From contig JAGIQG010000020.1 of the NCBI GenBank assembly GCA_024679065.1, positions 18,848,001-18,912,000 on the forward strand: DNA of 64,000 bases, in the 5' to 3' direction. Both the position numbers and the translations under genes were made by a program. Position 1 is the first letter of the stretch; each line of letters starts with the position of its first letter. This document shows, piece by piece, positions 1 to 64,000 of the stretch. The DNA is from Sphyrna mokarran. Its lineage: Eukaryota. The notes below the pieces were generated by a model. That model was not told where the DNA came from and did not search any database. It saw only the letters and a program-made list of their open reading frames with translations.

Positions 1-809
1 ACATGTAACAACATTTTCAATTACTGCTGAACCTTTCTGCCACTGAAAAATTTATTTTACAAACTTGGAAATGTCATTGCCTCAGAATATTTTAAAATTG
101 CCTGTTTCAAAACAAGTTCTTTGTTTATGATATTCCATTTTCTTCCGTAATTTCATGTGTAATCCCAAATTTTTCAAAGTTCACTTTGTGTAATGATCAA
201 CGGGTGAGTCATAATCCATAATTTTACTTCCTTCTTTGCTGAATATGAGAATTCTTCAATCTGATTGGCTGCCCATTTTATTTGATGATGATATTGTTAC
301 CATATGGCACAGATCTCCAATAGATGGCTTCAAATTCACCTCAAAATAGAGGCAACTGATCATCTATTGAGATATTAGTAGTTCCTTAGAGGTAAAAATC
401 TGAGCAAAATGATACATTTACTACAAAGCATATGTCAAAAGCTCTGTTTTTTGATTAGAAAAAATAATTTAAAGTAACAATTATGATTAAGCATGTTTTC
501 ACTCTGCTAATATTTTTCTGAATAATTTTATTTACTCAATGCAATTTAGTAAAAATTACTTTTTTTCATCTGAGCTGGTAATAGTGCCCCACATTTTCCA
601 CTTAAGGTCCAACTTTAATCAGGCAAAACAAATATATACCTGCCTTCCTCCAATCTTCTGATGGAGGATCCTGCAGAACTCAATCAGTGCAAAACAGAGC
701 AGCACAGATAATCAGAAACCATTCTAACTTCTCTTATGGCATTAGCGGCTATATTCTGGTAAATAAAGAGTTTAAATTTCCCAAACTTCTTTGAAAAGCT
801 AATGAAAAA

Positions 810-1290
810 TGTTAAGTGAGGGAAGGGAGAGAGGTGGAGGGGGGAGAGCAGAGTGGATAAGGCAAGTGGATAGGAGGATAGGTAGGATGGGTGAGGCAGG
901 TGGTAAGGAAGTAGGGAGGAGAAAGCAAAGTAAGAGTGGGTAAGGCAATGGTTAACAAGGTAGTGCAGGTAAGTGTGGGAAAGGGACATGGGTACCATGG
1001 GTGAGGGAGTATGTTGGCAGGTAGTTCAGATGGTGAGCTCCGCATTGCGCCAGGCACTGGGGCTAGAGTCAGGGAATGAGAGGATAGTCAGGTTCAATCG
1101 GGAGGGAGTCAGGGCAGCGGGTAGGTTGATGAGAATATGAAAGAATCAGAAGAGAGTCGGGGGTGTAATGCGATGGTGGGGTTAGTCAAGTTGGGAAGGA
1201 CAGGGCATTGGTGTGTAGGGAGGAGTTAATATGAATGATTAGGAGGTGGGGGGAAGGTGGGAGGGGTTCAGGCCTGCAGTTAGCCAAGTG
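810..1290. repeat. Purine (G/A)-rich low-complexity tract
   Basis: Recurrent GGTAAGG/GGTAGG/GGGAG words and a strong strand skew. Confidence 0.6.
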
Positions 1291-1679
1291 TTAGGTCAGT
1301 TTTTAATCTAACCCGAGGTGAGATGTTTTTTCAGGGCGTAGGGGATTGCTCCATCCAAAGTTCAGACGTCCCGGGAATTCCCACCATAAGTCAATATATC
1401 TTTAAATGGATAATATACCTTTAAATCAAGGTATGATCAAGGACCCGCCATGTATCCCATGGCAGGCGGGACCGGAAAATTTATCCCAATTGTTGGACAT
1501 TCCGAAAGGTCCAGTAGTGTGTCTTATGAGGTCTATCTGGCCTTCGACGATCCAGAGACCAGACTATCTTGATAATGTTTTCAATTGATTTGGAGAGACA
1601 GGGAGCACCTTGTCCATAATCTCTAATCCACAGCCTAATGGAAGGGTTGACTGTTCGCTCTATGGCAATGCTAACTTAA

Positions 1680-2250
1680 TAAAGTTTCACAACACCAATT
1701 TTAAATCCAACCAATTTATTTGATAGTAAATTCACGAGCTTTCGACACAATGGCCTTCGTCAGCCAAATGCAGTGTTCTGGACTGCAATAGCACTCATAC
1801 CAACACAGACAGTCATAGATTGCTGATTAGAATGCGAATCCTTACATCTAACCTGCTATTCAAGTGTTAAAGTGGCTAACAATGTGTGTGAAGGGAATCC
1901 TGAGCATTTGTTAGAGAATTGTGTATTTTCTCCAGACAGCACAGTAAGTGAGGTTTTTTGCTAACCAAGGCAAGTTATGGGGGTTACAGATAGTGTGTCA
2001 TGAAGCCAAGATCCCTGTTAAGACCGTCCTCATGTGTGCGGAGCTTGGCTATCAGTCTCTGCTCAGCGACTCTGCGCTGTCGTGTATCACGAAAGCCCCC
2101 TTGAAGAACATTTCCCCGCAGGTCGGAGGCCGAATGCCCATGACTGCTGAAGTGTTCGCCCACAGGAAGGGAACTGTTTTGCCTGGTGATTGTTGAGCGA
2201 TGCTCATTCATCCGCTGTCGTAGTGTCCTGGCTAACTCAAGGCAGTACAT
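1680..2250 (-). mobile_element. Penelope-like retroelement 3' fragment (GIY-YIG C-terminal part plus 3' terminal region)
   Basis: ORF 1984-2250(-) RTLRQRMNEHRSTI...LPVGEHFSSHGH...RRVAEQRLIAKLRTHEDGLNRD is typical of the PLE endonuclease end; downstream sequence matches the terminal sequence of the 44.6 and 48.4 kb elements. Confidence 0.85.
1729..1769 (-). ncRNA. Minimal type I hammerhead ribozyme-like motif in the PLE terminus (stem I degenerate)
   Basis: Minus strand CTGACGA-A-GGC cattgt GTC-GAAA-GCT-C: core boxes, 3-bp stem II, palindromic AGCT stem III. Confidence 0.55.
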
Positions 2251-4087
2251 TAGGTCATTTCCATTGAAGGGAGGTGTGAGATTTCATGTGAAAACTGATT
2301 GCTGCGGTGACCGGAAAATAAAAGCATTGGGAAGTATCCGAAAATTTCAAGCGCCACTATAATCAAGGCAAACCTTTTGTGATTCTGTATATGGTAGAAT
2401 TGTTTTAAATTTTGCAGCAAATCACATGGTAGTTGAAGAAATTTGGTTGTCCAGTCAAACACCATGCATTTTGCTTCGACCACCTTTGTTGCTTACCCAC
2501 GCTTAGTCCAGCCGTGGTTAAATCCCGTGGCTTCATGAAAGGATTTGGGGAAAGCCTTATTTTATTCTATAATGCACATTTTTTTTTACAGAAGAATGAT
2601 GGATCTATAGTGTTAGCGATGATACTTGATTAATTGTTTGAGATATTTATTTATGACCAGAGTCATGGATGTCGAGGAATTAAATAAAGCAACAACAAGT
2701 TACATTCTATAGTCCTTTAATAGTAAAATACCCTGATGCGTTTCCGCAACCATATAAATCAGAATTAATTTGAAGCCTCGGCATTAAGAAATGCAAGCCT
2801 AAATTTACTATTTATAAATATTTTCCATAAGCTAACTTTCAAGACCTGGACACCCTTGTTGGGAACATGCAGTTTTAAAAAAACTTGTTTTCTTCTGCAT
2901 TAATCTTTCTATCTGTCCATCACTATCTATCTTTCTATCCATAATTTTTCTGTCTGTCCTACATTCTTTCTCTCTTAACGTCTCTTACGAACTCTCATGT
3001 TTTCACATCCCTGTTTGTTGTTGATGTTTCTCCCTTTTTTGTTTTCCCCCTTTTCCATTAAAAATGGACTTTTAAAAAATAAATATAACCCCGCGACCCG
3101 AATCTGATCCAACTAAGAGTTGCTTTGCTATCTACTTTGATGAAGGTTTTATCTAATCGACGGTGCACATTTCCACAAGCATTACAATACTTGAATGTAT
3201 TGTCCTGGTGTTCCCTCTAAGGTGGAGAGTTTACTATGGACTGAATCATTATAGGAGCCCATACTGCTGTAACAGTCCAGTTCCATTAATTTGTGGTCTT
3301 GAGACTTGTCACTCATTATAAAGAATCACCTTTCCATCTTCCATGTATCTTCCTTACAAGTACTATCTGCTCTCTAAAGTGCCTGAAAATGATGCCTATT
3401 TATTATTTTACACTTGCCAGCTACAACCATCAAAATAGTTAAATTATTTTCATTGATCGCCCATCACAACCTCTTCCTTTTAAGAGATTTTCTCTCTGGT
3501 TATCATTGTATCGTTGATGCCACGCGCCTGATGTTACAAGGTATTTTCCTGTGAGACGGGATAATACTCGGGTCAATAGTATTCACTAACACAAGTTTTG
3601 GGGAGCCAGGACTAGCGGGCAATGGATTGGTTTTCTCAAGAAACAATGGAATGGCTTGCTAGCGCTTTAAATGAGCATTTATTGGTTGTTGGAAAGTGAA
3701 GACTTGTTGAAAACCTGCCCAAGGAAAAAAGTGAAACAGTTCTGACTCACAACGTCAGCATTAATTTCATATTCCATTAATCAATGCGCTCACTTGTAAA
3801 ACTTATTAAAAGAAAAACTAAATGAATATACATCTCCCCCTATGATTGTATGATTAATACTTTCACAGCTTTGCAGTAAGTAATAAAGCATAAACAATTT
3901 ATCATCAGAGATTGTTAATTCTGTTTAAACTACACAATTGCATTTCCTTGGTGTGGGGAATCACTTTACCTGGGTCTCGCAGTGAAGTATTTATCATATA
4001 CCATGCGTCTATATTTGCAAGCTTTGAGCTGAAGGAAACATAATTTTGAGTAAAGTATTTTGTATTCCTCTTGTGGCTGCCCCACAA

Positions 4088-4378
4088 GCACAGCAGTTCG
4101 CATTGCTGCCTCACAGCGCCAGGGACCTGAGTTCGATTCCCGGCTTGGGTCACTGTCTGTATGAAGTCTGCACATTCTCCCCGTGTCTGCGTGAGCTCCC
4201 AACGGGTGCTCTGGTCTCCTACCACAGTCAAAAGATGTGCGGGTTAGGTTGATTGGCCATAGTAAATTGCCCTGAGTGTCAGAGGGATTGGGCGGGGGAT
4301 GGAGGAGGAGGTTGGGGATTGTGGTCCGTGCAGACTCGATGGACCAAAAGGCTTTTTTTTCTGCACTGTAGGGATTCA
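4088..4378 (+). mobile_element. HE1/V-SINE-like SINE, tail type A
   Basis: tRNA-like head with B box GTTCGATTCC, core TTCTCCCCGTGTCTGCGTG, tail CTGCACTGTAGGGATTC. Confidence 0.88.
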
Positions 4379-7300
4379 CTGTAAGCAATTATTTCCCTAA
4401 CATTCGGCGAATGAAAGTTGATCTGTTACGCCGAGGCAAGTGTGGGGTGGGGGCAAATGGTGATGGCCACTTCTTGCCAATGGTAGAAGTGAGAGACCAC
4501 AGATTATCTGCAATCAGATCATGCATATTGCAATAGTAATATCATTGGTTAAGAAAAGCTGCCATGATGTCCATGTTTCAACAACTGGAATGTATTTAAC
4601 CAGTTTGTAAACTGGCGTGTGATCGCATACGACATTAATTCATGATTAGTTTGTGGCAACTGGTAGTAAACTGAAAGATTATTATCGTGCATTAATATAC
4701 ATTTAAATTGTACATTAAATTAGATTATCATATAAGTGATATATTTAAATTAAATTATCCTACAGTAAATTGCAGCAAAACAAACCTGTATTCAGAATTC
4801 AGTCAAAAAAAGTGAAAGATTTCTGTACGTGTGTGTGTGTGTGTGTGCACAATTATTAATATGAAAGCCGGCATATACCGAACATAAGGTGTACCATACA
4901 GTTAAGCACTTAAAAGCCATGGTGCCAAGCTGACTGTACAGCCTCGGGAAGTCTCAGGATGTGAATATTCTTGATCACTTTCCAGATTCAATCTACAGTT
5001 CCCTGAGGCAATGGTGTCGTGACTAATTGAGTCTGAGCCAGCCATGAAAACTCTGATTCAGATGTCAAATTATCAGAAACAAATGGTTAGTTTAAAGTTC
5101 GGAGAAGTGAGCTGTGTTAAGCAACACCATAATAAGTAGGATCTCGCAAAGAGGTGGAACAGGTTATGAGTAAAAATAAACCGAGGCTTGAAGTGACACG
5201 TTCCTACAGACATGGCGATACAGGTTCGGTCAACCTGATGTTGGTTTTGGGGAGATGTTACATCGGAAACATAAGAGTGGCGAAAGCTTCAGCCTGTCAG
5301 TGCCTGATCGCTACATATTCGACGAGGGGATAAAAGCCTGGACGTGATCGGAAGCTAAGCTGGCCGTCGGTATTATATTCACAAATTCGCAGCAGTGAGC
5401 AAAGACCGGGGAAGATTTGTATTCTTCACTGTAGTTTGTATTCACTGTAGTTTGCGGTGTTTATCCATTTACAGTGCTGACACCTGACGTTGCGTAACAG
5501 GTTTAAAGAGGTTGTTGACGAGCCTCCTATATAACACGAAGTAGACTGGATACTAATATATAAAAGTTATTTGGGGAAATTGTTCTCCCTATTTGCATTT
5601 CAAGCACAGTAAAATAAAAAGTCAATACAATTAAAAGAATGGTACTAAAAATTGTTGAGAGTATTGCTAACCGATTAAATACAGATATGTTTTGCAAATA
5701 CAGCGCGCACTCATGCCAGTAATCTTTAACAAAGGCGCACTTGGTATACTATTTACATTTGGCCCACAGTTTATTGCAACAAGTCTGGAATTACGACTAA
5801 GCGATGTATGTCTATGTTTTTCTGTACATATTGTTATCGTTCTTTTGGAAAAGGCAACAGCAATAGGAACGTGCATTTCTAGAGAAAAAAAATCCGTAGA
5901 AAAGGCACTGTATAAAGGAAAAACGGAAGGCAGAGCCAATGAAGGTGGAAGACATGCTCGAAAGCATAGCTAAAGGGGGAGGAGTTCAAGAAACGTCTAA
6001 CAGGGAAAGGGAAAAGGGAATAGTGAGATTCAGACACAGAGAGCCACAGCATGAGATCCGAGTGGCTGAAAGTAAAGATGAAAATGGTCCACGGAAAGGT
6101 AGAACAGGAGATTTGGGGCAGTTGCTTGTAGGGCTGGAGGAACATATAGAAATAGGGAACAGCCAAACTATGAATGGTATTACAAAAAGTAAATGAGACA
6201 CTATAAGCTATATTAATTAAATAGCCAGCGATGCTTAAAGCCATCTCTGCCTTCTCTCTGTCCAACAAAGCTCCAATTCTCATTGTGCTTGTTCGATTGT
6301 AATTAACATTCAATTCGAAGAACTATTTTCCATGACTTAACAAGGGATTAATCGTTTTAACATAATGTTACAATCCAGAGAAAAATAAATACAATATTAT
6401 TTTAAGGCAGCCCCCCCCCCATACATACACACACACACACATACACACAGAGGTTAACTGTCAATGACTGCGTGTCGATTAAAGATAGGAGTTTTTAATG
6501 ACTATCTTGTGTAATGAATACCTGAGTTCGGACACGTTACCTTCGATGCGACCTTGCGCCCACCTCTAGCCCAGAACAAAAGTGGATTTTCAGTTTGAAT
6601 GACCTTATTGAGAGTTTACTGATGGCAGTTAAATGAGGTCCAAACAGGTCTGCATTTTTTAACTGTCAGAGCCGGGTACAGATATGCTTGCGATCAAAGG
6701 CTGCATTCCGGCGTGTAAATTTATAGTAGTCTGGTGAAACAATACCTAACATTATCCCCGAGGAAATGCCTGCCCAGGAAGGAACCCAAACGCCAGGAAA
6801 CTATTTCTGGATTGAAGAATATTCCTTGACCGATTTAATAAAAAAAATTATCGAAGTGCCATTTCTTACAAAGATTAGTATTAAACGAGACCAAAACGAA
6901 TCGATTTGTCCAACCAATTGGAAGCGCCGCCTTTCTATTCAGTAATCAGTAACCGGGGAAATGAAAATTATGGCAGATTAATTTAAAGACAGCACATTTT
7001 CTGTTGAAGTTATACTGAAGACTGCCGTTTACCTCCACAACCTGTCATATACCCTCAACCAACCATCCAACTGACTAACTCATGCCAATTACATAATGGA
7101 AGAAATGAATATTTGCATAAGCACGGATTTTGAACCGGCAGCATTTACTATTGCAGTAAAATCTAACGCTATCATGAGATGGCAAGTTCTACAGCTTTGT
7201 CAACAGCGCCAACACCAATGTCGGCTGAAAGTCCCCCATAGGTTTCCTCATCAGCTCCAGTCGCCAACAATTATTCAGATGTAATAAAAAGTGAAGAGCG

Positions 7301-8629
7301 AATAACGGCTCTCCATTTCAGCACCAAGGTTGAAATAATTAGTGGCTTCTCGGAATAAATCAGCCGCTTTGATGTTCCAGGTAAGGGCGAGCAAACCCCT
7401 TGCATCACTCTGGAATCTATCAAAGTACAAACAACTTTCAGGAACAAATGAAAGCCGTACAATATCAAATCACATAAATGACTTTCGCGAGTCAATAACT
7501 GGATTTACAGGTTAGAAAGGCACCATTAGGTAATAGCTTTAGAAGAATAATGTCTGCACAATCCAATAATGAAGCGTTCACTTTTTAAGTGCATCTCAGA
7601 AGTTAATTCGGAATGTGTCATGACGGGTTGCGTCCAGGACAGTTAGCCCTTCTCGCTTTTTCAAATAGCGGCGGACTTGTATTAAGTATAACGCATGGGA
7701 TTCCATTGTTACTATCTGTTGGCATTCACTTGCTTAGATTTACATATTTGTGTGCTAACACTGTACGCTATTTTTGTCCAATGTGTTAGGTCGCTTGTAA
7801 GGGATATGTTACATGTTCCGGGTGGTGCTGTTTTAAAATAAGCACAACATCTTCCTTATTGTGCACTAAATCCGCCACACCTTTTTCTTTCCCAAACCTG
7901 CAATCGTTGCACAGTGTGAACACCGTGTTCTCACAATGACAATTCTAATAGGTTGGCACGGATACAACTTTTAAATTCAAATACATCAACGTGATTTTGA
8001 AACTGTATTGTTAATACTTTGTTCTTGAATAGGATTTTGCTGCCTTTCCCTGTCAGAAAATGACTTTAAATCTTATTTTGGAAATGTTTTGTTTGCGGGC
8101 ACACACAGGTAACACACACACACATATAGTGAGAGAGGGAGAGCGGCTAAGCGACTTCATTAAAAGTTGCATAACTTCAAAGTTGTTTGTATTTTTTTTT
8201 GTTGTGTTTTGCCAAGTAACTTGGTATAGATGGTGCCTTGTTTGGTTGGTGCCATCCATTCCCATCACATTGGTACCATTGACTGGATTAGCCCAGACCA
8301 TCTTGACATGCCCTTACTCTCAGAGACTTGACCGCCAAAGCCAAGTGCAAGTGATGCATGTGTACCAGAGGAGAAGACAGTTGTCCTGCTCTTAACTTGA
8401 AAAAAAAGCTTCATCTTACCCTCTCTCTCTCTGACATGCCCGCTATTGGCAGGCGCATCAACCAGAGGCGGAAAAATGGTCAAAATTCACCGCACTTTGG
8501 AAATCACGCGAATTCTTAAAACACATGATAAAACATGCTGACGTGTTGAAAAACTTCAAAGCGGTTTGGGGAGGGCGCAGGAGTGCAAAAAGAAAAACAG
8601 TTTCTGAAATCAATATTGCGGAACTGCTT

Positions 8630-8755
8630 GGTTCTGACAAAGAGAACTGAAACGGCTAGTTTCTTTTCTTCCAGATGCTGCCAGACCTGCTGAGATTTAT
8701 ACAGCTTTCTCTGCTTTTGTTTCAGATTGCAGCATCCGCAGCATTTTGCTTTTAT
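8630..8755 (+). mobile_element. Short repeat, probably the terminus of a second PLE family
   Basis: CTGACAA...GAAACG followed by CAGATGCTGCCAGACCTGCTGAG...CAGCATCCGCAGCATTTTGCTTTTA; a related copy lies at 60970-61110. Confidence 0.6.
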
Positions 8756-9056
8756 GTTATAGTGTAGTTGGGTGTTTTCTCCTCCAGCTTTTGTTTATTT
8801 GATTATTTATTTCCAAATGTGTAAACCGGTGATATGTCTCTTCTCGTCCCCATTTTCCCTGCTGTGAGTTTGCCCTATTGTTAAAATACTGGCATAGCAA
8901 AATAACCATGGTCTCGACTCTTGACAGAAAGAAGGAGGCCAACAGGACTTCAGGAAGTCCGAATTGAATATTTTAGAAGTGCAGTAGCTATTGCTGTGTT
9001 GGAAACGTTGTAGAATTATTGTGATCGCCAAATGTGACCGCCAGATGCTGCTACTA

Positions 9057-9364
9057 GACATAGAAACCCGGAAGGAGACCATTCGGCCCATCTAGTCAGC
9101 ACTGACAACAATCCCATCCAGGCCCTATCCCCTTAACCCACAGTTATCCCTCCCCCATCAAATCTCTTTAATCTTCACATGCAGGAACACTAAGGGGCAA
9201 TTTAGCATATCCAATCAACCTGTGAGAAGGAGCTGGAGGGAACCCCACGCAGATACGGGGAGAACATGCAAACTCCACACAAACAATGACCCAAACTGGG
9301 AATCGAAGCCAGCTCCCTGAAGCTGTGAGGCAGCAATGCTAACCATTGTGCCACCGTGCCATCC
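9057..9364 (-). mobile_element. HE1/V-SINE-like SINE, tail type A
   Basis: Reverse complement of the same head, core and tail (GAGGCAGCAATGCTAACCATTGTGCC; GGAGACCATTCGGCCC). Confidence 0.85.
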
Positions 9365-11473
9365 CTGACTATCAATTGACCATCAATGACATTGTAGTAA
9401 TGCAGACTGTCCTAAGCCATAGGCACAATCGCCAATAACCTTACCAAACTATGGAATCTATAATTGAAAAAGGGTTATACAGACCTACAGGAAATAATAG
9501 GATATATAATGCACAGACAAAAATAAAAACAACGGCGGGGACATTCTATTTAAACAATCGATGCCTTTTCTTTTGCCTTTATCTAACCAGTAAGTTTACA
9601 ATTGAAAATCAGGAGATGCGAGTGGAGCCCTTTGCCTTGTAAGTAGTATAGTATGAATGAAAAATGCAAAACAACGTCTTAAAGGGGAAGAACTGGTTAC
9701 CGTTTATATCCTTCAATCAAGCACTTTGGTATACCACATAACAATGCCAACACAGAGAATAATATTTCATTTCTTAAATTGATCTTGTAATCTTCATGGC
9801 TTTGGTAGTGTTAACCTGTTTTATATTTAAGGTATGATACAATCTTTCAAACTGTGTTTTTGGATTTATAGATGCATTGATGGATCGTATAAAGATAATG
9901 TGAGACTGGTTGCATATAAAAAAAATTCACACCGTCTAATCAATCAATTATCTATGATGAAGGACATTATACATATATTTACTCTCTCTCTCTATATATA
10001 TATATATATACACATATAGGGCCGTCCCTGAGATGATGAAGCTGTGTAGGGTTTGATCAGAAATAATGATGGATACACTTTACAAGTAAATCTATTCGGC
10101 ACAATTTGGAACGTAGAATTCAGATGCAGAAACTTTAATTTCGTTTTACGCTAACGGAACCCACTCGAATGTTTTGTTTTTATAAAATACCAGTATAAGC
10201 ACGTGACCATCTAGTTAAAAGATTCAGTTATTGCCTATTGGCTATTTCATAACGGAACTGATTATAAAGAGGAACATAGCCAAATGCACATTCACCCTCT
10301 TCGTTATCTTGTCCATTTAGCAGAGTGTTTATATGTCCTCCTGCCAATTTTAAAATGAAGGTACACGATTAAATACTTCCTATTCGTAATTCGCTCGTAT
10401 TACACTATGCAGAATTTGATACAGTACTTCTCCGTGCAATATCAATCCAGTCACACAATGCCATTATTTTGTGCAGTGACAAAGAATATCGCATATGGCC
10501 AGTTCAGCTCATGCCAGTCACCTGTCACAGGATCAGTCTTGTATAATAACTCTTCAGTTATAGTTATGTTGCAGTTGGGTGAGCAGTCTCCCGTTGAAAT
10601 ATTAAAATTTAGTTGGATTTACAAAACGTTTGTGGGGAAAGAAAAATTTGAAATCCACGCGATAAAAAAAAATGAAGTTCAACTATTTATGTCTCATTTG
10701 CACACAGAATATAGAGTATTTTGGTGTGCGCCGAGATTATACGTATAGTTCCTGTCGGTGTTTTGAGTAAATGCGTGTTGAATCTTATGGTAGGTTGAAG
10801 ATGCATTAGTTTAAGGTGTTCAATCGCACTCTAGTCGAACGACATCAGAAGCATTTCTAGGTTGTCGGTTTTGCCAATAATATAGAGAAAAGGGTGAGCA
10901 CGTCTAGAAGCAGATAAGATGATAAACTTGCTTGTCGTAGTTTTCAAATGAATAATGCTCAAAACTATTTCCAAGCCTTTATATTGTTATTGTGGTTTTC
11001 GCTAGATCGGAAGTTTTAGATGTGCGCTATTCATTTTAGCGCATTTTCTTTAGATTGCATCGGAACCGCAAACCACCCTAAGTCTACCAGGTATGTCAAC
11101 TTTCACCTTCAGCGGTGGAACACGACTATAAGTAGCAAGTCATTTGAGCTTGATTTGCGCGTCTCTCCGAGAGATAAGCAATGAATCTCGTTGCAACAAA
11201 ACGTGTTGCCTTGTGATATCAAACTCGAATGAAAAAAAAAAATCCGTTCTCCGGGTGAGTGAATGAAGCTCTTCCAATCTTGTACAAATGAATAAAATTC
11301 TAACCCTCTTAACCCCAGCAGTCCATCACGAAAAAAAAGTCCATCCTTTGAAAAAAAAGTCATCTTCTAGCTAGAGTGTAACTCGGGGATGGGGTGGGTT
11401 GGGGGTGAACTTTTGACCCCCCCATACCTGAAATATTTCACGTTTCACCTTCAGTAATCTGTTGTTGCTTGTT

Positions 11474-11497
11474 GGGGGGGGGGGGGGGGGGGGGGGG
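11474..11497. repeat. G24 homopolymer within a G-rich tract
   Basis: Direct count. Confidence 0.9.
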
Positions 11498-14400
11498 ATG
11501 GTAGTGGAGGGGGGGTGCTGGGGCAGAGGGGGGGGGTAAGCATTGAGACAGTTTTACTCCAAGTTACAGATACATATCTTCAGTGTGCATATATTTTAAA
11601 CCACCCTTAACAAGTCAATGAAATTTCCGATATAGAGCGCATCTGTTGAGATGATTTCCTCAGGAACTTTATCTCCAGGGAAAGTTTCCTCGAGTCGGTA
11701 TTTCTTTAAACGAAGTAGCAATACGATTTATAATCAACTATTAAAATAATAACACATTTACTCTAGATTACGAATAAAGAGGACCAAAGATGTGGCGATA
11801 CGAGATGCAAGATTTCCGCGTCAAATTCTAAAATGAACAGCAAGACATCTTTACTCAGAAAGAGCTGGCAAGGTAACTGCCGTGCTTAGATATCCTTAAC
11901 CTTGTGTGTTCAGATGGGACAACAATCCTGGTATCACGTCCCAATGAAAATAAAATGCGCAGACTCTTGGTTCAATAGTAGAGCAAACTCTTTGGGCATG
12001 TTATTGTACTTTAAGGACGATTCGCGCGCAGGTTTGTAATTATTAAAACCTGAAACATCTTGGTTTTCGAATTCAGTCGCTTTATGGAAGTTTGCAAGCG
12101 TGCAAACGTCCAATAGTAACTGCCATTCAAGGACACCTTCGCCCCCCGTGCCTGGTTAGTATCACAGAGAAAAAGAGAGGTGCCGACAGGGTTAATAGCC
12201 AATACACTAGAGCCGTGACTTGACACAGATTCATTTTTTTGCCATCATGGCCAGGCTCTCTCTCACCCTTCTACATCCCTCCCCACCCCATCCCCAACCT
12301 CCCCACACTCACCCCTCCCGTCAGCAGTGATACCCTGAAATCCGCCTGGTGGCTCAGTTTGCGGGGTAGAAATCTCTCACGGAATTTCGCCATCAGTCCT
12401 GTTGCTAAAATATGGGGAGGGGGGTGGGGTGCGCACGGCGTGGCAGTGGGTATACATGAGGAACGGCGGAAGGTATAGCATGACCAGGAAACTCCCAACA
12501 GTTGGTGCTGTCGACTGCGATTTATTCGAGATGAGAAAGTGTGACCTCTGTTTCACATGCCTGGTGTGGATGATCAAAAGAGATTGATGTGACCCCGAGT
12601 CCATGTTTCCCCGACTGTCCCAGTGTTACCCTTAACTGATGAACTGAAGGCTGCTTGGGGCAGTGGCAGGGTTAACATGAACAGAGAGCGCGTTTGGCGC
12701 ACTGAAGCCAACTTGCTGGGTTCCTGATTTTTGGTCGGCTTATGTCTTACTTAAACATTAAAGAGCGATAAATGTACTGGCGATTATAACCAGGTTGTCA
12801 ATGCAAATTGGGGGAAAAAAAGCATGCGTGTCTTTGATAGTTAACAGAAACGACATTCACAGCAAATAGCACATCAGAGACCCAGTCAGAAACGAATAAG
12901 ATGTCTAAAATGGTACAATGGATATTGTACAGAATTGGCTTTGAAAGAATGGTGCACTGATGTATATATCTGTGAAAAGATGCGGCTTTATTGATCAATG
13001 GATGGTATGCAACTTTGCAAGAGTTGGCTCTGTGAAAAACTAGATGGAAGCCGATTAATCAATGTAATCGTGGCATCTGATAGCATGTTGGTCACCGCTC
13101 CCTGATATCCTATTCCCATCCTTCTTGACTGGAGCATGATTAATATTAACCCAGAGGTTTTTTTTTAATACGCGGCACCGCCAGTTGTTAGAAAAACAAA
13201 TCATAAATTTGCGATGCGGAGATCAATTTGCAGGAACGGTTATAAACTTCTCATAATCGGGTTCGACAGCCTGACAATGTAACCGACAACTGGCCACGGT
13301 GTCCTCATGATGTAACGTGACCACGACTTGGAGTCAGCACCCATGGAATGCTTGCGTGAGATGATAGCGAATGCCAAAGTCAAATCCCCAAGTGCAAAAA
13401 AAACTAGGGCAAGCACGTTCCCATCTTTCAACCGTGTTTAATGTAATCATAATCCCTAAATCGGCTGTTCTTAAATTACAGCATCGACTGCATCTCACTG
13501 CTATCCACAGAAAGAATGCGAAGTGTGTGAAATGTCTGGGGCTGGTGGTAGATGCACGCTCCCTCCCCAGCTTGCATCTTCATGGAATGTGATGTTATAT
13601 CTGGGGAAACGTAAACGGATCCCTCGATGTGAATGTGCCGGCAACTCTGAGTGTGATGTCCCCATTCCTCCCCCCCACAACTCCCTCTCCCTCCACCCCC
13701 CGATATTAGTAACACAGAAAATCCATGGGTACATTGGACACTGGAGCCAATTTGCTGGTTAATAATTGATTGGGAAGGGGAAAATTTTGGAGCCAGGAAT
13801 TTCTGCTTGTACAATTCTGCGCGCAGACATCTTCGCTATTTCTCCCCCTATATGTCTCTGTTTATCCCTCTGTCTGTTACTCTGTCTCCCAGTCTGCCTC
13901 TCGTTCTGTCGTGTGAGAGGGAAAGGCTTCGTCGGGGGTGGGGGGGAGGGTAGGGAGTGGAATGATGAAGGTCAGTTAACTTATATTCTTGCCGCTGTAA
14001 CCATTGAATCTGTACATGGTTCCACAATGATCTGAATGGATAGCAGATATCCACATGGCGCCTTCAACAGCTGATTGTTTGAACGAAGTGAATTGAAATA
14101 TCACAAAATTACGTGCAGTGAAATGTATAATTCTTGGGGTTCTTTAAGTTGTGATTATGGCATATAATCATATGTCATACGACAGCTTCCTGTCGAGAAT
14201 TTAATCATTTTCTTTCATGCAATACTTAAACATTTGACCATAGATAGCACTCGTTACTTTACTTATTAGTCAATGCTTTGTTTGTCTTGAATTAAGGTTT
14301 CATAAAATCGATAACACAATACAGATTTCAATGTGCACTCCACCTGATCTGGGTGAATTCAACACTTAGCCACTGAAAGAATCCCGGCTGCGACCATGCA

Positions 14401-14554
14401 TAGGAGACATTTGAAACACATTCAACTACATATGCCGGGAAAGGGGATACTTGCAAGAGCAGCCAGTGTCGCTGCCAATTGTTGTTCTGAGTGGCACAGA
14501 ACATTGCACCGGGTACTGAAGCCGGCTGCTGCCTACACGTGAAAGCAATGTTTG

Positions 14555-14840
14555 TTTTTGTTTGGGACGTGGGCATCGCTGGCTGGGCCAGCACTTATCA
14601 CCCATTACTAACTACCCTTGATGGAGGCAGTTGGTGTAGGCCAGACCATGGAAGGATTTCCCTCCCTGAAAGGACATTAGCGAATCAGACGGAGTTTCTG
14701 ACAACAGTCGACAATGGTTTACTGGTTAGACTTTTAATTTCAGATTTTTGAATCCAAATGTCATCATCTGCAGTGATGGGATTTGAATCTTGGGATCAGA
14801 TTCTCTGAGTTTCTATTTATTAGCCCAGTGCCAATACCAG
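14555..14840 (-). mobile_element. SacSINE1/DeuSINE-like SINE, degenerate
   Basis: Reverse complement of the 51.4-51.8 kb element (TGGGACGTGGGCATCGCTGGCTGGGCCAGCA; GATTTCCCTCCCTGAAAGGACATTAG). Confidence 0.7.
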
Positions 14841-15711
14841 TATCCTAGCATTTCCCCAGGTGACGTGTGTAATTATTCAGAACATGATATAATATGGGCG
14901 GAAATCGGCTGGATAATGTGGGTTGGTTATAATGAAAAAAAACGCGTTTATGAGAGTGTCCCTCAAGAAAGACAGACCCATGGTCTCTGGGCCTCTCTTA
15001 TGTATTCCCCCAGTTATAGTTGATTCGTTTCTAGGCGGAAGCGGTCTTTAAACGTTGACAAGTTTAAATGAATTTAATGTTTGCTCCATTCCCAGCCAAA
15101 ATCCACAACAAGTCAAATTTGTTAATCTTCCTCTCTGGTGGTCAGACCTATGCTTGGCTTTGCCAAACAGTTATTACCCTGCGTATTTTTCAATCAGCCA
15201 CTTTCAGTTACAGCACTTCTGTACTCTGTTTCATTTCAGTTCGAGCATATAGCTTACTCCCTTGTGCACTTTCCCCATCCGTGAAGGGTTTATTTCCTGT
15301 TATAATTTCCCAGTTTAACTTTGCATCCTGCTTGGACATTTTGCGGAAATTAACATCGAAAATGTGGCTCCAGCTCTCAGTAAAACGCCGCTTTGCTATT
15401 AGGTGGAGTGCGGAGTTCAGTATTGTCACCTGCATAGTTTGCACATTATGTGTGACTGTCTCTCGCGGAATCATCTGGGACGGTGCCCAATTTTTAGAAT
15501 TAGCGCCTAAACCTACGTGGCATGCGTAGAACAATTGTCATTGTATTTAATTTGGTTTCAAAGTGGGAAGCCCAACAACAAAAAAAAACCGGAAGATAAA
15601 GGAAAACGTAAATTATTGATGAAAATGTTGAAACTAGAGTTTCCTTGCTGGCTTTTCTCCAATTGCCGATAAGATTTATAAACTATTTTGGCGAGAACTG
15701 GCGACAGCTGT

Positions 15712-15826
15712 AGGGCGGCTGCCTCACCGCGCCAGGGACCTGATTGGATTCCCGGCTTGAGTCACTATGTGAAGTTTGCCCGTTCTCTCCGTGTCTGTGT
15801 GGGTTTCTTTCAGGTCTCCCGCCACC

Positions 15827-15868
<42 letters not shown>

Positions 15869-16038
15869 CCAACACACCACAGTCTAAAGATGTACAGGTT
15901 AGACGCATTGGCCATGCTAAATTCTCTTTCAGTGTACCCGAACAGGCACAGGAATATGGCGACTAGCGGATTTTTTTACAGTAACTTCATTACAGTATAA
16001 ATGTGAGCCCACTTGTGGACCAATAAACTTTAACTTTT
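15712..16038 (+). mobile_element. V-SINE-like SINE, tail type B, with internal C40 run
   Basis: Same head and core; tail GTGTACCCGAACAGG...GGCGACTAG...CAGTAACTTCATT...AATAAACTTT; poly-C 15828-15867. Confidence 0.85.
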
Positions 16039-19000
16039 GCATTAAACATAGAAACACACCTGTACAGATGTACTATAATACAAAGAACATTAAAATGTTT
16101 ACTCCCCATTAAACATGAAACTTCAAAGCTTCGCTACAACAATGTCCATTCAATAACGTGTAAAATTTATTCATCTGTTGTGCTCTTTACACGTCCGAGT
16201 TATTTATGAACGGGTGGAGGGTGGGAGGGGGGAGAACTGCATGTGCACCTAAGCTTTGATTTTTCCAATAAGGCACTAGAATCATTGTGCTGGTTAATAA
16301 GTTTTTGATTAAATGGCTGCACTTTTAATTTGTTCTGTCTTCGGAGTTGCCTAATCATGTTCCAAAGTGCGGGGACTGGTGTCCTTACTGAGCCCTCTCA
16401 TACATTACCCTAAACAAAAAGTGACTTTATCTGGCGGGATCGTGCGCAGCGTGTTTCCACTAGCAGGCCGAGATTCTCTCATCTTTTCCAGCAAGTGCCT
16501 TGTCCTCACTGCCTCCGCGGAGTTGGGGGAAACTGGCGTGGAGGCAGCTGTTTAAGAGATATGGCTTAACTTTAAAAAAAATTGGCAAGCTTCTCATATT
16601 TTGAAATGACGTTGAGCATTATGCGAAATTACTCGCCACTTGTTTTATACATAAGCACCCTGTCCTCTCCTCAAAATAACTTGGAGGACCAAGCCTTGAA
16701 TATTTGGGAAGATTGAAAGCATGCCGTGTTCCCAAATGGTGCTTTGATATTAAAATAATTGACTAAAAAAAGACAGCATTTAAAGTTGTACGAAAGGCAG
16801 CTTTTTTTTCCACACTTTTCCGTGAACTTGCCCTTTCTAACGTCGGATCCGGTTCCCTGAGATAATGTATCGGGTTAATACGCCTTATGATTTGAATTAA
16901 AGAGGCATAAACATATTCCTTTTAAAACTAGCTTCAGGCAACAACACGTTAAAGTACGGACTTTATTTTCCTTGTAAGAATGAGATATTCGAAATCATTT
17001 AAGGCGTCGGTAATAAATAATGTTCCTATTGCTGTGCAAATTCAGAAACTTCACAATTCATTGAATATCTCTCCATTGAATTGAAGGCGCTGTCAGCTGT
17101 CCCAAGTTTAGACTGACTGAAGACTTTCAAGCAACCTTAATATAGTCTAGGAGTAAGCACATAAACTTGTACAACAAATAGTGCAAGATTTATCTATAGG
17201 TGGATCACATATAAATAAAGAGCTGTGGAGGTAGGTTCTGGATGCAGGAATAATTATCATGGCAGCAAACCTGCAGGTATTTATTCATTTAAAAGATTTG
17301 TAATGGTTCTGGGGAAAATCTGCAACATCTAAGAAGATAAACAGGCTTAAACAGCTGGACTCTGACATCATTCGTGTTGTAAAGGAACAAAGGAGATTAG
17401 TAATGGGCTGCATTTTTTTTGGAGATTTCCATGAATGTGATCATATTCACATTCTCCTCATTTTCTATGTTATAGATCTTGATTGCGACATTGGTGTAAT
17501 CAAATCCATTATATATATTGCTGGAGGAAGAGAACTCCATCCGGACCTCAGCAACAGCGGCCCCTGTTAAAGCTGTTTTAACTTTCTTCACTCTCTTTTA
17601 AGAATTCAAAAGCTGGAAATGGTACACGTCTAGCAATTAATAGTTAGCAGTTAAAATGATGCCGGAGTGTAAACAACAATAACTTATCGTTGCAGCTAAA
17701 CAATAAGTCAGAAAATTTTCATAGCAGAGCTGCATTTTTGTGAGGCAATCTGGGTTTCTTTGGATCGAGCCAGCAGCACTGTTTTACCATTATTCACATC
17801 TCCCTTATTATTGAAAAAAGCCCCTAAAGTCTATAACATCTTAGGTTGTTGATGTAAAGAATTGAAAATGCTCCATGTTGATGTGGCCCTAAAATTGTGT
17901 CTATTGAACAAACATCTACGACAGAGCTCACCTTATTCCTTGTATATTATGAAAATTAGATCTGAACATAACAACGTGCTTCATTATTTGTTTCACATTT
18001 ACAGGTTTCCTACACTAAAAGCATGTTGTACGATTATGGTAAGATTGTTAACTATTATTACATCGATACGTAATATGCTGAAAACATAACTTGTTCTTCT
18101 CTAACGTAAAGAGACTATGATTCATGCAAATGACAAAGTTGTATTCTATTAGGAAGACAGAAATTGAAAATGATAGTAGAATTTTCTGGTCCAAATGGCA
18201 ATGAATTGTAAATGGCAACATATCTTGTCTCTTGTGGTGGAACAGTAAGCTCTAAAGGACTTTATTGCGAATGTGTGAGGCGTTGTAGATATGAATCATA
18301 CGATGATATTGGCCTGGTAGTTCTGTTTGCTTGAATAATCTCGTAATCTCTCTCTCTCTCAGGCAGAGTTCTGATTTACAAATGCCGACACTAATGTTAA
18401 ACAACCTTACTATATATTTTCCTCTTTTCCCGATTGTTGGTTGTGCTTTTTAATGATATGTTTTCTTCGAGTCGAATTCATTATCACCAAATGATGCATT
18501 GAATAATTGAATTCAAATGAATAATGAATAATTTGACAATCGATATATTAAAACCGGATTAATCATCATGCACAGAGTGCCACTTCTGTTTTACTGATCC
18601 AGCCCTGAAAGCAGAGTTTACTTGCCCACAATGAGCCAGTTAACAATAATTATTCTGCATAAAATACCCTGACTTTAACAAAAGCAAAATCAGTCCCAGC
18701 AATGCACTAACTGGAGGATAAACATGATGTAGTGATCAATCAACATGTAAATATATTTATTTTATTAATGAGGTCAGAAAAACACTAACATTTCAAAAAT
18801 TCAAAAACGTATAGAGATTTTAACATGGCAATGCTCCAAACTGCAAATGTGATTATGTTGTGTCTTGTTAGTGGGAGTGTGAAATAATTATTTTGATGTG
18901 CATGTGAAGTTTCAAGGATTATTTTGAAATGAGGTTCGATAAAGCCGAAAATACGTGAAACATTTCGCAAACAATTGGTGCACATCCTGAAAATGTAAAA

Positions 19001-22000
19001 TGCATGTTACAATATGCTATATTGTTACGTGAAAATTAGTTTAAAAAATTTTGAGGTCATAATGCCGGAAGAACAATTGGGAGAAAGCGAGTCCGTTGGT
19101 AAATATTTGGAGAAAGTGTTTCAAGAAGTGTAGTCAGATAAATATGAGGCCCTTTATGGGATTGTGCTACTCCGGCTGGTGGGGGGCAGGAGGGGGGTGG
19201 ATGGAGCGGAAAGACAAGTAATGAATGTCTGGTGAAGGACAGTTGTTGGGATGTCAGGTGGTATTTTCCTGAAATCTTTAAATGACGGTGACAGTGGGGG
19301 CATTAGTTTCTCTAGCCTCTCATGTGCTTACTGATCCAGAACGGTTTGGTCTAGCTTAATGGAATCATTAGGCTACTTGTGTGTGAATACGGTGGCTGAG
19401 TGGCCTGGCTCCACTTTGACCAATGTGATGAATGTTTTCAACAGCCCTATAGGATGGCAACGGCCCCTGCGAAGTGGTAATGTGTTCGCCTTGCACAACA
19501 GATATGACGAGTTGGAAAAGAGGGGTGTGCGGTTGAACAGGATTCCTTTGACGTCTGGTTAATATCTTGACACTGAAATGTCCATCGGGTGGGACATTTG
19601 GGTAATTGTGTAAGGGTTATTTGTTTGGGGTACCTTGGACATAGATCACCATTGATGCTGTCAGGGCAACCTCTCCCTATTTGGCAACAAGAGTTCAGCT
19701 ACACACCCCTTTAGCAATCAAGATCTAGAACAAGAAAACACAGCAATTATGATAGTATTTGAAACTTAAATATTTGTCTTTCTGTGCCAGTGTGGTTTCT
19801 GGTGATAAAACAATACGTATGTTTATTAGCTTGTTTGGATCGTCTCGTCCATTTAAAGTTACAAAGTATGGCCGATGAGTCCCAGACAGACTGGCACCAG
19901 TGGTCATCTCTGTAGGCAATAGGCCTGTCAGTTTAAGCCATAGGACAGGTGTAAATCTCGCTGACATTCCACAATTCCACCCCGTGTCCTTACCTGAAGC
20001 TAAACTCAATTATGACTTGGAGCAACTCAACTATATTTTTTCTAACACACTGATCACAATGATGAAGTCCAGATTAGTGATAATGAAGACCGTGTTCGAT
20101 GCGGCAATTGTACAATCCGCAGCATCGGTTAAGCAGCAGGTTCGTTTAGATATATGTACTATCAGACAATAAAAATAAGCAGCAATATTCCAGCCTCCCA
20201 AACATTTGGACGCACTTTTAGTTGCTATTCATTGATCTTGATTGGGTCTCACATACACAAAGTAAAACTTACGACGGAAAATCAGCAATTCAGAGCTTTT
20301 AAACATTGCATTGGCATTCCACACACCGAAGGAGTTAATTCTCTTAAGTGCTAGGAATTAGTCCATCCTTTAAGAGCCCAACAGGCCGGCACGTTTCCTC
20401 ATTTTTTTTAATGTATAGTACAGTACAGTATTATCGAACTGAAATGAATTAAAGAACCACTTAAAGAGTTCAGTGCTTAAATGTTACATTTAATTTGATT
20501 ATAATACTTCTCGAGAGGTTTATGTTAGTTTGGGGGTTGAACCTATTCTGAATTCTGCTCCTGTCTAATGAGTTGATCCTAACTAGTGGCTCCGTAACTA
20601 TCAAATCTTTAGGAAGAAAAAGCTCTTGTTTGTACTTTAGGTTCTGCTCACCTTCATTTTAATTTCTACCATTTAAGATTATCCAAGAATGGATGTACTT
20701 AATGACAGTAGGTAATTCTCAAATAATATCGCCGTGGTTATTTAATTCTTCCCCCTTCTGGAGTACGTTTATTTAAAAGGTAATGTGTCGCTCATAGAGT
20801 ATTTACTTATTTTTTTTCTCTATATATGCTCCACTAGTTAACAGTTCATTCATCTTGCGCTTTCATTGGACTTATCCATATTTTACACCTAAAATCTTCG
20901 CGTGTTTGTGTCTTATATTTTCTTTTTCTCTCCCCAATATATATTTAAAACAGAAATAGGACTGTGCAAACGCCAGCATCATATGAGGCACACCAACAAA
21001 GAAATAAGCAAGAATTTTTGTCAGTTTAGTTTAATGTAGTCCACGTTAGTAATACCGATGTAATTTTGCGTCACCGAGTTTCTCCCCCTACCCCGTCTCG
21101 TTTCTCAGTTCCTACTAAACCCCCTTCCCTCCCCCCCACCCCCTCCCCCCTCCACCCGCAACTCTTCGCCTCACCACCATCAAACACACACAACTTCACA
21201 ACGCTGGAGTGCAACTGGAACTAGCTCTATCACGTGTGTTGCTTAACTGAAACTTCTCTGAACCTCGCGTTTCCCCCCAGTCAGTGCTGCCTGCTGTAAC
21301 TGCGAAACAATCGCCAGCATTTGCAGTGCCAAGAAGGGTCTAATTACGGCTTGGAGATAAACACTTCACATTTATAAGGGAAGTAAGTCCCTAAATATGT
21401 AACAAGCCCACTACAGAAATATAATTGAAAATTCCCTTTGAAGTTTTACATCCGAGCAGGCTTTTAAAAAGAATAAGATGTTATATGCAATAAAGTTTTG
21501 TTTTAGAAAAAAATATATATATAACATGCACTTTGTGCTGTTTGTGCAGAGAACGAAGCCAAGTACTGAGTGCCCACGTTGATTGTGAATTGTTCCCAAA
21601 GATGTGCTCAGACTGAGATAATGAGGGCTGCGATCGTCCAGATCCCTTTACCTTTTCCCAGGATTGAGCTGTCGCCAGAGCACAAAACGACAGTGTAACA
21701 GTGCACCACGCTACTCACATCCAATTTGTTCCGTACAAAAGCTGATCTCTAAATCCGCACTAACAAAGCGGTACTCGGAGACAAATCATATAATGTTCAA
21801 TTTTATTCATTTTCGACTAATTAACTGGAATCCCACCTTCTCTCATACAGTCTCCAATTAATTTGCAATGTATGTCAGAGGTCGTTAGACTTCCAGTGAA
21901 GCTTTGTTAAGATTTTGTCTCTCTCCCTATATTGATCTTATTAAGGCATTTCTTCTTCGTGCAAAAGGTCGCAGAGACTTTTTTTTTACCGCCCCAGTCT

Positions 22001-25000
22001 TTAACTTGAAGCGTTGATAATAGGATTCGCGTCTGGGGCACAGAGTTTAAAGCGGTGTGTGTCGTTGCTGTTTGGAGGGCGGTTCAAAATACAGTGCTGT
22101 CGAGTAAGCCCAGCGACCGGATATTATCGGGTCGAGGCAAAGCAACCCTCATTTGAAAAAAAACCTAATTAACGCGTGGATAATTTAGATACGATCGGGC
22201 AAATATGAAATATAACTTATGCTGGAAATGCCTTATGAGTACAACATGCTAATAGGATTAATTAGCATAAATGTACAGTCGGACACACTTTGAAGCCAGC
22301 ATTGCTTTGAATAACGTGTAGCGCTCTAATTAAGACTGAGCGCGGACTCGCCTTCACTGTAAGTAGCAAGGGGAGACAACTGCAGAGTTTGTATCAAAAG
22401 ATTATTTCAGACTGCATAATGAGGCAGAAAATACGTTTTAAAAGTAATAGCAATGTTGCAGCCGCTGCAATAAAGTAAATTTAGTCTTTCTTTCCGTTAT
22501 TAATTGGCTAAGCTGAGGTGTAACATTATAAAATCGATTTTACTGACTGCATCGACTGCAGTTTCGAACCGTCTGACCTTTGAATTGATTGACGTTAACC
22601 TGGTGAAAATACCATTAAGCAGGTCAGTCCATGAGTTCTGTTACTTATCCAGAAAAAAGAGAACTAACAATTAATAAAACAAAACATGCCAGGATTGAAG
22701 AATCGACCAACGCTCTAACAAATGGAGACAATCTGAATCCAAGTTCTTTGAAAGTGCCGGCGGACGGTATTCCAAAGTGTCTAAAAATTAAACCCCATAC
22801 AGGGTTTTATTAAACGTTATAATTTAAGGTATTGGGACTGCCGGCCTCCATCTTTAAGATTTCAATTGAAATTTTTGAAAAAAAAATGTATTAATCAGTT
22901 TGACTGACGTTCATATATCATCGGGGCAACTAAATAGCCCCGTGGAAATTATAGTAACACTGCCAAAAGGGCGAACCTACAACAGAGAAACTGAACTTCG
23001 GATGAACTTTTTTTAAAAAACGTTAAAAGGACTCTGACGCGAAGCTGTGACCCGCAGAAGGTGCAGCAAGTTTGAGCCAAGGGGTCCTGGCAAGACAGCA
23101 AGCGGCTGATTTATATTATCGGGTGCGTATGGCACATTGATATTTTTAACTAACATGGCTATAATATTTCACAATTGAATATTGTACATCTTTGCGCTGA
23201 TTAACATCCCCACCCCTACCCGCAGAGCAATAAAGAACTATAGAACATTTGCCCCTACTCTGTCAAATCTTGGGTTGAGTAAGCAGAGAACCCAAAGACA
23301 GCGCCATCAAGCGATAGACGGCTGCTATTTCTCGGGGGAGCAATTTGGCCTACGGTGGCTAAAGAGGTACCACAGGACGTTTTTGGCGCTGTTACAAAAG
23401 ATATGTATATCTTGAACAGCACAGCTAAAGCACAAGGCTTTTATTTTTTACTAAACGTATCCCCGCCAGTTTACTATTGCTTCCTCATTATCTTCTAAAT
23501 GACGAACGATTACCACTATTTATAATATTTACATCTGCACAAGTATTTGAAAGACATCGTTATAAAACTTACCGTTGACATTTCAATTTCTTTCGACGTC
23601 AAGTAGCGAATGCTTTTAAGTATTTCTGCAATGTGACGTTTGCATTTTTTTGTATGCTCTGTCTACAACTAACACAAGCCCATCCGGTTGAGCTGCTTTT
23701 TAGTAAATACCCGTCCTTGTTACAATGATGAAGAATTCTGTTATACATGTCACACATCCAAACGACCGATATTTACACCTGCGGAGTGATGATGGGCCTA
23801 AGTACATTGCAATTAAGTGAATTGTAAATCTTTTCCGTATGTTTAAAAAAAAAGCAAGAGAATCATCTGTCTTTAATAAATTCTAACAACAGGCCCTGCT
23901 ACACACGATGTGGCAGGCACCAATCTGTTTGCTTTACACAATTTGCGCAGAGCAGTGAATGCAAGGGACGGTTACTGGAGAACCATGACTCAAACGGAAA
24001 CAAAGTGAGAATTTTCGTCAATTCTTTTATGATGGAAATGGGGTTTGCGAACATTTAAAGGGGCTATTCCAGAAAAAAACCTTCAAATATAATCATGACA
24101 CAACCCTATTCCTCACAACACTATCTGCCTTTGATAGCAGTTGGGTCGCTTGTAACTGCATCCTTAACGCATTAAACGTTACCATGAAAATAAAGCACTA
24201 CCAATGACACGTGTTTTTATGGATCACGTTAGAGTTAGTAACTCTTAAAGAAGGGAAAAAAGGCATTTGTATGTTCGGCACGCGAGCTAATTTGTTCTGG
24301 GTATCAGTAGTTAATGGTCACTAAAGGTGAATAAAGGTTACCTTTGCCTGTGTGTGAAGCGTCTGAATGCTTACTTACTGTGTAAACATCCAGATCTTCT
24401 TTTTCTGGGGGTTAATTTATATTATTCTTGATCGTTTACTTTAATGTTTTCGACAGTATCTGCGTTACCACCTTATTTATGATCCACCTTTCATTTTATT
24501 CTGGGCTACTCTGCAGGGTAGACTACAAGCCATGTTAAGAGTATAATTCACTTCAATTTGTGGTAACTGACAAACAGCATATCAGTCAACAACGGGCAAT
24601 ATTATGATGCACTGTACTCTCACTCGGTGCGAGATGTGCAACATGTTTTGAACGTCAGTGCCTATTACACGAACAAAGACGGGAGTGTCGAAAGTTAAAC
24701 GATCAGATATGAATTTTACTACATGGCCTTTGGTTGTTTAGTGATTTCTGAAAAGCGCTTTTAACCCTTACTATCAATTTCTGCTCGCATTAGTACAGGT
24801 TATGCATTGAAGCTTTCTGTTCGTCGGTAAAATGGGCCGAGACAAGACACGTGTCTATCAGAATCACATAAAAATTTACATCAATTGTCTAAACAATTAA
24901 TGTCGGTGTACACTGCACGCCTTTTAATGACCCCTTCCTCCCCCAAAATATTACATACATGCAATTCTATTAACAAATCCTTCGCTACCGGATTAAAACA

Positions 25001-26641
25001 ATAATCTCACTCCACCAGGCCAATGATGAGTTATCAAGTGTTTTGTTCCAAGGTAAACGTATTTATTAAACCCGAAGTAATACGGACATTAAAAGCTGCA
25101 CAGCAAGTAAAGCTACATTTTATATTTTGGGGTATTCTGAAAAGTTGTCATTTTGCATACTTGTAAGTATAGATTTATTAATGCATAAAGTATAATAATA
25201 CAATATAGTATCTATTACTTAATGCCACTATGATCTGTAGGTAATAACTTTCAAACTTAAATATTGGGTCACTATTTAAATAAAAGAATTGACCACATAT
25301 TCATAATGAAGCATCATTAAATTTCCTTTTGGATTTGAATTACAGAGGCAAAATATTGAATGTTTAAACATTTAAGTTCTGGACAACACATTTGAGAAAA
25401 TATTGTCGTGGATATAATTCAAATATTTGTTTTTTATCTTCCAGATAGTAAATGTATTATTTTCTATGCTATTACAATAAACTATTCTGGATCAATTTAA
25501 CAAACAAACATATCTGAAATGTACCACTTAGTGCATGCTGTGTTTCCTAATGGGTGAATGAGCATATAGTTTCTTAAACACAATCAGCATTATTATTTTA
25601 ATGTAATGTAGAATATTGTGCAGGAAGATGGCAAGTTGCTTTAAAGAAGTAGATCTGAGTGTGAAATGGTTTGTTGGCATTACTGTTGCCCATCAACTAA
25701 TAGGGCAATGCCAACTGCTACCACCCTAGTGGGCATTTCAATAATCCATTGCTGCAACAAATGGTAATGTGCTGGGACAGCAGAAATTATGAAAAGAACA
25801 TATCTACATGTCAACAATAAAAAAAATAAGACAGATGAATAGACGTAACTTTGAAACACAGATAGACCATTTCAATCTTGCTGTACCATCCAATCAAATA
25901 AGATTGCAAAGCCGTCTTAGAAACATCTACATGAGCCTAAAGTAAATTTAGTTTCAACTTTGCTATGCTACCAAGTCTATACATTTTCAAAATAAATGTC
26001 ACTTTAATACAGTGTACGTGCAGAAAATGTTTGTTGGGAGGAACACAAGTGATAACATGTTTTTTTTAAATCTATGAACGTGCACCTTTTGTCTCAACAT
26101 TGAACTATATCAGTGGTGAAGAATATTCATTTTGAAATCATTAGGATATAGTCAGCCAAGTTTAAGCCATTCCTTCTGCAAAACTTCTGGAGAACATCCT
26201 ACGTATCACTGTCCAATTTGACATTCATAGAAGTTTCATAGATGTTGTGACCTTTACTGAGTATGTTAGAACAAAACAGAGTTTAATTCATTGAGAATTA
26301 ATTATCACAGGCGGGCAAACACTGGCTGATCCACTTTTAAAATATGCATTCTGCTAGTATAATAGAATTATACCACAAATTTGGGTTAATGTGGAAGAGC
26401 AACGGTTGATGTCTTCACACAAACTCTTAAACTTTCTTTCCTGTGCCTTCAGGGGGAATCGATTATGAATTTCAAGGTAGACACGTCGTTAATAAATCCC
26501 CTCCAAAATGATGCCTTTTTGTTTATCAGCAATGCCATCAACTTCATAGTGCGGATCGCCCGGTATACTCCAAAAAGGAGACCTAGTGTCTGAGCATAAA
26601 ACTGATTAAGAAATGACGATACTGATCGTGCGTATTGGTGC

Positions 26642-26660
26642 GGGGGGGGGGGGGGGGGGG
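26642..26660. repeat. G19 homopolymer
   Basis: Direct count. Confidence 0.9.
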
Positions 26661-29600
26661 TGTGCGGAAGTGGCGGTCTGTAGGCTTTGCAAAGTCAATC
26701 AGTTATTTGCATTTACAGAACTGTCACGGGGACCTCAATATTTCACTCATGGCAAAGTGTAACTGCAGAGGCTTCTGAGAGAAGCTACATGAGTACTGCA
26801 GATTGTCAGCGACGGGTCAGATTGAAGGAAAAGTCCTTAAGGAACTTGGCAAAACTATGATCGTCAGTAAACTGTGCACGGTGGAATGGAATGGAAAACC
26901 AGAGAGCAAAACTATAATTGCACCTCACCAAGCATTAGGCTTGCTTATTACTTATGTAATATCAAATCAGCTAGTTAAAAAAAACACTCACGCACTTGTA
27001 GAAAATCTGTAGCAAACATCAGTCACTCTTGTTATACTCACTAGGCCCTTCTGTTAAAAATGTCTCTCAACAGCCCCGTGGACGAAGACATTCATTGATT
27101 GTTTAAAACTTGCATCACATCTGTTTAAAATTTGCTCAGTTTTTTTTTAAAACAGTCACCAATAATTGCTGTCAGTTCGAGAAGACCAAATGTCTGCAAG
27201 GCCACGTGTACTTCGGCTTCGCATCAATGCAAATAGGCATTAATTCCCTCGCAAAATGTGCATCGCGCCGGCTTATTTAATTCTCTCCATCATATTACAA
27301 GATACATTCTGGAAATTATCCTAACAATAGGTCACAATATTCCTGCCACTTACCTGGAAAGAACAATCTAAGAATTTCAGCCCAAACTGGCTATAACTGT
27401 AGAACACGATATGATGGCGAAATTTTTAAAAAAAGACACCTTACAGTTTCCTGTGGTAGGCTTGTCACATTCGATCTGTAAGAAGCGCATCACAAATAAT
27501 GTTGCCGCCAGTTGTTAATGTATCAGCTCTGTACAAGCATTTCTGTAGCAAAAAAAACACACAAAGAGAGCATTGATACAGTAGTTAGCTACCTAGAATA
27601 AGTTGCCCAGGGAAACTCCAATTAGTTTAATTTTCAACCTCCCCCCCCTCCCCCCCAAAAAAGGTTTTCGACTGACATCTCATCGCAAAGTCCAAATCAT
27701 TATTTGGTTTTAAAAAATGTAATTAGGGCTGTTAACCTCGGATAACTGGAAGTTGGTCATTATCCGAGGGTTACTTAGCTATTTTGCCAGGAACATGCTC
27801 CTAAATGAAAATTGACAAACGGGCGATCACATGTAACGTGCGATGGTCTGTGTGAGCAGTATAAACCTGCTGGCGCCAATGTCGGTCTATAGCCTAAAAA
27901 TTGGGCAGTCTGGAAGGAGACAACTTTTCTGCTGCCCGCACAAAATTCGTCCCATGTCACTGAAATGTTTGACGAATAATTGGAAGTACCTGTCAAAGGA
28001 ACGGCGCACAGATCACAAGTTTTGTTCGTCTCCTTTATTTTGTTACGAACCTGAGCAGGACACAACTTACTGAAGTTCGTGAACTTTATCTCAGCATTAT
28101 ATTTACCGTGTTAGCTACAGAGCGGGGACCATTGTGGTATATATTAGCTAAAGGAAAACGACCATTAAAAAAAACTATGGGATGTTTTGAAGGAAAGATG
28201 CGTTCATAAGGACAATGAAGAGGACTATTTTGATAAGGGGAGGAGAAATCATAGTAAAGGGCGTGGGATAGTTAAAAGGGCAGCAAATGTGTGAAAAAAA
28301 AGACAAGGAGGCGAATGGACTCAAGGCAGAAAGTGAGATGGGATTGGAAGTGGAGGAAACAATAAAGATACTCAAATATGAAGGTCAAATCCGAGTTGCA
28401 ATGAGCTGCTAGGATCTATCCGTTCCCTCCAACTTCCTCAGATAGCAAGTTACGAAGTGCTAACAGCTATAGTCATTGCCTTTATTTGCCAGAAGGAACT
28501 ACGTTGCTTTAAAAATGTAGCCATTACAAATAGTAAACGGGGAGGAATCATCCACAATAAATGATTATGACAGTAGCCACAAGGTAATATAAACATGCGT
28601 TTTGCTTATGTAGTTTGACTGCCTTGTACCACTATATTTGAATACAGGGCGCTGAGATACAAGTTGATTAGACCTATCCATCTGTTATACAGATCACAGT
28701 CTAACTTTACAATGCGTACTAGGCTGTCTCAACTGAGTTATTTCATGTGGGTGAATCAATTGATATTTTAATATTTGAATTATCCACATATTAAAGCATT
28801 ATATCTTCTATGTATTGATAAATGATGAAACGCAGAAGTTGCTTCATTACGGCTAGTCGCCATCGGAGTAAAATAGGTACCACAATATAAACGTAGACCG
28901 ATATTGAATCACCACCTTCGGTTAAATTGGAAATGGCTCGCGAATGTGGCTGAACATTGAGGAAGGAATAAGCATGTAATCGGCACTAGCTGGACCTCAC
29001 ACATGCTAAGAGAATATTTACACGAAACTTGCCAATGTAAACGAGCCCGCCTCTTTCAGATAAACAGTAATCAACAAACCTCTGTATCATTTCGGGGCTA
29101 TATAGCTCTGTCTGCTTATGGCTAATGAAGTGAGGTGTCTGGTTGCAGAGGCACTACAGAGCAACTCGGTGCGAGCGTAAATGCTTTCAAAGCCATTTTA
29201 ATTTTCACATCAGTGCACTTACTGGGTTTTAAAGCCCTGACGGCTAACAAGTAGCTTGCGGTATTGGCGAATGTTTAACTAAGATGGCTAGCCATCAATT
29301 CCCTTTTGTTTGCTTGCAAATTAATCATCCTATACGTAGTTGGCGCCAGTGTAGATTTATCACACACAGGAGGGTGAATGAGTCGGGCGCGGAGAGACAA
29401 AGAGAGTTCGCACCTTCCTGCTTTTGATCCTAGATTAGTGCACCCTCCCTTCATAATACAAGTCTCTAGGGTGCTTAGCCTGGGAGGTCACTCATAATTG
29501 GCGGAAGTTAGTGCAACCTTTCAAAACGTTACATTATAACGCATAATTCTAAATATATAATGCTCAAACGCAAATAGAATGCGATTATTATTTTATATAA

Positions 29601-30763
29601 AAAAGCCTATATCCAGTCATTTTCTTCACTTTCGGCAGAGAAAAAAATACACTTATAAGCAACGTTTAAAACGATAGTTATTATTTAAAACACACATCTG
29701 AATGGGATCTCCCTTTGTCCAGATGCCACACACAAAAATAAATGTACATATATAGGGGAACTCGCCTTTTGACTTCCAACTCTCCATAGATCAGGACAGC
29801 GCCGTGCTTTTGGCATCCGCGGCTTAAAGAGGGGAGGGGGCGGGGGGGAGGTGAAGGGATGGGGGAGGGAGGTCAAGGACACAACACAGCAGAGAGACAG
29901 AGACACAGAGGGAGAACGAAATGAAATGTCGGCAGTTCGCAAGCTGCAACAGCGGAGATTGGTGGTGCCCAGAGTGAGCTTTTTTTTTCGCCCAGGATGT
30001 TCTCACAGATCAAGAGAGGCGATATTTTTTGTTGCCTTTTGGGAAAAAAAGGGGAGCGAAAAGTGATACGAGACGCGAGTTGCAACTCGACGTCAGCAGC
30101 CTGGCGCCAAACGCCCTCAAACATGTGCGTCAAAAATGCAATGTTACAAGAGCTAATCACTTTAGATGTTCCGTTCCTATCTCCGCGCATTTAGCCGATG
30201 TGATGCCTTTCAGTTGCAACTTTATTTTTCCCAGGGCTTTCACAGAGAGAGGGAGAAGCGAGAAAGCAAGTATCCTACATTAGACTGCAGCAGCCCAGAA
30301 GGCGCCATGTCCTGATAATTAAATCACCTCGTTAAATGAGACGCTATTTTTTTTATACGCTGTTGAAAGCATCGACGAGGAGCAAATAAAATTAAGACGC
30401 TTGGGGCTTTGCTCCCCCGAATTAAAAATAAAACGTAGAGATTTTTACCTGCAGCAGGAGAGGGGGACAGAGACAAGACAAGGGGACAACACAAGACAAC
30501 CCCCCCCCCTCCGCACACACAAAAAATCAGCGGGAATAAAAACAATGTTAATCGGAGGCTGGGGCATCTTAAGTATTAGTGTGAAAGGAGGCGAGATGAC
30601 TCGGGCATTGCATATAACGGCGAGAAGGGGCTGCCCAGCTGCAAGTCCCGCTTTGCACTGTGTGAATAGACACATGATGATCCCTCGCCTGAATTCGGCG
30701 ATGGTGGGTAAAAGCACCTGAGGCGGGCCCTTGCTCCTTTCCATTGGCTGGTGTATATGTTCA

Positions 30764-30787
30764 CCCCCCCCCCCCCCCCCCCCCCCC
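30764..30787. repeat. C24 homopolymer in the TBX3 5' region
   Basis: Direct count. Confidence 0.9.
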
Positions 30788-31015
30788 ACCAACTTCCCTC
30801 ATTCCTGTCCTATTCGCCCCCCCCCCCCCGCCTCCTTTAATGATGTTGACATATTCACACGGCTGAAGTAGTGATGCTCGCTGTACGTTACAGTTTCCGA
30901 CACCTTCTTTTTATAACTCATCTATCCCCGGCTTTAGTTGTCAAAACCACGCCTATGGAGCCACACAATTGGTCCGAAAGCGTCAAATAGCCAATCAACA
31001 GTGCAGAGCTATTCG

Positions 31016-31016
<1 letters not shown>

Positions 31017-31046
<30 letters not shown>
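31017..31046. repeat. (CA)n microsatellite in the TBX3 5' leader
   Basis: Direct reading. Confidence 0.9.
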
Positions 31047-31294
31047 TAGAGAGAAAGCTCCGGGTTGACTGTTTGGGGAGATGCGTCCGAGCTCTGCTGC
31101 CACCGCTGAACAGTCTCACTTTCAGTTCATGTGAAGACCCCCCCCCCCGTCCCACCACCACTACCCCAACCTCCAACCAACCCCCCCCTCCGCAACCCCA
31201 CACACACCCACCCAACCAACAGAAAAAAATATTATAATAGTAATAACGATGCGCCTGTAAGCGAGACAGTACGACAAGAGAATCCGGGGAGTGG

Positions 31295-31686
31295 ATGAAT
31301 TTACCGATGAGAGAGCCAGTTATTCCGGGGACAAGTATGGCTTACCATCCGTTCTTACCTCACCGGGCACCGGATTTTGCGATGAGCGCCGTGCTGGGAC
31401 ATCAGCCTCCTTTCTTCCCGGCCCTGGCGCTGCCTCCGAGCGGCCCGGCCGCCCTCACCCTGTCGGGCGGACTCGGCAAGCCCCTCATGGATCAGCTTGT
31501 GGGCGCAGGTGAGGCCGGGATCGCTCTGTCGGCGATGGGCCACCAGTCCTCGCATCTGCGGCCTCTCAAGACTCTGGAGCCCGAGGAAGAAGTGGAAGAC
31601 GATCCGAAAGTTATCCTGGAGGCGAAAGATTTGTGGGATCAGTTTCACAAGTGTGGCACTGAAATGGTTATCACCAAGTCTGGAAG
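31295..31686 (+). CDS. TBX3: TBX3 coding exon 1 (N-terminus and start of T-box)
   Basis: [44 protein letters not shown]...[31 protein letters not shown] closely matches the vertebrate TBX3 N-terminus; donor AG|GTACAG at 31687; 392 nt, phase 2. Confidence 0.97.
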
Positions 31687-32823
31687 GTACAGCGCACTTT
31701 CCCATACAAGAGAGCAATGCCGACATCACCGATTCGAGATCTTTACAGTTATTTTAATATCCAGCCGTGAATAGTTACGATGCCGAGTAATGTGTGCATT
31801 TATATTTATAATACAAATTAGAGGGTTGTGGGATTTGAACAGGCGAAATAGATTTAATTGAGAAAAGCGGCTAGTTTATATTCGCCTAAATCTGTCAAGG
31901 GCTTTTGCCACGCTTCCTGTAGAATGATCCATTTTATGGAGATAATTTGCCTCGAAAAATGCAGTCACTTATTTATTGAAGTGGTCCCCACAACAAAACA
32001 TTTAGTCTGCACCTCTGTTGATGCGAGGGGACAATTCGGATCGCTAGACTAATGTAGGGCACGCTCGGATAAAAATATTGCAACTTTTTTAAAAAAATAA
32101 ATGCTAATGCAATTAATTTAAATAGCTTCTTCCTTAGGATGGGGGAGGTCACATGTGATCTGCAGAGGGGCCGATAGGTGATATTTTACAGAAGTTCTAA
32201 TTCATTGAATTTCAAGCAATCCCAGGATGGGAACCAGCAGACGCGTTTGTAAATAATGTGCAGGATTAAGGCTCCGCTCAGTACTTAGTTTCAAGGGTTG
32301 TCTGGAACTGCTGGGTGTTGCAATTTATCTCGGTGGGATTGGGGGAATTGTTGGGGGGAGGGTGATGGCTGGCAAGCGTATAGCAGATTCTTTTCACGAC
32401 ACCTGTGATGGGAACAGTTTAACTCACGCAGTTTTTTTTTATGGCACCAATTGGTGATTACAAAACCATAAAGGTTGAGTGAGCCGCGGCCTTACCCAGG
32501 TAGCCAACGCGCATATACCTAGGATAGGGTCGCTAGTCGTATTTGTATCACTCTTTCCCAGAAACATTGAAATTTAAGCTGAAATATCTCTGGAGGGAAC
32601 CGACTGGTTCTCTAACTTGGCCCTGCATCTTTTATAAACAGCTGGATTTTGTGTATGTAAACCTTAAACACTCATGGCAAGTTATCTAAAGAACGCTGTT
32701 GCAGGTTTGACAATACTTCTAAAACCGAGGGTCACTGAAATGGATTGGATCAAACATTTCACACATAGTAGATATCTGTGAATCAAAGCCCCAGTGTAAA
32801 AAAAAGCCCAGAAACCTGGCTAA

Positions 32824-33213
<390 letters not shown>

Positions 33214-34240
33214 TAGTTGAATGATTTAGCAACAAATAGTAATATGCTTCTACTTTAGCCGGGCTGGGGTTAAAATGCTAAAATATTTTCCGCATTCAGA
33301 ATATTTTTTAAAGCACAAACTTGTATTGATATGAGGGCTTTACATTTTTTTGCACTATTTTTCTATGTGTGATGACTGTGTTCTCAAACTGAGGTATTGT
33401 GAAGATCGGCCATTTTAAGTAACTGGGATTGTGCAAGTATTTGATCGTTGGGATCATATTTTATAATTTTCTCTGACACTGCAAGTGATAAGGCTTAGTC
33501 ACATGTCAACTTTCTCGACATTCCGTTTGTAAATCTCGGTGGCAATGGACAATGACTTGTAGGGGAAAATATTTAAAATCTCAACACATTTTGGCAAATC
33601 TGCAATTTATTAAGCATTATGCTCGCTGGCGAGAGAGAGAGAAAAAAATCCAGTCACTGTAATAACAATGACGATACCAGTAACTCCATTAGTCCAGGCA
33701 TTTTAATATGATCCTCAAAATGCAGGGCACTGAGCAGACTGAAATTGTTTATGCTTAGAGAACAGTCGTTTACTATTTAACTCACACCATTCTCAATTAC
33801 TACCGTGCATGTCAGCATTGTGTGTGAACCGTCTTGCCGGTATAGACACATATGTAGGGAGGCCAGAGGTGCACACGTGTAAGCAGATATTTGTAGATAG
33901 GCATAATATATTTCTAAACCGGTTAGTTTTCATTTTGCAAGTGCTTACACAGTGAGACAGGCCATAGTGCAAATGTTAATCGAGTCGTCAGCTGTTCATG
34001 TAGAAGGACGGATTTACACGCTTGCTGAACTCTGTCCTTTCCTGTGAAATCTTTTATACTGGCTATTAGCTTATATTATTGCGGATCGTCCGTTAATAAG
34101 CAGTGTGCAATTAAACAATAAAACGATATAATAACATCACATTTAGCCAACAGCCTGGCTGAATCTAGAAGCAGTCATACCATGTGGACAACTGCACTCG
34201 CTTTGGTCGGGTTGTAATTTGCTTGATTTGTCCTCTTTAG

Positions 34241-34471
<231 letters not shown>

Positions 34472-35871
34472 TGATATAAAAAAGATCAAAATATGCACGA
34501 TTTTGTGAAGCTTCTTCCTCTTGTCTATTTATTCTGATCGGTAGGATATTTTTAAAAAAATGGCAGGCCCATTTAACCCGCAAGAAGGTTTGCTGAATAT
34601 GTTGCACAGACTGGGTCTCCTTTCGATCTGATGATTTGCTTTGTAATGTCAGTTTTTGGCAAGGGTTACACTGTGTGGCTGTGGACCCAAGGCTGTAAGA
34701 CATATGTTTGTGTGGGACGTGAGTTCGCAATTTTGTTATTGCCAGGTAATAGGATTTAATAGATTTCTAAAGTGTTATTAAATTACAGTCATTATAAAAA
34801 AAGACATTTCACACTCTTTATTGGCAATGCATGCGGGTGGACAATAGATGTTAAGCCAAGGTGTTATGTGGGGAGTATTGTGCTCATTCACAGACATCTG
34901 AGGATGAACAATTGAGTTAATTATTGTTGATAATTTTGTCCCAGTAATTTTTTAAGGGACTTGGAACCCTTTTCGTTGGTATCTAACTCCTCCTCAGACT
35001 TTTGATTAGTCAGCGAATCTTATTAAGAGAGTTGCCGCTAAGTACATTGTCTGCAAGCGAGTTGATAATTCTTGATCGTGCGCTGTTGATCATGGGTTGT
35101 CTCCTGCAGAGAATAAAACTGATTAGGAAAAAGGCTGTTATGATGATAAATGAAATGACGTTAACATGCTTGGGTGTTGGATCTGTTCCTGGTCCCTGTT
35201 GCATTATTATCTCCAGTTCATTATTTTAAAGGACAATGATTTCAACCTAGTTAAATCCTCGGCCCTATTGAAAGGAGGATGAGAATGGGCCATAAAGTTA
35301 CTGTTGACTTAGAGTCAACAGTGAGCAAAAGACGGTGCTGACGCCAGACCCGGCTTGCACCCTATCTCTCCCTGATAAAAAGGTGCCTGCCTGGCTTGTA
35401 CTCGCTCACACGCGGGTTATCATGAATCGAAGGTGATTTATTTGGACGAGGGAGGGTACAGATCCGTGGATTGCACCTTGCATTTAATAAATACTGTGAT
35501 TTAAACGGCAGTAGCACTGAACCCAAGTTTCTGCACCGATATATTCTAACAGTGTGGTTGTGTTCAGTGTTGGCCCACAGTTAAATGCGATGAAGGCAGA
35601 ATTAGTGGGAAGGAAACGTTACAGCCCCAGATCAGGTACAGATGGATAATAGATTGAAGTGTTTAATGCCGCGTTAACATAATTCCACACTTATTTACTC
35701 TAAACAGTAATGAGAAGTAATAACGTAATTACGATTTGATATCTGGCCTCCGAATTTCTCTGGTAACTTTTTCAGTAGAGCTGCGCATTCCCAGTGAAGT
35801 TTGTAACTGACTGTCGTACTGTCCCGCCGAGCAACGAGAAAGTATTTTAAACTTGCATACTTTCCGTCTAG

Positions 35872-35948
35872 ATAACCCAGCTAAAAATCGACAACAATCC
35901 ATTTGCCAAAGGATTTCGTGACACGGGCAATGGGAGAAGAGAGAAGAG
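35872..35948 (+). CDS. TBX3: TBX3 exon 4 (end of T-box, start of NLS)
   Basis: Not in the ORF track; read by hand: tttccgtctag| ITQLKIDNNPFAKGFRDTGNGRREK(R) |GTGAGT; 77 nt. Confidence 0.97.
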
Positions 35949-36315
35949 GTGAGTTTAGTTGGGTTCAGATCGATTTATCAAATGGGTGGACTGTTTGGGG
36001 CCTGGTTCTATCCATGATCTGATAAAACGCTGACATCCTCCCAGTAAGACAAGAAACGGGGGAGGGGGTAGGGTGGGAATTTAGGAATTCTCGCATTTTG
36101 CCACGGCGTGGTATCTTTTGGCGTTTGCTCTTGGTGGCTACCTTAGCTGTTCTTTTTTTTGTTTAAAAGCGACTGCCCAGACAATGTTAACGCACAAACC
36201 ACAATCCAACATGACTAGAATGCAGGATGAAATAAAACTAAAAATGATAGGGTCAGCTATGGGATAACTCGAAACTTAAATCATTGCCCGTCTTGTGTTT
36301 TTTTAATATAAAAAG

Positions 36316-36479
36316 AAAACAGTTGGCAATTCAATCCCTCCGAGTCTATGAGGAGCAGCAGAAGGGCTCCAAAGAGAATGGGACATCGGACGACTCATCC
36401 AGTGAGCAACCGGCTTTCAAATGCTTCGGACAGACTACCTCCCCCGCTGTTTCCACGCCAGGAACTGCCAACTTAAAAG
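36316..36479 (+). CDS. TBX3: TBX3 exon 5
   Basis: (R)[54 protein letters not shown] resembles the TBX3 post-T-box segment; acceptor ataaaaag|, donor G|GTTATT; 164 nt keeps the frame. Confidence 0.92.
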
Positions 36480-36814
36480 GTTATTATTTTGTTACCTGCA
36501 AAGGGGTCTTGTTTGTTCTTTTTTATATGTATAAAAGGCGCGACTAAAGTTTGTGTTGCACTCGCACATTAATTGAGTGTATGTTTGTATTGAAGATCCT
36601 TATCACCCCTCAGCCCAGTAACTCAGCGCTGCACAAGATGCTTCTATTTACTGACCCGCTGCTGTAGAATTGGGTTCCGAGAGAGCATTCGCCCCTGTGT
36701 GCACACGCTGGAATTGTGTGGCATTTAATGACTTGAAAATAGAATAAGAAATCTCCTTACCCGGTAAAACTATATCATAAACTATCATAATTATCATATC
36801 ATTATATAATCATA

Positions 36815-37118
36815 TAATCTGAGAACCCCTGCAGTGCAGAAGGTGGCCATTTGGCCCATCGAACCTGCATCAACAATCCCACCCATGCCTTATCCCCGTA
36901 ACCCCAAGTATTTACCCCCTGAGACGGAGGATCAATTTAGCATGGCCAGTGCATCTCACCAGCACATCTTTGGACTGTGAGAGGAAACTGGAGCACTCGG
37001 AGGAAACCCACGCAGACACGGGGAGAATGTGCAAACTCCACAGCGCCAGGCCGGAAACCGGAATTGAATCCGGGGGCCTGGCATTGCGAGGCTACAGTGT
37101 CGTCCACTTTGCTGCCCA
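36815..37118 (-). mobile_element. HE1/V-SINE-like SINE, tail type A, antisense in TBX3 intron 5
   Basis: GGAGGAAACCCACGCAGACACGGGGAGAATGTGCAAACTCCAC core; tail extended by a TATCATAA-like repeat at 36770-36818. Confidence 0.9.
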
Positions 37119-37385
37119 CATGTATATGTAACAAAACAATATTTTCTGTTTAAAATGCTGTAACAAGAAGGCCCAGAGAGACGGGGTGTGGATTCCCTGC
37201 ACTTAAATTGTCATTGTCTATTTCAACAGCGTGGTGTCAGTGCGTTGTGGTTTCTTAGTGGGAAATGTCACTTTCAGAGATACCCCGCAGACAGTATTAC
37301 TAACCGAGTGCTGAGAAAGACCGCCGTATCTCAGCTGTTACTTCTTTAAACTTATGTTTTAAAAATTGCTGTATCCGTATCTCAG

Positions 37386-38038
37386 GCGCTCTGCAAAGCG
37401 ATGAGGAAGAAAGCGACATGGACAGTAAGGACGAGCCCCTTCAGGAAGGGCCGGACTCAGGAAAGCTGTCAGCAGCTAGCGAGGAACGCGACCCCATCAA
37501 ATCGCACCCACGCCCTTCGGAGTCTGGGAGCAGAGTCAGAGAACATGAAAGCTCGAGGACTGACAAGAGCTTGACGGATTTGCAGCGCAGCCCGACTACC
37601 ACCCCCTCCAGCACCAGAGTCGTTAATGGCGAGGGCCCCGAGATCAAAAGTCCAGTCCCAGACCATCACCAGAAAGCGGATGAATCCAGTGCTTTGGGCA
37701 AGGAGCCCTACTCGCCTCTGACCGTCCAGACGGATAGTATCTCGCACCTGAACCACGGACACTTACAGAACCTCGCCTTTTCTCATAATTTATCTGGCCA
37801 GCACTTCTTTACCCCACTGGGCGCGGGACACCCCCTTTTCTTGCACCCCAGCCAGTTTGCTATGGGTGGGGCCTTCCCAAATATGGCAGCAGGTATGGGT
37901 CACCTGCTAGCCTCAATGTCGGGCACCGCGGGAGGAATCAGCGGCTTGGACACACTTGTTTCTTCACAGCAGGGACTAGCTGGCGGATCGGCGACAACTC
38001 TCCCATTTCACCTCCAACAACAAGTCCTGGCCTCTCAG
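37386..38038 (+). CDS. TBX3: TBX3 exon 6
   Basis: Acceptor ccgtatctcag|; ...SPLTVQTD...LGAGHPLFLHPSQFAMGGAF...TLPFHLQQQVLASQ; donor |GTAAAC at 38039; 653 nt. Confidence 0.93.
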
Positions 38039-38766
38039 GTAAACCTCCCTTCTTGTCATTGCCTGTATTCCAACAATGTATTACATCAAGCATTTCATTA
38101 CTTCTCTTGCTAAGTAACTTGGCTGATAAATATTTGAGTATTACTTTTTAAGTCAATTTTTAAAAATTAAAATGGTAGAAAATGGACTTTCCGAGAACAG
38201 CATTTACAAATCGGCCTTGTGTCATATGTGAGGTACTGAAGCCTTTGAGAAAATAAAAAAACACGTTGAATCTCCGACTTTCCGTTTCTAACCTCACCCT
38301 GAGATTGATTGTAAACGCCAGATGAGTGATACAAGATAGATCATCTTAAGATATTTAAAAAATACTTATAATGCAAAATATAGAATATTAATCAAGATAA
38401 ACTTTCCGAGTGGCTAAATAGCATCACATTTCATATCTCTCATTCCATTTGACTTATGTTCTGTCTGTTTCTCTGAGCAATTATAGCAGAGATAGAGGGG
38501 AGCAAGATATTTGCATGTAATTACAGACTCCGGTGTTACCAGGACTCAAATTTAAATAACTCTAAAGTGTGTACTTTGGACGGGAGTTTAAGATGCTCTA
38601 CAATGTCTACATGCCTCATTTCCGTAAATCTGCACAAACTGTTGAATTACTTCTGGGTTAATGGATTCACTGAACGAGGGGAATCCAGTCTAATCCATCC
38701 CTATTGTAACGGCAATTAGCATTGGTTGTTGCAAACATGAACTGACTTTTCTCGTTACGTTGACAG

Positions 38767-39231
38767 GGTCTGGCGATGTCACCTTTCGGTAGCCTTTTCC
38801 CCTATCCTTACACCTACATGGCTGCTGCGGCGGCGGCTTCCGTGCCCGCCGGAGTCCCGTCGTCGGTCGCGTCCTCTATCCACCGCCATCCGTTCCTCAG
38901 CGCTGTGCGGCCCCGCTTGAGGTATAGCCCTTACACCTTTCCCGTGCCCGGCATGGACAACAGCAGCTTGCTGGCCACCACCCTGCCCACCATGGCCACC
39001 CCCGGCGAGGCGAAGGGGGTGAACAGCATGGCCACCAGCCCCGTGTCAGCCGGCTTGGACTCGGGCTCTGAGGTCAACAGCAGGTCCTCCACCCTCTCCT
39101 CGGGATCGATCTCCTTGTCGCCGAAACAGTGTTCAGAGAAAGAGACGCCCAACCAGCTCCAGAACATCCAGCGCCTGGTCAGCGGACTGGAAACGAAACA
39201 GGATCGGTCAAGCCGGAGCGATTCCCCTTGA
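38767..39231 (+). CDS. TBX3: TBX3 exon 7 coding part (C-terminal repression region, TGA stop)
   Basis: Acceptor ttgacag|; [23 protein letters not shown]...RPRLRYSPY...[24 protein letters not shown]; C-terminus fits TBX3 rather than TBX2. Confidence 0.97.
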
Positions 39232-40050
39232 TAAAAGGAAGGTGATATAGGAAAGCCAGAAACACAAAGAAAAAGGGCTTTGCATGTCACACATGTACAA
39301 TCTTGTTTCTTTTTCTTAAAGCTAGTGTAGAGCCTTGGTATTATCCACTTTCCCAATTTAGCAAACAAAAAAAAAAGTAGCCGAAGAAGTGGAAGATGGA
39401 ATTTTCCGGGCACCATCGGTAGTTTGGTCTGTAGATGTCAACATGCTTTTCATATATATGCAATAACAGAAAGAAACGGAGACCTATTATAAAGTATTTA
39501 TGTAATTATTTGATAACATGTGTAAATATACTGAAATTAGAATACTGGAAATTATACTTTAATTTATTGCTGGTGTACATACATCTGTATATAAGGCTCC
39601 AAGCCTTTTATTCGTTCGTCATACTCATTTCAACACAACTCCTTATTAACCAGAGTGCCGGCATGGTTTACCACTTTTTACCTAGCAATGTCTTACCATG
39701 CCATCATTAAAGACAAAACTTTATAGATCCGAGTACAAGACGTGCCATTTTTTTTTAGCTTTTACCATGGTTTCAGTGTTAAAGTGCTACTGTCTAGAGT
39801 AACGAAAAAAAAAGAGCTCGCCAGTTGCTTGAGGAGAAATGAAGACGCTTTGGGGGTTTTCTATGGTGTCAAAATGAATGGAGATTTTATGCTCTATAGC
39901 TTGAAAGTGCCGAGAGTTGAAAAAAAATAAAATGAAGGTATATTTTGTGTTATAAAATGTTGAAAGTTCTTGGTTTTTCTTGTACTATTTTTGTTTCGCT
40001 TTGAAGTTCTCAAAAAGTTTCAATAAATTTTTATCCAAGCCTGCCTTGTT
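39232..40050 (+). other. TBX3: TBX3 3'UTR (approximate)
   Basis: AU-rich sequence after the stop, with AATAAA at 39926-39931 and 40022-40027; true end inferred. Confidence 0.6.
40022..40027 (+). terminator. Candidate polyadenylation signal AATAAA
   Basis: Last AATAAA before the downstream minisatellite; followed by T/GT-rich sequence. Confidence 0.5.
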
Positions 40051-40129
40051 GCAATTATTCCAATCACATTTTCCAGTCCGTTACATAGGGTGGACAACAG
40101 ATCAGTTTGGTTTATTATCCACCAATATT

Positions 40130-40760
40130 GTTTCCATTTTCACTTGCTTTTGTCATGTATCCTCCCCACTCTTATATAGCCTGGCACTGCACTTTGTTAC
40201 ATACCCTCCCTATTGTGGTAGATAACCACTCCTCACTCCCCATTGTTAGTGTCTCATTTCCCAGTGAGTTAGATAGCCTTATTCCCTATTCTTTTACATA
40301 GCCCACCCATTGTGGTACGTATGCTTACTCCCCACTGTTACATGCCCTGCCTCCTCCTGTGTTACATATGCTTCCTCTCCACTTTGTTATGTGTTACACA
40401 TCTTCTCCACTTGTGTCAGATAACCACACTTCCTCCAGTGTTACTTACCCTTATTTCGTACAGTATTATGTAACCTCACTCCCTCCAGTGTTCCATACCT
40501 TTAACTCCTCCAGTGTTACATCTCCTCACTCCGTCCCATATGATATGAGTTGGCTCACTCCATTGTTACGTGGCCTCACTCTGTTCACTGTTACTTAGCC
40601 TTGCTCCCTCCAGTGTTATATAACCTCAACCCCTCTAGTATTATACAGCCACATCTCTCCAGTGTCACATACCTGCCTCACTCCATCCATTGTTTGATTG
40701 CCTCACTCCGTTCAGTACTAAAGAGTCTCACTCGCTCGCCTATTACGTTGTTCTCCATTA
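40130..40760. repeat. Degenerate ~25-bp minisatellite
   Basis: CCAGTGT at 40435, 40485, 40510, 40610 and 40659; unit roughly CCAGTGTTACATAGCCTCACTCCCT. Confidence 0.8.
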
Positions 40761-41695
40761 TACCAGTAATTTATTGTAATAAGTTAAGATTGGAAGCTCA
40801 TTTGACACTGATAAATGCCTCTTTCAGATCATCATTGCTCTCACCTTTGCGGAGATTATTGTCCCAGTGAAAAATCTTGATTTTTCTGCGCTATTTTTTC
40901 CCTGACAACATAATATTCTATAAAAAGAAAAACTCGTAGCATTTTTATCCTCAAGCCTATTTTTACACACCGTGAAACATTTTACACTTCTTTTTCCAGA
41001 TATAGTCTTTGATTTGAATTGTCCCATCCATAGTTGGAGGTTGGGGTTTTCTAGCTCCTGTGGTAACAAGTAATAGAAAGTCATATTGGCAAATAAATCT
41101 CGACTTTGTTTCCTACTTAACAAGAGAACAAAGTCTTTACAGCATTCTCAACACCCAATGCTGCTGGGATTGCGAAGTAGTTTGTATTTGACCCAAAAGG
41201 AGGAAAGGTCTAATAAAAAAGTACTGTGGTCATATAAGGAAATGTAAACATATGTAATGTCAGAGGAACAGCCAAAGGGCACTCGGCCCATAGTCTGCCT
41301 TGATTATTTTCCTACGTATGATATGGAATTCGGTGCCGCAATTGGGGTTTCGTTTTTAAAACCAATTAAGAACAGTTGACGTGTGTGACTTTTATGGATT
41401 AAAGAGCATCGAAGAGACGTCCACCCCTCTTTCGACAGGGCCAAGACACGAAAAAGTTTTGAAACGAGCCCAGTTGTGAGATGGAAGGAAATAGTCTGCA
41501 CTGTCTACGGCGACGTTAATCAATAACCAGCGCGGCGCTCGTGGATCAGAATAAACAATGTGCAATACTATTTGGATTACCCTAGCATATCACTCACCTG
41601 GCGCCTCCGTTGATCTGATCTGCGATTTCAGGAGCCGCAGTCCAGCCACTGCAAGAGGCGATTGATGTGCCGGGGCCACCCTTTCCCTGGTGACT

Positions 41696-41713
41696 GAGCG
41701 CCATCTAGGGGGC
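41696..41713 (-). promoter_or_regulatory. CTCF-like motif
   Basis: Minus strand GCCCCCTAGATGGCGCTC fits the CTCF core CCnnnAGRkGGCrs, within a CpG-rich patch. Confidence 0.7.
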
Positions 41714-42727
41714 TAACAAACTAGAAACAAGCCCAGTGACCCGGGCAGAGTGGAAAGGTCACTCCTTGGCCAGTCGGCGGAACATTCATCACAGGCTTGC
41801 CCGTCTGGTCGTATAATTGAGAATCATTTCATTTTTATGCTTCTTTTAGTTGGGGAGTGTGGTGGGGGTGGGGGGGGGGGGGGTTATGGTTGATGTTCAG
41901 ACATGGACCATGATCACGCTCCTGTTCCTATACGAGTGTCCTTTGGGCAGAGGTGCAGTGAAATATAAAAACCACACTGCAGTAATTCTAAATATCCATA
42001 TTACTGATTTATTAACTAACGTATGATTGAGAATGCATTTTAATGTTGGGAACCGTGGCTTTAAAAACAAGGTTGACAAAGGACTCATTATTCTTTACAG
42101 TGCGTCCAATAAATTTTAAAATATGAAATTCTTCATGGCCTGGTTAAGTTGACATGAATGTGCTTAGTGTGCTGTGCACCCTGTGCGTTACAGCGAAGGT
42201 ACATTACCGAATTGAAATCATTTAATTTCCCGAAATATTACTCCCACCTTAACTAAGGAAACCTAGACTGAAACACTGTCAGCATACTGGACCAATGCCC
42301 TGTTGTTTTCCACTTAGCCTGATATTATCCAATGGAAGAAACAATTTTTTTTGAATTATTCGGAGGTGCTATTTTCTACATTGTCCACCCGAGGAAGCTT
42401 TGACATACAATTATTTTCTGAACACACCTGGCGTCAGTACAAAATGTAACGAGAAATGGTTTGGAGCCAATTTTCCAAAAACAAAAAAATAATCAATTTG
42501 CCGAAGTCTTCATGTTTTTTCTTCATCGGTGAATCTAAATAGTGGTGCTGGCAAAACTTGACTGGGTTTTCGAAATGGATCCTATTAATCGAGTACACGG
42601 AGATCGATAATGATCAATTTAGGAGATCAGGCGCGGTTAATAAGTGTTCTCCTCACACCCTGCTTCTGTCACTCAAAAGAGCTGTGTGTTGGGAGGAGGC
42701 AGATTTATTGCAAATGCTGGAGTGTTA

Positions 42728-42742
42728 GGCGCCATCTATAGG
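42728..42742 (-). promoter_or_regulatory. CTCF-like motif
   Basis: Minus strand CCTATAGATGGCGCC; same orientation as the 41.7 kb site. Confidence 0.55.
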
Positions 42743-43726
42743 AAGGTGTTAATTTGTTTGTTTGGGCAGAAGTAACAAGACCTTGTTTTGTGGCGTGGAC
42801 TTCAAACCCAGTCACCACTGACCCCTTCGCACACCTCACCACAAAAGGCCGATTTAAAATAAGGCGGTGTGTCAATCTCTCTCTCTCACAGACACATACA
42901 CACACAGCCCAAACATTCAGTAGGGCTTGCACGGGCAAGGAAGAGCAAAAAGGAAATAAAAGCCTCCCCCAAAATTGGACAATGCTTTTTTTTTGGTGGC
43001 GGTTCACATCTGTGTTATTTGCAAAAACAAAAAAAAATAACAAAAAATCAATAATGGTTGGCAGTGTGTTCATTTTCATTGTGCGTGCCGAGCTTTTAAA
43101 CTGCTCCTGAGCGCTTGCATACATACCACTGGGTGGAGCTCCAGCATTGGAGATCTGCCCGATATCTGATCTGTAAGAAGATTCACAAGAGCCTCAAAGA
43201 GGGAGAGAGAGAGAGAAAACATCGACTGTATTCGAAACATCCAGAGAATAAATGGTTTGCGTTTCACCGCTGGCACAGCCCCGGAGTGAGAGCCGGATGC
43301 AAAACGTGCAGTGACAAATCTCTGAGCCATTCTCTTTTTATTGGTGTTGTTGCTAAAATCTTGTGCAAACAGCTGTGTGCAGATGCCCAGCTTTTGCAAT
43401 AAGTGTAAGGATAGGTTGTCAGGATTGTTGCCAGATTACACAATTACCTGATGGTCCCCGGTTTAGCAACTGTTGGTGTGCAGAGTGGTAGGCAGGTCTT
43501 ATAGGAGTGCACTCCAGAGATGTGAATATCATTCCAGAACAAATCTCCCACTACATGTACGGGCGAAGTTGTTCCTTTTCTTTTAGCTCCAGTTAAAGAA
43601 TCGCCATCGGCGTTGCTCGCGATAATTGGGATGACATAGAGCTTTTTGCATAATTAGTAATTACTATTTTCAATTATGAGAAGACCATAAGATGTAGAAG
43701 CAGAGATGGGCCATTCAGTCCATTGA

Positions 43727-44150
43727 ATTTTATTGATTTATTATTGTCACATGTATTGGGATAAAGTGAACAGTATTGTTTCTTGCCTGCTATACAGACA
43801 AAGCGTACCATTCATAGAATACATAGGGGAGAATGAAAGGAGAAGGTACCTACGGTAGTGTTACAATCAGATCTAGGATGGAGAGAAAGATAACTTAATA
43901 TATGGTAGCTCCATTCAAAAGTCTGATGGCAGCAGGAAAGAAGGCTGGTACGATCTCTGCATCTTTTTCCCAACAGAAAAAGGTGGAAGAAAGTCTGTCC
44001 AAAATGTGTGGGGTCCTTGATTATGCCGGCTGCTTTTCTGATGCAGTGGGAAGTGTAGATGGAGTCAATGGATGGGGGCTGAAGGGGCTGGTTTGCATGA
44101 TGGACTGGACTACATTCACAACCCTTTGTAGTTCCTTGCGGTCTTGGTCA
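43727..44150 (-). mobile_element. Rex-Babar-like LINE 3' fragment
   Basis: Minus-strand translation RKELQRVVNVVQSIMQ...PSIDSIYTSHCIRKAAGIIKDPTH; 3' end ...ACATGTGACAATAATAAA. Confidence 0.75.
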
Positions 44151-44207
44151 TCTTGAAATCTGGTCCACCATACAATGAGATCATGACTGATCTGAAATGA
44201 TAATCGG

Positions 44208-44488
44208 CTCGGTATGTTGGTACAGTGGTTAGTGCTGATGCCTCACAGCACCAAGGACCTGGGTTTGACTCCTGGCTTGGGTCATTGTCTGTGTGGAATC
44301 TGTGTATTCTCCCTGCATCTGTGTGGATATTTTCCGGATGCTGCAGTTTCCTCCCACAGTCTGAAAGACGTGCTGGTTAGGTTCATTGACCCGAACAGGT
44401 GCCTGAATGTGGCGACTAGGGAAATTTCACAGTAACTTCACTGCAGTGTTAATGTAAGCCTTATTTGTGACTAATAAATAAACTTTAT
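44208..44488 (+). mobile_element. V-SINE-like SINE, tail type B
   Basis: CAGTGGTTAGTGCTGATGCCTCACAG head; tail GGCGACTAGGGAAATTTCACAGTAACTTCA...AATAAATAAACTTT. Confidence 0.88.
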
Positions 44489-44566
44489 ACCTCAATCCAC
44501 TTTCTTCCCTTATCCCCATAACCTCAATTCCCTTACTGATTGAAAATCTGTCTATCTCAGCCTTGA

Positions 44567-44750
44567 TATGGAGATGCCTACGTTGGGTTGGGGTAAACAC
44601 GGTAAGAAGTCTGACAACACCAGGTTTAAGTCCAACTGATTTATTTGATAGTAAACTTGCAAGCTTTTGAGTTTCCTCTCTTCATTCACCTGACGAAGAG
44701 GGGAACCTGAAAAGCTTGTGATTTTACTGATGTTGTCAGACTTCTTGCTG
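44567..44750. mobile_element. Fold-back PLE-terminus element with hammerhead-like core and 14-bp TSD
   Basis: Perfect 16-bp IR 44604-44619/44731-44746 plus inner IRs; CTGACGA 44690, GAAA 44709; flanks TATCTCAGCCTTGA (44553-44566) and TATCTCAGTCTTGA (44751-44764). Confidence 0.8.
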
Positions 44751-44899
44751 TATCTCAGTCTTGAACATACTTAACAATCCAACTTCTACATCCTCTGTGC
44801 TAAATAATTCCATAGATTCATGGTAGTGAGAAATTCCTCCTCATCTTAAAGTGACTGCTTACTCTGAGATTATGTCCCTTGGTCCTAGATTCTTCCACA

Positions 44900-45072
44900 A
44901 TAGAATTCCTACAATGCAAAGGAAAGCCATTTGGCCCATCGAGTCTGCACTGACTCTCCAGTAGAGCATCTTACCCATGCATTTACCCTGCTAATTCCTC
45001 TAACCTACACACTTTTGAAATCTAAAGGGCAATTCAGCATGGCCAATCTACCTAACCTGCACATCTTTGGAT
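44900..45072 (-). mobile_element. 5'-truncated type A SINE
   Basis: GCCATTTGGCCCATCGAGTCTGCAC...GCATGGCCAATCTACCTAACCTGCACATCTTTGGA. Confidence 0.8.
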
Positions 45073-45384
45073 AAAGGGGGCTTGACAGCATCTACTCTGT
45101 CAAACTCCCTAAAAATCCTACATGTCTCAATAAGGTCACCTCTCATTCTTCTAAACTATATAATCTGAAACTTAGTGTGACAAAAAAACTTTGCCTGATG
45201 TGATCATGCATGAGAGAAAGAAACTTCTTTAATACCCAAAACCATCACTGGGTGGAGACAGGAGTCCGGAAAGGAACATGGGGAAGGAATTGTCTCCAAA
45301 TCATTCTCATCTCTGGTGTCTATTTCTAAGTGACATAGCCAAAGACTGAGAACAAGTTGTGTTCATGGCACCCTAGCCTCAAGT

Positions 45385-45660
45385 AACAATTAACAGCAAC
45401 TCAAATTTCTTTTATGTCTATTATAACTGTCTGAAGGATTTTCACAGGAGGGTTTGTCAAACAAAATGTGGCACAGAAGTACATAAGGGAAATATTATGA
45501 GGGGAGCATGGTCAAAGAGGAGTTTCTTAAATGGGAAGAAAGGAAAGTGGAAAGATTTAGGAAGTGAATTCTGGAGTTTAGGCATGGTGCCCAATGGTGG
45601 GGTGATGAAAATTAGGTGTGCACAAGAGGCCAGATTTTCAAGATTCTGAATACTTCAGAG
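45385..45660 (-). mobile_element. Degenerate L2-like 3' fragment
   Basis: AACAGCAACT...TTCACAGGAG...CAAAATGTGGCACAGA...GGTCAAAGAGG...GATTTAGGAAGTGAATTC; similar remnants near 2690-2790 and 52370-52620. Confidence 0.45.
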
Positions 45661-45895
45661 CAAGGTTGAGCTGCAATTTGTCTCCCAAATAAAGAAGGAT
45701 TAGTTAACTATTAGACTAGAGCTCATGTAGTACAGTTGCTGGCATCCCTACCTTCAAACCAGAAGCTCCAAGTTTGAAACCCACCTTAGTACTTGGATGG
45801 TTAAAGGAGCTGGGTTCATAACATGACCAACAGGTTGAGTAATCACAAGTCAGTGATAGGAGGTAAGAGCAGGCAGGATTCCAGCAATGGGTGAA

Positions 45896-46195
45896 AGGGC
45901 GGCATGGTTGCACAGTGGTTAGCACTACTGACTCACAGTGCCAGGGACCTGGGCTCGATTCCCAGCTTGAGTCATTGTCTGTGCAGAGTTTGCATGTTCT
46001 CTCTGTGTCTGCATGCTTTTCCTCTGGGTTTCCTCCCACAGTCTGAAAGTCGTGCTGGTTAGGTGCATCGGCCGTGCTAAATTCTCCCTCAGTGTACCCA
46101 AATAGGTGAAGGAGTGTGGCGACTGGGGGTTTTTCTACAGTAGCATCATTGGAGTGTTATTGTAAGCCTACTTGAGACACAAATAAATAAACTAA
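45896..46195 (+). mobile_element. V-SINE-like SINE, tail type B
   Basis: Full head GGGCGGCATGGTTGCACAGTGGTTAGCAC through AATAAATAAACT. Confidence 0.9.
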
Positions 46196-48347
46196 ATTTT
46201 AAAAGATGATTAATCCTTTTAAAAGATTTAAAATTTTAAAAGATGTTCGATACCAGCTGACTTTCTCTGGGCAATTCCTGGCCTTTACTTGATACCAATT
46301 CTACAACAGCAAATTGAGATCAGCTATTCAGGAAAGGGATTGAACATAAACTGTGTATGTGTAAGGTGGGGGGTCGGGGGGCGCAGTGTGATACTCCCAG
46401 CTCACTGTACTGCTTGAGTAGTGCAGTGGACTAGGAAACATCAGTGTTCCACGGGATACCTGTTGGATGTCATGGCCTTCTCGCATCTCCCAGACAAAGA
46501 TGTAATCTGCTATGCGCAGGAAATCAGATTAGTGGTTCCGGAAGGGAATTTTCTGTGTTCACTAGCATCTCCCCCTCTTACTTTCTGCTGGTTTACAGCA
46601 GGGTTTACAATTGCTCCACACTAAGGGGGAACAGATGGCCAACCCCGCTGGAAGGAAGAGAACTATTGAGGCCCCCTCTGGAGATTGGGAATAAGGTGGG
46701 GTGGTGATCCTTGGGCAAAGCCATTCTAGCACTGTCAAAGAGATACCAGGCACTGGGCAGTGCCAAGGAGGTGGGGCCAGTTGATGGGGACGGGACCCAT
46801 TGCAAATCTGCAAGTGGAATGATGGCAATCGGGGCTGGTTGGAGATCAAAGGGGCATAAGGGCTGGCCCAGGGAGGTCTGAGAGACTAGCAATCAGAGGT
46901 AGAAGGGGGTCAGAAGGCCAGTGAGGGGGGCTCATGGAGTTGGCAAGCAATCAGGCTAGCCAGCAGTGCGGGGCCACTGTACATGTGCCAATCCCTGCAC
47001 TGATAGATCGGTGCATGTGTAGTGGCCTGCTCAGTGCTATGCTTGGGTGGGAACCCCCCAGGCCTCCGATTTTCTAAATGAATTTCATTAGGGCATTCCG
47101 TGATGCACAGAGCATCAAAAATTCATTCTGGAAATCATGCTAAAAATACCAGCAGGATTTACTCCCATTTTTCTGCACATTGGAAACTTAGAAATCTTTT
47201 GGGAGAATCCTAGCCATGCTGTTCTGCTGTTTTACTTCCAATGCATTCATCATCATGGTGCCCATATATCTGTGAAGTATATTTCACAAAGTAGGCCATG
47301 CTTTTATCAAACTGCAGAGCATGGCTTCCCACTTTTAGTCAGCCTGTTAAAGTAAGGCTGTATTTGGAGGCTTTGCATGTATATACATTATGTACACATA
47401 GGAATAGATTTTGAACTATAAATTTACAGGCCACCAATGTGCATTTGCAAGAATAATCTCCCATAGAAATAAATTAGGAAAAAGTTTTAGGCTTTTAAGT
47501 ATCGATGGCCTTATTGGAATATTAATGAATGAACTCAACTTTTTAAATGAAATTCTTTTGTCTGCTGTTTTAGCTGAGCTACAATCCATTTAAAATGAAC
47601 AGGCCTTTGTTAAACAAAAGTGTTTGCACAGCATAATTGAACATGTTTATATTGAGCATTAAACCCACTTTAAAGGGATAATTTATATTCTATTATTTCC
47701 CCATAAATAAATAACATAAAATCTCACATATTAATTAAACATTGAATTTATATGCAGTGTTAGATAAAGACAATGTAAGTGGCTTCAGACCTCCAACTAT
47801 CAAACGAACTTGACATTTGACTTTCAACTTGAAATGTGGAGGCGATGCTTGTGTTTATGATCAGCTATTTTTATACAAACTGTCAATTTTTATTTCCATC
47901 AGTGAAAACCTGGTGCATTCAATCACAGGCCATGATTTTAGCTTTATATCTGGACAGTAAGTTCAAAATCTAAGACCTTAACACCCTTGTACCGTAACCA
48001 AATCAGTAACACAGACATGATTGGTAGGATTTGCTTGTTTCGACACCTTTGTTTTAAGTGAGCTCTCAATAAATATTCACAGTGAATTCATATAGTTGTC
48101 AGCTTAATACATAAAGACTGAATATATCCTAGGGTTATGTCAACATTGTACCTAATAGTTTGAGATCAGTAGCTAAAGAACTGATTTACAGGGTACTTAA
48201 TTTAAAACTGCCTGGCTGTGAATTTTAACATGCAGGTACAAGTGAATGTATTTCAAATTCTGACACATTTTAAACATTTTGAAGATGTCGTTAAGAGGAT
48301 CTGTGCATTAAAAATTTTACAAGATATTCTGTGCAGGTTGATTAAGT

Positions 48348-48550
48348 AAGAAGTCTCATAACATCAGGTTTAAGTCCAACAAGTTTATTTGATAGTAATC
48401 CCACAAATGGTGTTCCTTTGTCAAGTTCCACATACCTGACGAAGGAACACTGTTTCCAAAAAACCTTGTGGAATTACTGGTTGGACTTAAACCTGGTGTT
48501 GTGAGACTTCTCACTGTGTTTACCCCAGTCCAATGCTGGCATCTCAACAT
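48348..48550. mobile_element. Fold-back PLE-terminus element with decayed hammerhead core and 14-bp TSD
   Basis: 32-bp IR with 2 mismatches (48349-48380/48480-48511); CTGACGA at 48436; flanks CAGGTTGATTAAGT (48334-48347) and CAGGATGATTAAGT (48551-48564). Confidence 0.8.
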
Positions 48551-48604
48551 CAGGATGATTAAGTGCAGAGGAGGCCCTAGTGCACTATTTAAAATAGGTT
48601 ACTG

Positions 48605-48945
48605 ATGGCACAGTGGTTAGCACTGCTGCCGTACAGTGCCAGGGACTCGAATTCATTTCTGGGGAACTGACTGTGTGGAATGTGCACATTCTCCTCATGT
48701 CTGTGTAGGTTTCCTCTGCGTGCTCCGGTTTCCTTGCACAATCCAAGGATGTACAAGTTAGATGGATTGGCCATGATAAATTGCCCCTTAATGGCACAGG
48801 ATGTGTGGGTTAGGGGGATTAGTGGTGTAAATATTTGGAGTTATGGGGATAAGGCCTGGGTAGGATGCTCTTCTCGAAGCATTGGTGTAGATCGATGGGC
48901 TGAATGATCTCCTTCTACACAGTTGGGATTTCATGGATTCTATGC
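48605..48945 (+). mobile_element. HE1/V-SINE-like SINE, tail type A
   Basis: GGCACAGTGGTTAGCACTGCTGCC head; tail GATGGGCTGAATGATCTCCTTCTACAC...GATTCTATG. Confidence 0.88.
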
Positions 48946-51032
48946 ACTGGAGTTGTAGTGCATGCAATGCCCATCGCACTGCTGAGAGAGTGCAGTCAGG
49001 GGTTTCAGACAACGCCATATTGCGGTCAGATCAGGAATGAATTGGTTTTGCATCAGTGAAAAGGGGAACTGCAAAGTTGACTGGCGTCAGCAACATTAAT
49101 TTTCTGAAAGAAGTAAGCTTTGTGCCTGTAATTTGGTTTACAGACTTACAAAAGTTGTTTTTTTTTGTTGAAGTTGAGTCCAGATTAAAACGTGCCAGTT
49201 CAACTGTTTTTCTGTTTTGAAAGCAGATTGGTGAAGAGGGAGGAAGTTAGAAGTGTAAATGGCCCTGTAAATACATCACTTAATAAATGACTATCTGAAA
49301 ATCCAATTCCAGCCAGCTGATTTGAACTTTTAGTATATATGGAGCCTGGAGGATAAATCAGGTTTTTCTCTATTTTCCTGGAGTTATGTTGCAAGAGGAT
49401 TGCGGACTCTGCAACTGGCAAAATTAACTTTTATAATTTCTACAATTTAAATGACTTATTTGGCTGTCTGAGAAGTGTGAAAAGGACATTAATTAAAACT
49501 AACGCATCATTATAGACAAGTTTTCTGTCCCTCCTGCAAATCATTTGCATTTCAGAAAACTAGTGCAAAAATCTCTTATTCAGCTGCTAACTTATTTGCC
49601 ACTTATCACCATTTATAAAATACAGGATCATTACAAGTTCTCTATTTTCTACAACTTTTGGAAACTTAAGTGATTTGTTTTACGCATTCCCACCTTGAAA
49701 TGAAAACAAAAAAGCTTGTCATTTCAAACATCGTCATGTAAAACTTTGAATGTATTGTCATATTACTGCTCACACACAAAACCATTGCATTCGTGGTTAT
49801 ATAGTATTTATGGCGAGAGTCCATGGAAATTTTTTTGGCTTCATTATTTGCTGCGGGGGGATTACTTAGCCTCTACAGGCCCAAGTGCATTATGCAGCTG
49901 CGGTTTTCTAATATGCTTATTGTGACGTCATTTCATACTGCACTGTTTCATTTTTGACTTTGTGTGACCAAAACATCTGCTTGTCATGGAAATACATATA
50001 CTCAGAAAACAAACATAATTTGGTCAGTAGGCCCAAAAAGCTGACAACACAAAATCAGACCTTTGTATAAATGTGTATGTATCCTGAAATAAATGGTAAG
50101 TCTGTAATGTAATAATAGTTACATTATTATTTCAGATATTTTTGAGGGACAGGCACTGTGTTTTTCCCCAGGAAAGTCAAAAGATGTCTTTGACATAAAG
50201 AAAAAAATAACTGCTATTTAGTTAGTGCAAGTACAATCATTTTGGAGTTCACTTTATGTATAAGCATACAAACACAGTGCCTCTGTATTTTCCGAGATAT
50301 TGGGTGGAATTTCCCCAAGATATATGAGTTATAATGGCGAGAATACTGGAGCAGTCCACGCCGGTTTGTCAGGGGTGCTCTGCACCACATCATCCCATGC
50401 TCAGTCACTTTTTGGGAGAGTGATGAGTTGTCCACTGTTACGGACGGGAGGGGGGTGGGGCCAAAAGAACCAGGGAACAGGCTGCAGAAAGCTCAGATGC
50501 CGTTTACAAGGATGCCCCTATCTTACAGTGCACTGGGAGACGTTCTCCTTTCCCCAAAGGCTCAGGATCCCTTTCCCATTCCTCCCCCCCAACAATCAGC
50601 TGCATGTTCCCCCACCCCCTGCTGACATGGGTGGGGCACCGGGAATCTTCCACTAGCTGCAATGCATGACCTCCCCTCCATAACACCCTGCAAGACTCCT
50701 GCCCTGCACAGCCACCCCTTTACATGGCCCCTCACTGTATAACCACCTCACCCTCCCATTATTACAGACCTCCATTATAGCTTCCCTGACGTAGCCCCCA
50801 CTCAGATTTCCATGTCATAGTCTCCACTCAGGCTCACCCCAACTTGGGCCCCACTCTTCTGGCATTGCCCATAGAACAGTGGCGGTGCCAAACTGTCACT
50901 ATACCAGATGGACAATGCCTTGGTGCCAGGTGGTCATTTGTTGGCAAACACTACCCAACCATGCCCCAGAGATACACTAAGCTTCAAAGGCCTCTGATCA
51001 ACCTCGTCGTCCTCCTCCTCCGTCCCCGCAAC

Positions 51033-51033
<1 letters not shown>

Positions 51034-51078
<45 letters not shown>

Positions 51079-51115
51079 CACATACACACACATACACACT
51101 CACACACACACACAT
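51034..51115. repeat. Poly-C plus (CA)n microsatellite
   Basis: Direct reading. Confidence 0.9.
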
Positions 51116-51444
51116 AGCCATTGAGTCTACTCTCTGCTGGTAGTGATTCTCACCATTTTGCACCTATAAGTTGGAAGATCTGGACAAATGGAAGAATCCA
51201 GTGTTGAACAGCCATGCATATTTAAATACTATTTTAAATATGTTAATCAGCCTGCCATTAGAAGGGACTGGGACAATTGCAAATTGATTGACATCGAGCA
51301 CGAGTCTGAATTTTAGGCCCACGCATTATTTTCCAGAATCAATTCGATCTGTGCCAGGCATGACGAGATCAAATAATCACCCTCACTGTTTCTCTGCCAG
51401 TCTGTTTTTTATACATATTGATGATTGATATGTTCATCTTTTAG

Positions 51445-51830
51445 GGGAAGGCCTAGTGATATTATCGCTAGACTATTAATCCAGAAACTCAACTCACATT
51501 CTGGAGACCTGGATTCGAATCCCGCCATGGTGGAATCTGAATGGAATAAGAAAAAAATCTGGAATTAAGAGTCTACTGATAATCATGAAACCATTGTCAA
51601 TTGTCAGAAAAACCCATGTGGTTCATTTACTGATGTCCTCTAGAGAAGGAAATCTGCCGTCCTTACCTGGTCTGGTTCACAAGTGGCTCCAGAGCCATAG
51701 CAATGTGGTTGATTCTCAATTGTCCTTTGAAATGGCCTAGCAAGCCATTCAATTTCAAGGGCATCAAGAGATAGATAATAAATGCTGGCCTTGCCAGCAA
51801 TGCCCATGTCCCATGAATGAATAAAAAGAA
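51445..51830 (+). mobile_element. SacSINE1/DeuSINE-like SINE
   Basis: B-box-like GGATTCGAATCCC; central GAAGGAAATCTGCCGTCCTTACCTGGTCTGG; tail ATAAATGCTGGCCTTGCCAGCAATGCCCATGTCCCATGAATGAAT. Confidence 0.8.
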
Positions 51831-53589
51831 AGAAAGCATACAGGCATTTTTAATAAGGGCTGACGAGTACTTTGATTTCACAAATTTCCAGTGAGGCAAC
51901 ATGATGGAATGAACTTAGAAATGTATAACCATGAGTGACCTGATTACCCATTACTCTCCTGCTAACAATTGCACTTTTGCCTGCACTTACCAACAAAACA
52001 ACAATGTTTTACTTATTTTCAAATCATTAGCTGCAATTTCATCCAAGAAGCTATTGACTTGGGAAATCAAACAAACAATTTGTGCTTGCTTCTTGCAGCG
52101 AATCTTTGTCTTGCTAAGGAGTCACAATTAATCATTAAAATCAGATTTTGTAACATTAACAGCCTTATCAGCAAGCCGATAGATAAATTACAGCGTCATT
52201 GGAACAGTTATTTCCAAATATGCATTTCATCACAAATAGCTCCTGCTGCAAAGAGGCAAAGTAACAGAGCAAATCCTGGCGGAAGTGAGTGATGGAGTAG
52301 GCTGTTGTGCATGTGCTTTCAAAGTGGTTCAATAACACAAAATCTATCTAAAATTGTCCCAGATCCAACATTACAACTGCTTCCATTTACATAGTGTCGA
52401 CAATATGGAAACGCTTCCTGAGATCTTCAACAAAAGGGAAACAGTTGAAAAGAACTATTTGGTGAGTTAGTGGAGGTGGCAGATGGATACTTGATTCATT
52501 TTTGAGGAATAAAAGAAACGGAGGGAGTCACAGATTTAGAAGACAATCTCAAAGAGTAGGAGCAAGGTACCTGAAGGGTCTTTTGCTAATAGTGAGGCAA
52601 AGAGAGATGTAGGGAGAATGTCAGAAAAGATCAGAATGAGAGAACTAAAAGTAGTCAAGAATTAATTAAAAAAAAACAAATGTTTGATCCGAGTAGGTGA
52701 TGATTATCTAAATTCTAATGCAATTATCTGTCATTCATCCCTCAGTCTTTCCTTGTAAGATGGAAAGACATTGGCTAAGAAATGGCACAAACACAATGAC
52801 AGAGAAGTAAGGAATGGAGCTCAGGTCAGAGGTTTAGAATAATGTAATTACTATTAATGAAATAGGAAGCCAGCTGAAGTGAGAAGTTATGAAGGGCAGT
52901 TGCTGCAACAATTATAACCTAGGATCCTCAATAGCACTGAGCTGGAAGTTGGAATTGTCTCATATTATGTAAGGGGCAGATTTTAGAAATATTTTCAGCA
53001 ATATATTTATAGTGCAGGGAGATGTTCACCCTGATGCTTGCATGGTTGATGTTGGAGGGTGCTCCAATATTTGCATGGTGGGTTGCAGAGGTAGGGAGAT
53101 GGAGGTTCGGGAGGATGCCTTCATGTTTCATAAGGTGACTGGGGGGATGCCTCAAGTCTTCAAAGTGTTGCAAAGATTGTATTGATGTGTGGTGATGGGG
53201 GTGTGGGAAGGAGGTGGTGGTTAGTGTCCCAGTGCATTGAGGAGCAGGTGTCCCGATAATTGTGTGGGATGTGGTGGGGTTCTCTGATACTCTGGGGGAG
53301 GTCCCCATGGGGAAATGTGTCAAGACATCCTTTACAAATGGTGTCCTGATCTGAGGATTCCTGGCCTTGCCATCTCCTTTAGGTCCCCTCCCTCCAGCTT
53401 GTTCAACAAGCAAGAGAAGCCAACCTTGCATACTGTGATCTTCACACAAACATGCTGCATTTTTGGGAAGATTCCATCCACAGGTTTACTTCAGCCCATG
53501 GTATCTGCTCTGAATATCTACCTATCTATTCCAGTCCCATTTTCCAGCACTTGATCTTTCCCTCACACAGATAGTTACCCAAGCCTGAA

Positions 53590-54640
53590 TTAGAATCATA
53601 GAATCATACAGGTTTATAGCATGAAAACAGGCCCTTCAGCCCAACTTATCCATGCTGTCCTTTTTTAAAAAAAACCCTAATCTAATCCCAATTGCCCACA
53701 TTTGGCCCATATTCCTCTATACCCATGTAACTGTCTAAATGTTTCTTAAAGTACCCTCCTCTAATATTATGTCCGGCAACTTGTTTCAGACATTTACCAT
53801 GATCTGTGTAAAAGAATTGCCCCTCTGGACACTTTTGTATCTCTCCCCTCTCATCTTAAACCTATGCCGTCTAGTTTTAGACTCCCCTACCTTTGGAAAA
53901 AGATATTAACTATCTAACTGATCTGTGCCCCTCATTATTTTGTAGACTCCAATAAAATCACCCCTCAGCTTCCTACACTTCAGAGAAAAAAGTCCCAGTC
54001 TATTCAGCCTCTTCTTATAACTCAACATTAAGTCCTGGTAGCATCTTCATAAATCTTTTCTGCACTCTTTCTAGTTTAATAATATCCTTTCTATAATAGG
54101 ATGACCAGAATTGCACACACTATTCCAAGTGCGGCCTTACTAATGTCTTGTACAACTTCAACAAGACATTCTAACTCTTGAATTCAATGTTCTGACTGAT
54201 TAAACATGCCGAATGCCTTCTTCACCAGTCTGTTCAACTGTGACTCCATTTTCAAGGAGCTAAGAATGATACTTTTACATCTCTTTGTTCTGTAACTCTC
54301 CACAATGCCCTACCATTAACTGACTAAGTTCTGCCCTGGTTCAATCTACCAAAATGCATCATCTCGCATTTGTCTAATTCAAACTCCATCTGCCATTCGT
54401 CAGCCCACTGGACCAATTGATCAAGATCCCGTTGCAATTGGAGATAAGGTTTTTCGCTGCCCACTATGCCACCAATCTGAGTGTCATCTGCAAAGTTCTA
54501 ACCATGCATCCTATATTCTCATCAAAATCATTAATATAAATGACAAATAACAGTTGACCCAACACTGATCCCTGAGGCACACTGCTGGTCAAGGCTTCCA
54601 GTTTGAAAAACAGCTCTCCACATCCACCCTCTGGCTTCTG
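53590..54640 (-). mobile_element. CR1-clade LINE 3' fragment (decayed RT)
   Basis: 3' tail TAGAATCATAGAATCATA; collinear with the 55.95-56.55 kb copy; extends into RT sequence (GTGTCATCTGCAAA = FADDT on the minus strand). Confidence 0.9.
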
Positions 54641-54689
54641 TCAAGAAGTCAGTTTTGCATTCATTTCAATACTCATCCCGGATCCCCTG

Positions 54690-54760
54690 AGAAAATTGAA
54701 CCCAGTTGTCTGGTGCTGTGAGGCAGCACCGCTAATTACTGTGCCACTGTGCCACCATAA
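54690..54760 (-). mobile_element. SINE head fragment
   Basis: TGGTGCTGTGAGGCAGCACCGCTAATTACTGTGCCACTGTGCC. Confidence 0.7.
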
Positions 54761-55482
54761 ATGTGGTAGAATTTCTTCTCCTTTTCTTAAAGTCAAACAC
54801 TAAGGTCTAGCTCGTAACTTTGACAGTTTGCTATGGAATGGACGAGGATTTATTGTGATTGAGACATTTTATTTACATTAAGTGTTCTGAAGTAGTCAGT
54901 GGCTTAAAGAATCAAGACTGAACAACAATCAAGATCTATTTGGCACGGAAGATGAAAGAAAGTTTAAAAGGGCGTGGATAACTTGGATTTGATTAAGTCT
55001 ATGCCATAACTTGACTGCAATTAATGTACCGGTGTGCCTTGAAAAGCTGGGGGCTAGATTACTTGTTTTCTTAAATTGGAATTGCTGTGATTTCAAGCCA
55101 TCCTTACTAATCTAAACAGAGTTGTTTGAGTAAGCAACCATTATTGTCTATGGCAAGCTGATAAGAATTAGATACTGGTGTCAGACTTGCAAAATCAGAA
55201 GGCCACCATTGGGACAACTGAATTTCAATAAAGAAATAATTTTTGGTAGTTCTGTGTCATCTCTATGTCATCCCTGCGGATTTAGTGTCAGTGGCCTCGT
55301 GACCCACTGGTCACAGATAAGGAGAAGAGGTACCAATGATTAGACAATTGTCAGTTTGGTTTGAAACATGTATGCATTGTTGGGGATGGTAGTGTTGAGG
55401 AGAAGGGGGGATGATGGGGTCCTTGCAGGGAGGGTAATAGGGGCAGCCTCCATGTTTTGGGACATAAATATAGTAGTCCCCA

Positions 55483-55707
55483 TGTAATAATTCCTCGGAG
55501 GCAGAAGCTCCTTCACTAAAATCCCTTTATTTACAAGTCTAACAGAGTGCTTTCAGTTATCAGTCCACACTGGGAGTCCCAGAGGAACTGGCACTCCTGG
55601 TCAAAAACAAAGCAAGAAGCTTCTATATTGATCCATCAATTTGGCCCCTAATCAGGGAGTTCATACTCTAACAGGCCCACCTCAGTTGCCTAATTGAAGT
55701 CATTACA
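55483..55707 (-). mobile_element. Candidate solo LTR (225 bp)
   Basis: Termini TGTAAT...ATTACA, flanks CCCCA/GCCCA (4/5), minus-strand AATAAA near 55526. Confidence 0.5.
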
Positions 55708-55949
55708 GCCCAGGACACAGGGGCTGCTGCAATCATTCAGGTGACTAGATTGCTTGCACAGAAAGAAGAACCTACAAATCACCATCAAAATGTCCACTCG
55801 TTGACTTTAATACACAGGCATTATACTCTTGCTAACTTGAAATATTATCAATTTTAAGTAAAGAAATAGTTACTCTGAAATTATTATCTGATCTATCTGT
55901 TCTATTCTAGCTCTTATGTCTAAGTGATGTTCGACTGAAGTAAGAGTAA

Positions 55950-56548
55950 TTGATAGAGTCATAGAGTCTTGGAGGTTTACAGCATGGAAACAGGCCCTTC
56001 AGCCCAACTGGTCCATGCTGCCCTTCTTTGTAAAACCACTACGCTAGTCCCAATTGCCCTCATTTGGTCCATTTCTCTCTATATCCATCGTACCCATGTA
56101 ACTATCGAAATACTTTTAAAAAGACAAAATTGTACCCAGCTCTGCTATTGCATCTGGTAGCTTGTTCCAGATACTCGCCACTGTCTGTGTGAAAATAAAT
56201 TGCCCCTTTGGACGCTTTTGTATTAATCCCCTCTCACTTTAAACCATGCCCTATAGTTTTAGACTCCCCTGCTTTTGGGAAAAGATATTGACTATCTAGC
56301 TGATCTGGGCCTCTCATTATTGTACAGACTTTTGTAAGATCACTCTCAGCCTTCTATGCTCCAGAGAAAGAAGTCTCAGTCTATCCAGCCTCTCCTTATA
56401 ACTCAATCCATCAAGTCCTGATAGCATCCTGGTAAATCTTTTCTGCACTCTTTCTAGTTTATTAATATCCTTTCTATAATAGGGTGACCAGAATTGCACA
56501 CAGTATTCAAGTGTGGCCTTACCAATGTTTTGTACAACTTCAACAAGC
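55950..56548 (-). mobile_element. CR1-clade LINE 3' fragment
   Basis: ORF 56317-56565(-) LEYCVQFWSPYYRKDINKLERVQKRFTRML...LSYKERLDRL is the typical CR1 ORF2 C-terminus. Confidence 0.92.
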
Positions 56549-57274
56549 CATTCCACCTCCTTCATTTATGATCTCATTAAAGCAACAGAGACTTTTTAGA
56601 CTGAATAAAAGGAGCTTGCAAAGGGCATTGAGATGTGCTCTGAATCTTTGTCTAGTCAGAAAATTATCTACTTTATGTGATACCATGCAAAACAGACATT
56701 CATATCAGATTTGCTGATGTCAGTTTGGGGCAACATTTCGGGTACTAAGATTTGCCAAAGTGCTCTTTGGAAAAGGGAACTATCAGTCTGGGTTTCAGAT
56801 CCTGATTGTTGTTCCACAAATCCAGAACATGTGGCTGTCTGTGGTTATCCAGCAAGGATTAAGCAGTGACCTCCACCACTATAGGACTTTAATCCTAATT
56901 TACTTTTAATACTCATAACTCATCCAGATGCTGCTGCCACAGGCTTACATTTGCAAGGAGCAAGTCATCAGGAAATTGCAGAACCAGGGCCAGTGATTTT
57001 CCATCCAGTTAAATTAATGAATGGAAAACTAGGGGCTTTGGGTCTGTGATTTCCTGACTTGCACCCTGTGCAAACACCCCTCCTCATTGGGCAAATCTAA
57101 TCAGGAAATCTGCCCAATCATTTGGACTCGAGTAATGAATTTGGTTAATTTCCTGGAATGCTTGAGCTAATTCAAGATCAGATACAATCTAATTGAATGG
57201 TAGAGCTGGAATGAAAAGAGTTGAATAGTAAAGGTAATCCAACGGACTCTGTTCCTACTGTTAAATATGTTTGA

Positions 57275-57420
57275 ATTGCTTTATTTTTGTCACATGAATT
57301 AGTATACAGTGAAAAGTATTGCTTCTTGCACACTATACAGACAAAGCATATCATATGTAGGGAAGAGAGTGCAGAATGTAGTGTTACAGTCACAGTGAGG
57401 GTGTAGAGAAAAAGAAAGTT
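57275..57420 (-). mobile_element. Rex-Babar-like LINE 3' tail
   Basis: TTGTCACATG...AGTGAAAAGTATTG...CTATACAGACAAAGC shared with 43740-43810. Confidence 0.7.
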
Positions 57421-58278
57421 TAAGAATTAGAATGAAGTTTTAGAAACATAGAACAACAGTGAAAGATAGAATTGGAAGGTCTGATGGACACAGCCTGCAA
57501 GAAGTCAGCATGCATTGCTGGTGCCATCTTGTTTTTTTTGTTACTATATGTTTTTAATACATTATTAAAATGAACACTGTAGGCAGCCAACTAATCCTGA
57601 AGCATTTGTGAATAGCGAATTCACATTGAAACCTACTGCCTTTCGTCCATCTGAAATCTGAACCAACTTTTCACAGTACGAAACTGCAATCAGAGCCTCG
57701 GTCAATGAGATTTTTGTGAGGCGGGGCATTTGTAACTGGGTTCATTTGTAGGCATTCTTGTTGGATGGGCTGTTGCACAGAATTCCTGCCCCTATATCAC
57801 ATAGCTTGTGTTCCTGTCACCATTTGGACTTCTACACAAGATAGATTGCTTTGTTTTTACCGACCAGATGCATTACAGTAGTTCTTCTATCAGCACATTA
57901 AAATGAAAATCAATGAACCGCAGAGTTTTACAGCACCAAAGGAGAACACTAGGCAGGTGCTGCCTGTGTCAGCTTGATAAAAGAGCAAATTAGTTCCATC
58001 TGCTTGCCTTTTCTCTGTGGCATTTAAATTATTTCCTTTTTCATCTATTTAGCTAATTTTATTTTAACAGCAACCATCTCTGTTTCTAATAGACATTCTG
58101 TATCGCAGCAATGCAGTGCAGGATGCAGCAAATTTTAGACTCCAATTCATTTACCATGCTAGTACAAGGAAAACGTGTGCTTGTTGGAAAAATCCAGTCA
58201 AACAGCAGTTTTAAAAAAGAGGAAACATTTATTTTTCTGACCAAAACAACATTGTCTCTGACTTACAAGAAGCAAAAA

Positions 58279-58558
58279 TGGGCAGCACAGTGACACAGTT
58301 CACAGGGCCCTAGGATTCGATTCCTGGCCTTGGGTTACTGTCTATCCGGACTGTGCACACTCTACCCGGACCTGTGTGGGTTTCCTCCAGGTGCTCTGGT
58401 TTCCTCCCACAGTCCAAAAGACATGCTGGTTAGGTGCATTGGCCATCTAAATTCTCTCTTCGTGTACCCGAACAGGTGCCGGAATGTGGCAACTAGGGGA
58501 TTTTCACAATAACTTCATTAGAATGTTATCGTCAGCCTACTTGTGACATAATCAATAA
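58279..58558 (+). mobile_element. V-SINE-like SINE, tail type B
   Basis: Core GGGTTTCCTCCAGGTGCTCTGGTTTCCTCCCACAGTCC; tail GTGTACCCGAACAGGTGCCGGAATGTGGCAACTAGGGG. Confidence 0.85.
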
Positions 58559-58971
58559 TGGCAGAAGGTATTTTTGTCAGCAGCTGGACATCTTGCTGAG
58601 GGAATAGCAGCAAAGGGCAGACAACTTGGTGGAACTGAGGGTAAATGAAAACACAAAAATGTTAAAATAAATGGATTATCTTTTGATCATATAATGTCTT
58701 TTTTACATTGAACCTAATCATGTCATGGGGTGGGGTGGGGCAGGGTGGAGAAGATCTGAAACTGAGATTGCACTAGTGTAAGGTCTGTTATGGTCCTCTT
58801 GAGACCATTAGACGATATGTGCCTGCAGTGAACAGGCCCATCAAATCTCATCCAATAATTCTGGAAACCAGAGGACGGAAGATAAGGCAGCAATGAAAAA
58901 GCTTCCCTCTCCAGCAAACCAAAATAGTATGAAATTTAACTGTTGTTGACAGCAGATAGAATATATGAAGT

Positions 58972-58990
58972 TGGCCACATGGGGGTGCTC
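58972..58990 (+). promoter_or_regulatory. CTCF-like motif (forward)
   Basis: TGGCCACATGGGGGTGCTC, 15/19 to TGGCCACCAGGGGGCGCTA. Confidence 0.4.
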
Positions 58991-59389
58991 TCATAGGATA
59001 CATGGAGAAGATATCGCAGAAACTTGTACTGTGATTTTCAGATTGCACGGTACACAGAGAATGGCTGTGACACTAAAACACTTCAACTAAACATCATATG
59101 AAGTCTGATTTCTAGTGAAAATTAAAACAAAAGTTTTATTAACTTTATTCTAATTTGCAAATCAGTGTCTTGATATAGTATTGAAAATATGATCAATGTC
59201 AACACTGAAACTTCACTGATTTTATAATGCCAATTATTTCACGAACAGCTTTTGTGTGTCTGGTTCTAATTTCTTTGAAATTAATTGAGCTTATGAAAAT
59301 TATTTGATGCAAACAATGGAATTATACCATGAACTGTATCCAAAGCTGTTGTTTTCATACTTTATCATTTATGTTGCAGACCAGGAAAG

Positions 59390-60072
59390 GGTGGGTTGTC
59401 TAATCAGGAAAGGCTGGAGAAGTCAGGTTTGTATCCACTAATGTTTAGAAGGGTAAATGACAACTTGATTGAGACCTTTAATATCCTGAGAGATATTAAG
59501 TGGTTAGCACTGCTGCTTCGAAATGCCAGGGACCTGGGTTCGATTCCAGCTGTGGGTCACTGGGTGGAGTTGCTCATTCTCTCCATATCTGCATGGGTTT
59601 CCTCCGGGTGCTCCAGTTTCCTCCCACAATCAGAAGATGTGCGGATTATGGATTGACCATGCTAAATTGTGTTTTAGTGTCCCAAGCTACGTAGCTTAGG
59701 AAAATTAGCCATGGTAAATGCATAGATGACAGGGCAGAGATGGGCCTGTGTAAGATGCTCTGTTTGAGAGTCATTGCAGATTTGATAGGCCGAGTGGTCT
59801 TCTTCTGCACCATAGGGATTCTATGATTCTAGATTGACAGCGTGGATGTGAGGAGGATTCAAAACTATGGAGTTACTGTTTAAAAATAAGAAGTCACTCA
59901 TTTAAGACAGAGATGAGGAGAGTTTATTTTCTCTCAGAGGATCATGAGTCTCTTCTTCAAATGGTTATTGGGGGCATGCAGGATTGTTGGGTTGAGGTTA
60001 CAATCAGGTCAACCACGATCTTATTGAATGGTGGAGCAGGCTCAAGGGGCCAAGTGGTCTATTCCTGCTTTT
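59390..60072 (+). mobile_element. CR1 3' fragment interrupted by a SINE
   Basis: ERLEKSGLYPLMFRRVNDNLIETFNIL before the SINE; resumes near 59832 and runs to the GGAGCAGGCTCAAGGGGCC tail. Confidence 0.75.
59497..59831 (+). mobile_element. HE1/V-SINE-like SINE, tail type A, nested in a CR1 fragment
   Basis: AGTGGTTAGCACTGCTGC head, B box GGTTCGATTCC, tail GGGATTCTATGATTCTA. Confidence 0.88.
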
Positions 60073-60480
60073 TGGATGGTGTCAAACTTCTTGACTGTTC
60101 TTTTCTTAGAGCTACACTCATTCAAACAAGTGGAAATTATACTTTCTATTTCATACTTAATTGTGTCTTGTAAATGGTGAACAGAATTTGGGGAGGCAGG
60201 TGGTGAGTTATTCTCAGAATTCCCAACTTTTGACCTGCTTTTGTAGCCACAATATTTGTATGGTTAATTCACTTAAGAGTTTGGTCAGTGGTAACCTCAG
60301 AATTTTGATAGTGGGACATCGTCAATGATAAAACTGTTAAATATCAAGGCAAGCTGTTAGATTCTTTCATGTTGGAGATGGCATTTGCCTAACACTCGTA
60401 TGGCACCAGTTTTATTTGCCACTTATCAGTCCAAGCTGGAATGTTGTCCAGATCTCACTGAATGTGAGCACAAACTGCTT
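60073..60480 (-). mobile_element. Old LINE RT fragment
   Basis: Decayed sequence resembling common shark LINE RT remnants; no intact ORF. Confidence 0.45.
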
Positions 60481-60627
60481 CATAGAATCAGAGAAAGATT
60501 GCAGCACAAAAAGAGATCATCTGCCAAAAAACATGCCACCCAGCCTAATTCCACTTTCCAAAATTTGGTCTATTGTCCTTCTACTCAGCATTTCTGGCTG
60601 AATCCTTCAGCTTTGTTCTTTGAAAAG

Positions 60628-60932
60628 ATCATTGAATCCCTACAGTGCAGAAGGAAGCCATTCGGCCCATCGAGCCTGCATAGGCAACGATCCCACCCTG
60701 GCCCTATCCGCGTAACGCTGCATGTTAACCCAAATATTCCCCTGACACTAACTGACAGTTTAGCATGGCCAATCGACCTCTCCCGCACATCTTCGAAGTA
60801 TAGGAGGAAACCAGAGCACCCAGAGGAAACACACGCAAAGATATGAAAAAACAGTGACCAAAGCCAGGAATTGAACTGAGTCCTCTGGCACTGTGAGGCA
60901 GCAGTGATAAACACTGTGTCAAGTGCCGCCCT
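60628..60932 (-). mobile_element. HE1/V-SINE-like SINE, tail type A
   Basis: AATCCCTACAGTGCAGAAGGAAGCCATTCGGCCCATCG...GTGAGGCAGCAGTGATAAACACTGTG. Confidence 0.88.
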
Positions 60933-60969
60933 GTACTAGGAGTTGCCATCATCAAGAAAAGGAATTGTT

Positions 60970-61110
60970 TTGAGTTTCAAAGAAGTCACATCGGATTGGA
61001 AACATTAATTCTGTTCCTCATCCCATCGATGCTGCCTGACCTGCTGAGTCTATCCAGCACTTTGTGTTTTTACCTTAGAATCCCTGCATCCACAGCATTT
61101 TGCTTTTACC
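60970..61110 (+). mobile_element. Second copy of the 8.6 kb repeat
   Basis: GAAACATTAA...GATGCTGCCTGACCTGCTGAG...GCATCCACAGCATTTTGCTTTTA. Confidence 0.6.
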
Positions 61111-64000
61111 CTTTTCAGAGCCTCCATCTCTGCTTAGTTATTTAATTCTCCATCATGAATCATGACTGGATGTGACAGAGTTGCAGAACTTTGAATGGGT
61201 ACTTTGGTTGAGGAAAAGATTAGCTTATTTATGGCATGTTACTTCTGCTGTTTGAGATACATATAGTCTTCTGTTGTATCTTCATCAGATTGGCATGTCA
61301 TCTTTACTCGGTATTCCTCCTGGGAAACTCTACTGCAGTCTTCTTTTACAGGGTCAGCTATTTTATGACAAATTTACACATACTCACTTTGAAAAGTATA
61401 AAGGTCAGATATGTTATCAATTAATCAGACATTCCACACATTAATGAGATATGATATGGAATTCAAACTGGGAACAGATATATATGTCCACTTAAAATAG
61501 TATGACCATTGCTGCAGCAAAATTTTACAGTGCTGTCAAAGTCAATGAACTTTTGAACAACTTGCCACATTTTCCAGCCCTGCCACCAGTATGTCGGGGT
61601 GTTAAATTCCACTCAAAATGTTTAAATCTCATGTTGCGTTAACAGATTTCATGTAAGACATTCTGGCATAATATTATGAAATCATATTCATAATGGGATC
61701 TCAGCACAATAGATTGCGGCATGCTCATCACAGAAAATATGCAAGCTTACAATGATACTGCCTGTGGTACAACACAGTACAATATACCATGTTGATTTTG
61801 TTGGTTCCTTCAGTGTGCCATTTCTAAAGGCTCTGAAACACTCTTGGGCAAAAAACGTTGGTAAAGTTGTCCTAAAGCGTAGGATAACAAGGATATAGAA
61901 AGAGCCACTATTAACATTCTTGAAGCAATTCAGACATGAAGGATTTTATTACCAGAAATGATTTATATTATAAGAGCACACGCTATTCTGTGAATCATCA
62001 TGATTGAGGTAAACTTCAGAGCCCAGAACTAGACAAGATAAAAAGCTGAATATGGGTAACAACATGCCCCTTCTACATCACAAAAGCAACTCCCATCAAA
62101 TCTTTAGATGGCTTATGATTTCGTTGCACGAAAGATCTGAATTTCAAATGACCTAATATCGAAACCATTGCGAGTTTACTGATTTTAAAAAAGTGTGATT
62201 AGAAAGGATTGGATGCTTAACTTTCATAAAATTCCATGAGAACTCTAAGGTGTCAGTACATCTGGAACAATATAGTTGTAAGCAATTTGTCATGTTTTTG
62301 CTTGTGATTTGGAAGAACTCCAATAATCCATGTCTGAATGTTTTGCTGCTGTGCCTGAAATCAGACCACAAAAGGCTGCATAAGATGGCTGACTAAGGAT
62401 CAGCTGACATGTCTGTCTCAAGAGAGAACAAAAGGAACATTCCCACTTGAATCAATAAGGGGTGGTTTCCACCCCCATTTCCATCTGATGAGAATGAACG
62501 GCGGGGGCAAAGAATCGAGGGGGAATCTGAAAACATCTTTCACGCAGGCAAGGTTTCTCCGCTCTGTCCTCTGCCAATAACATAAAGGGATTCCTGCCAT
62601 GAAAGGTTGGGAATTCCATTACCATATATTATCATGAATTTAGCAAGTCCCCCACTCCCCCCCCGCCGCCCCCCACCCCCTCCCGCCCTCCCACTCCCCC
62701 CACACTGTATTGTCTCCCATGTAGAGATTCCCCAGCCCTTAATCCGCCAACGTGTCAGACCGTGGGAAGAGAGGGTCATTCCAGGGCAATACTCTGGCAG
62801 TGCCCAGCACTACCTCTTCCTTGTTCGTGGGGCGGTCTCCTGTGTCCCCTCATGGAAGGGTATTCCTCATGTGTAAGGGAGGGGTAGTTCCCTATGTGCC
62901 TGGGAGCAGAGGATTGGAAGGTTTCTATGTTCTGGGGTGGAGTGGGTCCTTATTTTTAATTTTGATCTCTTGAAGGCTGAGTTTGCTGTTGGAGCAGGAT
63001 CATTCAAATCTGCCTGGCTCCTCCAACATGATGTCTGGGACCCACCTCCAGCTTTTTTAGCCAAGTGTTGAAACATAAAACAGGGAATGCCAGCAGTGGA
63101 ACAGGCAGGCAGCATAATGCTTTTCCCAGTTGAACAGACATTTGGTTAAAAAAATGAGAACATTCCACCCAATGCCTTTTCTTGAAACAAATTCAACAGT
63201 CAACATTCAATTATATGAGCTTTTTGAACAGAAAGGGGGAATTTTCCTGTCCTGCCCACCATGGGAATCTAGTGAATGCTGGGGGCGGTGGTAGGGGGTG
63301 GGTGCGGTGGGTGGTGGCAGGGGGGTTTTGCAGACCATGCACAGAACTGGTGAACACAGATGGGATTTTCTAGTTTTGGGGCAAGTGTGTGTCCAAAGAC
63401 TGTTTCAAACTGTCAAAGAGCAAAATGACAACATTGCATGTGTAATCAATACACTGCCCTTTATATGGGCAAAGAACTTGTGAAAGTTACATGATGAGGG
63501 AACTATTTTGATTGCTTTAAATTAGTAATAGCTGCTTCCAGAGAGAAAACTGCACTGAAAGCCATTGAACCAATTGCAAGTCATATTATCAATTGCAACC
63601 TATTATCCTTACTTTTATGTATACTTAATCTTCATGTGAAGCCATTGAGTGAGATGTCATACTATAAATTCTGGGGTGATAATAAAAAAAAACTTCCTCC
63701 ATTTTTCAACTCACAAAACACTTGCTGCTGGAAATGACTTAATTGGGATTCTCATTCTGAGAGCAAGAAAATATATTCCTCCCATGCAACATAATGATTG
63801 TGAGCAGTAAAAGGAAACACATAAATTCTATCAGCGACAGTAATTTTGCTCCCACCCCAAAGTTTTCTACTGGTAAGAAAATCATCCCTCTGGTCAAATC
63901 ATATTTGTGGCTGTTTGATTTCATGCCAAGACAAGCTTTTGATCATTCCCTGTCTATGCAAATGAATTGATGTCATCACTTTAAGTTTTCACAATTAAAT

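What the first reader, a model, noticed from the sequence alone, without database searches (positions are those of the whole stretch)
44553..44764. Fold-back, hammerhead-bearing mini-retroelement inserted as a unit with a 14-bp TSD
Seen: a 184-bp non-coding segment that is largely one long hairpin (16-bp perfect outer IR; inner CAAGCTTTT/AAAAGCTTG and TTCCTCTCTTC/GAAGAGGGGAA arms). One arm reads TCAC-CTGACGA...AGG ggaa CCT-GAAA-AGCTT-GTGA, i.e. stem I TCAC/GTGA and both hammerhead boxes. It is flanked by a 14-bp direct repeat (1 mismatch) of the host CR1 sequence, and its arms match the non-coding end of the GIY-YIG Penelope fragment at 1680-1770. Known: Penelope-like elements carry minimal hammerheads in their pseudo-LTRs and often have inverted pLTRs. 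Inference: a non-autonomous, retrozyme-like PLE derivative with a hammerhead-derived motif on each strand.
Basis: partly seen in the sequence, partly recalled or inferred. Interest (0 to 1): 0.72.

Follow-up and report, generated by a model that had tools for sequence, protein, structure and literature searches.

The report
Fold-back Penelope retrotransposon stub, symmetric target
This hairpin is a real but decayed stub of a known kind of jumping gene (a Penelope-like retroelement), one of thousands of mirror-image insertions of many lengths in this genome, whose ends and mirror-symmetric landing sites suggest that the enzyme likely cuts both DNA strands about 13 bases apart and copies its RNA from both cuts at once.

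Summary
The hairpin, the 14-bp duplication and the + strand hammerhead motif are real; 20 of 24 paralogous host-repeat sites are empty. It is not a fixed-length retrozyme-like family. Among 90 tail-anchored relatives, 58 are fold-backs of 81-1056 bp with different junctions, and long ones run into the GIY-YIG/RT reading frame of an autonomous Neptune-like Penelope element. The window copy has a 28-bp deletion, a degraded + strand core and no intact - strand hammerhead. The layout (inverted pLTR, one-sided tail, TSD) is published. What the genome adds, from a young sister subfamily: TSDs of 13±1 bp (47 of 48), a dyad-symmetric target around the TSD that also fits the window site, equal target microhomology at both outer ends, either arm the longer one, and a tenfold hot spot of arm ends just 5' of the hammerhead. 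Best model: a dimeric enzyme primes two cDNAs, one from each strand, and short stubs run off the RNA's 5' end. The scan reported this pattern before in this and other genomes. The object is ordinary; the mechanism is testable.

The parts
44553..44566 (+). Left TSD copy (14 nt; its last 3 nt, TGA, also match the start of the element's tail)
44548..44552 (+). Left half-site of the symmetric target motif (CTGTC)
   Evidence: window empty site scores at the 98.9th percentile of 2000 control positions
44564..44600 (-). One-sided ~37-nt PLE tail (3' end of the element, sense on the - strand; reads into the ORF N-terminus in tandem units)
44601..44683 (-). Arm 1: pLTR copy continuous with the tail, 5'-truncated inside hammerhead stem II; lacks the CUGANGA box, G12 changed to A
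44678..44683 (.). 6-nt junction microhomology (CTCTTC) shared by both arms; the natural sequence upstream of the hammerhead in this subfamily also has it
   Evidence: sequence; locus L058
44678..44750 (+). Arm 2: inverted, tail-less pLTR copy with a 28-bp internal deletion between 44728 and 44729
44684..44721 (+). Degraded minimal type I hammerhead (stem I TCAC/GTGA, CTGACGA at 44690-44696, family cut site 44717/44718); passes a relaxed descriptor only in a shifted register; forming it inside the insert costs 24.5 kcal/mol
44751..44764 (+). Right TSD copy
44764..44769 (+). Right half-site of the target motif (partial match)
44490..44900 (-). Host repeat: decayed 3' end of a LINE ORF2 (CR1-like, label recalled), interrupted by the insert
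1682..2250 (-). Related PLE fragment: GIY-YIG-type C-terminus, 3' UTR and pLTR
48334..48563 (-). Second fold-back copy in the window, with its own 14-nt TSD and a different junction

Best explanation
The insert is a short, decayed insertion of an autonomous Penelope-like retroelement, made of two head-to-head copies of the element's 3' end inside one target-site duplication, and it was likely built by twin priming from both strands of a staggered cut. SHOWN: arms, tail, TSD, continuity of longer copies with the RT/GIY-YIG frame, a symmetric target motif, microhomology at both outer ends, a hot spot of arm ends. INFERRED steps: (1) a dimer of the RT-endonuclease binds a weakly palindromic site, roughly (C)TG(G/T/C)C-N12/13-G(C/A/G)CA(G), and nicks both strands 13 nt apart, leaving two 3' overhangs; (2) each 3' end pairs with about 2 nt of element RNA and primes a cDNA, one at the tail end and one about 38 nt further in, which makes the one-sided tail; (3) each cDNA stops on its own, most often 125-160 nt from the tail end, probably because priming at the upstream pLTR runs off the 5' end of a transcript that starts in the pLTR; (4) the two cDNA ends are joined through 1-6 nt of microhomology, in this copy at a small inverted repeat around the hammerhead's 5' edge; (5) repair gives the TSD. 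The copy is a dead end: it later lost 28 bp and G12, and its hammerhead is buried in the hairpin.
For: Lengths form a continuum: 81-1056 bp in 58 of 90 window-family loci and 130-4222 bp in 54 of 90 young-subfamily loci. An 894-aa RT + GIY-YIG open frame stands in a 5.9-kb palindrome with the same layout, and window-family ends are contiguous with 80-92% identical coding sequence. TSD in 39 of 50 old copies (median 12) against 1 of 200 shuffled pairs, and in 47 of 48 young copies, 39 of them 12-14 bp. A symmetric matrix trained on 18 young sites scores 22 of 29 held-out young, 9 of 11 single-arm and 22 of 39 old-family sites above the control 95th percentile, with a peak at spacing 12-13. One repeat site was hit in both orientations in three cases, and the window's own site was hit the other way round in L279. 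Overlap between target end and element averages 2.2 nt at both outer ends against 0.7 by chance; >=2 nt in 27 of 47 at each end against 17%. The tail-less arm is longer by >=10 nt in 12 of 54 young copies, up to 67 vs 1960 nt, and the tail arm in 19. Stem II variants are mirrored in both arms (within-copy arm divergence 0.071 vs 0.104 between copies). The same junction recurs in flip and flop form with different outer ends. Arm-end hot spot: 53 of 125 arms at risk stop at 130-160 nt in the young set and 36 of 75 at 125-140 nt in the old set, including 7 of 29 single-arm copies that have no fold-back. It fits the in vitro work on the anole PLE: both strands cut and extended, two RT start sites bounding the tail, predicted dimer (PMC11167929, main text read).
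Against: All of it is inference from finished insertions. A single cDNA that folds back on itself and is then resolved with the tail at either end would also give lopsided arms. Microhomology at one end could come from repair, not priming, and my overlap count allowed isolated mismatches, which may inflate it. Only 2 of 27 variants shared by both arms are unique to one insertion, so the data cannot tell one template from two. The anole enzyme preferred AT-rich sites with an ATT motif, not this motif (PMC11167929). 23 of 54 young fold-backs have arms within 10 nt of each other, which also suits hairpin self-priming. No raw RNA reads were available to place the transcript start. Samples came from one contig and were picked by an exact word, so they lean to well-kept copies. 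29 of 90 young copies show no inverted arm at the junction, and only 11 of those 29 had a TSD at the arm end, so some insertions form otherwise or were altered later.
Confidence: 0.68

Rival explanations
1. Still a truncated by-product of the autonomous PLE, but made by self-priming: one cDNA (or an antisense RNA) folds back at a small palindrome and copies itself, and the endonuclease then resolves the hairpin, leaving the tail at one end.
For: Proposed for head-to-head PLE junctions in PMC3846280 (passages read); the tail was ascribed to endonuclease resolution in PMC8557442 (passages). The window junction sits on a 6-nt inverted repeat with a short loop. 23 of 54 young fold-backs are near-symmetric.
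Against: Loops of hundreds to about 2000 nt closed by 0-3 nt of homology; equal target microhomology at both outer ends; a symmetric target and a fixed 13-nt stagger; the same stop zone in single-arm copies.
Confidence: 0.2
2. One reading: a non-autonomous, retrozyme-like mini-element whose hairpin RNA is itself transcribed and retrotransposed as a unit.
For: A modal size class exists: 20 of 58 old fold-backs are 200-260 bp. Similar junctions recur among the best matches to the window copy. The family hammerhead looks selected: 23 of 80 arms pass the descriptor, and stem II pairs covary across 19 variants (71 of 76 cells paired, shuffled mean 52, 0 of 5000 shuffles reach it; relatedness not controlled). 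Animal non-LTR retrozymes are reported to derive from PLE pLTRs (bioRxiv 10.64898/2026.07.22.740005, parts 1-2 of 5 read).
Against: The exact window-type junction was found in 5 copies and its flip in 1 (lower bounds). The same junction occurs with at least five different loop II sequences, mirrored in both arms, and such variants also sit on ORF-linked copies. Copies with identical junctions have different outer ends. No tandem units, no hammerhead pair in the same sense; the ribozyme fold costs 24.5 kcal/mol inside the hairpin.
Confidence: 0.07
3. A foldback DNA transposon or MITE with long terminal inverted repeats.
For: Long inverted arms and a TSD of near-constant length with a palindromic target.
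Against: Arms are the 3' end of an RT/GIY-YIG element, one end has an unpaired tail, lengths vary by 5' truncation, and about a third of copies have one arm only.
Confidence: 0.02

Closest known systems
Insertion units of endonuclease-positive PLEs: pLTR, adjacent inverted 5'-truncated copy, one-sided 30-40-bp tail, TSD (Adineta vaga Pen2/Pen2a in PMC3846280; general scheme in PMC8557442; D. virilis Penelope in PMC2377424; passages of each read)
   Same: Head-to-head inverted pLTR, ~37-nt tail at one end, tail overlapping the ORF start, TSD, minimal hammerhead in the pLTR.
   Different: The body has shrunk to nothing; TSDs are 12-14 bp against 8-10 bp in A. vaga; the passages I read give no symmetric target, no fixed stagger and no stop zone at the hammerhead.
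Neptune clade of PLEs
   Same: C-terminal GIY-YIG and a CX4CXXC motif in the RT-EN linker at residue 756, the CX2-5CxxC linker that PMC8557442 gives for Neptune (and a linker motif for Nematis).
   Different: No tree was built, so Neptune against Nematis is not settled; microsatellite targeting, linked to this motif in that paper, is not seen here.
Poseidon PAc of Anolis carolinensis (PMC11167929, main text read)
   Same: Two RT start sites that bound the tail, both strands cleaved and extended, predicted dimer, hammerhead not needed for insertion.
   Different: [quoted passage not shown]
Minimal type I hammerheads of metazoan PLEs (PMC4209133, passages)
   Same: Conserved core, unpaired base 5' of stem II, near-absent palindromic helix III.
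   Different: The window copy is mutated and locked in a hairpin; activity untested.
Animal non-LTR retrozymes (bioRxiv 10.64898/2026.07.22.740005; PMC6155905 passages)
   Same: Small, PLE-derived, hammerhead-bearing, no own ORF.
   Different: Retrozymes are head-to-tail tandem units with an intact ribozyme in each; this is a single head-to-head unit of variable length.
L1 5' inversions by twin priming (recalled, not read here)
   Same: Both target strands prime cDNA and the two are joined by microhomology.
   Different: In L1 the second primer lands internally so the pieces do not overlap; here both start near the 3' end and give a palindrome.

Membership tests
EN+ Penelope-like element insertion | Linked to an ORF with RT and C-terminal GIY-YIG endonuclease | tested here: met
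   894-aa ORF with RVT_1 (2.7e-9) and GIY-YIG (4e-4, under cut-off) in a sister subfamily; window-family ends contiguous with 80-92% identical coding sequence
EN+ Penelope-like element insertion | Inverted 5'-truncated copy, head to head | tested here: met
EN+ Penelope-like element insertion | 30-40-bp tail at one end | tested here: met
   tail-less arm ends at reference position 31-48, tail end near 1
EN+ Penelope-like element insertion | Target-site duplication | tested here: met
EN+ Penelope-like element insertion | Minimal hammerhead in the pLTR | tested here: met
   23 of 80 family arms pass the descriptor, stem II covaries; degraded in the window copy
Neptune clade | CX2-5CxxC motif in the RT-EN linker | tested here: met
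   one match at residue 756
Neptune clade | RT groups with Neptune in a tree | not tested
   no reference PLE proteins were fetched
Non-LTR retrozyme | Head-to-tail tandem units, each with a complete hammerhead | tested here: not met
   single head-to-head unit in the window; no tandem mini-units seen among the 180 sampled loci
Non-LTR retrozyme | Fixed monomer length and sequence | tested here: not met
   81-1056 bp and 130-4222 bp, variable junctions
Non-LTR retrozyme | Self-cleavage and circular RNA | not testable with these tools
   only assembled contigs were on offer
Catalogued Dfam/Repbase family | Match to a library consensus | not testable with these tools
   no repeat library among the tools
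MITE / foldback DNA transposon | Symmetric terminal inverted repeats of a transposase family | tested here: not met
   one-sided tail; arms continuous with a retroelement ORF

The most novel reading that the evidence does not exclude
Penelope-like elements of this clade integrate unlike other target-primed retrotransposons: a dimeric GIY-YIG/RT protein recognises a palindromic, two-part DNA site, makes a 13-nt staggered double-strand cut, and primes reverse transcription from both 3' overhangs at two start sites about 38 nt apart. Palindromic insertion would then be the default product, and the abundant mini-palindromes would mark the transcript's 5' end just upstream of the hammerhead. This would explain the inverted pLTR and the one-sided tail in one step.
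Probability: 0.55. Interest if true: 0.68.

Novelty: new member of a known kind. Interest (0 to 1): 0.42.

Why it matters
The insert itself is ordinary debris. But how Penelope-like elements, the closest relatives of telomerase RT, make their inverted repeats and tail is still open: PMC3846280 proposed self-priming on an antisense template, and PMC11167929 explained the tail but not the inversion. A young, high-copy subfamily gives a predicted substrate (symmetric site, 13-nt stagger), two start sites and a stop zone, which turns that question into a direct bench test with an existing in vitro system. It also warns annotators that these ~220-bp palindromes mimic MITEs and retrozymes. I found no paper stating the symmetric target or twin priming for PLEs in eight searches of the held library; subscription papers, Repbase reports and supplements were not seen.

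Tried and rejected
Rfam scan of the window at E<=5: no hammerhead family hit, as expected for minimal PLE motifs. Pfam on the 87-aa window fragment: nothing. A single majority reference mis-mapped arms in the variable stem II; redone with that part down-weighted, where a few ends near 120-125 stay uncertain, so the long-arm/short-arm count rests on the young set. Four old loci (L058, L076, L097, L106) were set aside as interrupted or complex and counted as not fold-back; the old TSD test used 50 loci (those four, loci whose outer end mapped beyond position 47, and loci at the edge of the fetched DNA were dropped). In the young set 7 of 90 were cut off by the locus edge. Hammerhead cut site as a source of arm ends: a few old arms end at 100-105 (5 of 95 at risk), no clear peak, and the young set has a trough there (3 of 128 at 100-130); rejected as the main stop. 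Hammerhead structure as the stop: disfavoured, as arms stop after passing it and the young subfamily's stem I looks weak. RNA evidence: 7 runs listed, all contigs, best share 0.38; laying 3 of them showed only that related sequence is present, nothing on starts, cuts or circles. Shared private variants between arms: too few to decide. Pfam on five host-locus ORFs gave RT in two, but these are not shown to be contiguous with the host fragment. The first 'Poseidon-type' label was dropped after the linker motif was found.

Full report
Observation. The 14-nt direct repeat with one mismatch flanks 44567-44750; the perfect 16-bp and 9-bp inverted repeats are at 44604-44619/44731-44746 and 44660-44668/44710-44718; the + strand folds with z -8.35, 0 of 200 shuffles as good. 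The repeat is a true TSD: 20 of 24 other copies of the host repeat join both flanks across a single copy. The host reads like the 3' end of a LINE ORF2 on the - strand ('CR1' is a recalled label). The genome is 2.77 Gb; that it is a shark is my inference from recalled repeat types and from the scan's notes, not a tool result.

What it belongs to. The insert has thousands of relatives: 3,828 first-look candidates and 2,168 exact hits to a 32-nt tail word, 0 for the reversed control. A second copy lies at 48334-48563. The GIY-YIG-type fragment at 1990-2250 runs on the - strand into the same end sequence, so the element's sense in this insert is the - strand: inverted arm, then arm, then tail. 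Relatives show that arm 2 of the window copy has lost 28 bp, so it was about 212 bp when inserted.

Family or continuum. I took the first 90 of the 100 listed tail hits (all on one contig), chosen without regard to the centre. 58 of 90 have an inverted arm within 1 kb; total lengths are 81-1056 bp, junctions differ, and long arms run through the 3' UTR into the ORF. TSDs were found in 39 of 50 testable copies, median 12 bp, against 1 of 200 shuffled flank pairs. The window's exact junction was found in 5 tail-anchored copies and its flipped form in 1 (exact gapped patterns, so lower bounds). Similar junctions occur with at least five loop II variants, each mirrored in both arms, and such variants also sit on ORF-linked copies. 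The junction lies on a 6-nt inverted repeat that the linear element already has (L058). So it recurs; it is not inherited from a master mini-element.

The autonomous partner. A protein search gave 55,289 candidates and many long open frames. L143 holds an 894-aa open frame with RT and GIY-YIG inside a 5.9-kb palindrome with one tail; 18 of the 20 long loci fetched showed two inverted arms, but most were picked as inverted pairs. The linker has CX4CXXC, the Neptune-type motif of PMC8557442 (passages). This young subfamily is about 87% identical to the window family over 590 nt; window-family ends are themselves contiguous with coding sequence 80-92% identical to it. The tail reads in frame into the ORF's N-terminus, as in A. 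vaga (PMC3846280, passages).

Clean statistics from the young subfamily. 1,387 exact hits; 90 of the first 100 were examined. 54 are fold-backs, 29 have no inverted arm at the junction, 7 were cut off. 47 of 48 testable fold-backs have a TSD, 39 of them 12-14 bp. Junction overlap is 1-5 nt in 34 of 54. The tail-less arm is longer by >=10 nt in 12, the tail arm in 19, and 23 are within 10 nt. Arms stop at 130-160 nt from the tail end in 53 of 125 cases at risk, about ten times the rate elsewhere; 7 of the 29 single-arm copies stop there too. The old family has the same peak at 125-140 nt (36 of 75). This zone is at or just upstream of the hammerhead's 5' edge, not at its cut site.

Target site. 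Rebuilt empty sites show a mirror-symmetric motif around the TSD, about (C)TG(G/T/C)C-N13-G(C/A/G)CA(G). A symmetric matrix trained on 18 sites scored 22 of 29 held-out young sites, 9 of 11 single-arm sites and 22 of 39 old-family sites above the control 95th percentile, peaking at spacing 12-13; the two window sites score at the 98.9th and 98.7th percentile. The same repeat position was hit in both orientations in three cases, and another copy of the window's host repeat carries a tail-only insertion at the same site the other way round (L279). Both outer ends overlap the target by 2.2 nt on average against 0.7 by chance (the count allowed isolated mismatches).

The hammerhead. At family level it looks selected: 23 of 80 arms pass a minimal type I descriptor with a 4-6-bp stem I, and stem II stays paired in 71 of 76 cells over 19 variants (shuffled mean 52; relatedness not controlled). 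This matches the minimal PLE hammerheads of PMC4209133 (passages), which cleave poorly and as dimers. In the window copy the + strand passes only in a shifted register with a 3-bp stem II; the - strand fails; both arms have lost the family's G12. Alone, the + motif folds into the hammerhead stems but no better than shuffles (z -0.59); inside the insert that fold costs 24.5 kcal/mol. It is very likely inactive (inference).

Mechanism. The simplest account of all of this is twin priming by a dimer: a symmetric 13-nt staggered cut, two cDNAs started about 38 nt apart, independent stops, and joining by microhomology. It agrees with the anole PLE in vitro (both strands cut and extended, two start sites, predicted dimer; PMC11167929, parts 1-2 of 4 read). 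The stop zone is best read as the RNA's 5' end, since Penelope has an internal promoter in its pLTR (PMC2377424, passages), but no RNA data could test it. The main rival, a self-primed hairpin resolved with the tail at either end (PMC3846280; PMC8557442), is not excluded: near-symmetric arms are common and shared variants are uninformative.

Known and new. The layout is published for several PLE clades. The object fails the retrozyme tests (tandem units, fixed monomer; definition from bioRxiv 10.64898/2026.07.22.740005, parts 1-2 of 5 and passages). Eight literature searches found no statement of a symmetric PLE target or of twin priming in PLEs; no supplements were read, and Dfam/Repbase could not be searched. 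The scan's own notes report the same fold-backs, stop zone, flip/flop loops and a symmetric target in this and other genomes; I had reached these points before looking, except the Neptune label. Verdict: real, a new member of a known kind, with a testable mechanistic lead; interest 0.42.

Noticed in passing
window 48334-48563 (- orientation): Second fold-back PLE stub with its own 14-nt TSD, a different junction and a degenerate hammerhead; its site also fits the symmetric motif.
   Followed up: yes
L279:1456-1515: A tail-only (~35-45 nt) PLE insertion at the same host-repeat site as the window insert, in the opposite orientation: the site is a recurrent target.
   Followed up: partly
L163, L203, L229 (also TSDs of L176, L239); L250/L257; L226/L255: Independent young insertions at identical positions of other repeats, in both orientations; about 5 of 90 share one 13-mer.
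   Followed up: partly
L143:1303-7188: 5.9-kb near-perfect palindrome (arms 98.9% identical) with 894-aa and 845-aa open frames; one arm is one unit long and ends at the upstream tail end. The subfamily looks recently active.
   Followed up: partly
L143 / L147 pLTR: The young subfamily's hammerhead has a weak stem I, unlike the 6-bp stem I of the older family; its ribozyme may be degenerate although the element is amplifying.
   Followed up: no
L186, L204, L224, L145: Complex insertions with partial tandems and nested inversions that include the ORF start; useful for mapping template switches.
   Followed up: no
window 31247-39231 (+): Exon-like ORFs of a T-box gene (TBX2/TBX3-like, recalled from the translation); the insert lies about 5 kb downstream of the last one.
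   Followed up: no
window 44210-44484 and about ten other places: Many copies of a tRNA-like SINE (HE1-like, label recalled), one directly upstream of the host LINE fragment.
   Followed up: no
window 53591-54177 / 55954-56559: A 600-bp direct repeat pair at 80% identity, not examined.
   Followed up: no
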